Shown here: piece after piece, positions 1 through 64,000 of the stretch
Layout of the letters: every line of letters starts with the position of its first letter
How positions within the stretch are numbered: position 1 is the stretch's first letter
Source: a virus
Reading direction: 5' to 3' (one strand)
Length of the DNA stretch: 64,000 nucleotides
Virus record (IMG/VR): IMGVR_UViG_3300020122_000057
Span: 6,827 to 70,826 of that record
Position numbers and translations under genes: made by a program
Notes under the pieces: model-generated
Told to the model about the DNA's origin: nothing
What the model saw: the letters and a program-made list of their open reading frames with translations, nothing else
Databases searched by the model: none

Positions 1-1472
1 CACAGTGTCTCGACATATGGCGCGGAACGAATACCCGCTTTCTCTTTCAACTCACTTGTACCCTCTCCCCACATGGAAACGTACGCCTGCAATAAATCCC
101 CGCTAACGGGTATCGTTATCGCAGAGCTGCCGCCCGTAGCCCCATCATGCCCCTTGCCAATCGCAAAGTTCCCTTCCGTCCATATACCCGAATATGGCGC
201 ATCAATGAACGGCATGCACACTAGTTCCGCATCCGGGTCAGCAGCTAACGCTTCCGCCCGTACTTTCTCCGCTTCCTCTACAGTCTTCACGAGTCTTGAA
301 TCCACGAAACCGTGCCTCGGTCTCATGGGACATGGCCGCACGAACTTCCCCACCATTTGTCCCACAGGCAAGTCCTTAGCCGATCCCCCGATAAACTCCG
401 GTATAGGCAATCCGACACTCGCCAGTGCACTTATTCCTTTCCCCTTTTGTGTCTTGAATTCATAAATCGTCAGCTTCTCATTCTCGCCTACCACGCTATA
501 GCCAGCGCGTTTGTAAGCTTGAGCGCAAGAGGAGCATAGTTTTTCCAATCCCCTCCCGCCACGTCCCCTTTTAGCCGCTTTGAATCCCGTTCCCTTCGCG
601 TACTTGCTTCCGCAATTGGAGCAAGGAATCCATGCGTACTTCGTCTCAGCAATTCCCCCCGGATTGCCATATCGCAGAAACTTAATACCATCCAGCAATT
701 CCGCATCCGTTATCTTGGCGGGTTTGTGGTTCGAGCACCAAATAGTTGTACCCCCGTACTTCTGCTCACTATCCAAATAGACATATCCACTGTGTGCTGT
801 CTTCCCATTCGCTCCCACTTCCCCGGTCTTCTCGCAATAAAACTCCGAGCCAATCGCGTCCCTATGCTCTTTCGCTAGTTCGTAATCCTTCCAGTTCACA
901 ACCGTACTCTTGTACGCGACAGCCTTAGCCACACTCGCACTATTCCCCTTACCCGGCGAGACATAATCCCATACCATTCCCTCATGCTCCGGGAGTAAAT
1001 GGTTCATGCACACGAAAACTAAATTCGCTTTAGAAAAGTGATAAATCTTCCCCCAGTGATCCGTTGTCCCATCGGCTCCCACACTTCCCGATTCGCAAAA
1101 GTATTTGCTATTCTGCGAATCCGAGTGTTTATACGGGTCAGCATGCGCCTTATACTTCCCTTTCTTCGCCACAATTTTCTCAGCCACAGTGGTAGCTACC
1201 TTTTCCGTCGCAACCTTATCCCATGCCGCCGTGTAAATCTTGCTCAATGGCACGCCACTCAGCAGATCAATCGCAACCGGACCTGTGCCAGCAACATCCC
1301 CAGCTTTCGGTTTCAATTCCACATACCCATTATTCAGGTAAAAAGGCTTATGTTGCTGGCACGCATAAATACCCGGCGTGGTAGATTTTGCGCTATAACC
1401 CAACGGCTCCAACTCCCCCGCATGCTTCCCATAAACCCCAGCCGTGCTACACGGACAAATTTTACTTGGCAT
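1..1472 (-). CDS. Large protein, truncated at the window edge: Cys/His repeats, a C4 zinc finger and a putative ATP-grasp (PPDK/PEP synthase N-terminal-like) domain
   Basis: Translated by hand. The frame is open from ATG 1472 (GAGGGAGG upstream) to the window edge and is absent from the ORF track. TQKGKGISALASVGLPIPEF resembles the PPDK motif GGKGxxLxxmxxxGLPVP, followed by FVRPCPMRPRHGFVDSR. Confidence 0.7.
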   Translation of the reverse strand, partial: MPSKICPCSTAGVYGKHAGELEPLGYSAKSTTPGIYACQQHKPFYLNNGYVELKPKAGDVAGTGPVAIDLLSGVPLSKIYTAAWDKVATEKVATTVAEKIVAKKGKYKAHADPYKHSDSQNSKYFCESGSVGADGTTDHWGKIYHFSKANLVFVCMNHLLPEHEGMVWDYVSPGKGNSASVAKAVAYKSTVVNWKDYELAKEHRDAIGSEFYCEKTGEVGANGKTAHSGYVYLDSEQKYGGTTIWCSNHKPAKITDAELLDGIKFLRYGNPGGIAETKYAWIPCSNCGSKYAKGTGFKAAKRGRGGRGLEKLCSSCAQAYKRAGYSVVGENEKLTIYEFKTQKGKGISALASVGLPIPEFIGGSAKDLPVGQMVGKFVRPCPMRPRHGFVDSRLVKTVEEAEKVRAEALAADPDAELVCMPFIDAPYSGIWTEGNFAIGKGHDGATGGSSAITIPVSGDLLQAYVSMWGEGTSELKEKAGIRSAPYVETL

Positions 1473-1498
1473 AAATCCTCCCTCATTTTTCCACGGAC

Positions 1499-1526
1499 AT
1501 ACTACCAGATGCGCGAAACGTGTCAA
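1499..1526 (-). promoter_or_regulatory. sigma70-type promoter
   Basis: TTGACA-N16-TAGTAT with TG extension, just upstream of the 1472 start. Confidence 0.65.
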
Positions 1527-1609
1527 GAGTTATTTTTAGAACAGACTATATACCCGGTCTGTCGGCGGTATGGCGGAATCGGTTAAGCCGATCCCCCGTG
1601 TATCCCGTG

Positions 1610-1813
1610 CTACTTCATGGACGCGACAGCAGTTTCATGTGCCCCTAAACTCACCGCAATAACGTACCTAACCCCCGGCTTAGACTGAGGACTTCCCCCA
1701 TCCCACAGTTTCAACCGCTTGATCCTACGCTTCGATTGCACGAAGTCATACCAATGCGAAGACTTCTTACCACCTTCCGATCCCAACAATGTCTTACCTC
1801 TTGGACGTGCCAT
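1610..1813 (-). CDS. hypothetical protein
   Basis: 67-aa ORF with GAGAGGGA upstream, on the early-gene strand. Confidence 0.5.
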   Translation of the reverse strand: MARPRGKTLLGSEGGKKSSHWYDFVQSKRRIKRLKLWDGGSPQSKPGVRYVIAVSLGAHETAVASMK

Positions 1814-2112
1814 ATTTGTATCCCTCTCTCAATCAATGTTTATGCATCGGCGCAAACATCCCTGCGAGTATCAATCCATACAGAATCCACGCGAGCAAAA
1901 CTCCCCACCATTCATTTTTCAATTTCCCGTCGCAAGCTTTCTCTGAGCACACTTTTGCTACTCCTGTCCCATTCATGCGGATGATTCCCCCTTACGTGCA
2001 TGAAAAATAGTCTAGTCTCCCCGTTCACGATAACCGCACCGCAAAACGGGCATTTAATCGTTTGCTGTTTCATACTCCCTCTTTGATGCGATACCGTGGA
2101 AATAGTTACACG

Positions 2113-2313
2113 TTACGGTCTGCTTGTCAAGCTCTTTTCCCCGCGCACGACTGCGAGGAAATGTTCCGCATTGAAACGCGAATTCTCTTTGTGCAACTCC
2201 AACGCTACTTCCGTCGCCGCGAACACGATCCCCGCTTGCATCCTAGGCTCCGTCACATTCGCATACGCCGCATTCAATCCCCGTGCGATCCGAATATAAT
2301 CCTTGCGTGTCAT
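2113..2313 (-). CDS. small phage protein
   Basis: MTRKDY...NSRFNAEHFLAVV pattern typical of small phage early proteins; GGGAGG RBS. Confidence 0.7.
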   Translation of the reverse strand: MTRKDYIRIARGLNAAYANVTEPRMQAGIVFAATEVALELHKENSRFNAEHFLAVVRGEKSLTSRP

Positions 2314-2315
2314 AA

Positions 2316-2513
2316 CTACCTCCCATTCCTGTGATAAATAGATTCCAACAATTCCGGTGAATCCAATGCAGAAAGCATTCTCTGTAACTCACTGCTAATC
2401 GCTGGGCGAATATCTTTCCAATACGGCTCATCTAACGCTCGCGCGAGTACAGCAATTGCATTCTCCGCACGCAAACGATTCCGTTTGATTCTTAACGCCA
2501 CTTTCTTATCCAT
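2316..2513 (-). CDS. hypothetical protein
   Basis: 65 aa, GGGAGG RBS, tightly packed with its neighbour. Confidence 0.65.
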   Translation of the reverse strand: MDKKVALRIKRNRLRAENAIAVLARALDEPYWKDIRPAISSELQRMLSALDSPELLESIYHRNGR

Positions 2514-2575
2514 GAAATTACCTCCCTACAGTTCCCACTCATGGAAACTGTAGGCGGGTAACTCCCGCCGCAAAC

Positions 2576-2800
2576 TCAAACCAATTTGTTAACAAGCTTG
2601 GAAAGGTACGGAACGATTCCCACCATTCCCCACACTTCCGCATACTCGCCATTTCGAATGTCAACGAAAAATGCGGCATAGTTTCCCGCATCCTTGCCCA
2701 AGTATTCCCGAATTGCCTGTACATCCTGCGAATCTGTGATTAGTTGTAAATGCTGGCCAAGATTCGCAACCGTCCTCATCTTATTTGTGCTTAGAATCAT
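2576..2800 (-). CDS. hypothetical protein
   Basis: 74-aa ORF in a tightly packed minus-strand run. Confidence 0.6.
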   Translation of the reverse strand: MILSTNKMRTVANLGQHLQLITDSQDVQAIREYLGKDAGNYAAFFVDIRNGEYAEVWGMVGIVPYLSKLVNKLV

Positions 2801-2802
2801 CG

Positions 2803-3027
2803 CTAATCCCCACTCTCAATAATCGCGTCACTCATGCTCGCACCGATCCAATCTAGACTACGTTCCGCGAGCGCAAGGAAAGCAATCGGATGCCCGGTTA
2901 TATGAAATATCGCATAGCCCACAATCCCCGCGACAATAAACCCCGTAACCCGTCGCGCGAGAATCTTCTTGAAACTATGCTTCGCATTCGCGCACACTTG
3001 CACCACACGATTCCGTTTGCGCGACAT
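2803..3027 (-). CDS. small membrane protein
   Basis: Start MSRKRNR overlaps the upstream stop; hydrophobic segment VTGFIVAGIVGYAIF. Confidence 0.6.
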   Translation of the reverse strand: MSRKRNRVVQVCANAKHSFKKILARRVTGFIVAGIVGYAIFHITGHPIAFLALAERSLDWIGASMSDAIIESGD

Positions 3028-3188
3028 TAGTACACCGCCCAAGCATCCGTACCGCGAGGCAGTCTCTTCACTCCCATAACGCGTCTCAATTCCGCGAGAA
3101 ACTCCGTTCTCGTAACTGGCCGATCCATCCAATACGGTTTGGACGCACGCATATTACCGATTGTATACACCCATGCTACGTTTTTCAT
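3027..3188 (-). CDS. hypothetical protein
   Basis: AAGGA RBS before MKNVAW. Confidence 0.55.
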   Translation of the reverse strand: MKNVAWVYTIGNMRASKPYWMDRPVTRTEFLAELRRVMGVKRLPRGTDAWAVY

Positions 3189-3210
3189 TTGATTATCCTT
3201 TCCGGGATTA

Positions 3211-3259
3211 AATACCTCCCATTGGCCAGCACACGCATGCACTGGCCTAGCGAAGTACT
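3211..3259 (-). promoter_or_regulatory. intergenic stem-loop, copy 1 (possible RNA processing site)
   Basis: AGTACTTCG-CTA-GGCCAGTGCAT..GTGTGCTGGCC-AAT-GGGAGGTATT. Confidence 0.5.
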
Positions 3260-3277
3260 CAAGTATGAGTTAACGTG

Positions 3278-3481
3278 TTAGTTCACTACTTCGCTAAACT
3301 TATCCCCGCGAGAAAACTTTCCCGCCTCAGTAATCACGGCATAGCGAGTATCATTCTCCCGTTCAAGCAAAGCTTTCTTGAAAACAAACTTCGCCGCTGG
3401 CAACGTTAATTGCTGTCCTAGAATCTGTAACACTTCCTTATCCACGACAGACACTTCTAGAACATCATAATGATGCAACAT
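3278..3481 (-). CDS. hypothetical protein
   Basis: 67 aa, GGGAGG RBS. Confidence 0.65.
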   Translation of the reverse strand: MLHHYDVLEVSVVDKEVLQILGQQLTLPAAKFVFKKALLERENDTRYAVITEAGKFSRGDKFSEVVN

Positions 3482-3499
3482 TGTTTCCTCCCTTTAGAG

Positions 3500-3551
3500 A
3501 ATAACTCCCAGTGAGCGTACTCCAGCTTCGAATACGCTCTAGCGAATTACT
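3500..3551 (-). promoter_or_regulatory. intergenic stem-loop, copy 2
   Basis: AGTAATTCG-CTA-GAGCGTATTC..GAGTACGCTC-ACT-GGGAGTTATT, same architecture as 3211-3259. Confidence 0.5.
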
Positions 3552-3753
3552 CCGCTCCCTCAGCAGCCGAATAGATGATCCCCTTGTCTATCATCTCAAT
3601 TGCCGCGCGGCCATAACTCCCCTGCAATTGCCATGCTAGCCCAGTGTCTACAAGCTTCTGAAACAATTCCGCTACTTCCTCATCATTTAATTCCCCATTC
3701 TCGAACGCGATAATCTTCCCCGTGATATCGTACTGACTCGCCTTGTGTGCCAT
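3547..3753 (-). CDS. small phage protein
   Basis: FQKLVDTGLAWQLQGSYGRAA motif recurrent in small phage proteins; GGGAGG RBS. Confidence 0.75.
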   Translation of the reverse strand: MAHKASQYDITGKIIAFENGELNDEEVAELFQKLVDTGLAWQLQGSYGRAAIEMIDKGIIYSAAEGAE

Positions 3754-3809
3754 GTTTTCCTCCCTTTCAATTGTCCATTAGATGCGTCATACCCCGAAAA
3801 GTTACAGCG

Positions 3810-4061
3810 TCAAACCAATTGACTAACAGACTCAATTCGTTGCACCAATACCGCCTCTTGATGATTCCGCGTCTTTACCTCATCCGCAATTGCACGCACA
3901 TCATTCTCTCGATCCGTATCAATCTCAATTGCGAGACTCTTCTCGCCTATCCCTTTCCAATACCCCAGCATAGGAATAATCGAGAATGCGTCAAACTTCC
4001 GTTTGAGTATCGCCACAATTCCCTTTCGATCCTTATCCTCAGTGAGAATACGATATGTCAT
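3810..4061 (-). CDS. hypothetical protein, possibly P-II/ferredoxin-like fold
   Basis: GYWKG..E.S..IEI...QEAVL pattern. Confidence 0.65.
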   Translation of the reverse strand: MTYRILTEDKDRKGIVAILKRKFDAFSIIPMLGYWKGIGEKSLAIEIDTDRENDVRAIADEVKTRNHQEAVLVQRIESVSQLV

Positions 4062-4240
4062 TTCGCGTCATACCTCCTCATCCTCAATTCCCTCTTTGCT
4101 TCCTGTAATCGTGCATTATCCTCCGGCGAATTGAGAATGGACATTGTACTCAACGCCCGGACCATATTCTTCAATTCCCATGTAGCACGCGCAAGCATAG
4201 GTCTTCCCAGTCGCCTAGCGTCGTCCTGAATTGTTGACAT
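4058..4240 (-). CDS. hypothetical protein
   Basis: 60 aa, ATGA overlap with the next gene. Confidence 0.6.
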   Translation of the reverse strand: MSTIQDDARRLGRPMLARATWELKNMVRALSTMSILNSPEDNARLQEAKRELRMRRYDAK

Positions 4241-4387
4241 TATCCTTTGGCCTTTCCCATACCAGCGTGATACCGCTTACCAGTACGATAAGTACGATAA
4301 CTGCTATCGTGAGCATGTTCCCTCATTTTCCGACACGCATAGAGCGTATCATCGGAGAATCCTGTCACAATTCCCCTGTGATACGTT

Positions 4388-4762
4388 CTATTGCTTCACA
4401 TCCTCCGGTTTGCACGTCGCCTCAATCCATGCGCCATTGCTACCCTTAATCCTCACAGTGACGCGATTGCAATCCGTCTCTTGCTTCGCCAACAGAGTAA
4501 ATATCTCTTTGGCCGCCATCAGCGCCATTCGCTCACAACTCATAGCCTGCCACTTTTCCGCAAGCTTCCCGAAACGTTTCTCAAAGTAACTCCCAATGTA
4601 CTCGTTATTGAGTACGTATCCTTCAGGGGTTAACCGTGTGTCATTCGCGTCAATCTTCACATACCAATGATAAACGCGCGTTCTCATGGCCGCACACTTG
4701 CACGGGTTAACTATCATATTCGTTGCGTGTGTCTTGCCGCTACGTTCAAGACTCAATTGCAT
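4388..4762 (-). CDS. QueD/PTPS-like T-fold protein (divergent)
   Basis: LTPEGYVLNN and SCERMA resemble the QueD G.v.Df and t.EnlA segments; the His motifs are not evident. Confidence 0.4.
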   Translation of the reverse strand: MQLSLERSGKTHATNMIVNPCKCAAMRTRVYHWYVKIDANDTRLTPEGYVLNNEYIGSYFEKRFGKLAEKWQAMSCERMALMAAKEIFTLLAKQETDCNRVTVRIKGSNGAWIEATCKPEDVKQ

Positions 4763-4919
4763 AAACTTCGATCCTCCTCTTTATCCTCAGATTTGATTCG
4801 TTAGACGAATCGAACGTGATACCCTCAGATACCACGTTTGCCGCGTCTAGCGTATCCACGCCATAGCTAGGATGCACGCAATAATCCAAAGTAACAGTTT
4901 CAGCGCTGGCCGTCCGACG

Positions 4920-5231
4920 TTATCCCACATGATACCTACTCCGCGCGTATGCCGTCGCATCCTCTGCCTGATAGCTCGGTCCACCGTCCCATGAACCGCG
5001 AACGTGGGCAATGGGAATAATCTCCCGTGTCGGCAATCCCTGAATTCCCGTCAACGTCCCTTGCAGTCTCCGCGCCACATAGCACGCATAGAAACGATGC
5101 CAATTTGCATTCTCAGATTCAATCTCCCGCCGATCCTGTCCAGTCTTTTCCATGTCCAGAATCAATGAATGATGCGCATCCGCCGCGTCCCTCAAAGCAT
5201 TCTCCAATACCGCCTGCATTGACTTTTCCAT
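4920..5231 (-). CDS. hypothetical protein
   Basis: GAGGAGG RBS, directly downstream of a promoter. Confidence 0.65.
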   Translation of the reverse strand: MEKSMQAVLENALRDAADAHHSLILDMEKTGQDRREIESENANWHRFYACYVARRLQGTLTGIQGLPTREIIPIAHVRGSWDGGPSYQAEDATAYARSRYHVG

Positions 5232-5268
5232 GATATCCTCCTCACCCGCGAAGTATCGCGGTATCGGC

Positions 5269-5296
5269 ATAATATACCGGGGAAAATTCCTGTCAA
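5269..5296 (-). promoter_or_regulatory. sigma70-type early promoter
   Basis: TTGACA-N16-TATTAT at the head of the leftward early genes. Confidence 0.6.
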
Positions 5297-5911
5297 GTAC
5301 CAATCTAATCCCAGTTGCAAACTAGTTGCAACTAGACGAAAATAATTGCGCTAACTTGGCATCTTACATGCAAGTGTGTCCAAACGTACACAGTTATACA
5401 ATAAAATGTATATTGTAAGTGTGTGAAAATAGGGAAGATAAAGTCACTTAGAATCAATCGGTTAGGGGAGTGTAATAGTTGTACATCCAAACTTCCCGCC
5501 ACATTACCCGTGTATTTTCTACACGATCCGAAATAGCCGCTATATAGCACCAACGGCGCGTACGCTCAGTACGTAGGGTACAGCGACCAGTGGGCGTCCG
5601 TCTCTACGCTCGACGCGCCCTTCACGCCTCGTGTGGCGTCGTGGCTAGGACAATAAAGGGAAAGACCCCCAGTGGGTATGGATGTACGTACTTGACCGTG
5701 TAAAATTTTCCTAAATTTATATCACTAGGAAAAATGGACACGACGCTCTCATTTCGTAAGTTTACGGGCACCGCAACGGCGGCAATTTGGATATTTTTCG
5801 TCCCAAAGGTGGTCGGGGAAGTAGTGGGAGCCGTCGTGGGTAAGGATTGGAATTTCTGGATAGAGCATGCGCCAGTAGGTGGCGTTATGCCCAAATTGGA
5901 CGATGACGCAT

Positions 5912-6109
5912 TTACCTAGGATCGCTACAGGATTCATAGTAGAAGCAGGAGATACAGTGATATTTGCATCGTTCATGGTATAGTTCCATCCCACAATTGG
6001 GACAGATGCGGGGAGATTGGCCGAGGTGGTCTATATTGCATTCGGGGGAATTGGGTTTCGTCGTGAGGAAAAATATTATTTTCTTCAAGTATCCGTACAT
6101 GAGTTGCAT
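5912..6109 (-). CDS. small CPxCG zinc-finger protein (start uncertain)
   Basis: CPNCG..CKYHCISCFYYESCSD. Confidence 0.5.
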   Translation of the reverse strand: MQLMYGYLKKIIFFLTTKPNSPECNIDHLGQSPRICPNCGMELYHERCKYHCISCFYYESCSDPR

Positions 6110-6142
6110 GGTAACTTACTTTAATGCTAACGTGCAACTAGA

Positions 6143-6481
6143 ATGTTCCAACATATCGAGAAGCGTCATGTTGAGAACGCCGCCAAGAATGTGCGGCAAT
6201 TCATTCGCGGGATATCACCGGAGGTTAAGGAGAGATTGTCGAAGGTTAGTAACTTCTTCCACGAGGATAAGTCTTGGGAAGTAGCATGTGCGAGATGGGA
6301 AGAGATTATCATTAACGCGATACTTGCCGATGCGGATGAGGATAATACGAATCTTCATGCAAACGTAATGGGCATACTTTCGCTAATGTTCGCAATTGGT
6401 TTTGATTCAGGATTGCAGTACGCAGCCGATAGTGAGGTAGAGAAGCTTCTAAAGGAATCCAATGGAAAACATTCCTCGTAA
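6143..6481 (+). CDS. hypothetical protein
   Basis: 112 aa, first gene of the plus-strand block. Confidence 0.6.
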   Translation: MFQHIEKRHVENAAKNVRQFIRGISPEVKERLSKVSNFFHEDKSWEVACARWEEIIINAILADADEDNTNLHANVMGILSLMFAIGFDSGLQYAADSEVEKLLKESNGKHSS

Positions 6482-7091
6482 ACCCGGAAGGCCGTCGAAG
6501 TATCCTGCTAATTGGACGAACGCGCAAAAGCAGGCTGCACGCAGAATGGCGAAGCTCGATCATCCGCTGGATGATTTAGTCCCGCCGCCAAATCTTGAAG
6601 CGAAGTTTACGATATTCAATTACAGTAAGGTAGAGGTAGCGGATTATCTCGCTCGTGTAGTCTTCGGCCACCACATGGATTATGCCGAGGCTATAAAGTT
6701 TCTCCGTCCCAAGGCTGACATGGGAGATTGCGTTGCGCTGGCAGCGGATATGGAGAATAATGAATATGTACGGGCTGCTATGGAGAGACTATTTAAGTCT
6801 CTAGGCATTGACGATGAAAGCCGTAAGCAGTTTGTACAGGAAATCTGGAAGTGGTTTTATGGTAGCGATACCGATTTGAAACTCCAAGCTTCCCGTGTAT
6901 TGGCAAAAGTCTTCTTTGGTGAAGACAAGCAACAACCCGCTGCTGAATCCTTGAAGATTGAAGGATTAGAGGGCGGGTTGGAACGTATGTTCTCGCAAAA
7001 TCAACGTGAGCCGGAAGTAGCGGAAGTTCGGGATGAACCGGAAGTAATTGAAACTAACGCTACGTATATTATGAAGGGTCGGCACGAATAA
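6462..7091 (+). CDS. putative terminase small subunit
   Basis: N-terminal KPGRPSKY, helical, upstream of the large terminase. Confidence 0.45.
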   Translation: MENIPRKPGRPSKYPANWTNAQKQAARRMAKLDHPLDDLVPPPNLEAKFTIFNYSKVEVADYLARVVFGHHMDYAEAIKFLRPKADMGDCVALAADMENNEYVRAAMERLFKSLGIDDESRKQFVQEIWKWFYGSDTDLKLQASRVLAKVFFGEDKQQPAAESLKIEGLEGGLERMFSQNQREPEVAEVRDEPEVIETNATYIMKGRHE

Positions 7092-7363
7092 TGTTTGGAA
7101 GCATTCCAGCTAGTCGCGGAGTTAATAGCACGTATAGTCCGGCAAGTAGTATTCCCAGTGAAGGTGGTCAGTCGCCGCAGTCGGAAATGAGACGCGGTAA
7201 TGAGCGTCCACAGGTAGGCTGGCGAAATAAAGGAAACGCAGGCAATTCTGATGCTGGCGGCGGTTCGAAATTCAATATGAATACTCCCCGTGTTTCTGGC
7301 GGTGGAGTTATCGGTCCTCCAATGGGCGGCGGTCGAGTGAGGATCGGAATGGATAGACTCTAA
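7091..7363 (+). CDS. Gly/Ser-rich disordered protein
   Basis: TAATG coupling; low-complexity composition. Confidence 0.6.
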   Translation: MFGSIPASRGVNSTYSPASSIPSEGGQSPQSEMRRGNERPQVGWRNKGNAGNSDAGGGSKFNMNTPRVSGGGVIGPPMGGGRVRIGMDRL

Positions 7364-7719
7364 TGTGGCAAAGAAATAAAAACACGACAGTATACGCAAA
7401 TACTTCCCCTTCGCTAGATAAGGGCGGAAGTGTTAACGGCACAGACTCACCGGGTGGAAGTTTCGGCAAGAGTGTCTCCTATGTAAACGACAACCAGTTT
7501 AGTAATACTAACACTGGCGCTGGAGCGGGGCGCTATCATCCCCGGCATCTATATGGCCGTAGAGGACGCACGCAAGGCCCACAGACACAGGGCGGGACGA
7601 GCGGCGGATTCAATAAACTAGCCGGAAGCTGGATTGGAAGCAGTCCGAATAGCTCTGGACGGACACCAAGTATTGCCGGAATTTTCACCGGACAAGGAAA
7701 TCCGGGTGGGGCATATTAA
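7363..7719 (+). CDS. Gly/Ser/Asn-rich disordered protein
   Basis: TAATG coupling on both sides. Confidence 0.6.
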   Translation: MWQRNKNTTVYANTSPSLDKGGSVNGTDSPGGSFGKSVSYVNDNQFSNTNTGAGAGRYHPRHLYGRRGRTQGPQTQGGTSGGFNKLAGSWIGSSPNSSGRTPSIAGIFTGQGNPGGAY

Positions 7720-7880
7720 TGGATGCGCTTAATGGAGTGACGCCCGAGATTCGGGAGAAGTTTGCAGAATTGGCGAAGAATATTGCCGATGAGCTTGCTC
7801 TCGGCGAAGATAAACAAGTTCTATACATTCTCGAACAAGCATTAGGACAAGCTTACGTAGCTGGTAAGAACGGAGGTTAA
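7719..7880 (+). CDS. small hypothetical protein (53 aa)
   Basis: Manual translation MDALNGVTPEIREKF...; TAATG coupled; fills the gap before the terminase. Confidence 0.6.
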   Translation: MDALNGVTPEIREKFAELAKNIADELALGEDKQVLYILEQALGQAYVAGKNGG

Positions 7881-7887
7881 TACCTCC

Positions 7888-9489
7888 ATGCCAGTAAATC
7901 AATTTAAAGCACGAACTGAGGACGTAAAGCTAGATTCGTTAGCGTTACGAACCTTACAATCTCAGTATGAGTATATATTCTCTCCGCGTACATATACTGC
8001 ACTAGATGGCGGCTGGGGTAGTGGTAAGACGCACGCAGCCTGTATTAAAGCTTTAATTCTTTCCTATTACTTTCCCGGAAATCTTGGTCTCATTGGGCGC
8101 TTCAACGCAACCGACTTGCAGGACTCGACTATGGTGAACTTCTTCGAAGTCTGCCCCAAGTCGTGGATAAAGAGCTATAATAAATCGCGTAAGTGGCTCA
8201 CGTTCCATAACGGCTCGCAGATAGCTTTCCGTCATCTTAACGATCCCAATCCAAAACGCTCCCACATCGCAGGTATGAACCTTGGCTGGTTTATGATTGA
8301 CCAAGCTGAGGAATGCGGTCCCGAGCATTGGCACACATTAACTGGCCGTCTTCGCCGCCCTGATGCGAAGAAACGATTTGGATTCCTTACAGCTAACCCA
8401 AACGGTAAGGACTGGGTATACGATTTATTCTTCTCCCGCCCCCCTACTCGCAAACTAAACAACTACGCCACCTGCTATGACGAAGGGGATATGCTTGGTA
8501 TCGCCGTCCGTTCGGAAGAGAATCGTAAGTCAAATGGTGGATTCGTGGATGATAGCTATTACGATGGTCTGCGGCAAAATATGCCTGCGGAATGGGTAGC
8601 GAGATTCCTCGATTGTTCCTTCGAAGACTTCTCAGGCAAAATCTACAAAGAATTCACTCTCGATAGCGTTCATAACATCGAACCCTTTACAATTCCCCGT
8701 CACTGGAAATCCGTAATAGGTATCGACGTAGGTGGAGATGCCCCGTGGGGAATCCCTATTGGCCGCATAGACGAAATTGGAAACATAATCTGGACAAGCG
8801 AGTTCTACAAACCCTCCGTGAACGTGGGAGAAGTAGTATCATGGTTAAAGTTAAACGTCGCCGCTTGGAACGATGCCGACAATCTTTACGTGATTGATCC
8901 TGAGAATAAACTGGCCATGCTTGAATTGGCTGACGCGAATATCCACTGCCGCCCAGCGCAGAAAGGCCGTGGCAGTGTCCGTCCCGGAATTATTCGCGTT
9001 GGTGGATACATGCACGTAAATCCTACGCTTCCCCTACCCACTTGGTATAGCCAAACGCAGCCGCATGATCGCGTGAATCATTACAAAGTTCTCGGTAGCC
9101 CCCGGATGTTCTTTTTCAATAACCTCTCCAATACGCGTAAGGAACTAGATACCTACGCATGGGACCCAAATAAGCCGGGAAGTCCAATCAAAGAACATGA
9201 CCATATTTGTGACGCTATTCGTTACATAACTATGGCCCGTCCACATCCTTCCGAGCTAAAAGCCATTGACGAGAAGCGTGAAACTCTCCGCCGTATAGAC
9301 CCCGGCACTGCCGCAATGTGGGATGCGTACGATAAGCGAGTCGCAGCGAGACAAGCCAAATTCTCCGGTAATCCAAAACTCTCCGAACTCTTCACCGAGA
9401 CAGACCGCCCTCAACGCTCCGCTACCGATACTGGCGATGATTTGCAGGAATATGGGGATGGGCTATATGATTGGTCGGAGGGGGTATAA
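7888..9489 (+). CDS. terL: terminase large subunit
   Basis: Walker A GGWGSGKT, Walker B-like FMIDQAEE, coupling motif LTANP, nuclease motifs GIDVG and DHICDAIRY. Confidence 0.95.
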   Translation: MPVNQFKARTEDVKLDSLALRTLQSQYEYIFSPRTYTALDGGWGSGKTHAACIKALILSYYFPGNLGLIGRFNATDLQDSTMVNFFEVCPKSWIKSYNKSRKWLTFHNGSQIAFRHLNDPNPKRSHIAGMNLGWFMIDQAEECGPEHWHTLTGRLRRPDAKKRFGFLTANPNGKDWVYDLFFSRPPTRKLNNYATCYDEGDMLGIAVRSEENRKSNGGFVDDSYYDGLRQNMPAEWVARFLDCSFEDFSGKIYKEFTLDSVHNIEPFTIPRHWKSVIGIDVGGDAPWGIPIGRIDEIGNIIWTSEFYKPSVNVGEVVSWLKLNVAAWNDADNLYVIDPENKLAMLELADANIHCRPAQKGRGSVRPGIIRVGGYMHVNPTLPLPTWYSQTQPHDRVNHYKVLGSPRMFFFNNLSNTRKELDTYAWDPNKPGSPIKEHDHICDAIRYITMARPHPSELKAIDEKRETLRRIDPGTAAMWDAYDKRVAARQAKFSGNPKLSELFTETDRPQRSATDTGDDLQEYGDGLYDWSEGV

Positions 9490-9782
9490 TGTTTGGTTTT
9501 AAGTTAGTTACCGAGTCAGAATACGAGAAGTTAACTGAGGATGTATCGTATTGGCGAGATAAATCGGAAACCGAGCGTAAGCGTGCTGATAGGTTTCAGG
9601 AAAAAGTCTTACAGCTAAATGGCATGCCGCCAATTACGGAAGATGAAGGTTCAGTTGAAACCCACCCACGGGACATACGCAAGCGTCTAGAAGCCATGAT
9701 GGGCGAATTATTGAAGGATGAGATCGTAGACGAAGCGGAAGAAGAGTTCGAAGTACTCGAAGTAGCTCCGGCAAAGGAATAA
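9489..9782 (+). CDS. hypothetical coiled-coil protein
   Basis: TAATG coupled, between terminase and portal. Confidence 0.65.
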   Translation: MFGFKLVTESEYEKLTEDVSYWRDKSETERKRADRFQEKVLQLNGMPPITEDEGSVETHPRDIRKRLEAMMGELLKDEIVDEAEEEFEVLEVAPAKE

Positions 9783-9783
9783 A

Positions 9784-12096
9784 ATGCCAGATTATAATAC
9801 TGGAAATGCGACTCAGACCTTCCAAGGCACCGCAAATACCAGCGAAAACCTACCGCCTACGCCTAAAGAGGGCGTGGACCCGTATCAGGATAAAGCAGCA
9901 ATAAGCAAGCGGATTGATTTCTTCACGCAACGGGATCGTTTTACCCGCTGGATGTTCGAACGGGAATGGTTTCGTAACGTACTCTTCTACATCGGGAAAC
10001 AATGGATTATTTATTCCGTAACAAACCGTAGATGGCGGCCTCGTTCTCTGCCGAATTGGTTCCCACAACCAGTTACGAATAAATTCGCGGAGAAAATGAA
10101 TGACATTATATCAGCGCTTTCGCAAGGTAGAGTTCCTATTACCTATAATCCTGCTACTGATGACCCTGCTGATATTGCCACTGCCGAGGTAGGGGAGAAG
10201 TTGCGCGAAGTTCTCTACGAAGAAGCGAAAATTGATGACCATGAAATGTTGCTTGCTGCGTGGGTAGTATTGACTGGAAATGGTTTCGTTCATACCTATT
10301 ACGATTACGACGATTCTTACGGATCAAAGTTCATCCAATCGTGGCAATGTCCGCAGTGTGGAGCGGTTTCTCGCCCAGCGGATATTCTAGACACTAATGG
10401 AAAGTGTCCACAGTGCGGAAATGGCGATTTGATGCCAGCGCAGAACTCTGATGGAACGCCTGTGGGAGAAGATTTACCCGTTGGCCGTCTACATGCCGAT
10501 ATTCTCTCCCCATTCGAAGTTCGTATCGACCCCACAATCCCCGACATGGAGCATCAACGACGTGCAATTCGCATTCGAACATATGATTTAGAGTTCGCAC
10601 GTACCTATTGGGGCGGTAAGCCGGGTGTGGATGGGCAACCGATTAGCAAGGATGAGATTGTAGCCGATAAAGAGAGTTCTATTGGACAATTTTATCTTGA
10701 TGCCCTTAGCTATATTACAGGCTCATTCGGCGCTGGTGGAGGTTTCATTGCTGGTTCTGGCTCTGCGTTTCGTCTCCCCCGCGTTACGGCGTATGAATTC
10801 TACGAATTACCCTCAGATGATTTCCCCGAAGGACTCCACGCAGTCCGTCTTGGCCACGGAGAGAAAATGGTCGTACTCGCAGAGCCTCTCCCGGATAAAT
10901 ATGGAGCAGGACCCCTAAAAGGCCAGCCATATATTCCCATAGTTCACTTCGGCGGCGACGTAGTTCCGGGACGTTTCTGGAGAAAGACCCGCGCGGACGA
11001 TATCATCTCACCGCAGATTTTCCGCAACCTCGTAGAGAGTGCCCTTAAACTCACCGCACAGCGTATGGGAAACCCAATTTGGCTTAATCCAAAGGGAAGT
11101 GGATTGAGCAACGTAACCGGAGAGCCGGGTGGATTCTACGATTACAATCCAATTAGCGTCGGTGGTACCTCTTTTGCCAAACCCGAACGTGTTCCGGGAG
11201 AAGTATCCAACATCCAGCCCTTCCTGATCCTAATGAAGGAAATTGACGATGAAATTGACCGTGTTGTTGGTACTTTCTTTCTTACTGGTGGCACAACGCC
11301 TCCGGGAGTCACTGCGGCGTCAGCCTTAAGTTATCTTGGCGAGCGTGCCGAGCGCTCAATGTCCCCATTGAAACGCGAATGGGCCAAGGGATGGAAGAAT
11401 TGGGAAATTCAGGCGATGGAAATCGCCCGTGCTCATATGGATGAGCAGAGGGTGCGTATCATCGCAGGCAAAAACCGCCGCTGGGAAGTCCAGAAGTTTA
11501 TGGCGAATGATTTGATGGGTGGGGTTAACCTATCCATTGACTATAACGGCCTATTCCGCAAATCCGCAGCTACGAAACGCGCTGATATTGAACTATTGAC
11601 GCAGCTTGGGTACATAAATCCGATGGAACCCGAGGTTCAATGGCAGGTTCTTACCGTATTTGGGGAAACCGCGCTCAAAGGTTCTACCGATTTGGACGTT
11701 AAGGAAGCGGTTAAGGAAGCGGATGATTTTATCACGAAGGGTGTACCTCCGCAGATCGTTCCTCTTGTTCAAAACAGCGCCGTTCACATCATGCAGCACA
11801 AAGATTTCGCCAAAACTGACGAATTTAAAGAAATGCCGCAAGCCATGCAGCAATTCTGGTTCAAACACATCGAACTTCACTACATCGACATGCTTTCCAT
11901 GCAAGCTGCCATGACTCCTCCGGGTCAAGGTCCGGGAGAAGGCGCTCCTCCTCCGGGTGCTGGAGGTACACCGCCAAAAGGTGGTAAAGCTGGCCAGCAA
12001 AAAGGTGAACCCGGTCCAATAGCCAAGGGTGAAGCTCGCGCTAACGGAGAAACTCGCTCCAATTTACAGGAAGCGCCGCAGATAAAGGGGCAATAA
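9784..12096 (+). CDS. portal protein
   Basis: 770 aa after the terminase; FYIGKQW, LSPFEV.IDP, PPGVTAASAL; zinc-ribbon insertion. Confidence 0.85.
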   Translation: MPDYNTGNATQTFQGTANTSENLPPTPKEGVDPYQDKAAISKRIDFFTQRDRFTRWMFEREWFRNVLFYIGKQWIIYSVTNRRWRPRSLPNWFPQPVTNKFAEKMNDIISALSQGRVPITYNPATDDPADIATAEVGEKLREVLYEEAKIDDHEMLLAAWVVLTGNGFVHTYYDYDDSYGSKFIQSWQCPQCGAVSRPADILDTNGKCPQCGNGDLMPAQNSDGTPVGEDLPVGRLHADILSPFEVRIDPTIPDMEHQRRAIRIRTYDLEFARTYWGGKPGVDGQPISKDEIVADKESSIGQFYLDALSYITGSFGAGGGFIAGSGSAFRLPRVTAYEFYELPSDDFPEGLHAVRLGHGEKMVVLAEPLPDKYGAGPLKGQPYIPIVHFGGDVVPGRFWRKTRADDIISPQIFRNLVESALKLTAQRMGNPIWLNPKGSGLSNVTGEPGGFYDYNPISVGGTSFAKPERVPGEVSNIQPFLILMKEIDDEIDRVVGTFFLTGGTTPPGVTAASALSYLGERAERSMSPLKREWAKGWKNWEIQAMEIARAHMDEQRVRIIAGKNRRWEVQKFMANDLMGGVNLSIDYNGLFRKSAATKRADIELLTQLGYINPMEPEVQWQVLTVFGETALKGSTDLDVKEAVKEADDFITKGVPPQIVPLVQNSAVHIMQHKDFAKTDEFKEMPQAMQQFWFKHIELHYIDMLSMQAAMTPPGQGPGEGAPPPGAGGTPPKGGKAGQQKGEPGPIAKGEARANGETRSNLQEAPQIKGQ

Positions 12097-12417
12097 ATGG
12101 GACCAGTAGAATATTCATCGGATCACGTACCCGCAATGAAAGTTCCAAAAGGTGGGTCTAGCTGTGCTAGCTGCGAATACCTGAAAGACCCAAAAAAGAA
12201 AATTTGCGGTAACGAATATTTCATTCGCTGGAACCAATCTGAGATAATTCCGGGAGAAATTGACGCTTATTGCAGCGATTGGTATAACCCGGCGGATAAA
12301 GATCGCACTCGTTCCCCACATGGATTTCTTCCACTATCATCTCTTCGCAAGGGAGCGAAGTCCGAGGGCGAGTCTACCGTGCAAGAACGCAAAGAGTACC
12401 AATCGGGTAAAGAGTGA
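12097..12417 (+). CDS. Cys-rich protein (CxxC..C..CxxW)
   Basis: CASCEY..ICGN..YCSDW. Confidence 0.6.
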   Translation: MGPVEYSSDHVPAMKVPKGGSSCASCEYLKDPKKKICGNEYFIRWNQSEIIPGEIDAYCSDWYNPADKDRTRSPHGFLPLSSLRKGAKSEGESTVQERKEYQSGKE

Positions 12418-12466
12418 GTTGCGCTACTTTTTAGTTATGTGGTAGTTTCGTGGAGTAGAGAATCTT

Positions 12467-12610
12467 ATGGCGTACGTCGGTTTTTCGAAACTAGCAGCAA
12501 AAACGTCTCCCGCTATCGCCGCCTCGATAGGTCGTCGAAAGTATGGCGCAAAGAAATTTAATCGTGCCGCAGCACAAGGTAAATCAATGCGTGGCATGAA
12601 GCCAGCATGA
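12467..12610 (+). CDS. small basic protein (47 aa)
   Basis: Manual translation MAYVGFSKLAAK...IAASIGRRKYGAKKF. Confidence 0.6.
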   Translation: MAYVGFSKLAAKTSPAIAASIGRRKYGAKKFNRAAAQGKSMRGMKPA

Positions 12611-12717
12611 AGATAAAGTTGAAAATAAAATCCGAGAAGCCAATGGCGGTATATGTCGCCCCACTCGGAAAAGCTGGAATGAAAAAGCTCCAAGTATCCC
12701 GCGACGGTAGCAAGTAA
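12607..12717 (+). CDS. small basic protein (36 aa)
   Basis: ATGA overlap with the previous gene. Confidence 0.45.
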   Translation: MKIKLKIKSEKPMAVYVAPLGKAGMKKLQVSRDGSK

Positions 12718-12755
12718 TTGAGCGCGGGGGTCAACTATTCAGGAGAAAGTAAATT

Positions 12756-13238
12756 ATGATTCGTCTAAAAAATCTAGGTGAGCCTGATTTATTCATGCTC
12801 TCCATTCCGGGTTCGGCACAGGTAGCAAACGATGGTACCAGCATCGGTTCGGATAACGTTATCGTTCCTTTTAGCGGCTATCTGAAGGAATACTGGGCAA
12901 GTTTTACGGTTAACGGTGTTGACGGTACTGGCGCTCCTACACAAAACGTAGTCGTGGATATCTTGCAAAACAACGTATCTATCTTCACCGCAACAAACGC
13001 CAATAAAATTAACTGGCTTCACACAGCTTTGGCTCGTACCCCAACCACATACGGCGTACTAACCACCGATCCAGTGCCCATAGTAGCTGGCGATCAAATC
13101 TCAGTCCGTATTTTGCAGATTCTAAACGGTACAACTCCAACTCAGCCAGTTGGCTTAAACGTAGCCATGAATTTCACGCGCCGCGTATCGCCTCTTGCAG
13201 CAACCCGTACTGGCGACTTCGGCCTAGACCTAGATTAA
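12756..13238 (+). CDS. putative virion or decoration protein
   Basis: beta-rich, AGGAG RBS, in the head module. Confidence 0.6.
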   Translation: MIRLKNLGEPDLFMLSIPGSAQVANDGTSIGSDNVIVPFSGYLKEYWASFTVNGVDGTGAPTQNVVVDILQNNVSIFTATNANKINWLHTALARTPTTYGVLTTDPVPIVAGDQISVRILQILNGTTPTQPVGLNVAMNFTRRVSPLAATRTGDFGLDLD

Positions 13239-13247
13239 TGGAGTAAA

Positions 13248-13583
13248 TTGATGGATACCCAAGGAATGCAGTCTAAGCTCCACCCAATGCCAGTAAAGCG
13301 GCAGGGAACAGCAATTGGTGTACCAAAAGGCAATATGCCCACTGGTGGACGGAAGAAAGATTCCGGCTACGCTATCCCTAACGCCCACAAGGAAAACGTC
13401 CAGCAAACGGGTAGCCCCTTTCCAAGCGGAAACGCAATGCCATCCAATACTCCGCAAGTTAATCAACAACCCCGTATTCCCTTCGACCAGCTAGCAGCGC
13501 AGAAGTCAGGAAGCGGACAGAGTTTCCCTTATGGGTCTGGAAAAGCCGGATTCGGCTTCGACAGGCTCAATTCGGGATCGTAA
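13248..13583 (+). CDS. disordered Gly/Pro/Gln-rich protein
   Basis: GGAG RBS; low complexity. Confidence 0.6.
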   Translation: MMDTQGMQSKLHPMPVKRQGTAIGVPKGNMPTGGRKKDSGYAIPNAHKENVQQTGSPFPSGNAMPSNTPQVNQQPRIPFDQLAAQKSGSGQSFPYGSGKAGFGFDRLNSGS

Positions 13584-13621
13584 CTAAATCGCAGTAGCCG
13601 TGCCACTCACGGGAGAATAAA

Positions 13622-14617
13622 ATGCCAGAAGACGTAAACCTTGCCACTCAGGGTGAAGAAGTAGTAGAGCAGCAACTTGATTCCACTAATCAAGGTGACG
13701 CGGGACAGCAGCAAAACAATCAGCAACAGGAAGATTATTTTCTTGAAGCCGATGATCGTCATAAGTACCGGACGAGAGAAGACGCAATTCGAGCCATTAC
13801 GGAAAGCGGCCAGCGTATCGGTCAACTTACCCCGTGGCAAGAACATGCACAACGGTACGGGCTAACTGATCCAAACGCCCTTCCAGCAATCTTCGATCAG
13901 TATTTGGAGATGAAGGAAAAATTGGCTCGGCTTGAAGGACAACTTCAATCCAACCAAGCAGGACCACAGCAGACTGCAACTACGCAGAAGCTATCCCAGC
14001 AGGACGAAGCCAATGTGCAGTATCTTGAAAAGCACGGTTTCTCCCGTAAAGATGCGATTGACCAAACGCTAAAAGATCGTCTGACGCCACTCGAACAGAA
14101 GATTCAACAGCTTGAGTCTCAATTAACGCAAAGTGAGCAGTCGCAAACGCAACAAGTCATTGATGCAGGCCGGAATCATCTTGGCGGTTTAATGAGTGAC
14201 GCTGGTTTGCCGATTGATAATCCGCAGTTCAACGAAATGGTTGAGAACAACATCGTAGCTTGGATGGAAGCTCAGTCATTGGACCGGAACGGTAATATCG
14301 TTCCCGGTTCGGTTCTGGATAAGTTCTACCAAGGTGGCAGAGCAATGCAGAGCGTCGTTGAAGAGGGTTTCAAAAAGGTAAACGAAGTCATTAACATTGT
14401 CCGTATCCAGAATGAAGGCCAAACTCAACGAAATCGGTCCCAAGCAGTAACGCGGACAGCCAAGCCATTACCCCGGCAAGGTGCCCCCGTTCCTTCGGAG
14501 AATAACCAGCAGCAGCCTCAGCGTGGTCGTACTCCGGGAGCAGGTGGAATCTTCGCAGACCCAGCCGTGCATGATCGTGCATGGGAAAAGATGCAGGAAT
14601 CAAACCGGGATAGGTAA
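13622..14617 (+). CDS. putative capsid scaffolding protein
   Basis: acidic, Gln-rich coiled coil immediately upstream of the major capsid gene. Confidence 0.7.
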   Translation: MPEDVNLATQGEEVVEQQLDSTNQGDAGQQQNNQQQEDYFLEADDRHKYRTREDAIRAITESGQRIGQLTPWQEHAQRYGLTDPNALPAIFDQYLEMKEKLARLEGQLQSNQAGPQQTATTQKLSQQDEANVQYLEKHGFSRKDAIDQTLKDRLTPLEQKIQQLESQLTQSEQSQTQQVIDAGRNHLGGLMSDAGLPIDNPQFNEMVENNIVAWMEAQSLDRNGNIVPGSVLDKFYQGGRAMQSVVEEGFKKVNEVINIVRIQNEGQTQRNRSQAVTRTAKPLPRQGAPVPSENNQQQPQRGRTPGAGGIFADPAVHDRAWEKMQESNRDR

Positions 14618-14664
14618 AGTTTACACGTACTGCTAAATCACTTTAGTTTTCAGGAGAAAAATCA

Positions 14665-15966
14665 ATGCCCGGACAGGATACTACAACTGCCGGATTTGAT
14701 GCTGCCCTAAAAGACGTATATCTTCCCGGTATTCGTGAACAACTTAACCGGAAAGTTCGTCTTCTTAACGACTTCACCAAAGCTGATATAGAACAGCTTG
14801 AATGGGAAGGCCGTCAGGCAATCGTTGCACTACACAAGGCGCGTAACGTCGGTGTTGTAGCAACGTCTGAAGGTGGCGTCATCCCCGGAGCAGGTAAACA
14901 GCAGTACGTGGATTTGAAAATCCCAATGCGGTTCATTACAGGCCGTATTCAGTTGACCGCGCAAGTCATCAAGGCTTCGCGTTCTAACAAAGGTTCGTTT
15001 GCGCGTGCAATGGACGCCGAACAAAGCGGACTAGTCGAAGATTTGGCACGCCAGCGTAACCGCATTCTTGCAGGTGCAGGCCGCGCTATTTTGGCCCTTG
15101 CAAACGGCGGCCAAACTTCGGCAACTATCAACGTTAAAAACGCTGGTGGTGTTTCTAACGCAAACAACCCAACCCGTTACATCCCATCTTCCCTAGTCGG
15201 TGTACCGCTCGCGGTATATATCGGCTCAGCCGTGGGTGCAACCCTTCGTTTCGTGGATACCGTATCTTCGGTTACGGCAACCGCAATTACCTTCGCTGGC
15301 TCCCACACAGTTGTTGACGGTGACGCAATCACTCTCGCAACTGGTATCACGGGTTCTGACGTTGGTTCCCTAGACCTTGAACCAGTTGGATTGCTGGGTA
15401 TCGTGGATCAAACTACATATCTAACTATCATCCACGCAATTGACCGCTCACAGGCCGCAAATTCCTTCTTCCTATCGAACTTGCTTTCGAACGTCGGTAC
15501 AATCACGCCGGACTTGCTCCAGCGCGGTATCGACAACACGGAAGAAGTATCGGGTGAAATTGTAGATACCTTCTACTGCCACCACTCGGTACGTCGTGAA
15601 ATGTTGAAGCTTCACGAAGGAGATCGTCGTTACCAGACCGACTCACAGCTAAAGCGTCCAGACGTTGCAACCGACGCCGCTGTGTTCAAGACGGACCTAA
15701 CGCACGCTGGTCTTCCAATCAAGGTCGATAAGGACCTTCCTTACGGTACTCTATTCGCCGTTTCAAAGCCTCACCTCTTCTGGATTCCAGAAGTCGAGGG
15801 TGAATGGGCCGACGAAGATGGCCGTATCTTACTGCGTGTTTCTAACCTAGATTCGTATGAAGGACGTTTCCGTGTATTCGAAAACTTCTTCAGCGACAAG
15901 GGCAATGCACACGTTCGCTTTGACGGAGTCACAGCTACGGTAACAAGCGGGGTCACAGCCCTTTAA
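14665..15966 (+). CDS. major capsid protein
   Basis: 433 aa, strong RBS; LKDVYLPGIREQLN, P.GLLGIVD..TI..IDR, PIKVDKDLP. Confidence 0.85.
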   Translation: MPGQDTTTAGFDAALKDVYLPGIREQLNRKVRLLNDFTKADIEQLEWEGRQAIVALHKARNVGVVATSEGGVIPGAGKQQYVDLKIPMRFITGRIQLTAQVIKASRSNKGSFARAMDAEQSGLVEDLARQRNRILAGAGRAILALANGGQTSATINVKNAGGVSNANNPTRYIPSSLVGVPLAVYIGSAVGATLRFVDTVSSVTATAITFAGSHTVVDGDAITLATGITGSDVGSLDLEPVGLLGIVDQTTYLTIIHAIDRSQAANSFFLSNLLSNVGTITPDLLQRGIDNTEEVSGEIVDTFYCHHSVRREMLKLHEGDRRYQTDSQLKRPDVATDAAVFKTDLTHAGLPIKVDKDLPYGTLFAVSKPHLFWIPEVEGEWADEDGRILLRVSNLDSYEGRFRVFENFFSDKGNAHVRFDGVTATVTSGVTAL

Positions 15967-16013
15967 TTTGTGTGTTATCATACTACTGGAGGATGGTATA
16001 ACACTATCCTCCA

Positions 16014-16529
16014 GTGGAGATAACAGTGAAGCCGAAAACCTTTTGTGAGAAGCATCAGCAAGAAAAAGTTTGGAAATTTTTCGAGAAGATGGGACGCGGT
16101 TGGTGGCATTGCGATGCTTGCGCTGCTAATCGTACCCAAAACTACCGTATACGTAACAAGATTAAAGGCGCTTGTTCCGAATGTCCAAATGCAGTTGAAG
16201 TAGGAAAAACTAAATGCCCGTTTCACATGGAACTTAGTAGAAAAAGAAATGTGGCTGAGAATTTAGAATTAAAATTATCTGCTTTTACTGAGTATGGCGG
16301 TATTAAGTGTTCTTGTAGTTGCGGTTGCTCGATAGACAGACATGAATTACTAACTATTGAGCACGTTGGGGGCAGGAAAGGAACTCCAACAGAAAAGATG
16401 TTTGGAGTAACTCTTTACCGTTGGCTTAAAACAAATAGTTACCCGGATAAGGATAAACTCAAAGTTTTTTGTATGAATTGTAATTTTGCTTGGGGACATT
16501 TCGGGTATTGTCCTGAAATGAAGAACTAA
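16014..16529 (+). CDS. HNH-type homing endonuclease-like protein
   Basis: YGG.KCSC.CG..LTIEHV.G..LYRWL...YP...VFCMNCN; AT-rich insertion. Confidence 0.75.
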   Translation: MEITVKPKTFCEKHQQEKVWKFFEKMGRGWWHCDACAANRTQNYRIRNKIKGACSECPNAVEVGKTKCPFHMELSRKRNVAENLELKLSAFTEYGGIKCSCSCGCSIDRHELLTIEHVGGRKGTPTEKMFGVTLYRWLKTNSYPDKDKLKVFCMNCNFAWGHFGYCPEMKN

Positions 16530-16563
16530 GCAATCCGCATGGCACTCATGCTTGGAGAAGAAA

Positions 16564-17028
16564 ATGGAACTGGAACTAGAACAGGTACGGGTAACACTTA
16601 CCAAGAATCCTGAGTTATTGACGGCATTAAAGGCACGTAAACAGTTTAAGAAGGATGATAAGGGGAAGGACTTCTACCCGGTTATCTTCAATTCCGCAGA
16701 AATTCGCTTCTATCCAAATCAGGCAATCGTATTGGGCAAGACCGTAGCGGAGTGTTTGGTCCGTTCAAGTTATATCATCGTGGGCGATAGCGACCTTACT
16801 GGAGATATGGTTCCGGTTATCGAGGCTCTCGATGGATACAATCTAAACAAATTTATCGAGGAACGTCCAAAGTGTGAATACTGCGATAAGGATTTCCAGA
16901 CTTCGAAGGCGTTAACGCATCATATGCTAATAACGCACAAGGCGCAAATTGAAAAGGACCTTATCGAAGAGGAAACCACGGCTGGAGTGAAAGTCGTAGC
17001 TGTTCCTCCTACTGTAGCTTCAGCATAA
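16564..17028 (+). CDS. protein with a C2H2 zinc finger
   Basis: CEYCDKDFQTSKALTHHMLITH. Confidence 0.7.
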   Translation: MELELEQVRVTLTKNPELLTALKARKQFKKDDKGKDFYPVIFNSAEIRFYPNQAIVLGKTVAECLVRSSYIIVGDSDLTGDMVPVIEALDGYNLNKFIEERPKCEYCDKDFQTSKALTHHMLITHKAQIEKDLIEEETTAGVKVVAVPPTVASA

Positions 17029-17039
17029 CGGAGACTATC

Positions 17040-17567
17040 TTGCAGGCACCGGAGAGTTTTGAACGAGCACTTCAGCTATTCGATCCGTTGCTTTCGGTTA
17101 GAGCCGGAAAATCATTAACTGGTAAGTGGGTCATAGAACGGAAAGGTTATATCCCGAATTCGGAGATTGAATTTCTTCGTCGCCGCCGGGAAAGAGCTTT
17201 CCGTTCTTCCGCTAAAGAGACAGATGCATTCAAGCGTGAGCGCAAGCTAGACTTGGCTAGACAAATAGCCGAGGAAACAGACTGCGCCGAGCGGGGAAAG
17301 CGGGTGATCCTATTCGTGGACTCACTGGACCGGAGAGTATTCGATATGCTTGCAATGTCGGATATTCAAAGATATGGCGGTTTTAGCCGTTATATCGAAG
17401 AACTTGAAGCTACGGAGCGCAAGCGGGAAGAAGCCCTAAATCGTGAACTTCAGAATCAGAATATCGCCAAATCGGAAGAAACTTACGACCAGCTAAATTT
17501 TCTCTGGAAGCATCGTGAAACAGAATTACTGGCTGGCAAGCGTAATTTGAAAGAGTTACTGAAATAA
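17040..17567 (+). CDS. hypothetical protein
   Basis: GGAG RBS with TTG start, 175 aa. Confidence 0.65.
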   Translation: MQAPESFERALQLFDPLLSVRAGKSLTGKWVIERKGYIPNSEIEFLRRRRERAFRSSAKETDAFKRERKLDLARQIAEETDCAERGKRVILFVDSLDRRVFDMLAMSDIQRYGGFSRYIEELEATERKREEALNRELQNQNIAKSEETYDQLNFLWKHRETELLAGKRNLKELLK

Positions 17568-18308
17568 ATGCCATCCGCAATTCCAAATATGACTGGTCAA
17601 GCGTTAATTGACTTGACCAATGGGTTCCTAGCTGGGTATCAGAATGCGGTTGATAGCGGTATGTTGCTGAAGCTATTGAACGAGGGGAAGAACGAAGTAT
17701 GGATGATTTTGAAAACACTTCGTCAGGATTGGTTTATCCAGAGTACGCAGAACACAGATGCTACTGTAAATAACTTCTTCGGTCCCCTTTCCACTACCGT
17801 ACGTGAATATCCTCTCCCGGCAGATTTCCATGAAATGAAGTTTATTGAAGTATTGGACGTTGGGTTCGAGGACTGTGCATTCATTGCTCGTGATATGGCT
17901 TCGGCGCAGTTCAAGGAGTTACGCCGTAGCAGCACTAACCAACCAGCAGGAACACAGGCTAATCTTGAATATCATTACGACATAGTCGGCAAGGGCACAT
18001 TCATACTAGCTGAATATCCCGAAATTAATTTCCAGAATGTACGTCTATGGTACGTTCGTATGGTCCCGGATTTCGGGCCAAACGATAAAATAGACGAAGT
18101 TGTGTATCCATATAGCACCAAGATTGCGATGTATGCTGCGAAGTTAGCAATGCTTCCTCTTCAGGATCAACCAATGTATGAATCTTGGACGAAGGAATGG
18201 AAAGAAGCCGTTATGCGAATCGCGACTTCTGCTTCTCCTCGTCAAATTGCGGATACTGTGTATGTTGATGCGTGGGATGGGACACCAGAAGACGCGGTAG
18301 GTGGATAA
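17568..18308 (+). CDS. head-tail adaptor-like protein
   Basis: position plus LLNEG..EV and EYPLPADF motifs typical of adaptor proteins. Confidence 0.7.
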   Translation: MPSAIPNMTGQALIDLTNGFLAGYQNAVDSGMLLKLLNEGKNEVWMILKTLRQDWFIQSTQNTDATVNNFFGPLSTTVREYPLPADFHEMKFIEVLDVGFEDCAFIARDMASAQFKELRRSSTNQPAGTQANLEYHYDIVGKGTFILAEYPEINFQNVRLWYVRMVPDFGPNDKIDEVVYPYSTKIAMYAAKLAMLPLQDQPMYESWTKEWKEAVMRIATSASPRQIADTVYVDAWDGTPEDAVGG

Positions 18309-18937
18309 TGGCTGGAAGATTATTCCTAGTTCGTCATGGCAAGACCAAACTCAACGGTAAAGGTAGCGCCGAGAAGATTCGTGGACGTTCGAAAGCTCCT
18401 TTGGATGAGGAAGGGAAATTAGACGCAGAAAAGGCTGGAGAATTTTTGAAGAGTTATAAAATAGATAAAATTATCGCCTCCGATATGCCGAGAACGCAGG
18501 AGACGGCGAAAATTATAGGCCGAAAAGTTGGCGTATCGTACTCCGTAGACCCCGGATTGGGGCCTTGGGATTTGGGAGTACTCACCGGGAAAGCAGTAGA
18601 TAAAGTCTGGCCTATGGTGCAGAAATTAGAAAAGAAACCGGATATGAATGTACCGGACGGTGAGACTTACAATACTTGGTGGAAACGGTACACGAAGACG
18701 CTATGGAAGTACATCGCGCAGGCGAAGAAATCCGATGAGAATGTTTTATTGATAACTCACGCTAGAAATTTAGCCGCAATTGATCCTGTTCTTGAAAAGG
18801 AAGATTCACAACCCTCCAGTCTCGAATGGGCACATGCACCTGAGCCGGGAAGTGTAATGGAAGTTTGCATCGGGGAGAAGGATTGTAAGGCGAAATTACT
18901 TGATGGAAAGTTTCAGGGAAAGACGTTACGGAGCTAA
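18308..18937 (+). CDS. histidine phosphatase (phosphoglycerate mutase family)
   Basis: LFLVRHGKT, ASDMPRTQETA, PDGET, LLITHA. Confidence 0.9.
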   Translation: MAGRLFLVRHGKTKLNGKGSAEKIRGRSKAPLDEEGKLDAEKAGEFLKSYKIDKIIASDMPRTQETAKIIGRKVGVSYSVDPGLGPWDLGVLTGKAVDKVWPMVQKLEKKPDMNVPDGETYNTWWKRYTKTLWKYIAQAKKSDENVLLITHARNLAAIDPVLEKEDSQPSSLEWAHAPEPGSVMEVCIGEKDCKAKLLDGKFQGKTLRS

Positions 18938-18942
18938 TTTGA

Positions 18943-21291
18943 ATGCCAGAACGTCCAGTAGAGAGAGTAGCGAAATACAACCTTTCTGGGGCTGTTGAGG
19001 ACACATATGCGAGCAAAACGAGCCAAAATCCAGCCACCTCCCGTAAGATTACCTCATTAATTCCTCTCGCAGCGGGTTATTTAGAACGCGAAAAACCGAA
19101 CGCAATTTGGGGAAACGCTACACTTCCTAGTGGAGTGGTGTGGATAAAGGAATTTTCACAATCTTCTTTTGGTGGCGTGGTGGTGCGTTTTTGGTTCGCG
19201 GCTACAGCTACGAATCTATATCAATTTAGCGGGAGTCCTACAGCAACCGGAACTTGGACACTAGTTTCCCAAGTGGGAACGCTAAACGGTTCACCCGTTG
19301 CTGTTACTATCAACAATTTATTTCATTTAAGCGACGGAGTTAATTCGTTTGTCTTCGATGGCACAAATTGGGTCGTGGACGGATTACCAATTCCTGTTCA
19401 CTCTCCCGTGTTTGTTGTTGATACACCACTTCCTCCGGCAAATATTACCTCCATTTCCCGCGTTAACGGGGTAACAACGATAAATTATAGCAGCGTAATT
19501 GGAGTAGATGTAGGAGTATATTTGGACGTAAACGGTGTTTCCGATAATACATTTAATGGTACATTTCCCGTTTCCGCATTCATTAGTTCTACAAATATGC
19601 AATTCCTACAACCCGGACAAGCGGATGCGTCGTTAGGCGCAGGCGGTACTACCAATATCTCAACGTTTAACGTAACGAGCAATCGCTTCTACTGGACTAC
19701 TTATATAGATAATAGTGATACTCATCCGCATGAATCATCTTCTTCCCCGCGTTCTGTAATTGGCACCGGGCCATTAACTAATAAATTTATCGAAGTACGC
19801 CATCGGGCGGGTACGTGGTCATGTAGCGCTGGCTCCGCTATTATTACCGGAGTTGGAACAGACTTTGACCAGACTGATGTAGGAATGGTTTTTTACGGTC
19901 CTAGATTATCTACCCCGACGGTTATTATTTCGGTTCAAGACAGTCAACACCTAACATTAGCTAACCAAGCGACGACAACGGTATTAATTTCTCCCGATCC
20001 CGCAATCTTTCCCGCTAGAGCTACGCATTGGGGAATTTATTGCTCAGAAACAGAGAATTCAAACGTTGGCTTTTTTCTAATGAAGACCTCCGTAACAACC
20101 CAACGGCCATTACCTCTGGATCAATCGGACTTCACTAACGTGCCGGGGAGCTATATTAATACCGCTTTACAGCGTCCTATTCGCAACGACCAAGCCACGG
20201 GCACGAAAGTCATGTCCGTACATAAACGCCGTATTTTCCGTCGTAATGAGCAACTGCCAAACTTTTTCAATTACACCGCATTTGAAGAGGTAAAATCAAC
20301 TGGAGTTGGAACAGCCGAGGAATGCGTTCCGGGGCATGATGATAATTCTATTTCCGATTTAGTGAATGAGCAATCCTATCCAGAACAGTCACGAATTATT
20401 ACCTCTATGGTTGACCACGCTGACGCGCTGTTCATTGGTACCGAAGCATCCGTTATTCCGTTATTCGGAGAAACAATTGATGACTTCGTGCTTTCTCAGG
20501 TTACGGCTTTTAGCGTAGGAATGGCTGGACGATACGCTACTCGTTCTACTCCGCATGGATTAGTATTCCTGTCCTATGATCGAAAGCTATACCTATGGCC
20601 GCAACAGTGGATTCCCTTCTATGCCCCGGAAGAAACGACTACATTAATTGAAATCTCTCGTCCGAAGAGGACGACATTTCAAGCTATTGATCCAACTACG
20701 GAAACGTTCGTAGAATTTTTTAATTACGGAAAACGTAACTGGATAGTCGTCTCGTTCACGTTAACCGATACAACCAAGCATACATACGTTTTCGATACCG
20801 AAGTAAAAGGTTGGTTTGAGCTTCAACGTGGAGTGAATTGTTTGGCTGTACTGGAACCTTCTACCGGAATCAAGGTACTAGTTGGCGGTAGCTCCGACGG
20901 GAAAATATACATTCTGGACGATCCTAGTGGGATTTTCAGCACAGCTAATAACTATCCACAAGGAACATTCCGTCCAGCATTGATTGATTTTGGCGAGCCT
21001 GATTCAAAGCACGTCCTTCGGTATCTCGAATTCGAACTATCGAATAGCGCTATGATTGACGATATTACGATAAATTACTATCTTGATCCGATAGATGTAG
21101 ATAATCCCGGAACTCCAGTTCCTCTCACCATGCAGCAAGTATTCGGAGCTAACCGCTATCGTGGATTCTTCACCGGGCCGTCCCTGTGCGAGAGAGTCCT
21201 CATCGAAATGTTAGTAGCGCCTAGTCAGAATACAGGCAATATCTATAGTATTACCTTAGCAGCAACTCCAGCTTCGAAGTTGGCAACCTAA
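18943..21291 (+). CDS. tail hub/tubular (P22 gp10-like) protein
   Basis: 782 aa, beta-propeller-like, follows the adaptor. Confidence 0.6.
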   Translation: MPERPVERVAKYNLSGAVEDTYASKTSQNPATSRKITSLIPLAAGYLEREKPNAIWGNATLPSGVVWIKEFSQSSFGGVVVRFWFAATATNLYQFSGSPTATGTWTLVSQVGTLNGSPVAVTINNLFHLSDGVNSFVFDGTNWVVDGLPIPVHSPVFVVDTPLPPANITSISRVNGVTTINYSSVIGVDVGVYLDVNGVSDNTFNGTFPVSAFISSTNMQFLQPGQADASLGAGGTTNISTFNVTSNRFYWTTYIDNSDTHPHESSSSPRSVIGTGPLTNKFIEVRHRAGTWSCSAGSAIITGVGTDFDQTDVGMVFYGPRLSTPTVIISVQDSQHLTLANQATTTVLISPDPAIFPARATHWGIYCSETENSNVGFFLMKTSVTTQRPLPLDQSDFTNVPGSYINTALQRPIRNDQATGTKVMSVHKRRIFRRNEQLPNFFNYTAFEEVKSTGVGTAEECVPGHDDNSISDLVNEQSYPEQSRIITSMVDHADALFIGTEASVIPLFGETIDDFVLSQVTAFSVGMAGRYATRSTPHGLVFLSYDRKLYLWPQQWIPFYAPEETTTLIEISRPKRTTFQAIDPTTETFVEFFNYGKRNWIVVSFTLTDTTKHTYVFDTEVKGWFELQRGVNCLAVLEPSTGIKVLVGGSSDGKIYILDDPSGIFSTANNYPQGTFRPALIDFGEPDSKHVLRYLEFELSNSAMIDDITINYYLDPIDVDNPGTPVPLTMQQVFGANRYRGFFTGPSLCERVLIEMLVAPSQNTGNIYSITLAATPASKLAT

Positions 21292-21833
21292 TGGCTAATA
21301 GTGCAAATAATACACTCCCGACGATTACTACGCTATCCGATTTCGTCCGGGTAATGAAGAAGTGGCAGACGCAGCTTAATCCGCTTCTAAAGAACCCGAA
21401 GACACCACATGCTCCTTGGAACTTTGCAGCTACCCGGCAGCGCGGAGGGATTCTACTGACATGGACTTCTCTTTCTGGCACTGACGCAGACGGCTATCAG
21501 ATTTTACGTTCCGATAATGGGGATTTTTCTAGTCCATTAGTTATTCCAGTTACGAATGCGCAGCAGAATAGCTACTTTGATTCTCTTGGCGGTTCTACGG
21601 GTAGTACGACACCTATTACGAAATGGTACCGCATACGAGCTACTAACGGTACAGCCCAAAATCCACATTCCATAATTGGTATACTCAGCGGGTCAGTTAC
21701 CATAAATAGTATCGACCCTACGGATACGTCTACCGCAGCATCTACAGTGCGGGATATTTCTACAACCGATCTTATCCAATCCTCCGCGCAACGGGGAAGA
21801 ATTGTGTTAGTTCCAAGAAGGAGCGATTTCTAA
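21291..21833 (+). CDS. FN3-like virion protein
   Basis: LLTW...ADGYQILRS...SYFD...WYRIRATN. Confidence 0.6.
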   Translation: MANSANNTLPTITTLSDFVRVMKKWQTQLNPLLKNPKTPHAPWNFAATRQRGGILLTWTSLSGTDADGYQILRSDNGDFSSPLVIPVTNAQQNSYFDSLGGSTGSTTPITKWYRIRATNGTAQNPHSIIGILSGSVTINSIDPTDTSTAASTVRDISTTDLIQSSAQRGRIVLVPRRSDF

Positions 21834-22243
21834 TGTTGGACATAAATGTACGCCCAATCAAGGATTCGGACGTAGAGCAATTGGAAAAGTGGAGACAGGA
21901 ATTCAAGAATGGCTCTCTTGAAGTGCCACATGGGTATGAGCATTATAATGTGGAGACGGCGGTAGCAGTTAAGGGGGATAGAATTCTTGGTGCCTTGACT
22001 GGAACAATTATAGTCTCTCTGGACCCGTACATTCGCAATCCCGAGGCTGGAACCGCCGAGTCTCTACAATCACTCTTCGCGCTATGTCGCTCACTAGAAT
22101 ACCGCGCTAAGAAGCAAATGGGTTGCGTGGAGAGTTATATTGCCGTGCCTAATTCTCTTGAGGAATATAAAGGTATCGTGAAACGCTGTGGATTTGAAGA
22201 AACGGCGCAGAATTGTGCCATTTTCCGGCACGTTTTAGGCTAA
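21833..22243 (+). CDS. GNAT-like protein (P22 gp14-like position)
   Basis: VRPIKDSD..., KRCGFEE; located before the ejection proteins. Confidence 0.55.
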   Translation: MLDINVRPIKDSDVEQLEKWRQEFKNGSLEVPHGYEHYNVETAVAVKGDRILGALTGTIIVSLDPYIRNPEAGTAESLQSLFALCRSLEYRAKKQMGCVESYIAVPNSLEEYKGIVKRCGFEETAQNCAIFRHVLG

Positions 22244-22246
22244 AAT

Positions 22247-22690
22247 ATGCAGACCAAAGAGGAAAAATATCAGTACAATCGTCTATGGCGTAAGGCAAAT
22301 AGAGAAAAAGTAAGAGAAATTGCGAAGAAATCCCACTATAGTCGGAAAATACGGGGTTTTTCGCCCGACCAGAAACTACGTCAAAAAGCTGCTTACAGAA
22401 AATGGCGTAGGTCAGCTAAAGGCAGAGAATACATGAGAAGATACTCTGTCAGCTACTATTACGGAATTTCTTGGGAGGATCGAGAAACTTTACTTAGATT
22501 TCAAAAGTACCGTTGCGCAATTTGCCATAGGAAGTTTAATAAAAGTAGCAGATTTCCTCATATAGACCATAATAAGAAAACTAAAAAAGTTCGCGGTCTT
22601 TTATGTCGGAAATGCAATTTAGGAATTGGTTGTCTTAAAGATTCTGCGGACTTCTGTAGACGCGCCGCTGACTATCTCAGTAAAAAATAG
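22247..22690 (+). CDS. endonuclease VII-like homing endonuclease
   Basis: CAICH..HIDHNKKTKKVRGLLCRKCNLGIG. Confidence 0.9.
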   Translation: MQTKEEKYQYNRLWRKANREKVREIAKKSHYSRKIRGFSPDQKLRQKAAYRKWRRSAKGREYMRRYSVSYYYGISWEDRETLLRFQKYRCAICHRKFNKSSRFPHIDHNKKTKKVRGLLCRKCNLGIGCLKDSADFCRRAADYLSKK

Positions 22691-22717
22691 TGTTTTATAA
22701 TAGCTATTGGAGTAACT

Positions 22718-23431
22718 ATGCGTATTTATACAAAACTAGTATATGACATTACTGAGACCGGATTAGAACTCCGGGAAAGTGAATGGTATGAATACGATGG
22801 ACCTATTGCTGAATGCAAAAAAGGGGATAAAGAGAAGGCTGTAGGTAAGCAGCAACAGGATTATGCGAATAAGGAGCAGGGAATTCAGGATAGCTACCGT
22901 GCCACAGCCGATCCATTCGAGAAATCCCTCATCTCCACCCAACCGGGTCAGATGGACCCCTATTCCGCCGCACAGTATGGAAGTGAATTAGATAATATTT
23001 CGAGCACTTACAATAATCTCCGCCAAGCTGGATTCAAGGCTCTCGGTGCCCGTGGCTTCGGTAATGCCCCTTCTGGCATGACTTCCTCAATGGTAAATTC
23101 TATCAACAATAGCGAAGGGAATGCACAGACAGGGGCGTATCGTACTGGACTTGAGAATACGCTAAATCATGGTCTGGAAGCTGGGAACTATTTCCAGAAG
23201 GGCCAGCAGATTTACAATCCTGACCAAGCGTATTCGGGTGCAACTAATAGCTACGTAGCAGGCGACAATCAAGTTGCTCAAAGCTGGAAGACGGGTATTG
23301 GAGCAGCTACAGGAATTGCCTCAATGTTTATTCCGGGTGGCGGGTTTGCCCAATTAGGTAGCAAATTGGGCAGCGGCTTGAAGACTTACGGAATGTCCAA
23401 TCCGGGAGATTCACCAGTAGCTCCGGTATAA
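22718..23431 (+). CDS. putative DNA ejection/internal virion protein
   Basis: Gly/Gln/Ala-rich with a C-terminal hydrophobic Gly stretch. Confidence 0.6.
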   Translation: MRIYTKLVYDITETGLELRESEWYEYDGPIAECKKGDKEKAVGKQQQDYANKEQGIQDSYRATADPFEKSLISTQPGQMDPYSAAQYGSELDNISSTYNNLRQAGFKALGARGFGNAPSGMTSSMVNSINNSEGNAQTGAYRTGLENTLNHGLEAGNYFQKGQQIYNPDQAYSGATNSYVAGDNQVAQSWKTGIGAATGIASMFIPGGGFAQLGSKLGSGLKTYGMSNPGDSPVAPV

Positions 23432-23434
23432 AAT

Positions 23435-24856
23435 ATGCCTTGGCCAGACGACACAACACAACCGAATCAGCAGAAGCCAGTACTGCCTAACGCTACTCCT
23501 GTGCCTCCTCCAGACTCGATGGGGGCACAGAATAGTGGCAATCCAGATATGGGTGGCGGAGATTTAACCGGAGCCGATACGGGGAAGATTGATACTCCGC
23601 TTGGTCCCGTAACCGCTCCGCATCCGCAAGTTGTAGCTCAAAGCGGAGGCTTAGGTGGGTATTTGAAGGGTGTAGTGGGTAGATTGCCCAAGGCTCTCGC
23701 TATCATGGAGAGTAGCTACGGCAACTCTGCTCCATTACAGGCTATTCAGCAGGACGAGGCTCGTCAGCAACAGGCGATACAGCAGCAATTTGAGAATACT
23801 GTCACCGCCCAACGGGAAAATCGTGCCCAACAGCTATATAAGGCTCAGTACGATAATTTCCAATCCGAGATTCAGTATCGCAACGTGCAGAAGCAATTGG
23901 AACAGCAGAAAATTGTCGAGCAACAGCAATTACAAACCGCCCGTGAAATTATCCAGAATAATGCTTCTAAGCCGGATGATATTCAACGCGCTCATCAGAT
24001 TTTGCAGAGCTACGGCGTAGAGAAGCCGGAACCCGAACAGTACATGCAGGGAGCGAATGGACAGGTCTTTCAGCTTCCAAAGACTGGGGCAGTATCTCCA
24101 ATTGCAACTCCAGTCATGCAAAAGATTCAAGACCCTATGTATATGCTTCAGAATCCCGAGGCAAATACTCGCATGATTCCGTTCATGGGGCAGGGTAAAG
24201 CACCCACGGGTTCTGCGGAAGACGAACGCTATCGTCAAATAACATCTGCTCAACTCCAAAACAAGCAAGTCTCTCCCGAAGATGCAAGTTGGGCTAAGGC
24301 GTACAAGGCACAGAAAGAAATCGGTCCAAACGTCAGCGCTGGTCCTCGTTGGGCACAAGTCCAAACGCAAAAAGAGCGTCTGGAAATGCCCTACATGAAG
24401 GATTATCAGGATTCGGAGAAGATCGCTACGCTAGCCGATTTGGTTATGAAGGACGTAGAGCGTCGTGGCGGCAAAGTAACTGGTCCTGAATATATGCAGA
24501 TGCTTACCTATCACATGGCCGGAACTGTCGGTTCCGTAAAAGGCGCTAAGTCTGGTATTGAAACGCTAAAAGAGCACGTTAACGCACGTCCTTACGATCA
24601 ATCCCTTGCCGCTATGTATAATGCAGCCACAACCGGAGGCAATGTCTCCATCGAACAGGCCCGTGAATGGGCTAATCTCGCTCACTCTCGCCGTGACGTA
24701 ATGTTTGAACAAGCAAAGAGAATGAATCAAGTGCTTGGAAGTAATTTAGATTTCTCAGATATCGCACCGGGATATTCAATGCCGCAGGAAGTAAAACGGC
24801 CAACCAAACCGCCAAAGGGTGCAGAAGTTGTAAATATGACAGGCGAAGGTGAGTAA
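23435..24856 (+). CDS. putative DNA ejection/internal virion protein
   Basis: 473 aa, Gln-rich helical. Confidence 0.6.
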   Translation: MPWPDDTTQPNQQKPVLPNATPVPPPDSMGAQNSGNPDMGGGDLTGADTGKIDTPLGPVTAPHPQVVAQSGGLGGYLKGVVGRLPKALAIMESSYGNSAPLQAIQQDEARQQQAIQQQFENTVTAQRENRAQQLYKAQYDNFQSEIQYRNVQKQLEQQKIVEQQQLQTAREIIQNNASKPDDIQRAHQILQSYGVEKPEPEQYMQGANGQVFQLPKTGAVSPIATPVMQKIQDPMYMLQNPEANTRMIPFMGQGKAPTGSAEDERYRQITSAQLQNKQVSPEDASWAKAYKAQKEIGPNVSAGPRWAQVQTQKERLEMPYMKDYQDSEKIATLADLVMKDVERRGGKVTGPEYMQMLTYHMAGTVGSVKGAKSGIETLKEHVNARPYDQSLAAMYNAATTGGNVSIEQAREWANLAHSRRDVMFEQAKRMNQVLGSNLDFSDIAPGYSMPQEVKRPTKPPKGAEVVNMTGEGE

Positions 24857-27360
24857 TGGCCGACGGACAAGACCAGACTCCGCAAGCTCCTCAATCGGAC
24901 TCGCAGTATCAATACCGCCCACTGCCCGACGGTAAGTGGGGAAAGTTCCGTGCGAATGCTACCGAAGACGAAATCCAGCAGAAAATTAAATCCTACGCTC
25001 CGGGTGGTTCGAGTGACTTAAAGCTTCCCGCTCCTGTCCAATCCGGTGTAAATGCAGTACGTAACTTTAATCAAGGAGCCGTTGGCTCACCCGATGTTAC
25101 TTCCTTCGGCAGCCGTCTATGGGGCGGCATTAAGAACGAATACGCACGCGCTAAAGATATGGGAGACCCCGTAACTTATGCTGGAGATATAATTGACAGG
25201 GTAGGAAATTCCTTGGAAGAATCTGGTAATCAGCAAGCGGCGAATGTTCAGAAATATCCACCTAGCGATCCTCGTATGTATGAAGCCGCCGTACCATTTC
25301 TAGGAAATAGTTTAGTTAACACCACAAATAAGAGTCTTAAAGAAGGTCCACTTCAGGGCGTCGCTTACGGTGCTGGACAAGCCGCACAATTGGGAATCGG
25401 CGCAAAAATTCCCGGAAAAGTAGCTGGCGCGGTGGAAGATATTCCGGGAGCAATGCAAGCATCGCGCTTACGTCGCTCGCAGAATCTTATGGAACGTACC
25501 GTAGCTCCCGCTGGATTACCCGCCGAGGAACAAGCTACCTTACGCTCCAACATTCAACGCGCCCAGCCAGCATTAGCGCAAGAAGCAGCCACGGTAGGCC
25601 CGGCACAAGCTGGTGAAGGCGGTGTAGTTCGTGTCGCCAACCGTGCTCGTATCGCCGCAAATAATCTATGGGATAAAAACGTAACCCCGTTCATTGGCCG
25701 CTTTGGAAACGTAGTCGATCCAACTGTCCCGCAAATTGGACAGGAAATTCGTGGAAGCCTTACTGACCTAAACCTAACCAAACCGGGCGCTGCTCCAGCC
25801 GCCGAACGTCTTGCTCAAGTCTTCGACAAACCGATGACCGTGCAGGATATGTATAATACAGTAACCGAATTGAATAATGATAAATCAGTATCCCGTTATT
25901 TCGAGATGACCGACCAAGAACGTGCCGCCGCTCAAATGGCCGATCCGGGATTGCGGAATAAGGTTACCGCGCTTGGGATGCTACGCAAGAAAATGGTTGA
26001 TGCTATCGGTGACGCCAGTGGTGAGAGTTTAGGGGCACAGTTCGCGGATTTTCGTAAGCAGTACGGAGCGATATCGGACGTTGAATCTCGGCTACGCGGG
26101 ACTAACGTGCCTACACCTCAGCCATTTATGTCCCGTTTGGCCAATAGCGCTCGTATGAGCATATCTCCGGGATTTGCCCGTGAATATCTCAGCCGTCCGG
26201 TGGATACGATGTTTGGCCTAAGCAATCCAAACCGCCTCGCAACGAAGAGTTTCAATCTACTCGGCAAAACAGACCTTGGACCGGGTTCACCGTCTCCATT
26301 CCCCGGAGCGTATAGTGAACCAATTGGCCCACAAGGTCCCGGATTTACGCCGGAAGAACAAACAATTTATGCTGAATCTCAGAAACCCGCTCCACAGCCG
26401 CCTCCACCAGCCCAGCCACAGGTAGGAGCACCGCCAACACTAGGCTTCAACGTAAACGTACCACAAGAGAATATTTCTCAAATGTGGGGGCGTGATACGG
26501 CCCCTATTGGTACCGAACAGCGTCCGGGAGCTAATATGTTCCCGCCGAAGACGCCAAACGCGCCGCTGCCGCAAGCACAGCCTGCAATTGCGGGGGAAAG
26601 TCTGCCAAACGGTAACCCTAACTTTAACTTTCCAGCCAAACCCGGCGTCCCGGCCAACACTACCGGAATGTGGGGCGAAGCGATTACTGTGCCCATAAAC
26701 TCAACCGCACCGGGCGGCATGAGAACGACACCTTTTGCACCAGCACCACCAGAACGTAACTACTTCAATCTCCCGCAACAGGAACCATCATCCGGTTCCC
26801 AAGTTCCACCCCAGCCAACAGGTTCGCAGATTCCACCGCAACCTACTGGCTCACAACTCCAGTATCCGCGAGTTGCACAATCTCCAACTCCTGATGTAAG
26901 TTCGATGGGGGCGGCTGCTCCGCAGGCTTCTCAGCCACAACCAATACAAGCGGTTAGTGCGCCGTCCCAACCTCTTAACTATGTACCCGCTCTTGGCCGT
27001 ACTGCCGAGCCTGTCCAGCCAGTAAATCCGCAGGAAGCCGCAGATTTATCGAGCTTGGTAAAGAAACCAGTATCTCCAAACGAGGTTCCCGGTATGTATC
27101 GTAAAGCTGCTGAAACTATTACACCGACTCGGCAAAGCGCTGCTAATGCTTCGAATAAACTGGATGTGGTTGAACAAGGACGCAAGCAACGGGCGGATAT
27201 CGCAAAGCCTGTGGAGAAACCTGCTTCCGATCCTGTCTCCCAACTTCGTAAGCTCCCTACTCCAGAGGGTGGTTGGACAGCAAATCGTATCCAACGTCAG
27301 TTGAAAATCGGTTATACCCGTGCTGTTGAGATATCCAAGCAGATGAATGTAGGAAAGTAA
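24856..27360 (+). CDS. large internal virion/ejection protein
   Basis: 834 aa; Pro/Gln-rich linker; C-terminal IQRQLKIGYTRA like an FtsK-gamma winged helix. Confidence 0.6.
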   Translation: MADGQDQTPQAPQSDSQYQYRPLPDGKWGKFRANATEDEIQQKIKSYAPGGSSDLKLPAPVQSGVNAVRNFNQGAVGSPDVTSFGSRLWGGIKNEYARAKDMGDPVTYAGDIIDRVGNSLEESGNQQAANVQKYPPSDPRMYEAAVPFLGNSLVNTTNKSLKEGPLQGVAYGAGQAAQLGIGAKIPGKVAGAVEDIPGAMQASRLRRSQNLMERTVAPAGLPAEEQATLRSNIQRAQPALAQEAATVGPAQAGEGGVVRVANRARIAANNLWDKNVTPFIGRFGNVVDPTVPQIGQEIRGSLTDLNLTKPGAAPAAERLAQVFDKPMTVQDMYNTVTELNNDKSVSRYFEMTDQERAAAQMADPGLRNKVTALGMLRKKMVDAIGDASGESLGAQFADFRKQYGAISDVESRLRGTNVPTPQPFMSRLANSARMSISPGFAREYLSRPVDTMFGLSNPNRLATKSFNLLGKTDLGPGSPSPFPGAYSEPIGPQGPGFTPEEQTIYAESQKPAPQPPPPAQPQVGAPPTLGFNVNVPQENISQMWGRDTAPIGTEQRPGANMFPPKTPNAPLPQAQPAIAGESLPNGNPNFNFPAKPGVPANTTGMWGEAITVPINSTAPGGMRTTPFAPAPPERNYFNLPQQEPSSGSQVPPQPTGSQIPPQPTGSQLQYPRVAQSPTPDVSSMGAAAPQASQPQPIQAVSAPSQPLNYVPALGRTAEPVQPVNPQEAADLSSLVKKPVSPNEVPGMYRKAAETITPTRQSAANASNKLDVVEQGRKQRADIAKPVEKPASDPVSQLRKLPTPEGGWTANRIQRQLKIGYTRAVEISKQMNVGK

Positions 27361-28943
27361 TGAAGAAATTCATCCTACTTCTGGCTTTATTCTTTCTTCC
27401 CGTAATTGCCTCCGCGCAATCGGTTGTAGTTACGGGTAATCTGAAAGATTTAATTGGTGGTGGCGTCAGTTCGAATAGTACTTTCCTGCGTCTACGTCTA
27501 CAGAACTACACGGGATTCGTACCAAAAGTGAATGGAGTCGCCGTATTGATGCCTAACTGCGGTCTTCCGAATACCGTCTGCAAGGATTTCAAACCCGATG
27601 GCACGGGCGCAATTAGTGGAAATATCTACGGAAACGACGTGATTCAACCCGTTGGTACCTACTACACCGGAGAATTCTGGACAAACGGTAAGATAGCGTT
27701 CTCTTGTGATTATCTGCTTACCGGAACAGCGTTTAATGTAAATACAGCTTCTTGTCTATCCCAATCGCCTAGTTTGGGACCTAGCACCCTAGTTACCCAA
27801 TCATTTCTTTGCACACAAGGGACACCAGCTACGACATGGACTTGCATTCATAATTTAAACGATATCAACGTGACAGTGGAAGTTTACGATCCAAATAACA
27901 AACTTCTCTGGCCGGATACTATTATAAATACTAACGTTAACACTACAGTAATTACCTTTGTCAATCCGCAGGCAGGTCAGGCTGTTCTAATTCACGCGGG
28001 AAGCGTAACTATTGCTACTAATCAGCCCAATGCGGTTATTCAGAACCCGGTAGCCACACAGAGTATTACCGGGCCAGCGCTTACGCTCAACGCCCAAACT
28101 ATTTTTAACGGAGCAAGCTCCTTCGTTGGGAATGATACTCATACCGGAACTTCTACCTTCTCCGTATTAGCAACTTTCAATGGAACGCTTCAGGTACCCC
28201 TAAAACTCGATCCCGGTTCCCCAACTATAGGAGAGTTTTGGGTGAATGGAGCTAGCGGAAAGTTTCGGGATAATGCTGGTTCCCCGGTTACGCATACGAT
28301 TCAAACAGAACGCATAGCCGTTACCTGTTCCGCGCATACTTTTATAAACGTCACGAACAACGATGCTCTACCTACTTGTACCCAGCCAGCATTTGGCGAT
28401 ATCGGTGGCACGATTAGCAACTCCCAATTTAGTTCGCAACTTGCGAACACAGTATTCGCCGCCCCCAGCGGAAGTTCCGGTACTCCCTCTTTCCGTCCGT
28501 TAGTCAGCGCCGATATCCCAGCCGCTAACCTATCGACTGGCGGAAGTGGTGGAGTTACTGGTAATCTACCAGTAACTAATTTGAATAGTGGCACCGGAGC
28601 ATCGGCTACTACCTGCTGGCACGGCGACGGAACTTGGAGCACCTGCGCAACAGGGGCTACCAAAATCCAAACAGTAATCAAAAGTTCGGGTATTTGTACT
28701 ACTTCAAACGCTACCTTTAATACCTGCCCGGTTACGATTACTTGGCCAGTTAGCTTTGGAACGACTTCTTATAGCGTCACATGCAGCGGTGTCGGTCCTA
28801 ACGACTCCGGTAATACCGACCAAGGCCGGGTAAACCTGCAAATAGGCTCTAAAGCCGCAGGTAGCGTAGTCGTTAACGTAGTGACACTCGGAGCTAGCGC
28901 CGTGACATGGAATGAAATAGATTGTATCGGAGTTCTGCCATAA
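27360..28943 (+). CDS. tail fibre-like protein with N-terminal signal peptide
   Basis: MKKFILLLALFFLPVIASA/Q; W...HNL motif; FRPLVSADIP; GNLPVTNLNSGTGAS. Confidence 0.7.
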   Translation: MKKFILLLALFFLPVIASAQSVVVTGNLKDLIGGGVSSNSTFLRLRLQNYTGFVPKVNGVAVLMPNCGLPNTVCKDFKPDGTGAISGNIYGNDVIQPVGTYYTGEFWTNGKIAFSCDYLLTGTAFNVNTASCLSQSPSLGPSTLVTQSFLCTQGTPATTWTCIHNLNDINVTVEVYDPNNKLLWPDTIINTNVNTTVITFVNPQAGQAVLIHAGSVTIATNQPNAVIQNPVATQSITGPALTLNAQTIFNGASSFVGNDTHTGTSTFSVLATFNGTLQVPLKLDPGSPTIGEFWVNGASGKFRDNAGSPVTHTIQTERIAVTCSAHTFINVTNNDALPTCTQPAFGDIGGTISNSQFSSQLANTVFAAPSGSSGTPSFRPLVSADIPAANLSTGGSGGVTGNLPVTNLNSGTGASATTCWHGDGTWSTCATGATKIQTVIKSSGICTTSNATFNTCPVTITWPVSFGTTSYSVTCSGVGPNDSGNTDQGRVNLQIGSKAAGSVVVNVVTLGASAVTWNEIDCIGVLP

Positions 28944-31900
28944 TGAAAAAGTTAACTACGTTTCTTATCCTGCTTCTTGCGCCCTTCATTGCGCTGGGCC
29001 AGACTACGCACGGTAAGATACAAACAGACGAGATTTTCAATTCAGGTATCTTGACGATCTCCGGGGCTACGCCATCGGTAACAAACGGAAATATCTTTGC
29101 CACAAGCAATGGAAGTCCGATAACAATTACTAACTTTCTAAATGGTGTAAATACTCAACGTATCTCCGTTATCTGCGCTGATTTGAATACTTCTATCGCC
29201 AATAACGCAAATATTGTCACCTCTAACGGAACCACCTTTACCTGCGGCTTCATTAACCAAGAACTTGATTTCATTCTCAACGGTACCGTATGGGTACAAG
29301 CATCTGGTGGCGTGGCAGCGGGTTGTTCGCCAAGCGGTAATAATAATGCTCTGCAAAAGAAATCCGGTACAGCTTGTGTAGGTACGGCTCTTACTGAGAA
29401 CGCAGGTACGTTTGCCGTCGGTGACGACTTCCAGCCGCTAGGACCGAACCCATATGTTGATCCTCGTTCATATGGAGTTCGTGCGCTTGACACTAGATTC
29501 ATTCCTGCCGTTCCGGGAATTACGGGAAGCATAAGCAGCGGAACAACCGCTCTAACGGGAATCTCTACCTCTAACTGTTCGAACCAAACTGGAGCTATTT
29601 GCTTTAGAAACGGAGACGGCATTGCTATTCCCAATGCAGGCCCATCTCAAAGCATGGTTGCTCCTACCCCAGCAGTAGTTCCAAGTCTTCCTGCTGGTCC
29701 TACTGGTATTGCGGTAACTGTCGCAGGTCCCGCAGGCCCTTCCACATATAACTATAAAATAGTAGCCGTTGATAAAGCTAGGGGTATGACTGTTCCCGGT
29801 CCTGTTACTACGATAACTACGGGTAAAACTAATCTTGGAGCTAGGTCTGTAGGACTAACTTCGTGCGCTAGGGCTAATAAAACGGTTACTTGTCAAACTT
29901 CGGGTGTTCACGAATTGGCAGTTGGAGCAGCTATTATAATTAATCAAACCATAGGTGATGGCACCTTTTCTGGTACCTATCTTGTCGGAACGGTACCGGA
30001 CAACACGCACTTTACGTACACCAGTGGTTTCGATACTAGCATAGGCGCATCTACTTCCTCAACTGGAGGAACGGTTCATTGGTTTAATGAGAACCTAATT
30101 TCATGGTCTCACGTTGCGGGAGCGCATCAATATATTATTTGTTCAGATCGTATAGGTGGAGGATTCGTTCCTATTGGTATTACTCTACCAGATAATCAAA
30201 CAGTCGCTCCAGCTATAACTGATATGGCTCTAGCTTGGGATGACTTAGGTTCTCCTTTGCGGGATAACTTCCAGCTTCCATACTGGGCTGGGACTAACCC
30301 CTGCACTGCATCGTCTCCTCAAAATGACGAACTAACGACAACAATTGTAAGCGGTGCTCCGGGTACAAGCTTTACTTTAGCCAACGCAGCCAGCAATACA
30401 GTAAGTAATGGAACAATTCTCTTTGACAATAGTGTTAATTTCCTAGCCGCCGTCACCGCTGCTCACCAGACCCCAGTAAATATCCCTTATACTTTTATTC
30501 CCGGTACGGCTACAGGATTTGTTTTTAATTCCTATCTTATTCTCCCTACACAGGCGAATATTTGCCAGCTTGGTCCCGTTCAAATTAACGATACGATTGA
30601 AGTGGTTCTTGCGGATAGGTGGTCGGGGAGTTGTCCACCAGCATCAGCGTCAGTACCATCTTCTGGTTGGGAAGGTTTTCCCTCTGTTAGCGTGGGACCT
30701 GCTTATCCGGGTATCTACAAAGCTGGCGGCAATCTAGCTATCGGAAATTTACAATTTACTGACTCTGCTAACTTAAATAACAAAATTTATATGGTCTACG
30801 ATGGTGGAGGAGTTCCAAGTGGTACTCTTAATAGTATGAATATGTCCCTAAGCGGGAATATGAGTATGGGAATAGTTCTCCGGGCTAATACGGGTAATTC
30901 AGTAAATGGCTTGACGATGCGGGGACACTTTCTATTCGCCTCGTCCACAGGTTCCATTGGAGATACAACAACCCCATCATTCTATGGAGACCCGGCAGGC
31001 ATAATTGCTAACTATATTGCCACTCCCGGACGCGGTTTAGCCTTCAAGAGCGTTACTTCTCCATTTAACGGAGTTTGTTTCATCGCAGATTTATACATGA
31101 ACGGAGGAGTAACTCCACCGCTTACTCTTATATCCGGTGGGGCTAATCAGTTCTTCCATCTTGGATTAGTGACCGAGGATACCGTTGGACTCCCATTATT
31201 CGCTAATCTAAACTCAGTGGGGTCTAAACTAACTATTGACGACCTGCAAGCAGGACCTAACTCGGATGGAGTTAGCTTCCCTCCTTTAGTCAGCGGATTC
31301 TCTACTCCTGTAATTGGCGCATCAATGGTGCCCGGATATGATCGAAATGTTTCCCTAATCAGCGGAACAGGTTTAAGTTCTACAGAACCCGCTGGTACTA
31401 ACCTCACGCAACAATTCATTGAGGGTGATTTTTGGGTTGGAAATAATCACTCTGTTTTCGTTAACAGTCCAGCTATCGGAGCACCCACTGCGGGAGCACC
31501 AACGGCTGGTGGATCGGTGCCGATTGGCACTATAAATTATCGTGTAGTCCCAGTATGGGCAAATGGAGGGGAAGGTAATTATTCTCTTACTTCGAATTCT
31601 GTAACTACTACTTCAGGTTTCCAGACAATTCCTTTAACTTGGCCAGCAGCTTCCGGTAACCCTCTTGGTTACGATATCTATCGCAACGGAGTGTTATTGA
31701 CTTGTACCATTCCTAATGTAACTACTAATGCATTCTCTGACACTTTAGGCTTTGCTTGCGGTGCCAGCGCTGAACAATTACCTACGGGTGGCCCAACGAT
31801 GCTCATGCCCGGAACGCAGGGTATAGTAGCGCCGCAATATATATTGAGTGGAGGCACTACTGGAGGAAAAGCCACAATCAGCGGAACATTCACAAGCAAT

Positions 31901-33994
31901 CGTCCGGCGACATGGCCAGATGCTAGCGGAACGGTAGGATTATATACTGGCGCATTCTCTACCAATGATTGCATAAAAGCCAGCATAACAGCCGGATTTG
32001 CGGTATTCGTAAGTGCGGGTGGCCCGTGCGGAACATTCGTCAATCCGATGAGTGCTATTGGACAAATGATTGGTGGCGGTACTGCCGGAGCGCCTGTAGC
32101 AATCGCAGCGGGTAAAACGGGACAAAGTATCGTTGCAAGCAATGGCGCGACACCTGCGTTTGCTTCGCCGGGAATTAACGGAAGCAATGTAACTTCGACT
32201 CCGTATACTGTGCAGTGTGATAGTTCAACGGCACTAATTGATCGCGGCACTGTAATTACGCTGAAATCTGGAGCTAGTGTAGTGAACGTACCTGACCCAA
32301 GCACCTCGGGATGTGGCGGTAATTTCGTATTCTCGTTAGTAGACGATGGCGCAAGCGCAGTTACAATCAATCGCGGCACGACGGCGACATTTAACATCGC
32401 AAACGGGAACTCGAATTCCGATGGTCAGACCAGCTTCACAATGACCAATGGACAATTCGCAACAATCAATAGTCCTGATAACACGAATTGGACAGTACGA
32501 TTCGAGACACTAACTACCGTTCCAGTCTCCGCAGCCGTGTTGGGTTCCACTGCTGGTGGCGTGCTTCAAGCAGATACCTCGCACAACATCGTAACTCCGC
32601 TTATCTGTTTGGATTCGTCTGGCTCCGGTACAGCACAATCTTGCTCAACATCGCCTACATTTACTCCTGCTGCGGGAGACATAATTATATACAAAACCAC
32701 GACTGCGAATACTGGCAGCGTAACGGTCAACGTAAACGCTAGCTCTGCCGCAACAATCAAGAAGTGGCAGGGAACGGCGAACTTGGCTGCGAATGATCTA
32801 CAGGCTGGAATCTACAACCTAATAGTCTTCGACGGTACGAACTGGGAAATTCCGACAATTGGTAATGCACCGTCGGGCGGCGGATCATCAACATGGAATG
32901 GTTTGACTAATCCTACTGGAAATATGTTACTTAATACGATGAGTACCTTCCTATCCGAATGGGACTACACCACTGGGTTGACGAATGCTTGGAAGATTAC
33001 AAACGTTACCGCAGCTACAGTCACGACTCCACAGAACGGCCCACAAATGAACCTTGATTGCGGACAGGAATGGACTGGTGCGGGTGTCTCAACGGAAGCA
33101 TGCTATCAGGTTCAGGTGACTCCGGGAACTGGATTGAATACGCAATCGCTTGTGGCGATTAAGAACACAAGTGCGTCAACGAATACCAATAACGGCTTCA
33201 GCTTCAATGGAAATATCTACCTACCTTCTGGCGGGAAAGTGGGTATCAACTCGCAGGGAAACGAGAATGCCTCCTTTGCTTCAGGCGGCCTATCTTGCGC
33301 TTCGGGTACGCGCTGCGTAGCGTTCTTTAACACAGGAAACATCGACACAGGCGGTATCGACGGTACGGTAAGCCGTGTTGCAGCCGGGGTAATCGGTATT
33401 GGAACTGGAGCAGCGGGGAGCACTGCTGGCACTGCCGCTCTTACAGCAACTCGCTATACAGAAGCAGCGGCTCCTACAACGGCTGCATCTTCGGGCACTG
33501 TTTACGAAGATTCAACCCAACACGAATATTTCGGTTCAACCAATGGAGCTTCAACTTTTGGAATGCTAAATCGTACCCAACCCGGTGCAATTAACAACTC
33601 AGCACAAACCGCAGCGATTACCACGGCAACTCTTTGCGCAGCTTCCGCTGGAGCCTGCAACGTAGCTGGTCAATATAAGGTTCATTTTGATTTTATCGAG
33701 GACGGTGCAGCCTGTGCTACTCCCGGTACTGGTGGCGTAACATTCTTGCTAACTTGGACAGACGCAAACGCTACCACCCATTCCGCTGTATCTCTTGCAA
33801 TGGATGATGCATCTGGAATAACATCGCTTTCTCAGACATTCCACTTCCAGACTACCCTTGCCGCAGCATGGGCAAGTGGAGATTTTACCATATCATCTAA
33901 CGGTTCCGTTATTCAATATGCAACTGGATATACCGCATGCACTTCCGGTACAGGATCGTATCGTCTTCAGGCTGCTGTGGTGAGATTGCAATAA
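28943..33994 (+). CDS. very large tail spike/fibre-like protein with signal peptide
   Basis: MKKLTTFLILLLAPFIALG/Q; VDPRSYG..DNSVNF beta-helix-type start; Thr/Gly/Ser-rich. Confidence 0.7.
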   Translation: MKKLTTFLILLLAPFIALGQTTHGKIQTDEIFNSGILTISGATPSVTNGNIFATSNGSPITITNFLNGVNTQRISVICADLNTSIANNANIVTSNGTTFTCGFINQELDFILNGTVWVQASGGVAAGCSPSGNNNALQKKSGTACVGTALTENAGTFAVGDDFQPLGPNPYVDPRSYGVRALDTRFIPAVPGITGSISSGTTALTGISTSNCSNQTGAICFRNGDGIAIPNAGPSQSMVAPTPAVVPSLPAGPTGIAVTVAGPAGPSTYNYKIVAVDKARGMTVPGPVTTITTGKTNLGARSVGLTSCARANKTVTCQTSGVHELAVGAAIIINQTIGDGTFSGTYLVGTVPDNTHFTYTSGFDTSIGASTSSTGGTVHWFNENLISWSHVAGAHQYIICSDRIGGGFVPIGITLPDNQTVAPAITDMALAWDDLGSPLRDNFQLPYWAGTNPCTASSPQNDELTTTIVSGAPGTSFTLANAASNTVSNGTILFDNSVNFLAAVTAAHQTPVNIPYTFIPGTATGFVFNSYLILPTQANICQLGPVQINDTIEVVLADRWSGSCPPASASVPSSGWEGFPSVSVGPAYPGIYKAGGNLAIGNLQFTDSANLNNKIYMVYDGGGVPSGTLNSMNMSLSGNMSMGIVLRANTGNSVNGLTMRGHFLFASSTGSIGDTTTPSFYGDPAGIIANYIATPGRGLAFKSVTSPFNGVCFIADLYMNGGVTPPLTLISGGANQFFHLGLVTEDTVGLPLFANLNSVGSKLTIDDLQAGPNSDGVSFPPLVSGFSTPVIGASMVPGYDRNVSLISGTGLSSTEPAGTNLTQQFIEGDFWVGNNHSVFVNSPAIGAPTAGAPTAGGSVPIGTINYRVVPVWANGGEGNYSLTSNSVTTTSGFQTIPLTWPAASGNPLGYDIYRNGVLLTCTIPNVTTNAFSDTLGFACGASAEQLPTGGPTMLMPGTQGIVAPQYILSGGTTGGKATISGTFTSNRPATWPDASGTVGLYTGAFSTNDCIKASITAGFAVFVSAGGPCGTFVNPMSAIGQMIGGGTAGAPVAIAAGKTGQSIVASNGATPAFASPGINGSNVTSTPYTVQCDSSTALIDRGTVITLKSGASVVNVPDPSTSGCGGNFVFSLVDDGASAVTINRGTTATFNIANGNSNSDGQTSFTMTNGQFATINSPDNTNWTVRFETLTTVPVSAAVLGSTAGGVLQADTSHNIVTPLICLDSSGSGTAQSCSTSPTFTPAAGDIIIYKTTTANTGSVTVNVNASSAATIKKWQGTANLAANDLQAGIYNLIVFDGTNWEIPTIGNAPSGGGSSTWNGLTNPTGNMLLNTMSTFLSEWDYTTGLTNAWKITNVTAATVTTPQNGPQMNLDCGQEWTGAGVSTEACYQVQVTPGTGLNTQSLVAIKNTSASTNTNNGFSFNGNIYLPSGGKVGINSQGNENASFASGGLSCASGTRCVAFFNTGNIDTGGIDGTVSRVAAGVIGIGTGAAGSTAGTAALTATRYTEAAAPTTAASSGTVYEDSTQHEYFGSTNGASTFGMLNRTQPGAINNSAQTAAITTATLCAASAGACNVAGQYKVHFDFIEDGAACATPGTGGVTFLLTWTDANATTHSAVSLAMDDASGITSLSQTFHFQTTLAAAWASGDFTISSNGSVIQYATGYTACTSGTGSYRLQAAVVRLQ

Positions 33995-36699
33995 TGAAAT
34001 GGTTTCTTCCAATTCTATTTTTATTGCTACCATTTTCTGCGTTCGCTCAATATCCACCGCCAACTGGTGGATTTGACACGTATCACGGCTTGGCTGGAAC
34101 AAACTGTACTCACGGGACTGCCACAGCGTTCTCGCTCGATACGATTACAGTAAGCGCGCATCAAAATATTGTATTCTGCGATTTCTCCAGTCACGTATAT
34201 TATCTAAAGGGCTTTTTCACTTTCGATAACTCTCAACCCGGTGGATCAGATGAGTTTGGGCATACATACAACTTTTATACAACCGCTAAATACGGCACCC
34301 AACAGAACTGGGCTGATGCCTCAATTGGCCGTTTCCTAAGCTGGGGATATACAGGGCTAGCCCCCGGACGAGCTACCTCGGTAACTAATCCTTGGGCAAC
34401 GGCTAACCCAGTCCCTTTCATTGCTGGCGCTGACGTATCTCACTACAGCGTATCGAATCCACAGGGATACACCCACGCAGGCTGCGACTTACCGAAGGAC
34501 CTCTCTACGTCGCTAAAGACTACATCCTTCAGCGGGGCAACGTCTTTCAATCTTGTGGATTATAATAGTTCATGCTGGGGTACTTACGTTCGTGCGTACA
34601 TGGACAATGATAATGCTTTTGCAGTGAGAAGCCAAACGACAGCTTTTAAGCACTATTTAGTAGCTATAGCACTAACTGACGCCGATAACTCTCACTGCCT
34701 TGGTGCCGGACCCGACTTCGTTCCCGCAAACGGGAATTATGATTTTCGCTGCGGAACTATGTCGCTATACGCGCCACCAACCCAATTTGCCGATTCGGGA
34801 AATGGTCAGGTTTACACAGATGGAACAGTAGCGATTAAAAAAAGTATCCATACTATCGCAATTTCCGCCCATACTAACTTCACTGGAATCAATACCTCAT
34901 GGGGAAGTTCCTATACTACAGACTTAACTAGCGGCACTTGCTTTGGTTCATTACAACCAACATATGTATGCCCGTCCCCAGCAGCCGCTTTCGCTCTTGG
35001 AACTGGTAATGGGGTACAAACGGTATTCACTGGAACTTTGAATACGATTGTATCGAAATTTTCAATCTATGTCGCAGCCAATGGCGCAATTATTGGTGGT
35101 GATACGGGAAGTGGCGGAATCTTCGGCAATAAAGTACCAGCTATTACACTTGCTTCGAGCACAATCAATTACTCTACTGGAGCCTTGAGCATAACGTTCA
35201 CGACAGCCCCGGCAAACGGTGTAGTCCTAACGGTAGGTTACATCCAGAATGGCTGGGGGATCGGAACAGGACTACTGGACGAAGATTGCCGCGCTGGACA
35301 CGCTTCCTATTGTGGAAGTTCGCTTGTTTTCCTAACCGGAATGACAACAGGCTTAAAAACAGATATTGGAGCTACAACAAAACAATATGCCACAGACTAT
35401 GCTGGCCAAGCGACAACCGCTATTTCAGGGTGGGCTAGCACCAATAGCTTCACTGGAAAAGTACTATTTGCCGGAGTATATGCTCTAGGAAGCTGGGGAG
35501 CACCACCAGATAGTTTCGTGCTCCAAGGAATGGCAGCGGGTGGACAGGATGTTATTATCGCCTCAGGTTCGGGAAACGGTTTCTCCCATTGGACACAGGG
35601 TATGCTTGACTATGTCCATACAAATTGGGGGGATGTTCCAATTATTGAAAGTTCCTACCGCGTATCTAATCGAGACTCTAGCTTCGCTTGGCCGGGAAGT
35701 CCAGCTACTTCAACTCCGGGAACTACGGCTGTCTCAGCAACGCTAACAACCCCAATTAATTTTAGTACAGGATCGTTGATTGATTCTTTCTGTGCTGACG
35801 CCTCGTATAATCGTTTACAGGCCCATCCGAACTCCGTGAATACAGGTACGGGAGTAGTAACCTACACGTCTACATCAAACACAGTCTCCGCTTCCACAAC
35901 CTGTACAGTTCAATGGTCTGACAATAACGAAGGCGGTTTCTCGTCTCAAATTACACGCGGAAACGACTATAAATCCGATATCGGAGCCGCACCAACGGTA
36001 GCATACACTACTGGCGGAAAGAGAATGTACGTCGGTCTCCTGCAATGGGCATGGCAGGATTATCACAACGAGAAACTAAATTGGGGAGACGTAACAGTAA
36101 AGGATAATCCATATAATGGAATTGATGGCAATTCCGGTTCCTTTGCTTGTCAAGCTCCTGATGGAGCACACACTTGCGGTGGGGAAGCAACGGATCATCT
36201 TAACGGCGGTCCTCTTGGGGATTTTATCGACTTAGTTGGACAGGCTCATGGACAAATAGATACTTATTTCCTTGGCGGCGGTGGAGGCAGTTCGGGAGTA
36301 ACCCTTAGCATCACAAGCGCCAGTTTCGGAACTGAAATAATCGGACTTACGGACAATACGTGTAATGTCTCCTTATCCCCATGTATAGTACAATTAACTA
36401 ATAGTGGTACTGCTACATTGAATATTAGCAGCATTGCTTTATCAAGTGGAGTGAATTTCGGAAAGTCCACGACTTGTGGAGCAACTCTTGGAGTTGGATT
36501 ATCATGCAATGTGACACTAACTTTCACGCCAACTACTTTAGGAGCGTTAAGCGATACACTCACTTTCACAACCGATGCGCCAAGTAGTCCAGATACCGTA
36601 TCACTTACAGGAAATGGCGTTCCCCCGCCACTGCCAGCTATACAGTTCGTAAAGCTAACTAACAGACCGGAGCAACCAACCCATGAATATATCTTCTAA
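33994..36699 (+). CDS. glycoside hydrolase-like protein with C-terminal Ig-like (ASH-type) domain and signal peptide
   Basis: MKWFLPILFLLLPFSAFA/Q; RFLSWGY, DVPIIE, VGLLQWAWQD...EKLNWG; LTNSGTATLNISSI..C...TFTPT. Confidence 0.65.
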   Translation: MKWFLPILFLLLPFSAFAQYPPPTGGFDTYHGLAGTNCTHGTATAFSLDTITVSAHQNIVFCDFSSHVYYLKGFFTFDNSQPGGSDEFGHTYNFYTTAKYGTQQNWADASIGRFLSWGYTGLAPGRATSVTNPWATANPVPFIAGADVSHYSVSNPQGYTHAGCDLPKDLSTSLKTTSFSGATSFNLVDYNSSCWGTYVRAYMDNDNAFAVRSQTTAFKHYLVAIALTDADNSHCLGAGPDFVPANGNYDFRCGTMSLYAPPTQFADSGNGQVYTDGTVAIKKSIHTIAISAHTNFTGINTSWGSSYTTDLTSGTCFGSLQPTYVCPSPAAAFALGTGNGVQTVFTGTLNTIVSKFSIYVAANGAIIGGDTGSGGIFGNKVPAITLASSTINYSTGALSITFTTAPANGVVLTVGYIQNGWGIGTGLLDEDCRAGHASYCGSSLVFLTGMTTGLKTDIGATTKQYATDYAGQATTAISGWASTNSFTGKVLFAGVYALGSWGAPPDSFVLQGMAAGGQDVIIASGSGNGFSHWTQGMLDYVHTNWGDVPIIESSYRVSNRDSSFAWPGSPATSTPGTTAVSATLTTPINFSTGSLIDSFCADASYNRLQAHPNSVNTGTGVVTYTSTSNTVSASTTCTVQWSDNNEGGFSSQITRGNDYKSDIGAAPTVAYTTGGKRMYVGLLQWAWQDYHNEKLNWGDVTVKDNPYNGIDGNSGSFACQAPDGAHTCGGEATDHLNGGPLGDFIDLVGQAHGQIDTYFLGGGGGSSGVTLSITSASFGTEIIGLTDNTCNVSLSPCIVQLTNSGTATLNISSIALSSGVNFGKSTTCGATLGVGLSCNVTLTFTPTTLGALSDTLTFTTDAPSSPDTVSLTGNGVPPPLPAIQFVKLTNRPEQPTHEYIF

Positions 36700-36919
36700 T
36701 GAGCAGGATTTTAGAGAAGAAGTAATCGCTAAATTAAGTACTATCAGCGCTAAGATGGATATGCTCGTGGGTACTGATACGAACAAAGGACGTGTTCGCA
36801 AGCTAGAGGAAGACGTACAGGAACTAAAATCCTCCCGCGATAAAGCCATTGGTTGGGGAATCGCTTGGGGAATGTTCATTGGGATCGGTGAGGCGATTTA
36901 TCATTTATTCAAGAAATAA
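36683..36919 (+). CDS. small coiled-coil plus TM protein (holin/hemolysin-like)
   Basis: GRVRKLEE followed by a C-terminal TM helix. Confidence 0.55.
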   Translation: MNISSNEQDFREEVIAKLSTISAKMDMLVGTDTNKGRVRKLEEDVQELKSSRDKAIGWGIAWGMFIGIGEAIYHLFKK

Positions 36920-36971
36920 TGTGAGTTGCTTGATTTCAATTATCGAGATAGAGTAGTAACGGAGAGAAAAT

Positions 36972-37388
36972 ATGGCTGCAATCGGTGGTGGACAAATTAT
37001 TCAGAAGGCGCTCGAACGGACAGCGCTTAATGATATGGGTACTGGATTGGCTTACGGAAACGGAACTACGCCCTTTGAATTGGGATTGGGTCCCGAAGGT
37101 CCGAAGGGTACAATGGTCGGTGCTGTAAGCTTTAGCGTTCTTTCTCACCTTAACGGTGGAACTATCACAGCGGGAACGCTTACTATCGACGTAAGCTTAG
37201 ATGGAATTAACTGGACGGACTCTGGAGTAACTGGCGTTCCAGTTCCAACAACTGATAGCGGATATGCGATTATTACTCTGAGCAAGTACAGCGCGGCCCA
37301 AAAGATGCCTGCGCGTTTTGTCCGGGGCAAAATAGCAAGCGCAGCATCAACGGGCGCTCCAACGGTAGACATAGCTGCGGCGGCGTAA
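36972..37388 (+). CDS. putative virion protein
   Basis: IDVSLDGINW...ARFVR jelly-roll-like pattern. Confidence 0.6.
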   Translation: MAAIGGGQIIQKALERTALNDMGTGLAYGNGTTPFELGLGPEGPKGTMVGAVSFSVLSHLNGGTITAGTLTIDVSLDGINWTDSGVTGVPVPTTDSGYAIITLSKYSAAQKMPARFVRGKIASAASTGAPTVDIAAAA

Positions 37389-37823
37389 ATGGATCAAACG
37401 CTAATCTTGCTCGTGAAGGATATAGCTACGGGGCAAGGACTTGATTCGAAACTCGTATGCGCCGTAATCGAACAGGAAAGTATGTGGAATCCTTATGCAA
37501 TACGATATGAGCCTGCTTTCTTCTCGAAATACGTAGCACCGCTTTACACGAATAATAAGATTAGCGCCACAGAAGCTTACGCACGAGGATTCAGTTGGGG
37601 TTTAATGCAAGTAATGGGACAGGTAGCGCGGGAAACCGGATATCTTGGCCCCTTGCCGCAACTCTGCGACCCAAACTTTGGTATACTAGTTGGGTGCAAG
37701 GTACTAAAGAAGAAACTAGATAGATACAATGACGACGTGACACAGGGTTTATTAGCTTGGAATGGCGGAGCGAACACCGCTTACGCCAGTGAAGTACTAG
37801 CAAGGATTAAAAACTATGAGTAA
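37389..37823 (+). CDS. lytic transglycosylase (SLT domain) endolysin
   Basis: AVIEQES.WNP.A, SWGLMQV, LLAWNGG. Confidence 0.92.
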   Translation: MDQTLILLVKDIATGQGLDSKLVCAVIEQESMWNPYAIRYEPAFFSKYVAPLYTNNKISATEAYARGFSWGLMQVMGQVARETGYLGPLPQLCDPNFGILVGCKVLKKKLDRYNDDVTQGLLAWNGGANTAYASEVLARIKNYE

Positions 37824-38049
37824 ACTAGATTCGTTAAACACTCCCGGTGGACACTTGGCGATATTGCTGTTTCTAACTCTCGCTTTCGGCGTATCCGGCG
37901 TATGGCTAATGCTTAAATTTGGACCGACGGCTCCAGCAGTAGCTTTGCTTGTCGGATCGTTCAGTAACTTTTCTGGCGCTGTGCTAATTATGCTGCGCTC
38001 AGGACCGAATGTTCCACCCGCACCAACAGATTCCAGTCCCAAAGTCTAA
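37816..38049 (+). CDS. putative holin
   Basis: 77 aa, two TM segments, next to the endolysin. Confidence 0.6.
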   Translation: MSKLDSLNTPGGHLAILLFLTLAFGVSGVWLMLKFGPTAPAVALLVGSFSNFSGAVLIMLRSGPNVPPAPTDSSPKV

Positions 38050-38059
38050 GGAGAATAAA

Positions 38060-38626
38060 GTGAAGAAACTCGCAAACGTAAGTCTAGTAGCAATGCTATC
38101 GGTGGCAATGATTGTATCTGGTTGCTCGTTCCAGAGTGCAATGACGCAGCTATCGAAGTATTTGCCAGTCGCGCTTCAGGCGTTTAACGGAGTCGTAACG
38201 ATTCTTGTAAACGCTGGAGCATTGTCATCCGCGCAAGGCACTGTTCTTAGCGCTGACTCAGCCAAAGTAACGAAGGGATTTACCGACGTTGAAGCGGCTG
38301 TAGCAGACTATAATGCTGCCGATCCTGCATCTAAGAGTACCAAGCTTACTGCGGTAGTCGCAGCATTGAACGTAGTACAAGCAGACCTTGGAAAGTTCCT
38401 GCCTGATGTTGGTCTAGACCCCAAGAACAAGGATGTTATCATCGCGCAATCAGCGCTTGTTCTACTAGAAGGCACTCTCGCTAGCATCGCGGTAAATCTA
38501 CCTAACCCTTCTCCCGCAGCAAAGGCAGCGGCCAGCAAGGTTAAAATCGTGTCCGCAAAAGACTTCAAGAAGCAGTATAACGCTATCGTAGTCAACGGCG
38601 GACACGCCTATGTCGCAATCAAGTAA
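38060..38626 (+). CDS. lipoprotein, possible spanin-like lysis factor
   Basis: AGGAG RBS with GTG start; lipobox IVSG-C. Confidence 0.65.
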   Translation: MKKLANVSLVAMLSVAMIVSGCSFQSAMTQLSKYLPVALQAFNGVVTILVNAGALSSAQGTVLSADSAKVTKGFTDVEAAVADYNAADPASKSTKLTAVVAALNVVQADLGKFLPDVGLDPKNKDVIIAQSALVLLEGTLASIAVNLPNPSPAAKAAASKVKIVSAKDFKKQYNAIVVNGGHAYVAIK

Positions 38627-39422
38627 CTTACCCCTATCCCCGAATGGCCGTCGATACGGAGCGCATCGCTCTCCTTTCGACCATCGGGACTTTGGAATGG
38701 CGCGGTTTCCAATGGGAGTCGCGCCACTTCCGTCTTCAGTAGACCAAGAAGCATTCTGCGGCCCGAAGCGTGACCAAGGAGCGGAGGGCAGTTGTACCGC
38801 ACACGCTGGCGTGGGTATGCTGGAATTTGTTCTCGGCAAGCACGACCCGGACTTTTCATCCCTGCCGGAATTCGTCCCTGATTTATCACCCGCATATTTG
38901 TACTATAAGGAAAGATTAATAGATGGAACACTGGGTCAAGGCGATTGCGGTAGTTATGGCCGTACAGCTTGTAAGGCTATGCAGCAGTTTGGTGTCTGCA
39001 TGGAATCGACTATGCCATATGTAGCGGGGTTATTGAATACGCCACCGTCGCAGGCACAAGATACCGAGGCTGGACAATTCAAGTCTGGTGCATATCACTC
39101 GCTTTCGAACATTCAGGACATGAAAGCGTGCTTGGTAAGCGATTATGTATTCATAATCGGATTTACTGTATACGAATCCTTCGAGACTAAAACGGGAGGA
39201 ACGCACGTCTTCAATCCGAAGACAAGCGAGAGTATCCTTGGAGGACATGAAACACTAGTTATCGGATACGACGACAGTAAGTTCGGTGGTTCATTCAAGG
39301 TTCGCAATAGCTGGGGAGCTAATTGGGGAGATAAAGGTAACTTCTGGATACCCTATCCAGTAATGACAAACCGGGAAGTCGTTATGGACGCCTACATCCA
39401 ACATCTAGGAAAGCCGTGGTAA
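38610..39422 (+). CDS. papain-family (C1) cysteine peptidase
   Basis: RDQGAEGSCTAH, GGHETLVIGYDD, VRNSWG..WGDKG. Confidence 0.92.
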   Translation: MSQSSNLPLSPNGRRYGAHRSPFDHRDFGMARFPMGVAPLPSSVDQEAFCGPKRDQGAEGSCTAHAGVGMLEFVLGKHDPDFSSLPEFVPDLSPAYLYYKERLIDGTLGQGDCGSYGRTACKAMQQFGVCMESTMPYVAGLLNTPPSQAQDTEAGQFKSGAYHSLSNIQDMKACLVSDYVFIIGFTVYESFETKTGGTHVFNPKTSESILGGHETLVIGYDDSKFGGSFKVRNSWGANWGDKGNFWIPYPVMTNREVVMDAYIQHLGKPW

Positions 39423-39434
39423 GCACAGTGCAAT

Positions 39435-39620
39435 ATGAATCGCGGACACGCAATATGGATACTCTGGTTCCTTATTTCGATAGCATATGAAATTTATTGC
39501 TGGTACAGCGAGAAGCAACCGACGCTGACTCGTACCATCGTAGACCTTATCCCTTGGTGGGCAATGGCATTTTTTCTGATATGGTTATCAATTCACTTTT
39601 TCTACTACTACCGTAAGTAG
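39435..39620 (+). CDS. small membrane protein
   Basis: two aromatic hydrophobic helices. Confidence 0.55.
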   Translation: MNRGHAIWILWFLISIAYEIYCWYSEKQPTLTRTIVDLIPWWAMAFFLIWLSIHFFYYYRK

Positions 39621-40173
39621 GGATGCCAGTGAGTTCGGTGAAGCGATCTAAGTAGCGATATTCGGCTAGGATGGGATAGAGGGATAGAATCGTTCTCTCA
39701 TTAAGCGACCCGCGCATTTCTGGAGCGCACTCTGCGCTACAAGTCTCCCAGCTAGTGTCAGTCATCAACGCAGCTTTCTCAATCCAAAGCATCTTATTAT
39801 CCGCTTCCTTAACCTCCGGCGTCATTGGACGATCCAAACCATACTTTACGCAGATAGCTTGCATAATACGGTCCTCAATTTCCATGTAATACGGACCAAT
39901 TGGAGTATGGTGTTTCAATGGACGGGATAAGTCGCTGATATATGTTTCTGGAGCATCGTGTAATAGTGCCAGAAGTGCGTGAGTTTGTGGGCACAGGAAG
40001 GATGCGTGCCAGCAGTGTTCCGCTACGCTGTAGAAGTGCTTTGTGTGCCCAGTGAAACGGCATTGGTTAGAGAGCGCGTGGGCAATATCTTCAATGCAAA
40101 TATCCTCGGGTTGGGGATCGAGGAGATAAAATTTCTTTCCAGTATAGGTTTCAATCCAAGGTCCTCTAGCCAT
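39547..40173 (-). CDS. HD-domain 5'-deoxynucleotidase (YfbR/YfdR-like)
   Basis: DIAHALS..CRF.GH...YSVAEH, ALLHDA.E.Y.SD. Confidence 0.9.
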   Translation of the reverse strand: MARGPWIETYTGKKFYLLDPQPEDICIEDIAHALSNQCRFTGHTKHFYSVAEHCWHASFLCPQTHALLALLHDAPETYISDLSRPLKHHTPIGPYYMEIEDRIMQAICVKYGLDRPMTPEVKEADNKMLWIEKAALMTDTSWETCSAECAPEMRGSLNERTILSLYPILAEYRYLDRFTELTGIPTYGSSRKSELITISEKMPLPTKG

Positions 40174-40528
40174 CGTGTTCCTCCCGAAATAGAATAAGAG
40201 CTATCAAAGAAAGAACTGCGATATCCTTTAAGGAATCCTCAACCCCGTCATAATTTATTTTCCCAGTTTTTGCGAAGGTTTGAAGCCTCTTCATTTTCTC
40301 GTTTACGCGGAACAGAGGACTTTTCCAAGAAGCCACTCCCCACTCTGCTAGAGCCTTGTGGTTCCCATATTCAGGTCCATTGCCATCGTAATCTGCACCC
40401 TTACTATCGTGCAAAATACCTAGTTCAGCTAGAAGCTTGTGAAATCGCGCGTAGCGTTCCTTACTAATTAATCCTTTTGTCCCCAACTCTGTTATGTCGT
40501 GATGGTAACTGCTTGTTTCGCATCCCAT
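40166..40528 (-). CDS. DUF1599/Nmad1-like nucleotide-modification-associated protein
   Basis: LHDSKGADY, R.NEKMKRL, VEDSLKDIA. Confidence 0.7.
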   Translation of the reverse strand: MGCETSSYHHDITELGTKGLISKERYARFHKLLAELGILHDSKGADYDGNGPEYGNHKALAEWGVASWKSPLFRVNEKMKRLQTFAKTGKINYDGVEDSLKDIAVLSLIALILFREEHDG

Positions 40529-40793
40529 AAATCCCCCTATACTTCGAAAGTATATCCCTATAATCTATCCCGGCGCAATCGCAAATGAACTGTAAATCCA
40601 GACTATTTTTCGTCAACCAATCTATCGCTTCCTGTCGCAATATCTCAGGTCGTTCCTTACGTCCACAGATGAGGTTAATCCCATTCGCTTCCTCTACCGC
40701 CCGGACAATGATATGCAGATAGAATCTTCTATATATTCTATCCTCATGCGTGGAATTGAAATCATCGAACACCTCAACCGAATATTGCGGCAC
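40464..40793 (-). CDS. hypothetical protein
   Basis: IIVRAVEEA...EAIDWL...FICDCAGID recurrent phage pattern. Confidence 0.65.
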   Translation of the reverse strand: MPQYSVEVFDDFNSTHEDRIYRRFYLHIIVRAVEEANGINLICGRKERPEILRQEAIDWLTKNSLDLQFICDCAGIDYRDILSKYRGIYGMRNKQLPSRHNRVGDKRIN

Positions 40794-40796
40794 TGG

Positions 40797-41009
40797 TTAG
40801 CTCTCTGGAAGTCGGTAAACCCGAATTTTTCTCCCGCCTTCATGTCGCCAACCCTCAATAAGCTTGCCCTCGGAGACTAATGCTCTCAATCTGGAATCAG
40901 CCGAACGGTAGCCTAGATTGTACCGTGTAGCGAACTCCCTGATTGAGATTCCCTCATCGTTCTCCCGCTTAACTATTTCATCTAACTGCGCTTCGAAAGT
41001 CTTTTTCAT
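40797..41009 (-). CDS. small winged-helix DNA-binding protein
   Basis: ISIREFA...RLRALVSEGKL..G...RVYRL. Confidence 0.6.
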   Translation of the reverse strand: MKKTFEAQLDEIVKRENDEGISIREFATRYNLGYRSADSRLRALVSEGKLIEGWRHEGGRKIRVYRLPES

Positions 41010-41758
41010 CGCGGATAAACCTTTCCTCCAAAGGAGAATCTGCCATTGGTGCATATAATCGGATACAGATTGAAACTATTCTCGTTCCCGTGATACTCCA
41101 CAATCCCGAATCCATTTATCCACGAAGTAGGGCGGTTTTCGAGATAATCTGGATTCGTCTTTCCGAGAATTGGCAAGCAATACGCCATCCACTTCTGCGT
41201 CTCGTCGTGAGGTAACACCTTCGTCCACGACTGCGGCGAGTGGAAGTGTCCGTAGACTAAATTTCGACAGAATGTTTCCACGGCCTTCTTTGCATGATAT
41301 TGCGTAGTGATCGATTCCCCGTGCGCGTAGAATAACTTGCCATATTTGAACGTCTTCCCCATTGGGAGTACTTTCCAGCCACGCTTTGAAAGATGCAAGT
41401 TCTCTGGTCGGTTGAACTTCCCTATCAGTTCCGGGTACTTGTCCCCCAAATCGTTCGCCCATTGGTCGTGATTCCCTTCTATCCATACCTTAACGCAATC
41501 CTTGGGGAGTAGCTGCTCAATTGGAGTAAGAATCTGCGCTTCGAATTCAGCTTCATCCAACGCGAAACGTCCCTTTACCCGCTGGCCGGGTTTGCCATCA
41601 GTATGATGCGAGATATCGTGATTGTCGAATTGATCCCCGAGGAAGATGAAACCTGATACTGGATTATGCTTGACGTAAGACAAAAGCGCTTTCCATGTGC
41701 TCCAGCTTACCTTTGGAAAGTGGAGGTCTGGAGCTATAATAAACGTTTTCGAATTCAC
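41006..41758 (-). CDS. calcineurin-like metallophosphoesterase
   Basis: DLH, GDQFD, GNHD, HG, GHFH. Confidence 0.9.
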   Translation of the reverse strand: MNSKTFIIAPDLHFPKVSWSTWKALLSYVKHNPVSGFIFLGDQFDNHDISHHTDGKPGQRVKGRFALDEAEFEAQILTPIEQLLPKDCVKVWIEGNHDQWANDLGDKYPELIGKFNRPENLHLSKRGWKVLPMGKTFKYGKLFYAHGESITTQYHAKKAVETFCRNLVYGHFHSPQSWTKVLPHDETQKWMAYCLPILGKTNPDYLENRPTSWINGFGIVEYHGNENSFNLYPIICTNGRFSFGGKVYPR

Positions 41759-42072
41759 TTTTTCTTTCCTTTAGCGATCTCCGGGGCGCGTTTGGTGCGG
41801 AAATCGTTTATCTCTTCCATTGTGTCATGGAAGTTTATGGGATGAACAAGCTTTAATTCGTCGTTGAAGATTTCCTTATCATCGGAAGTAATTTTACAAG
41901 TTACGTGCCAGTCCTCAATCTCGGTTACGTCTAGCTTATTGGCTTCTTTATTATAATGGGAAACGGTGTAGGAAGTATTACGAGCAACGCAGGACACGTT
42001 GACTCTAGGCACGGGTGTAGCCGGAACGTGCAATAACCCAAGCAGTAACGCCGTATACATTGCCGGATTCAT
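41755..42072 (-). CDS. hypothetical protein, possibly exported
   Basis: hydrophobic N-terminus; start lies at the predicted TSS of the 42079-42106 promoter. Confidence 0.55.
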   Translation of the reverse strand: MNPAMYTALLLGLLHVPATPVPRVNVSCVARNTSYTVSHYNKEANKLDVTEIEDWHVTCKITSDDKEIFNDELKLVHPINFHDTMEEINDFRTKRAPEIAKGKKK

Positions 42073-42078
42073 ACGGGA

Positions 42079-42106
42079 AGTATAGCACGTTTTCCACAGG
42101 TGTCAA
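42079..42106 (-). promoter_or_regulatory. sigma70-type promoter
   Basis: TTGACA-N16-TATACT with TG extension. Confidence 0.7.
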
Positions 42107-42109
42107 GCG

Positions 42110-42529
42110 CTATTTTTCTTCGGATGGCCTCAATTTTTCGCAGAACGCTTGGAAGGCTTGTATATGTTTACTGTGCTTATTCAGCAAAGAACGAATGCTT
42201 ATTTCAATTATTTTGCTTTTCGCTGGGGAAGGGACAAGTAGGTGTAATGCTGATTTATGGTACGGCACATTTTCAAGCCGCAAAATATAAAAATCGACTT
42301 CTTCTTCAGTCATTTTACCGTGCCGATGTATATTGAAGCGCCAACGCGGAACTCCCTTGTTTATACAGCATCGAGCCGTTTTAATTTCAATGCGGAAAAC
42401 TCCGCCCACAAGAACATCAAAGCTACTGTTATATGGTAATTTCTTTGTAGATATTCCGTAGTTTTGGTTGAGAAGTTCGGAGACGGCTTCTTGACCTGCT
42501 TTACCTGACTTGTAGTAATCATTTTTCAT
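42110..42529 (-). CDS. PD-(D/E)XK endonuclease
   Basis: G.AGQ..V, FDVLV...IEIKT, VDFYIL. Confidence 0.7.
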   Translation of the reverse strand: MKNDYYKSGKAGQEAVSELLNQNYGISTKKLPYNSSFDVLVGGVFRIEIKTARCCINKGVPRWRFNIHRHGKMTEEEVDFYILRLENVPYHKSALHLLVPSPAKSKIIEISIRSLLNKHSKHIQAFQAFCEKLRPSEEK

Positions 42530-42573
42530 ACATATAGAATAGCACAGATTATTTAAGTAAGCAAGGGGAAAAT

Positions 42574-42648
42574 TGGAGCCAAGTGGCTGAATCGAACAGC
42601 CGTTTGTGAGGTACAAGCTCACCGTAATAACCACTATACCAACTAGGC
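42574..42648 (-). tRNA. tRNA-Thr(TGT)
   Basis: cloverleaf; anticodon arm GTGAG-CTTGTAC-CTCAC; encoded CCA. Confidence 0.9.
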
Positions 42649-42650
42649 TT

Positions 42651-42724
42651 TGGTGCGGTCAGAGGGAATCGAACCCTCATTACCCGGTAGAGAGCCGGGA
42701 ATTTTGCCATTAAACTATGGCCGC
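42651..42724 (-). tRNA. tRNA-Glu(CTC), atypical U37
   Basis: CCCGG-CTCTCTA-CCGGG; CCA. Confidence 0.8.
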
Positions 42725-42730
42725 GAAATT

Positions 42731-42804
42731 TGGAGCAGATTCAAGGAATCGAACCTTGATAACGTGCTTACCAAGCACGCGCACTGCCATTGTGCTAAAC
42801 CTGC
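42731..42804 (-). tRNA. tRNA-Thr(GGT)
   Basis: CGTGC-TTGGTAA-GCACG; CCA. Confidence 0.9.
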
Positions 42805-42806
42805 TT

Positions 42807-42880
42807 TGGAGGTGGATGTGGGAGTCGAACCCACTACAATCGGGTTGCAGCCGACTAACTAACCGTTCGTCTTACCCACC
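42807..42880 (-). tRNA. tRNA-Cys(GCA)
   Basis: GTCGG-CTGCAAC-CCGAT; U73, CCA. Confidence 0.88.
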
Positions 42881-43041
42881 CAAAATATTTCCCTACCAAG
42901 AGTATGAATCTTCTCCGCCAGTTCTCTATACTCATCCGTCCACTTACCAACTGGCAGCTTCTTGGTCAGAGCCTTTAATTCGTGGAAGGCGCGTTCCGCT
43001 TCAGCGAAACGATCCATCCAGTATTTGGTTTCTTCGTTCAT
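42859..43041 (-). CDS. small hypothetical protein within the tRNA array
   Basis: 60-aa helical ORF filling the gap between tRNAs; its stop lies inside tRNA-Cys. Confidence 0.55.
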   Translation of the reverse strand: MNEETKYWMDRFAEAERAFHELKALTKKLPVGKWTDEYRELAEKIHTLGREIFWVGKTNG

Positions 43042-43046
43042 AATAT

Positions 43047-43121
43047 TGGAGCACAGTGTTGGACTTGAACCAACGTTGCCGCTTTACGAGAGCGGAGTCG
43101 TACCATCTGGACCAACCGTGC
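43047..43121 (-). tRNA. tRNA-Thr(CGT)
   Basis: CCGCT-CTCGTAA-AGCGG; CCA. Confidence 0.9.
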
Positions 43122-43122
43122 T

Positions 43123-43196
43123 TGGAGCGAAGCCACGGATTTGCACCGAGACTTTTTGCTTGGAAGGCAAAAGTGCTGCTATTACACCAGCCTCGC
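43123..43196 (-). tRNA. tRNA-Gly(TCC)
   Basis: TTTGC-CTTCCAA-GCAAA; U73, CCA. Confidence 0.88.
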
Positions 43197-43595
43197 TTTC
43201 ATACGTCTGTAAGTGCGTTCTGCATGACAATTAGCGCAAACAATCTCGCACTTTTCAATCTCTTCTAAAATCACTGTTCTAGCTCTAAAGCGAACTATAT
43301 TGGATAAGTTACCTATCTTTTTCCCGCGTACATGGTCGAAATGCATAATCCAAGGAGCGTATTTAACCTTACAATCAATACACGGCCTGTCCTTAAAGGT
43401 ATTCATCCATTTGACTTGTCGTTTTTCTCTTGCTTTAGCGCCAGCTACATATCTACTTTTATTCCTGAGATAATGTTTACGATGATATTTTTTAGCGCAG
43501 GGCTTACAAATATCCCGGAAACCATCTATCTTTTTCGCATTCTTATGAAATTCCGAAAATTCTTTGCTTTGTTTACACTTTCCACATTGTTTCAT
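43182..43595 (-). CDS. HNH endonuclease
   Basis: PCIDC..FDHVRGKK..EIEKCEIVCANCH. Confidence 0.88.
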   Translation of the reverse strand: MKQCGKCKQSKEFSEFHKNAKKIDGFRDICKPCAKKYHRKHYLRNKSRYVAGAKAREKRQVKWMNTFKDRPCIDCKVKYAPWIMHFDHVRGKKIGNLSNIVRFRARTVILEEIEKCEIVCANCHAERTYRRMKARLV

Positions 43596-43616
43596 ACTTC
43601 CAGTATATCACATATT

Positions 43617-43691
43617 TGGAGGTCAGGGACGGAATCCAACCGTCATTAATGCCTTCGGAGGGCATTGTCCTGTGCATTGAACGACCCAACC
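43617..43691 (-). tRNA. tRNA-Arg(CCG)
   Basis: ATGCC-CTCCGAA-GGCAT; T-loop TTGGATT; CCA. Confidence 0.85.
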
Positions 43692-43697
43692 TCAAAC

Positions 43698-43772
43698 TGG
43701 AGTCCCCCGTCAGAATTGGACTGACCTCTCAGGTTTCGTAGACCTGCGCTCTGTCCGATGAGCTAGAGGGAC
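43698..43772 (-). tRNA. tRNA-Arg(ACG)
   Basis: CAGGT-CTACGAA-ACCTG; T-loop TCCAATT; CCA. Confidence 0.88.
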
Positions 43773-44101
43773 GAATTTCTTCTTTTATCAGTGCGAATTC
43801 TGTGGCAATTAGCACACGTTATTTCGCACTTTTTAATTTCTTTAAGAAGGGCCTTCATAGGCACTTTATCGTAGTGACTGCTGATACTAAAAAGTTTCTT
43901 TCCTCTTACGTGGTCGAAATCCATACAAATCGGAGGAAATTTCTTTTTACAATCAACACAACGCTTCTTTTTGAACGGAAGAATTACTTCAGTGTAAATT
44001 TTCTTCTTCCGAACTTTACTCTTCTTAAAATAGACTGCTTTGTTAGCGTAATAGTTTCGCTTCGAAGCAGCACGTCTGTCTTCTATTTGAGAGTAAGCCA
44101 T
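43763..44101 (-). CDS. HNH endonuclease
   Basis: CVDC..MDFDHVRGKK..EIKKCEITCANCH. Confidence 0.88.
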   Translation of the reverse strand: MAYSQIEDRRAASKRNYYANKAVYFKKSKVRKKKIYTEVILPFKKKRCVDCKKKFPPICMDFDHVRGKKLFSISSHYDKVPMKALLKEIKKCEITCANCHRIRTDKRRNSSL

Positions 44102-44110
44102 TAAAAAGTT

Positions 44111-44181
44111 TCCGGCAGTCGGGTAGACGCGAGTGCTGAACTCGTGTGGACCCTCGTCGTCAGCAACGACTTACTACCGAA
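44111..44181 (-). ncRNA. small three-way-junction RNA with complementary loops
   Basis: closing stem TTCGGTAGT/ACTGCCGGA; hairpin apices TGCTGA and TCAGCA are exact reverse complements. Confidence 0.6.
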
Positions 44182-44222
44182 ATTTGAATCCCCGCATGTC
44201 AATCCATGCGCCCCCTAGAAAA

Positions 44223-44266
44223 TGGTCACTCTACGTCCGCGCAAGGCTCGCGTGAGTTTCCGGGAC
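44223..44266 (-). ncRNA. small pseudoknot-like RNA ending in ACCA
   Basis: GTCC/GGAC, ACTC/GAGT and an internal CGCGA/TTGCG hairpin. Confidence 0.35.
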
Positions 44267-44272
44267 TGATAT

Positions 44273-44347
44273 TGGTACGCCGCCGAGGAATCGAACCTCG
44301 CTAGCTTGCGTGTAGGGCAAGTGCATGAGCCTATCTGCCAGCAGCGT
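44273..44347 (-). tRNA. tRNA-Val(TAC), C33
   Basis: CTTGC-CCTACAC-GCAAG; CCA. Confidence 0.85.
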
Positions 44348-44350
44348 AAA

Positions 44351-44426
44351 GGAGTCCGAATCCAATGTCCCTGAGAACCGGACCCCGGTTGAAGTTCAAA
44401 GCTTGGGATAGGGCTAGCTTCAACCG
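44351..44426 (-). ncRNA. two-hairpin structured spacer RNA
   Basis: CGGTTGAAG/CTTCAACCG and GGGTCCG/CGGACTC stems; loops contain TCCC or CCCT versus AGGGA. Confidence 0.45.
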
Positions 44427-44434
44427 TTCTATTC

Positions 44435-44508
44435 TGGAGCGAAGCACGGGAATCGAACCCGTCTTTAATCGTTGGCAACGATTCGTACTGCCAATGTACG
44501 AGCCTCGC
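44435..44508 (-). tRNA. tRNA-Gly(GCC)
   Basis: AATCG-TTGCCAA-CGATT; CCA. Confidence 0.92.
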
Positions 44509-44514
44509 AAAATC

Positions 44515-44587
44515 TGGTAACGGAGGTGAGAGTTGAACTCACGGAGGTCTGCTTATGAGACAGACTTGAATACCCATTCTCCCCGTT
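44515..44587 (-). tRNA. tRNA(CAT), Met or Ile2, non-canonical fold
   Basis: GTCTGT-CTCATAA-GCAGAC; 1-nt connector, 4-nt D-loop; CCA. Confidence 0.8.
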
Positions 44588-44750
44588 AAACTTTCTTAAA
44601 ACCCTTCATTTGAAGCCACTGATCGGAATTTCGTTGCTTTTCCGTCTCAGAGCAAATCTTATTAAAGTTCTTTCGTATCTCGCTTCCGTGCATTGGACGC
44701 TCCCAACGTTCATTGCCCCGGATAATAACCGCTGTCATCTTCACAGCCAT
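44586..44750 (-). CDS. small hypothetical protein within the tRNA array
   Basis: 54-aa ORF MAVKMTAVIIRG... exactly fills the gap between two tRNAs. Confidence 0.5.
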   Translation of the reverse strand: MAVKMTAVIIRGNERWERPMHGSEIRKNFNKICSETEKQRNSDQWLQMKGFKKV

Positions 44751-44756
44751 AAAATT

Positions 44757-44833
44757 TGGTGCGCCGCCTCCGATTCGAACGGAGAAGAATTCGGGTTTGA
44801 GCCGAATATGTCTGCCAGTTGCATCAGCAGCGC
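44757..44833 (-). tRNA. tRNA-Leu(CAA), short variable region
   Basis: TTCGG-CTCAAAC-CCGAA; A73, CCA. Confidence 0.85.
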
Positions 44834-44839
44834 GAAAAT

Positions 44840-44915
44840 TGGTAGTGGTGGATGGATTCGAACCATCTGCCTTTCCCTTATCGGGGGAACGCGCATCCAC
44901 ATGGGCCTCACCACT
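44840..44915 (-). tRNA. tRNA-Ile(GAT), C33
   Basis: TTCCC-CCGATAA-GGGAA; CCA. Confidence 0.85.
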
Positions 44916-44917
44916 AT

Positions 44918-45012
44918 TGGTACTCGCCGTAGGAGTTGAACCTACTCGGCACCGCTAATCGGGCGGCAATCCAAGGTTTATAAAACCTCGCTGCATACCG
45001 ATGCTGACGAGT
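44918..45012 (-). tRNA. tRNA-Ile(TAT) with a second anticodon-like arm (GAT)
   Basis: GAGGT-TTTATAA-ACCTT plus GCCGC-CCGATTA-GCGGT in the variable position; CCA. Confidence 0.8.
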
Positions 45013-45019
45013 ATTAAAT

Positions 45020-45095
45020 TGGGGTGTCCCCTTGGGTTCGAACCAAGATAGGCGGATTCACAGTCCGGCGTCTTAACCAGTTAGACTAAGGACAC
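45020..45095 (-). tRNA. tRNA-His(GTG)
   Basis: CGGA-CTGTGAA-TCCG; C73, CCA; genomic -1 is T. Confidence 0.9.
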
Positions 45096-45102
45096 ACAAA
45101 AT

Positions 45103-45188
45103 TGGAGGAAGATAGACGAATCGAACGCCCATCCTTTCGGATGCCTCCGGGTTCAAACCGGATCGCCCACCATTGAGCGGTACCTTCC
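45103..45188 (-). tRNA. tRNA-Ser(TGA) with 8/4 (allo-tRNA-like) fold
   Basis: 8-bp acceptor GGAAGGTA/TATCTTCC, 4-bp T-stem GGCG/CGTC, TCCGG-TTTGAAC-CCGGA, long variable arm. Confidence 0.8.
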
Positions 45189-45189
45189 T

Positions 45190-45277
45190 TGGCGGAAACG
45201 GCAGGATTTGAACCTGCGATACCTTTCGGTACTCCACGTTAGCAGTGTGGCGCTTTAAGCCTCTCAGCCACGTTTCC
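45190..45277 (-). tRNA. tRNA-Ser(GCT)
   Basis: loop CTGCTAA, long variable arm, G73, CCA. Confidence 0.92.
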
Positions 45278-45288
45278 ACAAAAATTTT

Positions 45289-45363
45289 TGGTGGGCCTAT
45301 CAGGACTCGAACCTGAATTCTCCGATTAAGAGTCGGTACTTCTGCCTATTGAATTATAGGCCC
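45289..45363 (-). tRNA. tRNA-Lys(CTT)
   Basis: CCGA-CTCTTAA-TCGG; CCA. Confidence 0.92.
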
Positions 45364-45373
45364 ACGTTAAATT

Positions 45374-45449
45374 TGGCTGGTACCCTCGGACTCGAACCGA
45401 GACCCTAGGCATTAACAGTGCCCTATCCTGCCATTTAGACCAGATACCA
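45374..45449 (-). tRNA. tRNA-Asn(GTT)
   Basis: GGGCA-CTGTTAA-TGCCT; G73, CCA. Confidence 0.9.
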
Positions 45450-45459
45450 GTAGAAACTT

Positions 45460-46113
45460 TTACTTCTGCGATTGTACCAAATTATCGTCGTCTTCGTCAA
45501 GCGCTTCTTGTTTCTGTTGCGCCGTAAATCCCTGATAATCGCCAGTGCTCTTATACGACGTAAGGGTTGCGCTCAGTGAACGAGTCGAACTTGCAGTTCC
45601 CGCAGCCGACGTTGCAAAACTCATGGCGTTTGATGCCGCGATATTATACTGTGCCGCCGTCAACACCGCATCCTGATTCGCACCAAGGAAGATAAATTCC
45701 CACTTGTACTTATCGTGCTGCTCGGTAATGAGTTTCTTTACCGTAGCCGCGCTGTGTTCCTTAGAAGCGTTCTCGTAACCATCGGTGATAATCACGATAG
45801 CAACCTTGTTTGGTCGCTGACTCTCATCGCGCTTCGCCAGTTCCGCGCCGATATCGAGAATTGTCTTCCCAATGGCATCGTGCAATGCCGTCGATCCGCG
45901 AGGATGAATCGTGTGCTTTGGTGCATCCTTAATGTTGGTACGGAATACTGGTTCGTACACGTCATCAAATTGGAACAGAGCTAACTCGCACTCCTGCGGG
46001 TCTTGTTTCTGCTTGTTGATGAACTCGTCCAGTGCCGTCTGCATATTATTCAAGCAGCTTCCAATGGAACCAGAACGATCCAAAACTAACCCAATTAATG
46101 TAGCATCCTTCAC
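45460..46113 (-). CDS. von Willebrand factor A domain protein
   Basis: MIDAS LDRSGS, GSTALHDAIG, IITDGYENAS, FIFLGAN. Confidence 0.9.
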   Translation of the reverse strand: MKDATLIGLVLDRSGSIGSCLNNMQTALDEFINKQKQDPQECELALFQFDDVYEPVFRTNIKDAPKHTIHPRGSTALHDAIGKTILDIGAELAKRDESQRPNKVAIVIITDGYENASKEHSAATVKKLITEQHDKYKWEFIFLGANQDAVLTAAQYNIAASNAMSFATSAAGTASSTRSLSATLTSYKSTGDYQGFTAQQKQEALDEDDDNLVQSQK

Positions 46114-46133
46114 TGTACTTCCTCCTTAGAAAA

Positions 46134-46207
46134 TGGTCGAGGAGGAGTGAGTCGAACACTCGCCGCTGGCTTCCGACGCCAGCAGACTTCCGTTATCAGA
46201 CTCCTCG
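46134..46207 (-). tRNA. tRNA-Pro(CGG)
   Basis: CTGGC-GTCGGAA-GCCAG; C1-G72, A73. Confidence 0.85.
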
Positions 46208-46210
46208 ATT

Positions 46211-46287
46211 TGGTACTCGCGGCGGGATTCGAACCCGCGTTCTTGGCTTGAAAGGCCAGCGTCCTAGGCCGACTAGACGACATGAGC
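46211..46287 (-). tRNA. tRNA-Glu(TTC)
   Basis: TGGC-CTTTCAA-GCCA; CCA. Confidence 0.9.
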
Positions 46288-46296
46288 ACTTACATT

Positions 46297-46370
46297 TGGC
46301 GGGGCCGAGGGGAATCAAACCCCCGTTCTTCGAGCGACAGTCGAGCGTCTTGTCGCTAGACGACGACCCC
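46297..46370 (-). tRNA. tRNA-Asp(GTC)
   Basis: TCGA-CTGTCGC-TCGA; G73, CCA. Confidence 0.88.
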
Positions 46371-46376
46371 TAAGAT

Positions 46377-46451
46377 TGGTGGACAATGCGGGACTCGAAC
46401 CCGCAACTCCTCGGTGCAAGCGAGGCGTTTTCCCATTAGCACTAATCGCCC
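46377..46451 (-). tRNA. tRNA-Ala(TGC)
   Basis: CCTCG-CTTGCAC-CGAGG; G3:U70. Confidence 0.92.
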
Positions 46452-46456
46452 AAATT

Positions 46457-46532
46457 TGGTGGCATACCTCAGATTCGAACTGAGACAACCCTGCTCCCAA
46501 AGCAGGTGGGCTGGCCATTACCCTAGTACGCC
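46457..46532 (-). tRNA. tRNA-Pro(TGG)
   Basis: CCTGC-TTTGGGA-GCAGG; CCA. Confidence 0.88.
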
Positions 46533-46901
46533 GTGAACTCGTTTTTCATATTCCAGTATAGCATGGCAGTTAGCGCATAATACATCGCATTTTTCCATCT
46601 CTGCTAATACTGACTTCCAAGAATAATTTCTACTATCCGCCAATCTAAATTTCTTCTCTGACGGAATCCTATGATGAAACTCTAATGCGGTATGGTGTAA
46701 ATCAAAACCACATTTCTTACAGCCCTTAGTAAGTTTTACTTCTCGAATTTTTCCTTGTATCTTATCTCTATATCGCTTATCCCGCAACTTTCTAGTAGTT
46801 CTATTGTACTTATGAAGGCTTTCCTTAAAATTTTTACTAGATAAGTACGCTTGCCCCTTTTCGGACTTAATCCACTTTCTTTGATTCTCAATACGACCCA
46901 T
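46518..46901 (-). CDS. HNH endonuclease
   Basis: CKKCG..ALEFHH..PSEK..EMEKCDVLCANCH. Confidence 0.88.
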   Translation of the reverse strand: MGRIENQRKWIKSEKGQAYLSSKNFKESLHKYNRTTRKLRDKRYRDKIQGKIREVKLTKGCKKCGFDLHHTALEFHHRIPSEKKFRLADSRNYSWKSVLAEMEKCDVLCANCHAILEYEKRVHGVLG

Positions 46902-46905
46902 TTTT

Positions 46906-47160
46906 GGTTAGTTGATAGCCCGGTTTCTGTACTCAATATATGAGTGACAATCATTCATCTAACGCATCCAACCCGATAACCAAATGCCTAGGGCCAGTAG
47001 TTATCCTATTTGGACTTGCTCCCGGCGTGGAGTCATTTAGAGAAATACTCTAACTCTTACCCGTCACATTACTGTGCCTGCAACTTCCACAGCGCCGTTA
47101 CCCTTTGGAGACCGGAACTTCCTCCCCCATCTTCCGATGGCAGCGATTGTCTAACTAACC
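46906..47160 (-). ncRNA. rnpB: RNase P RNA, minimal (~255 nt)
   Basis: Hallmarks GAGGAAGTTCCGGTCTCC, GGAGCAAGTCCAAATAGG, AGATGAATGATTGTC and ACAGAAACCGGGCTATC; P1-P6, P15, P16 and P19 can be paired. Confidence 0.92.
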
Positions 47161-47166
47161 AAATTC

Positions 47167-47273
47167 TGGAGCAGCGAGTGGGACTCGAACCCACATGCAA
47201 CGAGTTTAGGAAACTCGCGCCTAAGAGGAGCCTGTTTAGAAGACAGGTGCCTATTCCATTCAGCCACCGCTGC
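47167..47273 (-). tRNA. tRNA-Arg(TCT) with a second complete anticodon arm (CCT)
   Basis: CCTGT-CTTCTAA-ACAGG then CGAGT-TTCCTAA-ACTCG inside one acceptor/D/T frame; 107 nt. Confidence 0.85.
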
Positions 47274-47281
47274 TCAAATCT

Positions 47282-47356
47282 TGGCGAGTCACGGTGGACT
47301 TGAACCACCACCAGCAGGGTTGGAGCCTGCCATGCTGCCACTAACACTTGCGACTC
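47282..47356 (-). tRNA. tRNA-Trp(CCA)
   Basis: GCAGG-CTCCAAC-CCTGC; G73. Confidence 0.9.
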
Positions 47357-47364
47357 GCAAATTC

Positions 47365-47439
47365 TGGTTGCCCCAGTAGGACTCGAACCTACATGAACGC
47401 CTTCAGAGGGCGTCATCCTGCCAATTAGATGACAGGGCA
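47365..47439 (-). tRNA. tRNA-Gln(CTG)
   Basis: ACGCC-CTCTGAA-GGCGT; U1-A72. Confidence 0.9.
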
Positions 47440-47441
47440 AT

Positions 47442-47517
47442 TGGTTCGGTGGGTACGATTCGAACGTACACCTAAGTGATTCAAAGTCACCCGTTCTACC
47501 AGTTAAACTACCGCCGA
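47442..47517 (-). tRNA. tRNA-Gln(TTG)
   Basis: GGTGA-CTTTGAA-TCACT; U1-A72. Confidence 0.9.
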
Positions 47518-47526
47518 ACAGAAACT

Positions 47527-47602
47527 TGGTGGACCGCCCGAGACTTGAACTCAGACCCCAGCGCTTAAAAGGCGCGTATGCTGCCACTCGCACTCGCAGT
47601 CC
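47527..47602 (-). tRNA. tRNA-Lys(TTT)
   Basis: GCGC-CTTTTAA-GCGC; CCA. Confidence 0.88.
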
Positions 47603-47608
47603 AAAAAC

Positions 47609-47697
47609 TGGTGGAGGGGGAAGGATTCGAACCTTCATAACCCAATGGGCAATCGGTGTTACAGACCGACGGGGCCACCTGTTGCCCCAACCTCTCC
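47609..47697 (-). tRNA. tRNA-Tyr(GTA)
   Basis: TCGGT-CTGTAAC-ACCGA, variable arm, 5-bp D-stem. Confidence 0.88.
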
Positions 47698-47707
47698 ACG
47701 AAACTTA

Positions 47708-47758
47708 GCGACGTGTTATCTGGCTTCAACGTCGTTCCACTCCAAGACCAGAGAGTGT
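47708..47758 (-). ncRNA. two-hairpin kissing-loop spacer RNA
   Basis: CACTC/GAGTG and CGACGT/ACGTCG hairpins; loops TCTGGtCTT and AAGCCAGA are complementary. Confidence 0.55.
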
Positions 47759-47765
47759 TCGAATT

Positions 47766-47849
47766 TGGTACCCCGCGAGGGATTTGAACCCCCATGCCTT
47801 TCGGCGCTGCGTTCTAAGCGCAGTGTGTCTGCCGTTCCACCAGCAGGGT
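47766..47849 (-). tRNA. tRNA-Leu(TAG)
   Basis: CTGCG-CTTAGAA-CGCAG, variable arm. Confidence 0.92.
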
Positions 47850-47851
47850 AT

Positions 47852-47926
47852 TGGTGGTCAACCAAGGAATTGAACCTTGTACGCGCACGGCTTCAACGTG
47901 CCGCTCTACCGATGAGCTAGATGACC
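47852..47926 (-). tRNA. tRNA-Phe(GAA)
   Basis: GCACG-TTGAAGC-CGTGC. Confidence 0.9.
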
Positions 47927-47935
47927 ACGAAACTT

Positions 47936-48013
47936 TGGTGGGCAAGGTCGGAGTCGAACCGACAGGCACTCCGTTTTAAGCGGAGTAGGTATGCCAATTC
48001 CCTTCACTTACCC
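47936..48013 (-). tRNA. tRNA-Leu(TAA), short variable region
   Basis: CTCCG-CTTAAAA-CGGAG; A73. Confidence 0.85.
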
Positions 48014-48040
48014 ACGAAACTAATATACCACAAAATAAAC

Positions 48041-48320
48041 TTGTCAGCCACGTTCAACCGCAACGCTCGCAGGGTACTCGCGCTTTCTTGGGGACCGTGT
48101 GCAGTGCAAGTTCTAGCTATCCCCATCTTATAGGCGCTGCAATTCGCGTTTTTCCCCACTTCGCAGGTATTTTTACGCCCGGTAGCTGAATCGTATGGCG
48201 CTGATTACCGTCCCTGTTGCATCCCTGCGCTAACTCGGATCGACTTTCGTTGTAGGGCTTCACGTCGTCCAACCCTCGGAGGGCACCAGTCCCTCCTACC
48301 GTCGGCTTTGCGGCTGACAA
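48041..48320 (-). ncRNA. unassigned large structured RNA (~280 nt)
   Basis: 11-bp terminal stem TTGTCAGCCGC/GTGGCTGACAA, many nested helices, directly after a consensus promoter. Confidence 0.7.
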
Positions 48321-48345
48321 AGGTCCGAATCCCAACTGCAAGAGG

Positions 48346-48373
48346 ATTATAGCACATCCTGTTTATTTGTCAA
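48346..48373 (-). promoter_or_regulatory. consensus sigma70 promoter of the RNA operon
   Basis: TTGACA-N16-TATAAT with TGn extension. Confidence 0.85.
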
Positions 48374-48382
48374 CAGGAAAAT

Positions 48383-48571
48383 TCAAATATCTTCGAAAGA
48401 AAGCAATTCGTGAATGGTTATCGTTTCCACAAGTATCCCAATGAATAGGAAAAATAGGGCAGCTACGTAATGTCCCAGTATCCAAGCCAAAGGAACCAGT
48501 GTCCAGAAAAATACGTAACCGATAGCGATGGCGAAAGCTACAAGCACTAATTTGAAGAACCAATTTATCAT
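48383..48571 (-). CDS. small membrane protein
   Basis: two TM helices, AGGAG RBS. Confidence 0.6.
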   Translation of the reverse strand: MINWFFKLVLVAFAIAIGYVFFWTLVPLAWILGHYVAALFFLFIGILVETITIHELLSFEDI

Positions 48572-48664
48572 ACTATCTCCTTCTGATCCGCCCAGTTATT
48601 TCAACCAACGCCAGTTTCTTCTATGAATTATATTGCATACTGCTGTGTTTCTAACACCAAAGGT

Positions 48665-50572
48665 CTACCCATCTATCGTCTCCTGATCTGCCCAGTTCAA
48701 ACCCCGAGTCACATCAACAGGAATTTTCATACCCGGAATCTCTGGTATTTCAATCTCCATACACTCACGAATCCATTTCTTAACTTCTCTTGGGTCATAG
48801 CATGAATCGACTACATATGTCAACTCGTCATGTATTTGCAAAGTAGGAATAAGCCGTGGATGATTCTCAGCGTTAACCATCGCATATTTCGTTATATGCG
48901 CTACTGGGTTACTTCCCCACATAGCCGCAGCCGTCTTCAATCTATCTTGTTCATAGCCATAACTAGCTAGTACATATCCCGTGGGTGGCCGCACGCAACG
49001 TTCACGCTCAACTTGCTTAGTAATTTTCTTCTGCAATTCCCGCAATAGCGGGAATCCATTGAAATACTTCACCTGCACATCCAATGCTCGCTTGCGATTC
49101 TCGTAGGTTGCACTGCCGAATGCACGATTGGCTAGGTTGATTCCGGTGAACGTTACAACCTTTCCAAACACTATCCAATCGTTAAACACGATTCTCGCCC
49201 CGGCTGCGATTTCGTTTACAATCTTCGGTCTACGCAACTCCGCTGGCTCGACTAGCTGCAATCCCTCCAGATAATCCGTAGCGTGCGTAACAGACTTCGC
49301 CGCTTCGCGTGCATTACCCAATATCCGCGCAAACGGGTCATCCTCTTTTATTCCAATCATATCCCGCATATAGGCGTGGAAGTCTATATTGGGAATCTCC
49401 GTATGCCCCGCTAGATGGAGGAAGACTCGGTTCTCGGCATTCTTGAGGTCGGCGCGGTAAAGGTAATATCCATCTGGAGCGATAATAGCTCGCCGGATTT
49501 TCTTCCCAAGGGACTCTCCTGTAACGCGATCCTTGCGACGTTTAGCAACGTTCTGAAGATTCGGGTTTGAACAAGCCAGTCTTCCGGTGGAAGTAAAAAA
49601 TTGCAGGTTGCAATGGATGAATCCGTCAGGGTCAACGTATCCTTCCCATCTATTTTTATCGTAATCGAATCTCCGGGGTGCAAACCAGCGGTCAGGTCCA
49701 TTTCCTAGCTCCTTGTATTCAAGCAATCTCGCTAATTCTTCGTTGTCCGGGTCATCCTCGCATGCTTCCCGAATCGTTTCTTCTTGGGCGTTGGGAAGCT
49801 TGAAACGCTCCATTACCTGCTTGGGAGAGTTTGGATTAAACGAGAACGTCTTCTCCAACTTCTCGCATTCAGTAACGAACTCATCTCGTAACTTACCAAT
49901 ATACGGTACATCTACTAGCACGCCCCGCTCATTCATCTTCGCAAGAACGAGTGCAACGTCACGGTGTAAAGGAATGAGCTTATCAACACCCATGAGAATA
50001 GCGCGTTGTAGGATTTTGGGGGCTGCGAGAGCAGGCCAATAGCAATCGTTACCATTGTACTCAAAAGGATTATGGCGAGGACACGGATTACCCAAACTTT
50101 CGCACGACTCTCCCCAACAATCTTTCCAATTTGGCGCATCGGTGTATTGCGAGCACATGGTCCAGAGATTCATAAATCCCCGGCCACGTCGCTCTCCCTC
50201 CTCGTCATCTGACTTCTTCGTTCCCTTACACAGACTCATATTCGTGAGCCAGTGATAATGGATCGTGTCCATTATTTGCTTGGGGTCGATTCGGATTCCT
50301 TCTGCAACTGCCACACCATAATCGGCGCTAAGGAAGTTATGCCCAACAATAATTGCTTGCGGATTTCGGTAGAGAGTTTCAATGAGATAGTGTTTCCCTT
50401 CTTCGTGCGGTACAGATACAGTTCTTTCTCCGTCTGAGGCTCCAACAATCGTGGGTCGAGAAGTTCGCATGCTCCATTCCCAGTCCAGAGATAGATACGG
50501 CTTGGGGCGAAGCTGAAGTAAATCGCTGGGATTCCGGGAGACGTAGGGCCATTTCTTAGCGACGGAGAACAT
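48665..50572 (-). CDS. DNA polymerase, family A, with 3'-5' exonuclease
   Basis: SLDWEW, VGHN, TGRLACSNPNLQN, motif A ADLKNAENR, motif B REAAKSVTHATDY, motif C QIHDEL. Confidence 0.93.
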   Translation of the reverse strand: MFSVAKKWPYVSRNPSDLLQLRPKPYLSLDWEWSMRTSRPTIVGASDGERTVSVPHEEGKHYLIETLYRNPQAIIVGHNFLSADYGVAVAEGIRIDPKQIMDTIHYHWLTNMSLCKGTKKSDDEEGERRGRGFMNLWTMCSQYTDAPNWKDCWGESCESLGNPCPRHNPFEYNGNDCYWPALAAPKILQRAILMGVDKLIPLHRDVALVLAKMNERGVLVDVPYIGKLRDEFVTECEKLEKTFSFNPNSPKQVMERFKLPNAQEETIREACEDDPDNEELARLLEYKELGNGPDRWFAPRRFDYDKNRWEGYVDPDGFIHCNLQFFTSTGRLACSNPNLQNVAKRRKDRVTGESLGKKIRRAIIAPDGYYLYRADLKNAENRVFLHLAGHTEIPNIDFHAYMRDMIGIKEDDPFARILGNAREAAKSVTHATDYLEGLQLVEPAELRRPKIVNEIAAGARIVFNDWIVFGKVVTFTGINLANRAFGSATYENRKRALDVQVKYFNGFPLLRELQKKITKQVERERCVRPPTGYVLASYGYEQDRLKTAAAMWGSNPVAHITKYAMVNAENHPRLIPTLQIHDELTYVVDSCYDPREVKKWIRECMEIEIPEIPGMKIPVDVTRGLNWADQETIDG

Positions 50573-50753
50573 TTAGCTATTATCTTTTGCCAGAGAGTCA
50601 TTGTCAACCATATTCGTTTCTACGCGCTTGAGTTTAAGGGCACAGGGGGACGCCGTCGATGTTGGCTCGTGCCCACCGAGTCGTGCTCCCACGTTGCTCG
50701 GATTTTGTACCGCCGCACGACGACGCCCCATTGTGCCCTTAAACTCACGACAT

Positions 50754-51089
50754 TCAAGCTTTAGGCATTGCTTCCAAAGCTTCAACTAACTTCTTCGTAG
50801 CCTGTGCCGCCTCTCCAATTCCCGCCGGATCGGAGAGAGTAATTGTCTCGTCATAATCCTCCACCATATCGTGGATAGCGGAAGCGAGGATAAGCTCTAA
50901 TGCCAGAATAACCTTGTAGGTTTCAACTTTGGTATGCGGTTTAATATCGTCAAGGAAGTTCTTCGCCAGTATTGATATCTCATCCTGTGCGCCTTCCTTG
51001 ACAGCTACTTCCGCGCATTGTTTCAAAGTTATTTTACGAAGGATTTCGTATAGTACTGGATGGTCTTTCATTAAGCTCCGTAGTTGCAT
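50754..51089 (-). CDS. hypothetical protein, paralog of its neighbour
   Basis: shares K..QD.I..LAK..L..I...YxVILA with 51091-51369. Confidence 0.65.
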   Translation of the reverse strand: MQLRSLMKDHPVLYEILRKITLKQCAEVAVKEGAQDEISILAKNFLDDIKPHTKVETYKVILALELILASAIHDMVEDYDETITLSDPAGIGEAAQATKKLVEALEAMPKA

Positions 51090-51090
51090 G

Positions 51091-51369
51091 TCAGTTCTCC
51101 TTTTCTCCCTTTAAACCATCTACCGATGCCATGATTGATTGCGTGAACAACAGATAGAAAGCCAGAATAACCCGGTAGTTTTCCTGATTATCCGTGAGTC
51201 CCTGTAATTGCAAAAGCATATCCTTCGCTAGCTCGGCAATTTTATCCTGCGTCTTTTCCTTGAAAGCAATATCAATACACTCTCCCACCACTGTATCGGT
51301 TATGCTTAGAAAAGACTCCTTATCCTTGAATAACATTTTCCCGAATTCTGTATCTTTAGCGTTAGACAT
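51091..51369 (-). CDS. hypothetical protein
   Basis: AGGAG RBS before MSNAK. Confidence 0.65.
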   Translation of the reverse strand: MSNAKDTEFGKMLFKDKESFLSITDTVVGECIDIAFKEKTQDKIAELAKDMLLQLQGLTDNQENYRVILAFYLLFTQSIMASVDGLKGEKEN

Positions 51370-52222
51370 TTTTCTTCTCCTTTTTCTGTACCGAATCCGT
51401 AAGAGCCATGTACTCCGCGCCGGAAAGCTCGCAATTAATGGACATGCCATGCTCGAATGGGGTAGCGGATGCTAGCAATTTCACGATTACGTCCTTAACC
51501 TTAATCTTCTTAGCCTTAACTGCCTTCGCTTTAATGGCCACTTTCATCCCCTCTTTCATCCGATTCGATCTCAGAGTCCCAGTCAGTGAAGTTTCCATCT
51601 GGTAATGTCCGCACCATCTCGTTACATTTCCTGCATAGCCCATCCACAATTGCACCACTTTCCCACCGCACAGTACAAGCGGCCTTTCCGCAGATGCAGC
51701 ATAATCTTTGGCCTTCTCGAATACGCGAATCATTAGTGGCAGCGGCGTCACATCCCGTGCTATTGCCGCCGGGTGGATATTCACCAGATTCACCGTCGCT
51801 CCGTATTCGTTCCATCGGTCATATTGCCTGCAACAAGCTTCGGCTTTCTTCTTTACGTCCCCAGTGGGGTATTGAGACTCTCCAAGTTTTGGAGGCAAAC
51901 ACCGCAGTCCATTATCAACGAACACAGACTCACGGCTGATTTGCACAGCACCCAATCCCCAGTTCCAGAGAATTCCTCCAGCTTTGCCAACAACGGGTTG
52001 CCCTCGTCGGAGGAATTCATCACTGAGATACGGAAACGCCTTCCGTCTTCTTGCCAGTTCAGCGTCATCAACGGTATAGGTGAGTTCATCTCGACCCGGT
52101 GCCTCCAAAAATAAAGCTAACTTTGCTGTCTTCGGATCACCACTACCGAGAACGAAACCCGTTCCTTTCCCGGCCAGTGGGCATCCAATATCGTAACATT
52201 GCTTAGGTTGGCCTAGAGGCAT
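51362..52222 (-). CDS. uracil-DNA glycosylase family 4-like protein
   Basis: EAPG..E, G.PVVGKAG, N.LRCLPP, IHPAA. Confidence 0.85.
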   Translation of the reverse strand: MPLGQPKQCYDIGCPLAGKGTGFVLGSGDPKTAKLALFLEAPGRDELTYTVDDAELARRRKAFPYLSDEFLRRGQPVVGKAGGILWNWGLGAVQISRESVFVDNGLRCLPPKLGESQYPTGDVKKKAEACCRQYDRWNEYGATVNLVNIHPAAIARDVTPLPLMIRVFEKAKDYAASAERPLVLCGGKVVQLWMGYAGNVTRWCGHYQMETSLTGTLRSNRMKEGMKVAIKAKAVKAKKIKVKDVIVKLLASATPFEHGMSINCELSGAEYMALTDSVQKKEKKNV

Positions 52223-53210
52223 CGAACCCCATCTTATCTGACTCGTATTCCTTGACTGACTTAGGCTTCTTGGCCATAATTTTTAGCTTGGCGATGATTG
52301 TATCGTACGGCTTATCCAAGCAGCACACGCCGACAATCAATTCGCGCATGAACGCGAGACTCATACCATCCGTATCCTTGAGCCAACGCTCCACGTCGAT
52401 CTTCCGTACATCCTCTTCCGGCACCCGGCTTTGGATATAAGCAAAACGCATTTCCTTGCTTGGCATGCCAATCTGGATAACCTCGTCAAATCTCCCCGGA
52501 CGCTTGAGAAAACGCGCCCCGAGATTCTCCGGGAAATTAGTAGTAGCAACATTAACTACGTTACTGATTTGCCGCTCACCATCCAGAATGGATAATAATT
52601 CGGAATCACCAAATACCTTCGTAATCTCATCAATATCCTCAAAGATACTGACAATTGGCCGTTCCGGTTCCACCGCACGAATCATTTCCAGTGCATCCGC
52701 CGTGTCGCTTGGACGATTACTGTGGATGAATACGATCCCATCCATCGCCACTACATCCCGGCCCAGTAAAATCATAGTACTCGTCTTCCCGCTGCCAGCG
52801 GGACCAAATAGCATAACGCCGCGTTTGTATAGCTGTCCCAGTGCCTTGAAGCGATCCTTCTGCTTCCAAAAGTGCTGGATATCACGTAGGACTTGTAGGC
52901 TAGCACTATCGGGCATTTCGATTAGCGTATCCGTAACTACGGTAGCCTTGCGAATCGCTAGTCCAATGTTCGGCAATTGAATCCCCTTGTAAATTCCCGC
53001 AGGGAGTCCCTTTACCGTTTTGCCGCAAGGGGCGTATGTGTTAGCCGGAAGAACCGTCCACTGCTCCCGGCCAGCCGTTACGGACATTAGAGAATCGAAA
53101 TCCTCGTCATCGTCTACAATTATACCTGCCTTGCTTCCGGGTATGCGTTTTGCTACAGAAAATGCTCTATCCGGCGCGTTCTCGATTAACTCCTGTGTCT
53201 CGGGGTCCAT
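52203..53210 (-). CDS. AAA+ ATPase
   Basis: YKRGVMLFGPAGSGKT, IFEDID, ATTN, RPGRFD. Confidence 0.9.
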   Translation of the reverse strand: MDPETQELIENAPDRAFSVAKRIPGSKAGIIVDDDEDFDSLMSVTAGREQWTVLPANTYAPCGKTVKGLPAGIYKGIQLPNIGLAIRKATVVTDTLIEMPDSASLQVLRDIQHFWKQKDRFKALGQLYKRGVMLFGPAGSGKTSTMILLGRDVVAMDGIVFIHSNRPSDTADALEMIRAVEPERPIVSIFEDIDEITKVFGDSELLSILDGERQISNVVNVATTNFPENLGARFLKRPGRFDEVIQIGMPSKEMRFAYIQSRVPEEDVRKIDVERWLKDTDGMSLAFMRELIVGVCCLDKPYDTIIAKLKIMAKKPKSVKEYESDKMGFDASRPT

Positions 53211-53250
53211 AGGCACTCCGAATATCCTCCGTAAAGTTTCTTCTACTTCT

Positions 53251-53937
53251 TTAGACAGCCGACGACGTTTTCGTTGCAGGGGCCAAGGTTGCGAGGAAAT
53301 CATCTACCTGCGCCTCATGTTCCGGGTCGGAATCTACATGCACGTCACCCATAGCACGGTTGAACTTCTCCGTAGCTACGTCGTTACGCGCCTGCATCCG
53401 GCTCTGTAGGTCATCTACGTTGATATCCACGCCGCCAGAAACTAACTTCCCCGCTGTAGTAAGGCTGGCCGCAGCTTGTTCCTTGGCCTTACTCTCACGA
53501 TCCAGACTTTCAAGCCGACGAACATTCGCTACCATTTCCTCATGGCGTGCTTCAAGCTTGGCTACCGCTGCGTCTAGGCCAGCACTAGTCTGCTTCTGCG
53601 TCTCAAGTTGAGCGATATTACGATCCAAATCTTGCTGTGCCCGTAGAACTTCGGACGCTTTTAACCGTGCTAGGTCGCTGCGATTCGTGGCAAGGTACTT
53701 CGCCGCAGCCACTTTGCCGATATTGATACGAGTTTGCAAGTCGCCCTGTTCACGAGTAAGCGTCCGTATCTGTCCAGCTTGAATCGCGGCTTCGTTCTTT
53801 AACCGATCCAACGCATCTTCCAAGTCCCGTACATACTGACGCAATGCCGATGGGCTATTCAAGTCGATAGCCTTGTCCAGCAAATCATGCACGGTACCCA
53901 ACGTAACCGTTCGCAACTTCTGAATAAATGTACTCAC
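53251..53937 (-). CDS. PspA/IM30 (ESCRT-III-like) family protein
   Basis: 228-aa coiled coil; LLDKAID..P..LRQYVRDLED; DLAR.. pattern. Confidence 0.8.
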   Translation of the reverse strand: MSTFIQKLRTVTLGTVHDLLDKAIDLNSPSALRQYVRDLEDALDRLKNEAAIQAGQIRTLTREQGDLQTRINIGKVAAAKYLATNRSDLARLKASEVLRAQQDLDRNIAQLETQKQTSAGLDAAVAKLEARHEEMVANVRRLESLDRESKAKEQAAASLTTAGKLVSGGVDINVDDLQSRMQARNDVATEKFNRAMGDVHVDSDPEHEAQVDDFLATLAPATKTSSAV

Positions 53938-53952
53938 GTTAGTCTCTCCCTC

Positions 53953-55326
53953 TTAGAATCCGCTACTATCACTGCTGAAACTTGAACTGCTGTCGCTAAA
54001 ACTTGATCCACTATCAAAACTCGAACTGTCGCTGCTAAACGAATCGCTACTTGAGCTAGAGCTTGAATCACTACTGCTACTATCATAGCTAGAACTATCG
54101 CTTGTGAAACTAGGACTATCATCCTGCCGCGACGTAGGATATTCTACTGGAGCATCTTCATGATGATGTTCATGGACGACTTCCTCATCCACAATTACCG
54201 GAAGCACGACGGGGGTGTAGATTTGTGTCGGAGGGTAATAATCCGGTTGTGCTGCGCGAGTATATCCCGGTCCTGCGCTGCTACCCCCACTCGCTGCCAC
54301 TGTCTTATGCTTAGGGGATCGTGATGAGTGGCTCGGTATCGTCGCGCTCTTTGGCGCTGGACTCGGTCCCGGCGCTGCTTTTACCACTACTCCGTCCAAT
54401 GAAGCAGTAATCGCACGAATGTCTGAGCGAAAGCTTTCATACTTTTCTTCAATCGCTTCGTAGTTACCCTTCGTTAGTCCGTCAGTATTCGGATTACCCT
54501 TCTCCGATGCGGCGAATTCAGAATACTCTTCCATAAGCGCGTCATAACGTAACTGCGCTATCTTATTGGGAGTTTCCTCCAGTTTATCCCGCAACGCATT
54601 AATCAAATGGATAGTTGAGGATCGCGCCATAATCGCACTCATCTGCGCGTTGTGGGTATCTTCCTCACTAGTTTGACGGCGGGATAGTAGATAATGTATT
54701 CCCCACGCCAACCCGCCAAGGGAACCGAGAATTAGCAATAAATAACCAAAATGCCACAGTCCCGTATAGTCAACAGCGGCATAGGTCGTCGTACTCACCG
54801 CCGGATGTAGCGCCTCATCCTTAGCCGCAGCGAGACGCTTGGCAATCTGTTCCAGTCCCAGTGTCAACCCAATAGCCCATTCTCCCTGCCGGAAACTTGG
54901 AGCCATAAAGTCCATACGAATGCGCGTGGAATGACTATCCAGCGCCTTCTTCCACTGACTACCGTAATAAATACCCATCTTCCGCGTGTCCGGGGCCAGC
55001 CCAGCCACAATTAGCGTACTCTTCGGTCCCCCGTTAATCGCTTGCCACGATGGGCACTCCTTCACCCACTGGTTCACCATAACATCCAAATTCTCAATCT
55101 TACCCTCGGCAATGACAACGTGCGTCTCTGCGCCCTCGGCGTTCACTGTCTGCGCTGCCTTCACTACACGTTCATTCTCAGAAGTTTTCAATACCCCGTC
55201 ACTACCAACAACAACCTTCGCGCAAGGATCAATTCGCATACCTTGGCCGTAGGCTACATACGCCCATCCTAATAGAATCGTTCCCGCAATCAACGCTCTT
55301 TTGCCACCGCTATTTATATTTCCCAT
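53953..55326 (-). CDS. TPM-domain membrane protein with Ser-rich tail
   Basis: DGVL, R.MGIYYG, MAPSFRQGEW..GL..G; TM helix; SSDSS repeats ending in GF. Confidence 0.8.
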   Translation of the reverse strand: MGNINSGGKRALIAGTILLGWAYVAYGQGMRIDPCAKVVVGSDGVLKTSENERVVKAAQTVNAEGAETHVVIAEGKIENLDVMVNQWVKECPSWQAINGGPKSTLIVAGLAPDTRKMGIYYGSQWKKALDSHSTRIRMDFMAPSFRQGEWAIGLTLGLEQIAKRLAAAKDEALHPAVSTTTYAAVDYTGLWHFGYLLLILGSLGGLAWGIHYLLSRRQTSEEDTHNAQMSAIMARSSTIHLINALRDKLEETPNKIAQLRYDALMEEYSEFAASEKGNPNTDGLTKGNYEAIEEKYESFRSDIRAITASLDGVVVKAAPGPSPAPKSATIPSHSSRSPKHKTVAASGGSSAGPGYTRAAQPDYYPPTQIYTPVVLPVIVDEEVVHEHHHEDAPVEYPTSRQDDSPSFTSDSSSYDSSSSDSSSSSSSDSFSSDSSSFDSGSSFSDSSSSFSSDSSGF

Positions 55327-55351
55327 ATCCCTCTCCTCGTAATTTCGACGT

Positions 55352-55389
55352 AAAAATAGGGAAGCCTACACACACGGAGACTTCCCTAT
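55352..55389 (-). terminator. intrinsic terminator
   Basis: ATAGGGAAGTC/GGCTTCCCTAT stem followed by a T-run. Confidence 0.65.
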
Positions 55390-55424
55390 CGGCGGAGCAG
55401 CCTACCTCCGAACGGAGGATACCT

Positions 55425-56042
55425 TTATTCCCAACTCTTGCGCAGCCCTTTGAAGCGCTTTGGATTCGTAGCTTCACTGATATCCAGAATGCGCTTTACC
55501 CGCAACATATCCGCATATTGCGGCTCGGCATTCGCTTCAGTACCACGAGGAAATACAACCTGTGCCCCGGTAATGGCCGAGTTAAGCGCCGATACGTATT
55601 CCGTAAACGTATTCACGGGTTGAATCTGCGACACCAACCCCTGCCGGATACCAATACCGAAAAGCTGTTCCAGTTCCGCATCGTGCTTTTCGTTACGAAT
55701 CGTCCTTGCGTACTGTTGCTGTTGATTGCCCTTTTGTTTGGTCTTTCCGGTAACTTCGTCCAGCACCGTAGTTCCCAGTGGCAGGGTATTCGGATCAACC
55801 TTCACATTTTCCACGAACCCCTTCGGAACGAACACACGATAATTTGTCGTGAATCCTTCATCCAAAGAAGTAAGAGCAATGTCAATCGCAACCGCACCCG
55901 AATCAAACACCTTGCTCGTCACACCGTCAACCCGCCCACGGTGAACATCGCCCTGTGGCGCAGGTTTTGCAATGGATGGAGTATCAGGAAATAGAGCCTC
56001 CAAGCCAGTCGTTACTGCATTATCTTGTGTCAAATTACTCAC
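55425..56042 (-). CDS. putative ssDNA-binding protein
   Basis: OB-fold-like pattern, near the Sak4-like ATPase. Confidence 0.45.
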   Translation of the reverse strand: MSNLTQDNAVTTGLEALFPDTPSIAKPAPQGDVHRGRVDGVTSKVFDSGAVAIDIALTSLDEGFTTNYRVFVPKGFVENVKVDPNTLPLGTTVLDEVTGKTKQKGNQQQQYARTIRNEKHDAELEQLFGIGIRQGLVSQIQPVNTFTEYVSALNSAITGAQVVFPRGTEANAEPQYADMLRVKRILDISEATNPKRFKGLRKSWE

Positions 56043-56064
56043 CTTACTACCTCCGTTAATTTAC

Positions 56065-56262
56065 TTACTTTACATTCAATGGTGGCCTGCCACGCTTGCC
56101 TGTTTCCCACGCTTTCAGCCCCAAACTCGTTCTCTTTCTTAACCGATCCTTATCCAAATGAAACTGGCACGAATTATCGCTGCCGGGTGCTCTTGGGCGT
56201 CCACAGCGCATGCAGTTTCCTAAGCCTAATTGTTTCTTCTCCCATCGTCTCCGCGCATCCAC
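56065..56262 (-). CDS. small zinc-binding basic protein
   Basis: CMRCG..SCQFH..KRGRPP. Confidence 0.6.
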   Translation of the reverse strand: MDARRRWEKKQLGLGNCMRCGRPRAPGSDNSCQFHLDKDRLRKRTSLGLKAWETGKRGRPPLNVK

Positions 56263-57167
56263 TAGACCTTACCCGCTCGCACCTTCTCCCAAAGAAGTCG
56301 CAAGTCCGCAGGTTCCGTTGGTTTAATGATGCCCTTTCCGACTAGTTCTTCCGGTATCTTATTGCGTGCGAAACGGACTATCTGATACGGAGTGTCCTTA
56401 CCTTTATCATCCTTCTTGATGAAAGCTTCGCGGCTAGTTTCGGTAATTAGATGCCGCGCATTCGCGTTGATCTTGCGGATATTCAGCACGAATTCAAAAT
56501 CCGCTGCGAGCATATTGCTCATAGCTGGAGGAAGGTCAGGGCTAATACGAATCTCATTCCCCGTTTCCCAGCTACGCTCCAACGCGGTTACGATGAGATT
56601 CATTGGTTTCGTCAACGCCGATAACTGAATCATATCCCGCAGGTCATCCTTACTACCCTTGCTTACCTTACGAATATCCTTTACTTCCGCCCCGGCGTCG
56701 TTGAAGGAATTGTCATCATTCAACATATCCTTCACTTGCGTAATGTCGTCAATGATGAGTGTTCGATCCGGTAAATTAGCCCATTCCGGCCAGATAGCCT
56801 CGGGGTACATGACAGCATAACGGAAGTTCTCTACCGTGTTAGCGTGGAATGCTTCATATTTTTTCTTGCGTAGTGGGTCGAGTTGCTCCTTCTGGCGGGT
56901 GAGGATAATGCGCGTATTCTCGGGAGTGCCGAATTTAGCCGCACAGACTGACTTACCCGAATCTACTTCACCATATAGAAAGCAACGGAAATAAGGTGTC
57001 GTAATCTCCCCCGTATTGAACTTTTGCTTCTGTAGTTTATCGAGTATAGCCGTAGGAATACTGCGTGCCGCAGCCGCATTTACTCCCGCTACCAACGATA
57101 CTTGGGTAGGTTTAGCTGTATCTTTCGCTATCTGCGCTTGCTTCATCAATTCCAGTGTTTCCGACAT
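56262..57167 (-). CDS. AAA_24/Sak4-like ATPase (ssDNA annealing)
   Basis: LYGEVDSGKS, TLIIDDIT, NLIVTALE. Confidence 0.8.
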   Translation of the reverse strand: MSETLELMKQAQIAKDTAKPTQVSLVAGVNAAAARSIPTAILDKLQKQKFNTGEITTPYFRCFLYGEVDSGKSVCAAKFGTPENTRIILTRQKEQLDPLRKKKYEAFHANTVENFRYAVMYPEAIWPEWANLPDRTLIIDDITQVKDMLNDDNSFNDAGAEVKDIRKVSKGSKDDLRDMIQLSALTKPMNLIVTALERSWETGNEIRISPDLPPAMSNMLAADFEFVLNIRKINANARHLITETSREAFIKKDDKGKDTPYQIVRFARNKIPEELVGKGIIKPTEPADLRLLWEKVRAGKV

Positions 57168-57187
57168 TATCCCTCACTGTGGAAAGA

Positions 57188-57216
57188 ATTATAGCAAAGA
57201 TTCGTTTCAGCGTCAA
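57188..57216 (-). promoter_or_regulatory. sigma70-type promoter
   Basis: TTGACG-N17-TATAAT with TG extension. Confidence 0.7.
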
Positions 57217-57449
57217 GGGGAAAATACGCTAATAACCCCTTAAATTCCAATCGAAACGGTGTGCCCAGTGGTAACGATGGCAACGCTTGTAGAGCCAGAA
57301 CAGGAAATCCGGTCCCCATATTGCGCCTAGAAACCATAGAGTATATAGAATCAATCCCACTTTCACCTAACCTTGAAGCAGGAAGATGAATCCGGGCACC
57401 ATTGATGCCACCATCCATACGTAGCAACGGGGTAGCATTTCTCACTCCC

Positions 57450-57487
57450 AAAATTAGAGGGCCAGAGCGTATCCTGCCCCGGCCCCG
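57450..57487 (-). terminator. terminator-like hairpin closing the ncRNA
   Basis: GGGGCCGGGGC/GCTCTGGCCCT followed by CTAATTTT. Confidence 0.5.
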
Positions 57488-57870
57488 ATTGTATACTTTA
57501 TCAAGTATAAGTTGTTCGTAGCATTAATTCGTGCGCCCTATTAGTCCCCATGGATTTCAGGTTGAATACCGATGCTCTACCACTAAGCTACCCGCGACAA
57601 GAAGATTCCCCAAGAACCCTCTTGGATCGCGGGACGGGATTTGAACCCGCGTCCTCGGTTGTTATATTCCCACGCGACTACTGGTTGCCACTGCTACATG
57701 AATCTTCGGGGTAAAAGCCTGATGGCGTAAGCCTGAGTCTAATCAATTACCCTGAAGTTGGAACAGGGGTAGTGTACCCCCGCCCCGAAAATTTGCTACT
57801 CTCCTACGGAGCAGAGTGAGTAGCTGCTATCATCGCGCATTCGATAGCGTGTTGCGGCCCCGTTCGGATC
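57455..57870 (-). ncRNA. large RNA with a circularly permuted tRNA-like domain (YrlA-like topology)
   Basis: Order: T-arm GCGGG-TTCAAAT-CCCGT, CCCGCGA-T-CCA, spacer, TCGCGGG, D-arm TAGCTTAGTGGTAGAGC; ACCGA/TCGGT anticodon-stem equivalent. Confidence 0.8.
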
Positions 57871-57872
57871 GT

Positions 57873-58634
57873 TTACTTACCCAACGGCTCCAGCACAAAC
57901 TCCAGCAACTTCTTGCCAATTCTGTACTTGGTTACGTCCAAGTCCAACTCATTAGCCCGTGCCCGTGCCTTCTTAACCGCACGCAGCAATACTTCGCAAC
58001 GTTCGATTAAGTCACCCTTTTGGGCTGGAGTCAGCAATGCACTCCATTCCTGTTCCTGAATCGTGCCTACAGCCACGTCTTCAGTTACAAGCTGAGTCTG
58101 CGCTGGGTGCTTCTCCGTCGCCGGGTATAGCACGAGAGGTTTATTTACCTTCTTAGTGCGGTTCTTCAGTACTTCCCGCGCACGGAAGATACCGGATTCG
58201 CGGTTCGTATCCTGCGTGAAACCCTTGGCCGGATCAAGCGTAGGAACCGTCACCAGTAACTCATGGAACTTCTGCAAGTGCTTTTCCAGTTGAAGCAAAC
58301 TGGTAGCCGGGACGCTCTCGGCCAGTGTATCACCGTCTTCAGTGACGATATCAGCCTTAGCTTCCGTGTTCGCAATGTCAATCTGGTGCCCAATGTCGAT
58401 ATCCTTAGACAGAATTGAGCTAATCCACGTCAGTTCCTTCTGCACAGTGGATTGAATGTCCGATTGCGCTTCCGTAACCGGAGCGATACCCTCTTCATTG
58501 GACTTGAACGTAACAAGCTTCTGCTCGAAAAGATGACGCTTGTTTCCAAACGTAGTCATCAAATCTGCGCGAGTCTTGTTCGCCTGATTCTCCTGATTCG
58601 TGCTTACTGCCAGTAATTCATGCAACTTTGCCAT
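57873..58634 (-). CDS. conserved-looking helical protein of unknown function
   Basis: MAKLHELLAV, VPATSLLQLEK, PTLDP, VLYPATEKHPAQ, AVKKARARAN; directly upstream of the ncRNA. Confidence 0.85.
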   Translation of the reverse strand: MAKLHELLAVSTNQENQANKTRADLMTTFGNKRHLFEQKLVTFKSNEEGIAPVTEAQSDIQSTVQKELTWISSILSKDIDIGHQIDIANTEAKADIVTEDGDTLAESVPATSLLQLEKHLQKFHELLVTVPTLDPAKGFTQDTNRESGIFRAREVLKNRTKKVNKPLVLYPATEKHPAQTQLVTEDVAVGTIQEQEWSALLTPAQKGDLIERCEVLLRAVKKARARANELDLDVTKYRIGKKLLEFVLEPLGK

Positions 58635-59059
58635 TACTTTACCCTCTCCTTCATTCCGCGATTTTTCAGAACTTGGTTAATATCTTCCACTAATTCCTTA
58701 TACTGTGCTTTGGCTCCCTTTGTATACATCGACGCACCAGTAAAAATAGTTTCTGCCTCCGCTTCATTAAAACCCAGTATCTTAGCCGCTTTCTCGTGTG
58801 TGCCGTCCTTCATTAGTCCGGCTTCGGCGTAGCTCGTATCATTAGCGGTAAACAATTTATTCCAGTTCTTCTTCGGTGTATTCAACAACACAGTCCACCC
58901 AGCGAGACACGCTTTCGTTCCACAGGCGGGGAAATTTTTATATTCGGCAGCCGAAGGAGTATTCTCCAACACTCCATAGGTCGCCATATCCAGCCTACGC
59001 ATATCCCCGCGAACATGCTTCAATACCCGCTTGATTTCCTTAACGTTGATTTCCTTCAT
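58634..59059 (-). CDS. hypothetical phage protein
   Basis: CGTKACLAGW motif recurrent in phage proteins. Confidence 0.7.
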   Translation of the reverse strand: MKEINVKEIKRVLKHVRGDMRRLDMATYGVLENTPSAAEYKNFPACGTKACLAGWTVLLNTPKKNWNKLFTANDTSYAEAGLMKDGTHEKAAKILGFNEAEAETIFTGASMYTKGAKAQYKELVEDINQVLKNRGMKERVK

Positions 59060-59119
59060 TATCCCTCTCCTCAACTTTCGGAATTATACCAAAAACGTGA
59101 ATTGGTGTTAATAGAAAAA

Positions 59120-59764
59120 TTAAATTTCTATCTCCATACAAGGATTTTCCCGCATCTTGTACGTCCGATCTACGGAGGAAACGTTATAGTGAATTGTCTC
59201 CTCAACTTTCCTCTTTCCATACGCCTCATGTATATGCCCAAAGAAATGATGCTTCGGTGGTTCCTTCATTTCCTTGAAACGCATCATTAAATCGTGGCAT
59301 CCAGCATAGTCACCTTCCAATGTCTTATCCAATATCCTGTTCGCAGGACCATGCGTAATCAATACATCCAACCCTTCCGGTATCTGCTCCCATATTTCCT
59401 TACCCTCGGCATGGTCATAACTAAACTTCCAGAAGTCGGAGCTAAAGAATGGTGTATAGGGACTTCCCCAAAATTTCTTGCCGTCAATTTCAATTCCAGT
59501 ATTCAGTAGATACGTTGCGTTTGTTAAACGTTCCTTCCCGAATGCCAATGCATGCATCGGGTCAATATCGAAACTTCTATCATGGTTCCCAGCAACCACA
59601 ATCTTATGCTTATGGGGCAACATTCCAAGCCATAGATTGAACGCATCCACCCATTGCGGCTCACCAATCATGGTGAAATCTCCGGCGTGGATAAACACGT
59701 CTCCCTCCGGCACTTTCAATCCCCAATGCTTCTCGTGCGTATCGCTAGTGGCTACAATTTTCAA
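59120..59764 (-). CDS. calcineurin-like metallophosphoesterase
   Basis: SDTH, HAGDFT, AGNHD, THGP, FGHIHE. Confidence 0.92.
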   Translation of the reverse strand: MKIVATSDTHEKHWGLKVPEGDVFIHAGDFTMIGEPQWVDAFNLWLGMLPHKHKIVVAGNHDRSFDIDPMHALAFGKERLTNATYLLNTGIEIDGKKFWGSPYTPFFSSDFWKFSYDHAEGKEIWEQIPEGLDVLITHGPANRILDKTLEGDYAGCHDLMMRFKEMKEPPKHHFFGHIHEAYGKRKVEETIHYNVSSVDRTYKMRENPCMEIEI

Positions 59765-60141
59765 AATGATCCATTCCTCTTACTTATAGTTAACCCAATA
59801 GTACTATTAATAGGCATATATAATCTAGTAATTCTCTCCAACTTATGATGCCCATGCTTGTGAAATTCCCAAGCAACAAACTCCTGTCCCACTACTCCCA
59901 AGCCAATATATAACGCAATCATTGGACAATGTTGCGTCGGCAACCACTCTTCCCGAAATCCATTACTTAGTCCGTGACACGTCTGTACCGTATCGAATGT
60001 AGCTCCAGCAATACTCATTGCCAACATTGCTTTCGCAGGTCTGTCGTAGAAACGATGGATCGGCGCGGGTTGCTTCGGCACTGGAGCATCCGGCACTTGA
60101 GTCAATACCATTGCCGCGTTAAGAATGAATACAGGTAGCAT
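59761..60141 (-). CDS. membrane/exported protein
   Basis: VPDAPVP linker and TM segments. Confidence 0.6.
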   Translation of the reverse strand: MLPVFILNAAMVLTQVPDAPVPKQPAPIHRFYDRPAKAMLAMSIAGATFDTVQTCHGLSNGFREEWLPTQHCPMIALYIGLGVVGQEFVAWEFHKHGHHKLERITRLYMPINSTIGLTISKRNGSF

Positions 60142-60336
60142 TTAATCTCTTCCCCAATTCCAAATCTCTTCCGCGAGTTCCCAATATTCTCCGGGAAGCG
60201 ATTGCATTTCACTGAAGAAAGGTTTTAATTCCCACGGCTTCCATAGCAGTAAGTATCCACCCCGTAGTATAATCGTCGCAAGTACTAAAGCTGTCGCTAG
60301 TATCCATGCTCCCAAAATAATTAATATTTTTATCAT
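60142..60336 (-). CDS. small membrane protein
   Basis: ATGA overlap, long hydrophobic helix. Confidence 0.55.
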   Translation of the reverse strand: MIKILIILGAWILATALVLATIILRGGYLLLWKPWELKPFFSEMQSLPGEYWELAEEIWNWGRD

Positions 60337-61265
60337 TTCTCCCCCATATTGAACGCTGCTAATCCAGCGTGAAAACAACTCCCAACCTCCAACTCATAAC
60401 TTGCTTCCCCCAACACATGGCCCCCGTACTCAATCCTGCCCTTTTCGAGACACCGTGAATAAGTCTGATATGCACTCTGGCTCAATACCACCAATTCAGG
60501 ATCATTAATATCCAATCCCAATAACTCACATACCTTATACCCCGGATCGGGACTAGCCGCATCCTTGTGCTGCCAACTAACGGGAGTAATCGGCGGATGC
60601 AAATGAACCTTACACCGTGTCTCGTAATGCTCACATACTCGGTTATATGCTTTACACTGATATCCCGTCATCATCCACGGAGTTACGTTGAGTTTATGGG
60701 CACCCCGGAGGGAGCTGGCCATGACTAGCAACGCGCTCTCCGTAGCCTGCAATACTCCGTTGGGGAATGCGAACGTACCCTTCGCCGGGTTACTGGGCCA
60801 AATCTGTGGTGGCGTACTCTTTACCGCTGCACGAACTAGAATACGCGGCTCGCCTGCTTGCTCTAATGTCTTCCACTCCTCATCCAATAGAAACTTCCCC
60901 TTCTTCGCCCCTAGTGCATAAGTAGATAACTGTACTCCTTGGCTAATCTCCGCGAGCCAATCATCTTCCGTATCCCCGAGATATGGCGTGCCGTCTTTCT
61001 TTATCTTCGGTGCACGACGGGTCTTCCATTCCGAAAAAAGATATCCAAATTTATCCCGAGAAATTTTATCTATGACTCCAACGATAATTGTCTTCGGTTC
61101 TAGTTGTATATGCCACAGCACTTCCACGCCAACCGTTTCCAAATCTGTATCCGGCCAAGTAGATGCCTTATCTATCCACGCCCCGCACAATCTCGCAGCT
61201 TCTTCCTTCGCCACCGCACCCACTGGACAATTCACAATTGCCTGAATAACTTTATCTACTTGCAT
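60333..61265 (-). CDS. RecB/Cas4-like PD-(D/E)XK exonuclease, apparently circularly permuted
   Basis: GVE, GVIDKI, EWKT, QLSTY, CxxxxxxC..C, then LSQSAYQTYSRC..GSCFH at the C-terminus. Confidence 0.8.
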   Translation of the reverse strand: MQVDKVIQAIVNCPVGAVAKEEAARLCGAWIDKASTWPDTDLETVGVEVLWHIQLEPKTIIVGVIDKISRDKFGYLFSEWKTRRAPKIKKDGTPYLGDTEDDWLAEISQGVQLSTYALGAKKGKFLLDEEWKTLEQAGEPRILVRAAVKSTPPQIWPSNPAKGTFAFPNGVLQATESALLVMASSLRGAHKLNVTPWMMTGYQCKAYNRVCEHYETRCKVHLHPPITPVSWQHKDAASPDPGYKVCELLGLDINDPELVVLSQSAYQTYSRCLEKGRIEYGGHVLGEASYELEVGSCFHAGLAAFNMGEK

Positions 61266-61648
61266 CCATTTATCCTTTGTGCTATAGTGCAGATATCCTC
61301 AAGTTGCGGCACTCCCTCCCGCAACGAATTGGGGGCTGGCGGTTTCACTCCTCCTTCACCGCTGGCCCCTACCTTCTCAAATTCCCATACACTTTCCGGC
61401 GGTAGGATCGTAATTATGGTTTTCCTTTTCTTGTCATATAGAATCTTCATCGTGCGTGCTTCAAACTCGATCTCCCACCCCACAACCCTCGCACTCTGTC
61501 TACCAAGAAACCGCCCGTTCCCGGACTGGATCGCTTTCACCAGCTTCCTCCGCGCTTCCTTCGTTATCTTTATCCCGAAACGTTCCAGCGCTCGCTTTCT
61601 CGCGTGACATTGTAGAGACTGCTTCTTGTTCATCTTGAAACGCTTCAT
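61256..61648 (-). CDS. hypothetical protein (HARKRALERF motif)
   Basis: HA.KR..ER...YD.....IITIL, DUF3781/RelE-like pattern. Confidence 0.65.
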   Translation of the reverse strand: MKRFKMNKKQSLQCHARKRALERFGIKITKEARRKLVKAIQSGNGRFLGRQSARVVGWEIEFEARTMKILYDKKRKTIITILPPESVWEFEKVGASGEGGVKPPAPNSLREGVPQLEDICTIAQRINGCK

Positions 61649-61776
61649 AGCTCTCCTCCCAACAATCCAGACACATAGCTACCGGAGCTAGATTGCACTC
61701 ATACTCCGTGCAATCGTAACTATGCTGGCATGTATCGCAATAATGCTCGTGCCATCCGTAAGGCATAAATTATCCC

Positions 61777-61995
61777 TCAGTGCAAGATTCCGCAACGGGT
61801 AAGACCAACTATCGTTCCAAATGCAATAACTCCCCAAAATCCAATAATTGGTAGTTCCCAACTATCGAAATTGTAGTGTGTTTTCTGATTCAAAAATTCT
61901 ACAAGTTTAAAATTAAGCCAAACGAATCCTAGTATTAAACTAGCTCCGACTACAGAGATTCCCCATCCCTCCAACAAACATTTTAATATATGCAT
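61777..61995 (-). CDS. small membrane protein
   Basis: two TM helices. Confidence 0.55.
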   Translation of the reverse strand: MHILKCLLEGWGISVVGASLILGFVWLNFKLVEFLNQKTHYNFDSWELPIIGFWGVIAFGTIVGLTRCGILH

Positions 61996-61996
61996 C

Positions 61997-62242
61997 TTAA
62001 TTCACCCTTCCATCCCTCGTCGATTGCAACCCAATAAACCTGTGCCACGTATGCGTGCGCCCGTGCCCATCCCTGCACGTACCGGAACATACCAGCATCG
62101 CACGCTGCTCACTCTTCTCCGGTACAATTTGTAGCCCGTAATATCGCGTCTTGCGGCAAACCTCACACACCCATACCTGACGATCCTGAATGTAATAATC
62201 TGTTTCCTTGAATTTAGCGACTGGCAATACCGGACGGCTCAT
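61997..62242 (-). CDS. small zinc-ribbon protein
   Basis: GGGGAGG RBS; CEVC..CSGTC..H. Confidence 0.6.
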   Translation of the reverse strand: MSRPVLPVAKFKETDYYIQDRQVWVCEVCRKTRYYGLQIVPEKSEQRAMLVCSGTCRDGHGRTHTWHRFIGLQSTRDGRVN

Positions 62243-62393
62243 ACTTCCTCCCCCTGAAAAATAACCCCACTGGGAAGCGCCAGCCACACAATGGGGTCAA
62301 TTTTGGATACAGATTACATAGAGTTCTCTGTGTTTAGCGGCCACAGTCCGCAATTTTAATACCCGCGAATTGTAACACCGATTGCGGGGAAAA

Positions 62394-62834
62394 TCAATAG
62401 TTTTCTAGCTTCGAAGCTGGACGCACTGTAGGTATGTACGGGTATTCGTACATTGGAATCGGATTTAGCTGTATCCACGGAGAATTTGTGATAGTGGCTG
62501 CTGGCTTCGGCACTAGAAACCTAAAATCCTTGGAGAAAGTAAATCCATGCTCAAAGCCACTTCGAACGTACAGCTTATCCTGTTGACTAATAATATTGCC
62601 ACTACCCCATACAAAGTCACCCTTATCGGGACTGTCAATTGTCACTTGTAAATACTTCTTCTCGATAACTCGATTAAACTGATTCCAATCCTTCTGTGCA
62701 TCCTGCAAATCCTCCCACTTCGCCATAGCCTGTTTCGCGTCGGCATCGGATAGTTGCACCACGATTGCATTCTGTGCTACCAACGCGCAGATTGATATAC
62801 TAAATAGTAATGTCCCAATAATAGCTCTCTTCAT
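62394..62834 (-). CDS. exported hypothetical protein
   Basis: signal peptide MKRAIIGTLLFSISICALVA/Q. Confidence 0.65.
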   Translation of the reverse strand: MKRAIIGTLLFSISICALVAQNAIVVQLSDADAKQAMAKWEDLQDAQKDWNQFNRVIEKKYLQVTIDSPDKGDFVWGSGNIISQQDKLYVRSGFEHGFTFSKDFRFLVPKPAATITNSPWIQLNPIPMYEYPYIPTVRPASKLENY

Positions 62835-63391
62835 TTTCTCTCCTTTTTACGATCCCTTACGCCTGCGTTATATCCCCTTATGTACGCTTCTCTACGAGAT
62901 TCGGTAGGAGGAGCATTAGGAAAACATTTTGGGCATGCGGGATTTTTGGAATCTTCCTTACAGATACATTTTTGCTCCCCTGCCAGCTTCTCTGCGCCCG
63001 GCTCAGCTAATTCTTCACCGAAGCATTGCTCGCAAATAGAGACATTGCGTGTAGCAGGTTGTCCGTTTTCACCGTCGCAGGTAAAGCAAACCGTTCCAGT
63101 ATGGTTTCTGGATTGGCGCTCGTCTGCAATAACTTCCAGCACGTTCTGCCTTGCCATCGCTAAGACATGCCCAACCTCGCAGTGGCAGAATCCACACTTC
63201 GCGCAATGGCCGTCTTTTGCTGGACGATGCTGCTCAGCTTCGTAGAAGGCAATTTGAATCCGTTCCTGCAGCGGCTCCTCAAACTGGCTAGGGCCAACAG
63301 TTTCTAATCTTCGCTCTCCGTCGCCAACAATTTCTCGTGTCTTTTCTCCAGTGCCGAGATTCACACTATTAAAATCGCCTTGAATTTTCAT
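62831..63391 (-). CDS. Cys-rich mosaic protein
   Basis: several CxxC motifs, ATGA overlap. Confidence 0.6.
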   Translation of the reverse strand: MKIQGDFNSVNLGTGEKTREIVGDGERRLETVGPSQFEEPLQERIQIAFYEAEQHRPAKDGHCAKCGFCHCEVGHVLAMARQNVLEVIADERQSRNHTGTVCFTCDGENGQPATRNVSICEQCFGEELAEPGAEKLAGEQKCICKEDSKNPACPKCFPNAPPTESRREAYIRGYNAGVRDRKKERK

Positions 63392-63996
63392 GACCAGATA
63401 TGCTCCGTAACCGATAACTCTTCTTTAGGGGCCAACATCGAATCTAACGTCCATTGGGCATCTGCTTTGCTATAAAAACGCGCCGCTAAGAGCGAGTCTT
63501 TTGTCCATGTGCGGCCAGTGAACCATTCCGGCCCATTTCGTTCAATAAGCCAACCAGTCTGGCGCAGCGGCTCCTCAAACGTTGCCACGCGATGCCAGTA
63601 GAGACGGCTTGCTGGGGCCGTAACGCGAGCACGCAATTCGCAAATCACGCATATTTTGTTCTCCGGGTCGTAGTACACATCGTGGCGACGGCAAACTAGC
63701 TCTTCTCGCTTCGTAGCATCGTCTCCACGGTCTAAGCCGATCGTTCCTCCCACGGAAGGCCCCTCGCTGGAGGCAAGGGCGGCTATTCTGTACCCACTCA
63801 ATTTAACAGCAGCGTCCTTTTGGGCAGCATCGAGTTCCGTCCAGGCTGAGTAGGCTTCTGCGTCTTTCGACGGACTGTGCTCAAACAGAGTTTTGCCGTC
63901 CTTCACTCTGCCTAACGACTTCACCGCAACGCTTAGGCGCTCCAGTGACCTCGCCAAATTCAGCATAATCCGCTCTCGCATTCGTTCAGTCTCCAT
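63388..63996 (-). CDS. hypothetical protein
   Basis: 202 aa; TGWLIE...W....WT.D...A.RF pattern. Confidence 0.6.
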   Translation of the reverse strand: METERMRERIMLNLARSLERLSVAVKSLGRVKDGKTLFEHSPSKDAEAYSAWTELDAAQKDAAVKLSGYRIAALASSEGPSVGGTIGLDRGDDATKREELVCRRHDVYYDPENKICVICELRARVTAPASRLYWHRVATFEEPLRQTGWLIERNGPEWFTGRTWTKDSLLAARFYSKADAQWTLDSMLAPKEELSVTEHIWS

Positions 63997-64000
63997 TAGC

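What the first reader, a model, noticed from the sequence alone, without database searches (positions are those of the whole stretch)
44918..45012. tRNA-Ile(UAU) carrying a second Ile anticodon arm (GAU): a second dual-anticodon tRNA
Seen: anticodon arm GAGGU-UU[UAU]AA-ACCUU (44973-44989) is followed in the variable position by GCCGC-CC[GAU]UA-GCGGU (44951-44967). This is a 5-bp stem with a 7-nt loop whose centre is the other Ile anticodon, and it has the same odd CC at 32-33 as the adjacent tRNA-Ile(GAU). Its CCGAU is also complementary to AUCGG in the D-arm. Established: bacterial IleRS recognises GAU or lysidine-modified CAU, and UAU-type tRNA-Ile is rare. Inference: the extra arm could supply synthetase identity while UAU decodes AUA without TilS, separating charging from decoding. 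Two independent same-amino-acid cases in one array make chance unlikely.
Basis: partly seen in the sequence, partly recalled or inferred. Interest (0 to 1): 0.9.

Follow-up and report, generated by a model that had tools for sequence, protein, structure and literature searches.

The report
Phage isoleucine tRNA with two arms
This soil phage carries a real 95-base tRNA whose normal anticodon arm reads the rare isoleucine codon AUA and whose extra arm displays the common isoleucine anticodon GAU, a design that recurs in many unrelated phages and may be how the host charging enzyme is made to accept it.

Summary
The 95-nt gene (44918-45012, minus strand) has a 7-bp acceptor stem, a small D arm, a UAU anticodon arm, a second 5-bp/7-nt hairpin with GAU at its centre, a T arm, A73 and an encoded CCA. 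It is not a private oddity or an assembly error. Identical sequence lies in three other soil runs.

It belongs to a widespread class of phage and prophage tRNAs with a UAU arm and a variable-arm loop reading C-N-G-A-U-(U/A)-A. In a search that did not ask for GAU, 6 of 9 long-armed UAU tRNAs had it (shuffle rate 0.7%). A related phage, found through its DNA polymerase, carries a homolog with a different stem and the same GAU. Seven cultured Vibrio, Pectobacterium and Klebsiella phages have it too. The arm's stem covaries and A73 is invariant.

Its mechanism, that the arm supplies IleRS identity, fits which positions are conserved but is untested and has real objections. I put it near 0.35.

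This scan found the same class earlier on other DNA, in several earlier notes. I found no published description in six literature searches.

The parts
44918..45012 (-). Whole tRNA gene, 95 nt, including encoded CCA (44918-44920) and discriminator A73 (44921)
   Evidence: ARAGORN tRNA-Ile(tat); segment map; identical contigs in 3 other runs
45006..45012 (-). Acceptor stem, 5' strand (pairs with 44922-44928; 7 of 7 pairs, one G-U)
   Evidence: this helix covaries across the family
44922..44928 (-). Acceptor stem, 3' strand
44993..45004 (-). Reduced D arm: 4-bp stem and 4-nt loop CGGU. The same type occurs in a family of CAU tRNAs and in the homologs L131/L144 and L021.
44973..44989 (-). Decoding arm: 5-bp stem and loop UUUAUAA, with anticodon UAU at 44980-44982 (U33 and A37 present)
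   Evidence: base-pair probability 0.90-1.00 in the ensemble
44968..44972 (-). 5' linker GGAUU (its last U can pair with G at 44950, extending the extra stem to 6 bp)
44951..44967 (-). Extra (variable-position) arm: 5-bp stem and loop CCGAUUA, with GAU at 44958-44960
   Evidence: the loop motif and covarying stem are conserved in the family
44946..44950 (-). 3' linker GCCGA, the same five letters as in L131/L144 and L021. The family usually has 5 nt here (34 of 48).
44929..44945 (-). T arm: 5-bp stem and loop UUCAACU
44840..44915 (-). Context: adjacent canonical tRNA-Ile(GAU) with loop CCGAUAA (C33)
44515..44587 (-). Context: paralogous tRNA(CAU) with the same small D arm and a short variable loop, the only CAU gene in the array

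Best explanation
SHOWN. This is a genuine tRNA gene in a 33-gene, same-strand tRNA array of a complete 70.8-kb soil phage. It belongs to a conserved class found in many unrelated phages and prophage-like contigs. The class has a UAU anticodon arm with normal decoding features, followed by a short linker. Next comes a 3-6-bp hairpin whose 7-nt loop reads C-N-G-A-U-(U/A)-A, then a linker of about 5 nt, a T arm and an invariant A73. The phage uses AUA for 135 of 756 isoleucine codons and encodes neither TilS nor an IleRS-type enzyme.

INFERRED, about 0.65. The UAU arm decodes AUA and the tRNA carries isoleucine.

INFERRED, about 0.35; this is the figure I give as confidence. The extra loop is a protein-recognition handle that copies the anticodon-loop determinants of tRNA-Ile(GAU). 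Host IleRS discriminates strongly against U34. With the handle it can dock on the GAU loop while the UAU loop stays free for the ribosome. This would give AUA decoding without lysidine or TilS.

A possible geometry, which is inference only. Both hairpins leave the same junction. A 4-5-bp stem plus a 2-nt linker reaches about as far as the 5-bp anticodon stem. The unusually long 3' linker would let the arm lie beside the anticodon arm instead of projecting away as in Leu, Ser and Tyr tRNAs.
For: The gene looks real. It has 7 of 7 acceptor pairs, 5 of 5 T pairs and an encoded CCA like every other gene in the array. Identical sequence occurs in 3 other runs.

The class is real. A loop-based pattern in viral contigs gave 117 stretches. 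Of these, 82 are tRNA-like and collapse to 42 distinct sequences, and 41 of 42 have their best hairpin centred on GAU. At positions the pattern left free, the 32-equivalent is C in 38 of 41, the 37-equivalent is U in 30 and A in 11 of 41, and the discriminator is A in 41 of 41.

Tests that did not ask for GAU agree. The genome-contig scan gave 6 of 9. L021 is a relative reached through its polymerase (68% identity), and its homolog has stem GGAG/CUCC and loop CAGAUUA. All 7 cultured-phage BLAST hits that I fetched have loop CAGAUAA with covarying stems.

The stem covaries. The four inner pairs are paired in 56, 56, 55 and 49 of 56 sequences, with 12, 33, 9 and 10 double changes. The whole structure is 93.4% paired against 58.5% when shuffled.

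Within the small-D-arm body type, 3 of 3 distinct UAU members carry the arm and 0 of 6 distinct CAU members do.

Company points to translation. ARAGORN of 42 members tRNA-Ile(tat). Several sit in small sets with Arg(UCU), Leu(UAA) and Lys(UUU), the usual rare-codon helpers.

The phage needs the decoder and cannot modify or charge it alone. AUA usage is, and the phage has no PF01171 or PF00133 match. E. coli IleRS handles UAU at 1.1% of LAU (PMC3575796).

There is a precedent for a class Ia synthetase reading bases at a variable-arm tip. It is archaeal LeuRS, as quoted in PMC3333845.
Against: No charging, modification or expression data exist for any member. No RNA run was listed.

The 37-equivalent is U in this gene and in 30 of 41 members. 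It therefore cannot carry t6A, which is a strong determinant for bacterial IleRS (PMC9976931).

From general structural knowledge, not tested here, class I synthetases approach from the D-loop side and a variable arm normally points away. The handle would need an unusual arm orientation or an alternative fold.

Three of the 9 long-armed UAU tRNAs in the GAU-free scan lack the GAU loop.

The sister case in this array cannot be an identity aid, on my recalled knowledge that ArgRS reads C35 and U36, which UCU already has. One explanation for both cases would have to be different.

An earlier internal check of the same reading on other DNA priced it at 13 in 100. I could not see why.
Confidence: 0.35

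Rival explanations
1. The tRNA is an ordinary AUA decoder charged with isoleucine through its own UAU loop, t6A37 and A73, perhaps by host IleRS forms that tolerate U34. The conserved GAU loop would then serve another conserved partner or step. Candidates are a modification enzyme for U34, discrimination against AUG on the ribosome, processing, or stability.
For: The UAU loop has every decoding feature. Some bacteria charge UAU directly (PMC3575796 discussion). U at the 37-equivalent fits poorly with IleRS mimicry. The Arg case suggests a role other than identity.
Against: No other known factor reads G34-A35-U36-A38 specifically; this is recalled knowledge, not tested. The class spans very different phages, including Drexlerviridae, Autographiviridae, Schitoviridae, Ounavirinae and this soil phage. 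A phage-encoded partner is therefore unlikely.
Confidence: 0.25
2. The extra arm is a decoy. It offers a copy of the tRNA-Ile(GAU) anticodon loop to a host tRNA-cutting defence or toxin, or to another factor that binds tRNA-Ile. This would protect real tRNA-Ile, and the molecule may or may not also translate.
For: The array looks like a replacement tRNA pool with altered loops, for example C33 in Ile(GAU) here and in L021. The Arg case also shows a complete sibling anticodon loop. Free variation at position 33 suits a mimic that is bound but not used for decoding.
Against: I know of no anticodon nuclease aimed at tRNA-Ile(GAU); this is recalled, not searched in depth. A decoy would not need a perfect UAU decoding arm, A73 and CCA, nor the company of rare-codon tRNAs.
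Confidence: 0.12
3. The long arm turns the molecule into a class II-like substrate for LeuRS, as in nematode nev-tRNA-Ile(UAU), so that AUA is read as leucine.
For: A73 is invariant. nev-tRNAs with UAU are leucylated and not isoleucylated (PMC3333845 passages).
Against: LeuRS recognition would not demand GAU in the loop, yet GAU is conserved. The D arms are very diverse, and here the D loop has 4 nt. The 3' linker of about 5 nt differs from the 2 nt I read after the arm in this array's own Ser(GCU) and Leu(UAG) genes.
Confidence: 0.08
4. True dual decoding: either hairpin can take the anticodon position, so one tRNA reads AUA with UAU and AUU/AUC with GAU.
For: Arm plus linker looks like a 22-nt module present twice in this gene. 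With the Arg case, each pair of loops would cover a whole codon set.
Against: Position 33 of the extra loop is A, C, G or U, and position 37 is mostly U. Stems are usually only 4 bp (28 of 48). All of this is poor for decoding. Twelve of 42 loci, and this window, also carry a separate tRNA-Ile(GAU).
Confidence: 0.04
5. Chance insertion or a decaying pseudogene.
For: No close relative with the same sequence was found in viral contigs or metagenome contigs using patterns built on this gene's own D arm. Rfam's tRNA model does not give the top hit.
Against: Family-wide conservation and covariation. Intact stems and CCA.
Confidence: 0.02

Closest known systems
TilS-independent tRNA-Ile2(UAU) of Mycoplasma mobile (PMC3575796; abstract and passages read)
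   Same: UAU anticodon for AUA; no lysidine needed; the central problem is how IleRS accepts U34.
   Different: There the solution lies in the enzyme (Arg865 in IleRS), and the tRNA is an ordinary class I cloverleaf. Here the tRNA carries an extra GAU-loop arm, the phage has no IleRS, and the host is unknown.
Class II tRNAs (bacterial Leu, Ser, Tyr; tRNA-Sec) with a long variable arm
   Same: A base-paired arm lies between the anticodon and T arms. A synthetase can read that arm: SerRS reads its orientation, and archaeal LeuRS reads tip bases, as quoted in PMC7609411 and PMC3333845.
   Different: The loop is 7 nt with a fixed anticodon-like sequence, not a 3-4-nt cap. The 3' linker is about 5 nt, against the 2 nt I read in this array's Ser(GCU) and Leu(UAG). 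The anticodon is not Leu, Ser or Tyr. The Rfam Sec hit is below threshold and there is no UCA anticodon.
Nematode nev-tRNA-Ile(UAU) (PMC3333845; passages read)
   Same: A V-arm tRNA with anticodon UAU and A73. Amino-acid identity is set by the arm and not by the anticodon.
   Different: Those are eukaryotic, with a Leu-type arm, charged by LeuRS. Here the arm copies the Ile anticodon loop.
allo-tRNA(UAU) group (Mukai et al., PMC5389517; passages read)
   Same: Long-armed bacterial or phage tRNAs from soil and Acidobacteria-type sources in which UAU is a predominant anticodon.
   Different: allo-tRNAs have an 8/4 or 9/3 acceptor/T composition, G73 or U73, and a Sec-like long D stem. This gene is 7/5 with A73 and a 4-bp D stem.
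Earlier reports of this scan on other DNA (e1-126203, e1-121598, e1-122484, e1-128115, e1-1035274)
   Same: The same architecture (UAU arm plus GAU-loop arm) in phage tRNA-Ile genes, including T1-like coliphages.
   Different: Those are internal notes, not publications. This member is 95 nt with a small D arm shared with a CAU tRNA family, a 5-6-bp extra stem and symmetric 4-5-nt linkers, and it sits in a soil-phage array of 33 tRNAs.

Membership tests
Canonical elongator tRNA (Rfam RF00005) | 7-bp acceptor stem, 5-bp T stem with a T-loop of the UUCRANY type, and a discriminator | tested here: met
   7 of 7 and 5 of 5 pairs, loop UUCAACU, A73 plus CCA
Canonical elongator tRNA (Rfam RF00005) | Score at or above the family's gathering threshold | tested here: not met
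   Only the related tRNA-Sec model is listed, at 34.2 bits against 47. One lower overlapping clan match was left out and I did not see it.
Canonical elongator tRNA (Rfam RF00005) | Anticodon arm of 5 bp with a 7-nt loop, U33 and a purine at 37 | tested here: met
   Loop UUUAUAA on a 5-bp stem
Phage tRNA(UAU) with a GAU-loop variable arm (class defined; no publication found) | Loop YUUAUAA followed by a 3-6-bp hairpin with a 7-nt loop C-N-G-A-U-W-A | tested here: met
   UUUAUAA, then GCCGC-CCGAUUA-GCGGU; the family table is
Phage tRNA(UAU) with a GAU-loop variable arm | 3' linker of 4-8 nt, 7/5 acceptor/T composition, and A73 | tested here: met
   Linker GCCGA (or CCGA if the stem is 6 bp), 7/5, A73
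Phage tRNA(UAU) with a GAU-loop variable arm | Homology to other members beyond the motif | tested here: met
   Shares the D arm, the AGC linker, loop CCGAUUA and the GCCGA linker with L131/L144, and the D stem and GCCGA linker with L021
Class II tRNA (Leu, Ser, Tyr) | Long base-paired variable arm | tested here: met
   27 nt lie between the anticodon and T stems
Class II tRNA (Leu, Ser, Tyr) | Anticodon for Leu, Ser or Tyr, and identity features of those synthetases | tested here: not met
   The anticodon is UAU. G73 for Ser is absent. Charging is not testable here.
allo-tRNA (PMC5389517) | 8/4 or 9/3 acceptor/T composition | tested here: not met
   The gene is 7/5. An eighth pair would be A opposite C.
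allo-tRNA (PMC5389517) | G73 or U73 discriminator | tested here: not met
   A73
tRNA-Sec (RF01852) | UCA anticodon, 8/5 (bacterial) branch, and score above threshold | tested here: not met
   UAU, 7/5, 34.2 bits against 47
TilS-independent tRNA-Ile(UAU), M. mobile type | UAU anticodon in an Ile tRNA | tested here: met
   (the Ile identity itself is inferred)
TilS-independent tRNA-Ile(UAU), M. mobile type | A cognate IleRS adapted to U34 (a basic residue at the W905-equivalent position) | not testable with these tools
   The host is unknown and the phage has no IleRS-type gene

The most novel reading that the evidence does not exclude
Amino-acid identity and codon reading are physically split between two hairpins of one natural tRNA. 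Host IleRS docks on the GAU loop of the extra arm, and the ribosome reads AUA with the UAU arm. Phages of many lineages would thereby decode AUA without TilS, in hosts whose IleRS rejects U34. The Arg(UCU)+CCU gene in the same array hints that displaying a sibling anticodon on the variable arm may be a more general phage device.
Probability: 0.3. Interest if true: 0.9.

Novelty: new variant of a known kind. Interest (0 to 1): 0.7.

Why it matters
If the extra loop is what IleRS reads, this would be a natural tRNA in which the anticodon that fixes the amino acid is not the anticodon that reads the codon. That would be an exception to how isoleucine identity is taught. It would also be a ready-made scaffold for engineering orthogonal or recoded tRNAs.

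It would further explain how phages supply AUA decoding independently of the host's essential TilS enzyme.

Even if that mechanism is wrong, the class is conserved, widespread, partly unannotated in deposited phage genomes, and sometimes missed by tRNA finders. Phage tRNA censuses and codon-usage arguments therefore undercount it.

Members exist in cultured phages of Escherichia, Klebsiella, Vibrio and Pectobacterium, so the question can be tested directly at the bench.

Tried and rejected
1. D-arm/extra-loop pairing (AUCGG with CCGAU). It is present here and used by the minimum-energy fold. It is not conserved in L131 (AUGGG) or L021 (AUCAG). I rejected it as a family feature.

2. The extra loop as a copy of the resident tRNA-Ile(GAU) loop. 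In 12 loci holding both genes (13 resident GAU genes), the resident loop is mostly CUGAUAA or UUGAUAA while the arm reads CCGAUUA or CUGAUUA. Rejected.

3. Searches built on this gene's own details:
- TTTATAA-N15-CCGATNA...GGTTC gave 8 stretches and 0 tRNAs.
- The small-D-arm plus TTTATAA pattern gave 0 stretches in viral contigs and 2 chance stretches in metagenome contigs.
These missed the family because relatives differ in D loop, C32 and linker length.

4. Anchoring on the VWA gene inside the array gave 9 loci, none with tRNAs. Anchoring on TerL gave 1 fragment. Anchoring on PolA gave 10 loci, of which only L021 has an array.

5. BLAST of two common family members (L043 type, L041 type) against INPHARED gave no match at E 1e-4. 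The L210 type did match.

6. The Arg UCU+CCU design. My pattern gave 0 stretches in viral contigs, and none turned up among the fetched loci. L021 has a normal Arg(UCU) plus a separate odd CCU gene.

7. Read laying showed only identical short contigs, so it gave no variants. Parts without cover are not evidence.

8. No RNA holder was listed by the look-up of sequencing runs. This is not evidence on expression.

9. Literature: six searches and passages of six papers found no description of a GAU-loop variable arm in tRNA-Ile(UAU). Supplements were closed. Supplementary figures of PMC5389517 (allo-tRNA sequences) might show related genes, and I could not see them.

10. I did not use complex prediction or any structure tool, because they do not take RNA.

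Full report
WHAT IS THERE.
The window is most of a complete 70,826-bp virus record with terminal repeats. It encodes a terminase, portal, major head protein and family A DNA polymerase. On the minus strand between 42574 and 48013, ARAGORN finds 32 tRNA genes. Rfam adds a 104-nt one at 47170-47273 and an RNase P RNA at 46900-47162.

The target is called tRNA-Ile(tat), 95 nt. Its segment map runs as follows:
- a 7-bp acceptor stem, then one A;
- a 4-bp D stem with the 4-nt loop CGGU, then AGC;
- a 5-bp stem with loop UUUAUAA, then GGAUU;
- a 5-bp stem with loop CCGAUUA, then GCCGA;
- a 5-bp T stem with loop UUCAACU;
- the acceptor 3' strand, A73 and CCA.

All genes of the array encode CCA. Rfam's best match is only the tRNA-Sec model, below threshold. 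The five-arm cloverleaf is 2.3 kcal/mol above the computed minimum, which instead pairs the D strand with the extra loop. Short contigs from three other soil runs cover the whole gene without a single difference. The 22 extra bases are therefore not an assembly artefact.

FIRST SEARCHES FAILED, AND WHY.
Patterns copied closely from this gene found nothing but chance hits. A polymerase alignment gave 10 related viral loci, and only L021 (68% identity) has a tRNA array.

At the syntenic slot between His and Ile(GAU), L021 has a normal-length tRNA with the same small D arm but anticodon CAU and no extra arm. A D-arm pattern then showed a family of such CAU tRNAs: 6 of 9 stretches. The window's own tRNA(CAU) at 44515-44587 belongs to that family. 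At that point the extra arm looked private to this phage.

THE LEAD AND MY OWN TEST OF IT.
Earlier notes of this scan said that phage tRNA-Ile genes with UAU and GAU hairpins had been seen on other DNA. I treated that as a lead and tested it with a looser pattern: UAU loop, then YGAUNA, then a T loop. It gave 117 stretches in viral contigs.
- 82 are tRNA-like by strict rules and collapse to 42 distinct sequences. 35 are not tRNA-like.
- In 41 of 42 the best hairpin in the variable region has a 7-nt loop centred on GAU.
- At positions the pattern left free, the 32-equivalent is C in 38 of 41 and the 37-equivalent is U in 30 and A in 11.
- The discriminator is A in 41 of 41, and CCA is encoded in 26 of 41.
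- The closest member, L131/L144, shares this gene's D arm, the AGC linker, loop CCGAUUA and the GCCGA linker, but has a different stem.

TESTS THAT DID NOT ASK FOR GAU.
(a) A genome-contig scan required only the UAU loop, a long spacing, a T loop and ACCA. Nine are tRNA-like, and 6 of those 9 have a hairpin loop CNGAUNA with N33 = A or G, which my first pattern could not have matched. Shuffled arms reach this in 0.68% of trials, giving P about 8e-12.
(b) Reading the gaps of L021's array by eye, I found its own member at 11127-11217. It has the same D stem and GCCGA linker, stem GGAG/CUCC and loop CAGAUUA. Its unusual T loop explains why every finder missed it.
(c) BLAST of one genome-set member against deposited phages gave 17 records, 16 covering at least 80%. 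All 7 that I fetched have a UAU loop and the loop CAGAUAA on covarying stems: Vibrio WD615, Pylo and 12VC501; Pectobacterium PhiM1 and Arno162; Klebsiella KP13-26 and Opt-79. Three are annotated tRNA-Ile and four are unannotated.
(d) I aligned 56 sequences. The four inner pairs of the extra stem are paired in 56, 56, 55 and 49 of 56, with 12, 33, 9 and 10 double changes. That is as good as the acceptor and T helices. Controls: 93.4% of cells paired against 58.5% shuffled and at most 45.7% when slid. Forty-one of the 56 rows come from the GAU-biased pattern. This bears on the loop, not on the stem counts.

WHAT THE CONSERVATION PATTERN SAYS.
C32, G34, A35, U36 and A38 equivalents are conserved. 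Position 33 is free (U, C, A, G). Position 37 is U or A, with C once. Stems are usually 4 bp (28 of 48). The 5' linker is usually 2-3 nt, and the 3' linker is 5 nt in 34 of 48. In this array's Ser(GCU) and Leu(UAG) I read 2 nt after the arm.

A free position 33 argues against the loop being used on the ribosome. The fixed bases argue for sequence-specific recognition. IleRS is the one factor I know of that reads G34, A35, U36 and A38 (recalled; partly in PMC9976931).

E. coli IleRS handles UAU at 1.1% of the lysidine form (PMC3575796). The phage has no TilS-type or IleRS-type gene, yet it uses AUA for 135 of 756 Ile codons in 36 long ORFs. Within the small-D-arm body type, 3 of 3 distinct UAU members have the arm and 0 of 6 distinct CAU members do. 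Members often accompany Arg(UCU), Leu(UAA) and Lys(UUU) in small tRNA sets.

WHAT SPEAKS AGAINST THE IleRS HANDLE.
- U at the 37-equivalent excludes t6A, a strong bacterial IleRS determinant.
- Variable arms normally point away from where a class I enzyme sits (recalled), so an unusual geometry is needed. I suggest two parallel hairpins of equal reach, but that is inference.
- Three of 9 long-armed UAU tRNAs lack GAU.
- The Arg(UCU)+CCU gene next door cannot be explained by an identity need.
- An earlier internal check priced the same idea at 13 in 100.
- Nothing here measures charging.
I therefore put the mechanism at about 0.35, Ile-charged AUA decoding at about 0.65, and membership of a real conserved class at about 0.95.

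COMPARISON WITH WHAT IS KNOWN.
- It works like a TilS-independent tRNA-Ile(UAU) (M. mobile, PMC3575796), but there the adaptation is in the enzyme.
- It looks like a class II tRNA, but its loop, linkers and anticodon differ.
- It is not an allo-tRNA: it is 7/5 rather than 8/4 or 9/3, and has A73 rather than G73 or U73 (PMC5389517).
- It is not tRNA-Sec.
- Nematode nev-tRNA-Ile(UAU) shows that an arm can override the anticodon for identity, but through LeuRS (PMC3333845).
- A paper of October 2026 on IleRS still describes bacteria as using the GAU and CAU isoacceptors, with UAU as a rare exception (PMC13752280, passages).
- Six full-text searches found no description of this design. Supplements were closed.

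VERDICT.
The gene is a new member, with its own body type, of a conserved and apparently unpublished class that this scan has met before on other DNA. The class is a new variant of the tRNA plan. Interest 0.7.

Noticed in passing
window 47170-47273 (-): A 104-nt tRNA-Arg with a UCU anticodon arm plus a 33-nt insert holding a perfect CCU anticodon-type hairpin (loop UUCCUAA). Rfam tRNA scores 48.5 bits; ARAGORN misses it. CCU is the only Arg anticodon family otherwise absent from the array. My pattern for this design found nothing in viral contigs. L021 instead has a normal Arg(UCU) gene.
   Followed up: partly
L021 10957-11048: A tRNA-like gene beside Arg(UCU). It has a 7-bp acceptor stem, T arm, CCA and a CCU anticodon-type hairpin, but no obvious D arm and a long stretch after the hairpin. 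No finder calls it.
   Followed up: no
window 46900-47162 (-): An RNase P RNA (bacterial class A) inside the tRNA array, scoring 131.8 bits but only 263 nt against a 367-position model. It lies directly beside the Arg double-arm gene.
   Followed up: no
window 44840-44915 (-); L021 12301-12374: The canonical tRNA-Ile(GAU) of both related phages has C, not the near-universal U, at position 33 (loop CCGAUAA). Twelve of the 13 other resident Ile(GAU) genes examined have U33.
   Followed up: partly
window 44515-44587 (-); L021 12220-12292; L033, L034/L036, L037, L038: A family of tRNA(CAU) genes with a 4-bp D stem and 4-nt D loop. Several have a mismatched 1-72 pair (C-A or A-C), as in initiator tRNA. 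ARAGORN and Rfam miss the L021 copy. It is unresolved whether they are Met, initiator or Ile2.
   Followed up: partly
L021 11127-11217: The UAU/GAU-arm tRNA of the related phage has T loop GGCAGCA in place of the usual UUCRANY, so standard finders and my patterns missed it.
   Followed up: partly
L144 1374-1447 and 765-854: In this phage the canonical tRNA-Ile(GAU) has U at position 37 (loop CUGAUUA), and its acceptor stem is identical to that of the UAU/GAU-arm tRNA in the same array.
   Followed up: no
window 45460-46113 (-): A 217-aa von Willebrand factor A domain protein (PF00092, phrog_7371) is encoded in the middle of the tRNA array. Its relatives in 9 other viral loci have no tRNAs nearby.
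   Followed up: partly
L020 (whole locus): The viral contig with the closest polymerase (71% identity) shows no tRNA gene in the 8 kb downstream, where this phage and L021 have their arrays.
   Followed up: no
L043 2190-2575; L084 9639-10003; L057 11705-12060: ARAGORN calls tmRNA genes (two of them permuted) next to the UAU/GAU-arm tRNA and an Arg(UCU) gene in three unrelated viral contigs.
   Followed up: no

Follow-up and report, generated by a model that had tools for sequence, protein, structure and literature searches.

RNase P RNA is regarded as a core cellular ribozyme, and the occurrence of a sequence resembling it among the tRNA genes of a phage raises the question of whether the virus carries an RNase P RNA of its own and, if so, whether that RNA is likely to work. 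The stretch analysed here (64,000 nt, referred to below as the window) comprises bases 6827-70826 of a record that represents the complete genome of a soil phage (70,826 bp), with direct terminal repeats and a CheckV completeness of 100%. According to PHROGs searches, the plus strand encodes a large terminase, a portal and a major head protein and the minus strand a family A DNA polymerase, and such phage hallmark genes flank the RNase P gene on both sides. An earlier reading made from the letters of the window (the sequence-only reading) had taken the gene to be phage-encoded, and the complete genome with these four genes bears this out.

The window was searched in full with cmscan against all 4227 Rfam families, the best match alone being kept within the RNase P clan, and the sole non-tRNA family reported was RF00010 (RNaseP_bact_a). 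The match lies on the minus strand at 47162-46900 with 131.8 bits (E 3.6e-40; gathering score 100 bits), its alignment spans positions 1-367 of the 367-position model, and an identical match was obtained on searching the whole record. The check that the sequence-only reading had proposed, an Infernal search with the Rfam bacterial RNase P model, thus assigns the gene to class A, and the description of it as a bacterial RNase P homologue with the hallmarks of that RNA holds; the coordinates given there (46906-47160) were correct to within 2-6 nt. We place the gene at 46900..47163 (-), with a length of about 261-264 nt, and from the model score and the base pairing (82/83 pairs canonical, see below) we consider its homology to RNase P RNA of the bacterial class A type near certain. 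Its GC content (0.46) is in line with the remaining window, and its predicted minimum free energy of -84.3 kcal/mol (z = -3.21) was equalled by one of 200 shuffled sequences. Close homologues were not found: identity to the 28 other RNase P RNAs compared was 44-58%, a blastn search of 50,697 GenBank phage records with the gene as query yielded just two chance matches of 25-31 nt, and a wider 2.5-kb query around the gene returned tRNA matches only from the GenBank phages.

The helices were placed by string search and their pairs then counted. The script gave 83/84 canonical pairs, from which one P10 pair was dropped, its base being already engaged in P11, leaving 82/83. Every helix named in the sequence-only reading (P1, P2, P3, P4, P5, P6, P15, P16 and P19) is present. 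P1 joins 47163-47153 to 46913-46903 on the minus strand (UUUGGUUAGUU/AACUAACCAAA, 11/11 canonical pairs); P2 (GACAAUC/GAUUGUC, 7/7), P3 (7/8, with a GGAA loop) and P5 (4/4) also form. The terminal ACCA noted in the same reading is there as letters and does not form a free tRNA-like tail, its ACC being paired within P1, while the A's that follow are able to pair with the U's immediately 5' of P1. The 5' strand of P4, AGU-U-CCGGU (47111..47119, minus strand), lies within the CR-I block GAGGAAGUUCCGG, keeps the bulged U at 47116 and forms 8/8 pairs with 46924-46917, where the CR-V block ACAGAA is followed by the P4 3' strand ACCGGGCU (46917..46930, minus strand). The P6 pseudoknot pairs the L17 letters GCCCU (46990..46994, minus strand) with AGGGU at 47104-47100 (5/5). 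In the P15-P16-P17 arm (46966..47015, minus strand; P15 4/4, P16 6/6) the conserved letters are those of the Rfam consensus, J15/16 reads AAAUAG, and J16/15 is GGGU at 46974-46971, the motif that pairs with the 3'-CCA of tRNA. The P19 hairpin ACUCA/UGAGU occupies 46931..46945 on the minus strand (5/5 pairs). The unpaired core likewise consists of consensus letters (GGAGCAA..AAAUAGG, CGGGU, UAGAUGAAUG and ACAGAA).

The covariance model leaves pseudoknots unscored, and P4 and P6 are therefore independent tests of the assignment. In P4 the phage RNA has AGUUCCGGU/ACCGGGCU in place of the usual AAGUCCGGG/CCCGGCUU, so that three pairs are changed, each of them matched on the partner strand. When the same fixed register was applied to other RNase P RNAs, 52 of the 57 scored gave 8/8 pairs, the five failures being register or anchoring problems, with six further sequences skipped where the anchor motif was cut or not found. 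The AGUUCCGGU/ACCGGGCU variant was unique in the scored set (1/57), and its pattern had one chance match in IMG/VR (L005), at a locus with no RNase P. The P6 letters are also unlike the consensus, yet all five pairs form, and overall the helix letters of the phage RNA are unlike those of every RNase P RNA compared, yet 82/83 pairs are canonical. The core letters and the pairing, kept despite 44-58% identity, indicate that the RNA is maintained rather than a relic.

The specificity (S) domain is reduced. At 47023..47097 (-) the cmscan alignment and the helix check leave P7, P8 and P9 (5/5 canonical pairs each, P9 with a GUAA loop), a P10/P11 stub with a P11-like helix (4/4) and one short P12-like hairpin (5/5), and 25 nt stand in for the 101 model positions of J11/12, P12, J12/13, P13 and P14. 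P13 and P14 and the conserved modules J11/12 (ACAGRRA) and J12/13 (GGGUGAAA-type) are absent from the alignment, as is P18, for which 0 nt are aligned against 24 model positions; the sequence-only reading had likewise noted the missing P18 and a strongly reduced S-domain without its usual T-loop motifs. Recognition of the tRNA elbow is normally the task of the S-domain; its J11/12 and J12/13 modules are conserved across nearly all RNase P RNAs, and their loss lowers activity in model enzymes. Loss of P13, P14 and P18 in bacteria is reported to be not uncommon and that of P12 rare (PMC8172020), and the C-domain of the E. coli RNA is reported to remain able to cleave once the S-domain is removed, though less efficiently (PMC5839562). 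It had been suggested that a reduced S-domain might serve abnormal tRNAs of the array. This idea gains little from the tRNAs themselves, because most of their elbows are canonical: the T-loop fits TT[CT]RA in 30/33 array tRNAs, and GG falls within the D-loop window in 31/33. Moreover, reduction of the S-domain or P18 recurs in other phage-array RNase P genes and thus need not be an adaptation to odd tRNAs here. Since unrelated phage copies lost the same elements, general streamlining under genome-size pressure is the more economical reading.

The tRNA array extends over 42574..48013 (-) and consists of 32 tRNAs found with ARAGORN and one tRNA-like gene, 33 in all; it covers all 20 amino acids, and every gene (33/33) encodes CCA, matching the GGU retained in L15. 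ARAGORN and Rfam place the RNase P gene inside this array, as had been read from the letters. Spacers are 11 nt or shorter in 22 of 32 cases; most are 1-11 nt and A/U-rich, for example AAUUU and AGUUUCGU. On its upstream side the RNase P gene follows the tRNA-like gene (107 nt, 47167..47273, minus strand), which matches the Rfam tRNA model with 48.5 bits over 104 nt (47170-47273) and whose bounds were set so as to take in the CCA end; P1 begins 6 nt downstream of this CCA. On the other side an HNH endonuclease ORF of 127 aa (46518..46901, minus strand; phrog_2255, E 2.1e-24; phrog_3106, E 2.2e-24; no Pfam match) has its AUG 2 nt past the extended P1. A sigma-70-type promoter sequence, TTGACA-16-TATAAT with TG (12/12), lies at 48346..48373 (-), 330 nt upstream of the first tRNA; it is a consensus match only, and the total count of such sites in the region is not above that in shuffled sequences. 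Minus-strand terminator-like sites are absent downstream of it until 44747, and together these two features make co-transcription of the array and the RNase P gene plausible.

For the protein subunit, the complete record of 70.8 kb was searched for rnpA (PF00825), and nothing matched at E<=10, which extends to the whole genome what had been noted for the window; the control recovered rnpA from 10 of 14 known genomes. The region P2-P3-P4/J18-2, which binds the protein, is conserved in the phage RNA. We think it probable, judging from these sequence features, that the gene encodes a working ribozyme that uses the RnpA of the host to trim the phage pre-tRNAs. The RNA would be co-transcribed with the array from the promoter at 48373-48346 and freed from the polycistronic transcript by tRNA end-processing; its complete catalytic domain (P1-P5, P15-P17, P19 and the P4 and P6 pseudoknots) would then fold and bind host RnpA, a compatible RnpA in the host being assumed, and the enzyme would cut off the 5' leaders, which are very short, from the 33 pre-tRNAs of the phage. 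The canonical contact between S-domain and T-loop is unavailable because that module is lost, and substrates would be recognised by the acceptor stem, by pairing of the encoded 3'-CCA with the retained GGU of L15 and by a contact between protein and leader. Expression, processing, assembly with RnpA and catalysis are thus what we infer from the gene and its setting.

Is the gene shared with related phages or with other viruses? Ranked by major head protein, the two closest complete relatives (59% and 43% identity) have one and no tRNA, respectively, and RNase P RNA is absent from both; nor was any found at E<=1 in the five records searched as relatives by DNA polymerase or major head protein. 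This phage lineage can therefore do without the gene, and with relatives that are poor in tRNAs and devoid of the RNA, array and ribozyme gene together are accessory and lineage-specific. Farther afield, a consensus P4 pattern identified 35 IMG/VR loci, of which 25 matched RF00010 above the gathering score. Of the ten that remained, the five loci examined at E<=1 all matched, one with 165.7 bits and four below threshold. These four are RNase P-like RNAs of 227-260 nt that adjoin or lie near tRNA arrays: L143 and L144 are identical (227 nt, 1501-1727, 80.3 bits), L145 has 260 nt (1501-1760, 60.4 bits) and L146 has 257 nt (1410-1666, 49.7 bits). With 49.7-80.3 bits against a gathering score of 100, such RNAs would be missed by standard annotation.

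Among the 30 RNase P matches on viral contigs, some of which are duplicates (L021/L039 and L143/L144), same-strand tRNAs occur in the fetched locus in 19 and within 15 nt in 14. All complete matches shorter than 300 nt (227, 227, 257, 260, 269 and 280 nt) belong to loci with same-strand tRNAs, and the 11 matches that have no same-strand tRNA nearby are all 329-508 nt long; these full-sized ones look like host DNA. Like the window RNA, array-embedded copies (L021-L055 and L142-L146) adjoin same-strand tRNAs (at 0-15 nt in the 14 of 30), and four of them are reduced in similar ways: P18 is missing from L024, P13 and P14 are missing from both L023 and L026, and L035 has neither P18 nor the larger part of its S-domain. 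The array-embedded copies differ from the window RNA in that L035, L023 and L026 keep an ACAGRRA block (ACAGAGA or ACAGAAA) that the window RNA does not have, in their 44-58% identity to the window RNA, and in being carried mostly by pieces of larger phages. As CheckV completeness is 8-33% for pieces of 22-101 kb, most of the array-embedded copies lie on pieces of phages that are much larger; the carriers also include a 49.8-kb record rated 98% complete and a complete record of 463 kb. rnpA was absent from the six phage records with RNase P RNA in which it was sought, the window phage and five of these others. A match in the GenBank record of 'Microcystis phage MaAM05' (L110, MW495066.1, 111323-119473) was rejected as a phage RNase P, the stretch lying among fabI, engB, mtgA and glyS and looking bacterial; the RNase P-like stretch is unannotated in that record. 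The other GenBank phage matches are unannotated faecal or metagenomic contigs.

A broader generalisation suggests itself, on which we judge the arguments for and against to be in balance: streamlined RNase P ribozymes may be widespread in tailed phages with large tRNA arrays, phages of 50-71 kb included, and may have repeatedly shed P18 and the elbow-reading module, down to a length of 227 nt. They would use host RnpA, would free the tRNA supply of the phage from the host pool of RNase P RNA, and would constitute an undescribed class of virus-encoded trans-acting ribozymes.

Several other explanations of the window gene have to be weighed. Assembly could have misled us, either by joining host DNA to a viral contig or through a bacterial contig mislabelled as viral, and the 11 full-sized matches, which fit host DNA, and the bacterial neighbourhood of the MaAM05 match would be in keeping with this. 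For the window phage this is barely credible, given the direct terminal repeats and the 100% completeness rating, the hallmark genes on both sides, the GC content of the gene and an independent assembly: a 684-nt contig from a soil metagenome run (X2) covers 46515-47198 with 0 differences and runs from the HNH ORF through the RNase P gene into the tRNA-like gene upstream. An identical contig in another run makes a one-off chimera unlikely; it should be noted that the soil runs may share one campaign and that one of them may be the source sample. Contigs of two further runs (X3 and X4) contain parts of the gene, again with 0 differences. Inside the RNase P gene the contigs of four soil runs show 0 differences, and they are therefore uninformative on selection. 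One contig of run X3 joins 46223 to 46310, skipping 86 nt and with them most of tRNA-Glu(ttc), which has the appearance of a deletion that arose naturally in the array.

Another possible explanation is that an rnpB was captured together with tRNA genes and is carried along as a passenger, its deletions being steps towards loss and its function gone. The closest complete relatives do without the gene, modules conserved in nearly all RNase P RNAs are missing from it, and the neighbouring HNH homing endonuclease genes point to a recombination-prone region, all of which such a history would fit. A decaying copy would hardly be expected, however, to retain 82/83 pairs at 44-58% identity to any other copy, to keep both pseudoknots through changes matched on both strands and to preserve the consensus letters of its unpaired core; its deletions, moreover, are clean, affect peripheral elements and recur in other phage copies, and we consider decay quite improbable. 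We give still less credence to a decoy or regulator that would bind host RnpA or pre-tRNAs without efficient catalysis and so divert host tRNA maturation during takeover. In the absence of a phage rnpA any bound protein would have to come from the host pool, and the reduced S-domain would suit such a role, but the active-site elements that a decoy does not need are all kept (the bulged U of P4, AAAUAG of J5/15 and GGU of L15), and the 33 tRNAs of the phage itself, all with an encoded CCA, depend on RNase P. It is unlikely, too, that the ribozyme is active without host RnpA, whether with an unrecognised phage protein or as RNA alone. PF00825 is missing from all six carrier records and many ORFs of the window match no family; on the other hand, no candidate protein was identified, the adjacent ORF being an HNH endonuclease, the protein-binding region is conserved, and bacterial RNase P RNA alone is active only at unphysiological salt. 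Whatever the case for each of these, a working ribozyme assisted by host RnpA is the reading with which the features of the locus agree best.

Comparison with known RNase P RNAs places the phage RNA close to the bacterial class A type (RF00010; the type of E. coli M1 RNA), with which it shares P1-P5, P7-P10, P15-P17, the P4/P6 pseudoknots, CR-I, CR-IV, CR-V and the GGU of L15. It differs from that class in its size (263 nt against a 367-position model), in having no P18, P13, P14 or J11/12 and J12/13 modules, and in being phage-encoded without rnpA. RNase P RNAs of CPR bacteria resemble it in lacking P13, P14 and P18, and according to PMC8172020 there are CPR forms that also lack P12. Type T RNAs of the archaeal Thermoproteaceae have likewise kept the catalytic domain and lost most of the specificity domain (PMC3579882), with a loss of P12 that is mentioned in PMC8172020. 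Type T is archaeal and works with several archaeal proteins, whereas the phage RNA has the bacterial L15/P15-P17 arm, P6 and the P7-P10 junction; membership of type T was rejected, the best match kept by cmscan within the RNase P clan being bacterial class A. The theta (HDV-like) ribozymes found beside tRNAs in gut phages (PMC10879173) are also phage ribozymes tied to tRNA maturation. They are self-cleaving, act in cis and were proposed for 3' trailers, whereas an RNase P homologue would act in trans on 5' leaders.

With respect to origin, the class that contains Candidatus Limnocylindria has RNAs near the phage RNA in size, with P13 and P14 lost as in the latter: many class A RNAs of 286-303 nt were read from it (L112-L141), and a match was present in 60 of the 61 genomes searched. 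With bacterial type A RNAs as short as these (286-303 nt), the length of the phage RNA is less exceptional than its loss of J11/12 and J12/13. Matches to the variant-P4 pattern in metagenomes and genomes had a matching 3' strand in 3 of 54 cases, and three GC-rich RNAs of 297-303 nt (L070, L081 and L083), one of them from a Candidatus Limnocylindria MAG, have the rare G67-U68 P4 variant in common with the phage RNA. Unlike the latter, these three keep P18, ACAGUGA and GGUGAAA, have a GC content of 0.67-0.71, and are chromosomal with no adjacent tRNAs. A donor inferred from the variant was rejected, as only one of the 30 RNAs read from that class carries it, and the three RNAs are no closer to the phage RNA in overall identity than other sequences are. 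The 19-nt variant-P4 pattern also recurs in genomes of Candidatus Palauibacter and Gemmatimonadota (L086, L088, L092, L093, L096, L100, L103 and others) with no CR-V partner downstream, and these matches are probably a conserved stretch unrelated to RNase P.

A literature search over the main text of papers, largely open-access ones, found none in which an RNase P RNA encoded by a phage is described. The main text of a survey of huge phages does not mention RNase P (PMC7162821), and for megaphages PMC8172020 reports only tRNAs and one tmRNA; recurrent phage-encoded RNase P RNA is thus apparently an undescribed feature of phages. Through a viral RNase P RNA within a viral tRNA operon, tRNA 5' maturation would join the translation functions borne by phages. 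Such RNAs would in addition be natural minimal ribozymes of type A, the window RNA being one in which the P7-P10 junction is kept and the modules that read the T-loop are gone, and the contribution of the S-domain, a question of long standing, would become directly testable on a natural set of enzyme and substrates, namely 33 co-encoded pre-tRNAs with leaders of 1-11 nt. Recurrence on viral contigs, in part under the Rfam threshold, means that routine annotation misses such genes.

The array itself has further peculiarities. The tRNA-like gene at 47167-47273 has a normal acceptor stem and T-arm, an additional arm of ~35 nt and what may be an anticodon loop with UCU; ARAGORN misses it by default and in intron mode reports it as Arg(cct) with a 13-nt intron. 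Seven of the 32 ARAGORN tRNAs score under the Rfam tRNA gathering score, namely Ile(UAU), Val-tac, Met-cat, Leu-caa, Ser-tga, Pro-cgg and Lys-ttt, and the tRNA-Ile(UAU) assigned by ARAGORN (44918-45012, minus strand) is 95 nt long with a long variable arm. Three HNH ORFs of the phrog_2255/phrog_3106 type are scattered through the array on the minus strand (46518-46901, 43763-44101 and 43182-43595), the one next to the RNase P gene overlapping tRNA-Pro(tgg) by 15 nt, and a 217-aa ORF within the array (45460-46113, minus strand) encodes a von Willebrand factor A domain (PF00092, E 2.2e-9; phrog_7371, E 6.6e-57).

What the first reader, a model, noticed from the sequence alone, without database searches (positions are those of the whole stretch)
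47167..47273. tRNA-Arg with two complete anticodon arms (UCU and CCU) in one molecule
Seen: one acceptor stem, D-arm, T-arm and CCA enclose two 5-bp/7-nt anticodon stem-loops, CCUGU-CU[UCU]AA-ACAGG (47231-47247) and CGAGU-UU[CCU]AA-ACUCG (47201-47217). Both loops have U33 and A37-A38, and both anticodons read Arg (AGA, AGG). The stems differ in sequence, so this is not a recent tandem duplication. The 13-nt linker contains UUAGG, complementary to the second loop (CCUAA), which suggests a masked/unmasked switch. No standalone Arg(CCU) gene exists in the array. Inference: a bi-anticodon tRNA acting by alternative folding, by processing into either isoacceptor, or as a decoy/backup against host anticodon nucleases. 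I do not recognise this as a described tRNA class.
Basis: partly seen in the sequence, partly recalled or inferred. Interest (0 to 1): 0.92.

Follow-up and report, generated by a model that had tools for sequence, protein, structure and literature searches.

The report
Phage arginine tRNA with two anticodon arms
A soil phage and at least five other uncultured phages carry one arginine tRNA gene that holds two complete codon-reading arms, one for each of the two rare arginine anticodons, a conserved design I could not find described and whose way of working is still unproven.

Summary
At 47167-47273 (- strand), one acceptor stem, D arm, T arm and CCA enclose two 5-bp/7-nt hairpins with loops CUUCUAA (UCU) and UUCCUAA (CCU). 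I found five more distinct members in other uncultured phage contigs (L016, L013, L049, L058=L059, L067). Across the six, 150 of 150 stem cells pair, and all 5 pairs of the second arm show compensatory changes. Both loops keep Y32-U33-N34-C35-U36-A37-M38. Every gene has exactly one UCU and one CCU: the window has UCU then CCU, the other five CCU then UCU. In the three arrays seen over enough length (window, L058, L067), it is the only AGA/AGG decoder found. A second copy of the D-stem 3' strand (AGGC) sits one base before arm 2 in all six, while the spacer before it shrinks from 8 to 2 nt. This allows a second cloverleaf with arm 2 in the anticodon position. Best reading (about 0.4): one gene supplies both AGR isoacceptors by switching between two folds. 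Main rival: only one arm decodes. There are no expression data. Six literature searches found no precedent. The scan's earlier notes hold no such gene on other DNA.

The parts
47267..47273 (-). Acceptor stem, 5' strand (RNA positions 1-7)
   Evidence: Pairs with 47171-47177. Across six members, 6 of 7 acceptor pairs change on both sides and all cells are paired.
47261..47264 (-). D-stem 5' strand GCUG (positions 10-13). It can pair with either of the two AGGC copies.
   Evidence: Columns 10-12 pair with 23-25 in 18 of 18 cells and with 53-55 in 18 of 18 cells. Among five members, apart from GUU in the T arm, it is the only conserved partner for 53-55.
47253..47260 (-). D loop AAUGGAAU with G18 G19 and A20
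   Evidence: An A follows GG in all six members. A20 is listed as the main bacterial Arg determinant (PMC9976931, passages).
47248..47252 (-). D-stem 3' strand, copy 1 (AGGC), plus A26
   Evidence: This segment has 3 of 5 invariant columns in six members; it is AAGC in L049 and L067.
47231..47247 (-). Arm 1: CCUGU-CUUCUAA-ACAGG, anticodon UCU at 47238-47240
   Evidence: Rfam places it as the anticodon arm. 3 of 5 pairs are compensatory. It is identical (17 of 17) to the anticodon arm of a canonical tRNA-Arg(UCU) in L083.
47223..47230 (-). Variable spacer CUCCUCUU (alignment columns 44-51)
   Evidence: 0 of 8 columns invariant, mean pairwise identity 0.30, length 2-8 nt among six members.
47218..47222 (-). 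D-stem 3' strand, copy 2 (AGGC), plus G at the position-26 equivalent, one base before arm 2
   Evidence: AGGC is invariant in 6 of 6; the segment has 4 of 5 invariant columns and identity 0.88. It pairs with columns 10-12 in 18 of 18 cells.
47201..47217 (-). Arm 2: CGAGU-UUCCUAA-ACUCG, anticodon CCU at 47208-47210
   Evidence: 5 of 5 pairs are compensatory and all cells are paired. The loop has 4 of 7 invariant columns and identity 0.83, equal to loop 1. It matches 15 of 17 nt of the arm of a canonical tRNA-Arg(CCU) in L112.
47195..47200 (-). Variable loop UUGCAU (5-6 nt in the family)
   Evidence: The single-arm relative in L063 has a 6-nt loop at the same place.
47178..47194 (-). T arm GUGGG-UUCGAGU-CCCAC
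   Evidence: 3 of 5 pairs are compensatory.
47167..47177 (-). Acceptor 3' strand, discriminator U73 (47170) and encoded CCA (47167-47169)
   Evidence: The array's Arg(ACG) and Arg(CCG) genes also have U73, and all 31 array tRNAs printed end in CCA.

Best explanation
This is a working phage tRNA-Arg whose anticodon module (D-stem 3' strand, position 26, anticodon arm, variable loop; 30 nt) is present twice in tandem. Both 7-nt loops are kept as true AGR anticodon loops, one UCU and one CCU. Most likely the single gene supplies both AGR isoacceptors. The D-stem 5' strand pairs with either AGGC copy. With copy 1, arm 1 is the anticodon arm and module 2 sticks out like a long variable arm (fold A). 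With copy 2, arm 2 is the anticodon arm, followed by a normal 5-6-nt variable loop, and module 1 loops out of the D loop (fold B). Shown: the architecture, its conservation, covariation of both arms, anticodon-loop rules kept in both loops, one UCU plus one CCU in every member, and a conserved second D 3' strand. Inferred: Arg charging, use of both loops on the ribosome, and the fold switch.
For: Six distinct members: the window, L016, L013, L049, L058 (=L059) and L067. 150 of 150 stem cells pair; compensatory changes occur in 5/5 arm-2, 3/5 arm-1, 6/7 acceptor and 3/5 T-stem pairs; 0 of 500 shuffles reach any measure, and slid controls fall to 30-48% paired. Loop 2 is as conserved as loop 1 (identity 0.83 each; T loop 0.80), while the arm-2 stem strands are at 0.39. 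Every member holds one UCU and one CCU. The window has them in the opposite order on an arm 1 that is clearly orthologous (CCYGY stem after GCAC), so two wobble changes, or an arm exchange, kept the complement. C32 accompanies UCU in 6 of 6; U32 accompanies CCU in 3 of 6. The arms match the anticodon arms of standalone canonical Arg tRNAs. AGGC before arm 2 is invariant at a fixed 1-nt distance while the spacer before it varies from 2 to 8 nt with 0 of 8 invariant columns. So the only segment needed in neither fold is the only free one (partner check on five members). Extending arm 2 (54-56 with 75-77) fails in L049 and L058, so that pairing does not explain AGGC. With the four fixed helices enforced, the predicted ensemble gives the fold-B D stem 0.63 in L013, 0.21 in the window, 0.15 in L058, 0.09 in L016 and 0.004 in L049. 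The arrays of the window, L058 and L067 have separate U34 and C34 genes for Gln, Lys and Glu (also Leu UUR in the window and L058) and no other AGR decoder, so the set is complete only if both arms count. The four phage stretches with CCU in arm 1 that I counted still use AGA for 45-66% of AGR codons (L067 not counted). Arg identity: A20, C35, U36 and U73 (A73 in L067) fit the bacterial determinants. AGA encodes PolA R331 and R460 (15 of 15 homologues have R) and R544 (13 of 15).
Against: There are no expression, charging or decoding data; no RNA run was listed. The fold-B D stem never changes on both sides (2 pairs never vary, 1 varies on one side), so it is permitted but not proven. As bare secondary structures, fold B is 2.3-3.2 kcal/mol less stable than fold A in the three sequences computed, and 3.7-6.1 less than fold A with the arm-2 extension. 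In L049 its predicted share is 0.004. Other phages solve the same need with two genes (L112 tandem UCU+CCU; L007 and L014), so no need for fusion is evident. Other phage Arg tRNAs carry variable arms with GNRA loops that cannot decode (L087, L106), which shows an extra arm can serve another purpose. Whether a ribosome accepts a 30-nt insertion in the D loop is unknown. Five of the six members share one order, perhaps by descent, so the 'one of each' rule rests on few independent events.
Confidence: 0.42

Rival explanations
1. Only the arm in the canonical position (arm 1, fold A) decodes. Arm 2 is a long variable arm kept for another job: a bait or decoy for a protein that reads Arg anticodon loops (a host anticodon nuclease, ArgRS, or a modification enzyme), or a mark that distinguishes phage tRNA from host tRNA.
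For: Rfam's tRNA model and nearest-neighbour energies prefer fold A. Extra variable arms without anticodon likeness occur in other phage tRNAs: Arg(CCG) and Arg(ACG) in L087 and L106, Asn(GUU) in L013. A decoy for a loop-reading protein would also keep U33, C35, U36 and A37. Phage tRNAs that counter tRNA-cutting defences are an active topic (search listing only).
Against: This reading leaves five of six phages with only a CCU decoder, although the four counted use AGA for 45-66% of AGR codons. It does not explain why each gene keeps one U34 and one C34, nor the swap in the window. It does not explain the invariant AGGC one base before arm 2 (partner check on five members). No RNA ligase or repair enzyme was found among the 28 window ORFs scanned, which are only part of the genome.
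Confidence: 0.33
2. The 107-nt RNA is a precursor. One 30-nt module is removed by cutting and rejoining, which gives either a ~77-nt tRNA-Arg(UCU) or a ~77-nt tRNA-Arg(CCU).
For: In the three closest members (window, L016, L013) the two modules are exact 30-nt tandem units in register (columns 20-49 and 50-79). Removing either would leave a canonical tRNA like the 77-nt single-arm relative in L063.
Against: No intron family matched at E<=1. No ligase or splicing nuclease was found among the 28 ORFs scanned. In L049 and L067 the first module is shortened, so the units are no longer equal. I know of no such splicing in phage tRNAs (recalled).
Confidence: 0.08
3. It is a relic: a deletion fused two tandem Arg genes (as in L112), or a 30-nt duplication occurred, and the product is inert or barely functional.
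For: A tandem Arg(UCU)+Arg(CCU) pair with similar frames exists in L112. HNH homing endonuclease genes in the array could drive rearrangements.
Against: Six diverged members keep every helix through compensatory changes, keep both loops, and keep the gene as the sole AGR decoder in the three arrays seen over enough length, all of which cover nearly all other codon boxes.
Confidence: 0.05
4. It is a recoding tRNA, like an allo-tRNA: the long variable arm makes SerRS (or another synthetase) charge it, so AGA/AGG are read as something other than Arg.
For: Allo-tRNAs combine a long V-arm with anticodons for AGA/AGG and AUA and come from soil bacteria. U73 or G73 plus a long V-arm is said to suggest Ser identity (PMC5389517, passages).
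Against: The acceptor/T branch is 7/5, not 8/4 or 9/3, and the D arm is ordinary. U73 is shared with this array's Arg(ACG) and Arg(CCG). AGA encodes invariant PolA arginines. A20, C35 and U36 fit ArgRS.
Confidence: 0.04

Closest known systems
[quoted passage not shown]
   Same: In fold A the extra hairpin leaves the core between the anticodon arm and the T arm, where long variable arms sit. The ribosome and EF-Tu accept such arms (established knowledge, recalled).
   Different: The amino acid is Arg. The extra region is 24-30 nt between the end of arm 1 and the variable loop, and its hairpin is a full 5-bp/7-nt anticodon arm that obeys anticodon-loop rules and carries the partner isoacceptor's anticodon. 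It is preceded by a second D-stem 3' strand.
Allo-tRNAs (Mukai et al., PMC5389517; review PMC7609411; passages and one section read)
   Same: Noncanonical long-V-arm tRNAs from soil microbes, with frequent anticodons for AUA and AGA/AGG; some occur in phage tRNA clusters.
   Different: They are defined by an 8/4 or 9/3 acceptor/T branch and a Sec-like D arm and are charged with Ser or Ala. This gene is 7/5 with a normal D arm and Arg determinants, and AGA means Arg here.
Tandem standalone phage tRNA-Arg(UCU) and tRNA-Arg(CCU) genes (L112 2553-2712); canonical single-arm relative (L063 2217-2293)
   Same: Same two anticodons and near-identical anticodon arms (window arm 2 is 15/17 to L112's CCU arm; arm 1 is 17/17 to L083's UCU arm). 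L063 shares the 5' half of the frame.
   Different: Those are two complete 76-nt genes, or one 77-nt gene. Here both arms share one acceptor stem, D arm, T arm and CCA.
'Rewired' phage tRNA-Arg with the D-arm half behind the anticodon arm (earlier scan note e1-4040528; candidates L005, L007 12964-13044, L014 4513-4592)
   Same: These are phage AGR-reading tRNAs in which a helix built from the D-stem position encloses an anticodon arm. That resembles arm 1 enclosed by the D stem in fold B. In L007 and L014 such a gene supplies CCU next to a normal UCU gene.
   Different: They have one anticodon arm and no normal D arm. The two-arm gene has a normal D arm plus a second module.
Pocketknife tRNA hypothesis (Seligmann; seen only as cited in PMC4501094) and opposite-strand 'mirror' mitochondrial tRNAs (bioRxiv 10.1101/2025.11.12.688142, abstract read)
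   Same: Both hold that one tRNA or one locus could serve more than one anticodon.
   Different: The pocketknife idea concerns ordinary D and T loops of mitochondrial tRNAs, and the citing paper says direct evidence is lacking. Mirror tRNAs are two RNAs made from opposite strands. Neither has two anticodon arms in one RNA.

Membership tests
tRNA (Rfam RF00005) | Cloverleaf with a 7-bp acceptor stem, D arm, anticodon arm and 5-bp T arm with a UUCRA-type loop, scoring above the gathering score | tested here: met
   48.5 bits against a gathering score of 29, model positions 1-71 of 71, with a 33-nt insertion in the variable region. L013 scores 50.0 and L016 44.0 bits.
Bacterial-type tRNA-Arg (ArgRS substrate) | Identity determinants A20, C35, U/G36 and A/G/U73 (PMC9976931, Table 1 and Arg section) | tested here: met
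   An A follows G18 G19 in 6 of 6. C35 and U36 are present in both loops of 6 of 6. Position 73 is U in 5 and A in 1.
Bacterial-type tRNA-Arg (ArgRS substrate) | Charged with arginine and used at AGA/AGG | not testable with these tools
   Indirect only: AGA encodes invariant PolA arginines. No RNA holder was listed.
Class II (long variable arm) tRNA | A stem-loop between positions 44 and 48 | tested here: met
   In fold A arm 2 lies there, with 5/5 covarying pairs.
Class II (long variable arm) tRNA | Belongs to Leu, Ser, Tyr (bacteria) or Sec | tested here: not met
   The anticodons are UCU and CCU (Arg), with Arg determinants.
Allo-tRNA | 12-bp acceptor branch split 8/4 or 9/3 | tested here: not met
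   7-bp acceptor and 5-bp T stem, all cells paired in six members.
Allo-tRNA | Sec-like D arm (long stem, tetraloop) | tested here: not met
   3-4-bp D stem with a 7-8-nt loop containing GG in five of six members (GC in L016).
Allo-tRNA | Inserts Ser or Ala regardless of anticodon | tested here: inconclusive
   AGA sits at invariant Arg positions of PolA, which argues against this. There is no charging assay.
Intron-containing tRNA (group I intron or bulge-helix-bulge intron) | An insertion that matches an intron family or lies in the anticodon loop | tested here: not met
   No intron family matched at E<=1 in 46850-47300. The extra 30 nt lie after the anticodon arm and form a covarying hairpin.
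Rewired D-arm phage tRNA-Arg (scan note e1-4040528) | No normal D arm; the D-stem 3' half lies behind the single anticodon arm | tested here: not met
   A normal D arm is present (columns 10-25) together with two anticodon arms. The neighbouring genes in L007 and L014 fit that class better.

The most novel reading that the evidence does not exclude
A single tRNA molecule carries two working anticodons. It flips between two cloverleafs by re-pairing a 3-4-bp D stem with one of two AGGC strands, so that either the UCU or the CCU arm is presented to the ribosome while the other module folds away. If an anticodon nuclease cuts one loop, the RNA might still work through the other, because the cut would then lie in a dispensable looped-out module.
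Probability: 0.35. Interest if true: 0.95.

Novelty: new variant of a known kind. Interest (0 to 1): 0.85.

Why it matters
As far as I know (recalled), every described tRNA has one anticodon arm, and "one tRNA, one anticodon" is built into tRNA-finding software; ARAGORN missed 5 of the 6 members and miscalled L067 as 'tRNA-???'. A conserved natural tRNA that keeps two rule-abiding anticodon loops of two isoacceptors on one body poses a clear question with a cheap test: can one tRNA body present alternative anticodons? If it can, this would be a new way to compress a decoding set, a natural two-state tRNA for structural study, and a scaffold for engineered tRNAs. If it cannot, the second arm is a conserved anticodon-arm mimic whose binding partner, perhaps a defence nuclease or a synthetase, is worth finding. 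Either way, phage tRNA arrays from soil hold tRNA architectures that standard annotation skips.

Tried and rejected
Misassembly or chimera: rejected (six independent members).

Chance hairpins: rejected.

Extended arm 2 (54-56 with 75-77) as the reason for the conserved AGGC: 3 cells unpaired and 2 gapped, all in L049 and L058.

Arm order versus AGA/AGG preference: no trend (window 139/84; L016 28/34; L013 15/16; L049 7/5; L058 29/15). L063, with the single UCU gene, has 32/5, but its GC is 0.40 against 0.48-0.54, and these are small stop-to-stop ORF sets.

Cellular genomes: the one genome contigs pattern scan gave 7 stretches, all tandem or coding repeats and none a tRNA. The pattern required AGGCR and YTYCTAA, so variants would be missed.

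Cultured phages: blastn of 601 nt found no match. Blastn of the 107 nt matched 22 records, 0 with 80% cover or more.

Viral contig scans: 7 of 8 used. One search found 0. One search's L060-L062 are not tRNAs. One search matched 111 stretches, of which 80 loci were returned. I screened the 78 new ones with model R1 and found one new member. The other 31 stretches were not seen.

Whole-record search with R1: 0 of 2 records matched (the records behind L006 and L008); L019, L021 and L023 were not held and so not searched.

The L058, L059 and L063 records have no PolA match and are fragments (29%, 30% and 4% complete), so their relation to the window's clade is unknown.

Expression: no RNA holder was listed.

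tRNA repair or ligase context: none among the 28 ORFs scanned in 3 searches. Most had no hit, and many ORFs were not scanned.

Literature: six searches gave no two-arm tRNA; one search found 0 papers. Subscription journals and supplements were not searchable. Supplementary Figures S5 and S6 of PMC5389517, which show irregular soil tRNAs, may bear on novelty.

Earlier scan notes hold no two-arm gene on other DNA.

I built no in-silico module-deleted sequences.

Full report
WHAT IS THERE. The window lies in a complete 70,826-base virus record with direct terminal repeats. On the minus strand, 42574-48013 holds an array of tRNA genes: ARAGORN finds 32. Rfam's tRNA model adds one more at 47170-47273 (48.5 bits, gathering score 29). 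All 31 genes printed end in an encoded CCA, and the set covers all 20 amino acids. The extra gene is the finding. Read 5' to 3', it has:
- a 7-bp acceptor stem;
- a D arm (GCUG, loop AAUGGAAU, AGGC);
- A26;
- arm 1, CCUGU-CUUCUAA-ACAGG;
- a 13-nt linker, CUCCUCUUAGGCG;
- arm 2, CGAGU-UUCCUAA-ACUCG;
- UUGCAU;
- a standard T arm;
- U73 and CCA.

Rfam aligns arm 1 as the anticodon arm and treats the next 33 nt as an insertion in the variable region.

NOT AN ARTEFACT. Logan contigs from three runs of three studies carry the stretch with no differences. Two contigs span both arms, and one bridges from the RNase P RNA into arm 2; the best holder may be the source sample. Within the array these are the only stem-flanked YU[U/C]CURN loops, so no other AGR decoder is hidden in the gaps.

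RELATIVES. Arrays lie next to PolA in L007 (L017 is the same stretch), L013, L014, L016 and L049.

Homologues of the two-arm gene are in L016 (4111-4217), L013 (3755-3861) and L049 (1372-1471; 100 nt; PolA only 49% identical). Pattern scans of viral contigs added L058 (identical in L059; 106 nt) and L067 (100 nt; A73, no encoded CCA, a tightly packed array). That makes six distinct members.

One pattern scan of 185,579 species-representative genomes gave only repeats. No cultured phage record covers the gene.

CONSERVATION. On the six-member alignment A8:
- All 150 stem cells form standard pairs.
- Compensatory changes occur in 5 of 5 arm-2 pairs, 3 of 5 arm-1 pairs, 6 of 7 acceptor pairs and 3 of 5 T-stem pairs.
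- No shuffle of 500 reaches any observed measure.
- Sliding the 3' partners drops pairing to 30-48%.

The alignment was fitted to a model built from three of the members, which favours the structure. However, the ungapped MAFFT alignment of those three gave 75 of 75 paired cells independently.

The arm-2 stem strands are only 0.39 identical on average, yet loop 2 has 4 of 7 invariant columns and 0.83 identity. That equals loop 1 (0.83) and slightly exceeds the T loop (0.80). Both loops always read Y32 U33 N34 C35 U36 A37 A/C38. L049 has C38 in both loops; L067 has it in loop 2 only.

ONE UCU AND ONE CCU. Every gene holds exactly one UCU and one CCU. The window has UCU in arm 1 and CCU in arm 2; the other five have the reverse. 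The window's arm 1 is orthologous to the others' arm 1 (CCYGY stem after GCAC). So the swap needed a change at both wobble positions, or an exchange of arms with other Arg genes. Either way, the complement was kept. C32 accompanies UCU in 6 of 6.

The arms are recognisable as real anticodon arms:
- Window arm 1 is 17/17 identical to the arm of a canonical tRNA-Arg(UCU) in L083.
- Window arm 2 matches 15/17 nt of a canonical tRNA-Arg(CCU) in L112.
- L058 arm 1 equals the CCU arm of a separate gene in L014.

THE DECODING SET. The arrays of the window, L058 and L067 have separate U34 and C34 genes for Gln, Lys and Glu, and for Leu UUR in the window and L058. None has any other AGR decoder. L063 carries a 77-nt single-arm Arg(UCU) with the same 5' half, and it encodes only the U34 forms. 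The window uses AGA 124 times and AGG 67 times among 936 Arg codons. The four arm-1-CCU stretches counted use AGA for 45-66% of AGR codons.

IDENTITY. A20, C35, U36 and U73 fit the bacterial Arg determinants listed in PMC9976931. The array's Arg(ACG) and Arg(CCG) genes also have U73. AGA encodes the invariant PolA arginines R331 and R460 (15 of 15 homologues) and R544 (13 of 15). So a Ser-inserting, allo-tRNA-like role is unlikely. The acceptor/T branch is 7/5, not 8/4 or 9/3.

A SECOND CLOVERLEAF. The gene is a tandem repeat of a 30-nt module: D-stem 3' strand, position 26, anticodon arm, variable loop. In the window, L016 and L013 the modules occupy columns 20-49 and 50-79.

The second AGGC is invariant in six of six and always one base before arm 2. 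The spacer before it has no invariant column, 0.30 identity, and a length of 2 to 8 nt. In L049 and L067 the first copy has drifted to AAGC while the second is still AGGC.

Among five members, the only conserved partners for its GGC are the D-stem 5' strand (columns 10-12) and GUU inside the T arm. Pairing 10-12 with 53-55 holds in 18 of 18 cells but shows no change on both sides. An alternative, extending arm 2 by 54-56 with 75-77, fails in L049 and L058.

So every segment needed in fold A or fold B is conserved, and the one segment needed in neither is free to vary.

As bare secondary structures, fold B is 2.3-3.2 kcal/mol less stable than fold A. With the four fixed helices enforced, the predicted share of the fold-B D stem is 0.63 (L013), 0.21 (window), 0.15 (L058), 0.09 (L016) and 0.004 (L049).

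From what is known of tRNA tertiary structure (recalled, my inference), positions 21-22 and 45-48 are neighbours in the core. The spare module would therefore project from about the same place in either fold.

READING. I think the gene is a working tRNA-Arg and that both loops are under selection as AGR anticodon loops. The most likely mechanism is a two-state tRNA that serves as both isoacceptors (0.42). The main rival is a one-anticodon tRNA whose extra arm is an anticodon-arm mimic with another role (0.33). That rival fits the energetics, and it fits the GNRA-capped variable arms of other phage Arg tRNAs (L087, L106). It does not explain the one-UCU-one-CCU rule, the swap, or the second AGGC. 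Processing (0.08), relic (0.05) and recoding (0.04) are less likely. Nothing here shows expression, charging or decoding.

ORIGIN. L112 has tandem canonical Arg(UCU) and Arg(CCU) genes with similar frames, 8 nt apart. L007 and L014 have an odd CCU gene followed by a normal UCU gene. A deletion joining two such genes, or a 30-nt internal duplication of an L063-like gene, could both give the two-arm form. HNH endonuclease genes lie in the array.

NOVELTY. Six full-text searches found no tRNA with two anticodon arms. The nearest items are:
- allo-tRNAs (PMC5389517, passages read; PMC7609411, one section read);
- the untested pocketknife idea (seen only as cited in PMC4501094);
- opposite-strand mirror tRNAs (abstract of 10.1101/2025.11.12.688142).

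Supplementary figures were closed. Earlier notes of this scan describe other odd phage tRNAs, but no two-arm gene on other DNA.

Noticed in passing
window 46900-47162 (-): A bacterial class A RNase P RNA hit (131.8 bits, all 367 model positions, but only 263 nt) starts 5 nt after the CCA of the two-arm tRNA. No such hit lies in L013, L014 or L016 at E<=0.1.
   Followed up: partly
window 44918-45012 (-); L007 13127-13217; L014 4675-4763; L016 4412-4503; L049 1668-1758: A 89-95-nt tRNA-Ile(UAU) family with a covarying variable-region hairpin whose 7-nt loop is always centred on GAU (CCGAUUA, CAGAUUA, UAGAUCG, CUGAUUA twice). The loops lack U33 and have a pyrimidine at the position-37 equivalent, so they are not true anticodon loops, and no second D 3' strand is evident. 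It may be an IleRS bait or an allo-tRNA(UAU)-like body.
   Followed up: partly
L007 12964-13044; L014 4513-4592; L005 124-208 (-): Arg CCU/UCU tRNA-like genes without a normal D arm. A CGG/CCG helix encloses the anticodon arm, and a conserved UAAYYGGAC tail follows. In L007 and L014 this gene supplies CCU just before a normal Arg(UCU). It resembles the 'rewired' tRNA-Arg of scan note e1-4040528.
   Followed up: partly
window 46518-46901 (-) and 43182-43595 (-): ORFs inside the tRNA array match HNH endonuclease families (PHROGs, E 2e-24 and 1e-28). They had no Pfam hit at E<=0.01.
   Followed up: partly
L013 2871-2958; L087 2697-2782; L106 4114-4199 and 9416-9503; L007 13868-13956: Other over-long phage tRNAs with extra variable arms that do not resemble anticodon arms: Asn(GUU) with a UUCG-capped hairpin, and Arg(CCG) and Arg(ACG) with GNRA-capped hairpins. 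A long Pro(UGG) (89 nt) was not parsed.
   Followed up: no
L112 2553-2712 (also L114 656-815): Tandem canonical tRNA-Arg(UCU) and tRNA-Arg(CCU) genes with similar frames, 8 nt apart, in the same order as the window's two arms. This is a possible ancestral state of the fused gene.
   Followed up: partly
L016 about 4224-4400; L049 about 1478-1660: A small conserved ORF of about 60 codons lies directly after the two-arm gene and before tRNA-Ile(UAU) in both contigs. It is absent at this place in the window.
   Followed up: no
L016 4010-4110: A spacer of about 100 nt between Arg(CCG) and the two-arm gene is closed by a 7-bp stem (GGGACAG/CUGUCCC). It may be another small structured RNA.
   Followed up: no
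window 47069-47638 (-): A mechanical 189-codon ORF runs across five tRNA genes and part of the RNase P RNA. I take it as spurious.
   Followed up: no
window PolA codon 448 (within 48665-50572, -): One AGA codon aligns with Ser in 10 of 15 homologues. AGA at three conserved Arg positions outweighs it, and AGA is one base from AGC/AGU.
   Followed up: no
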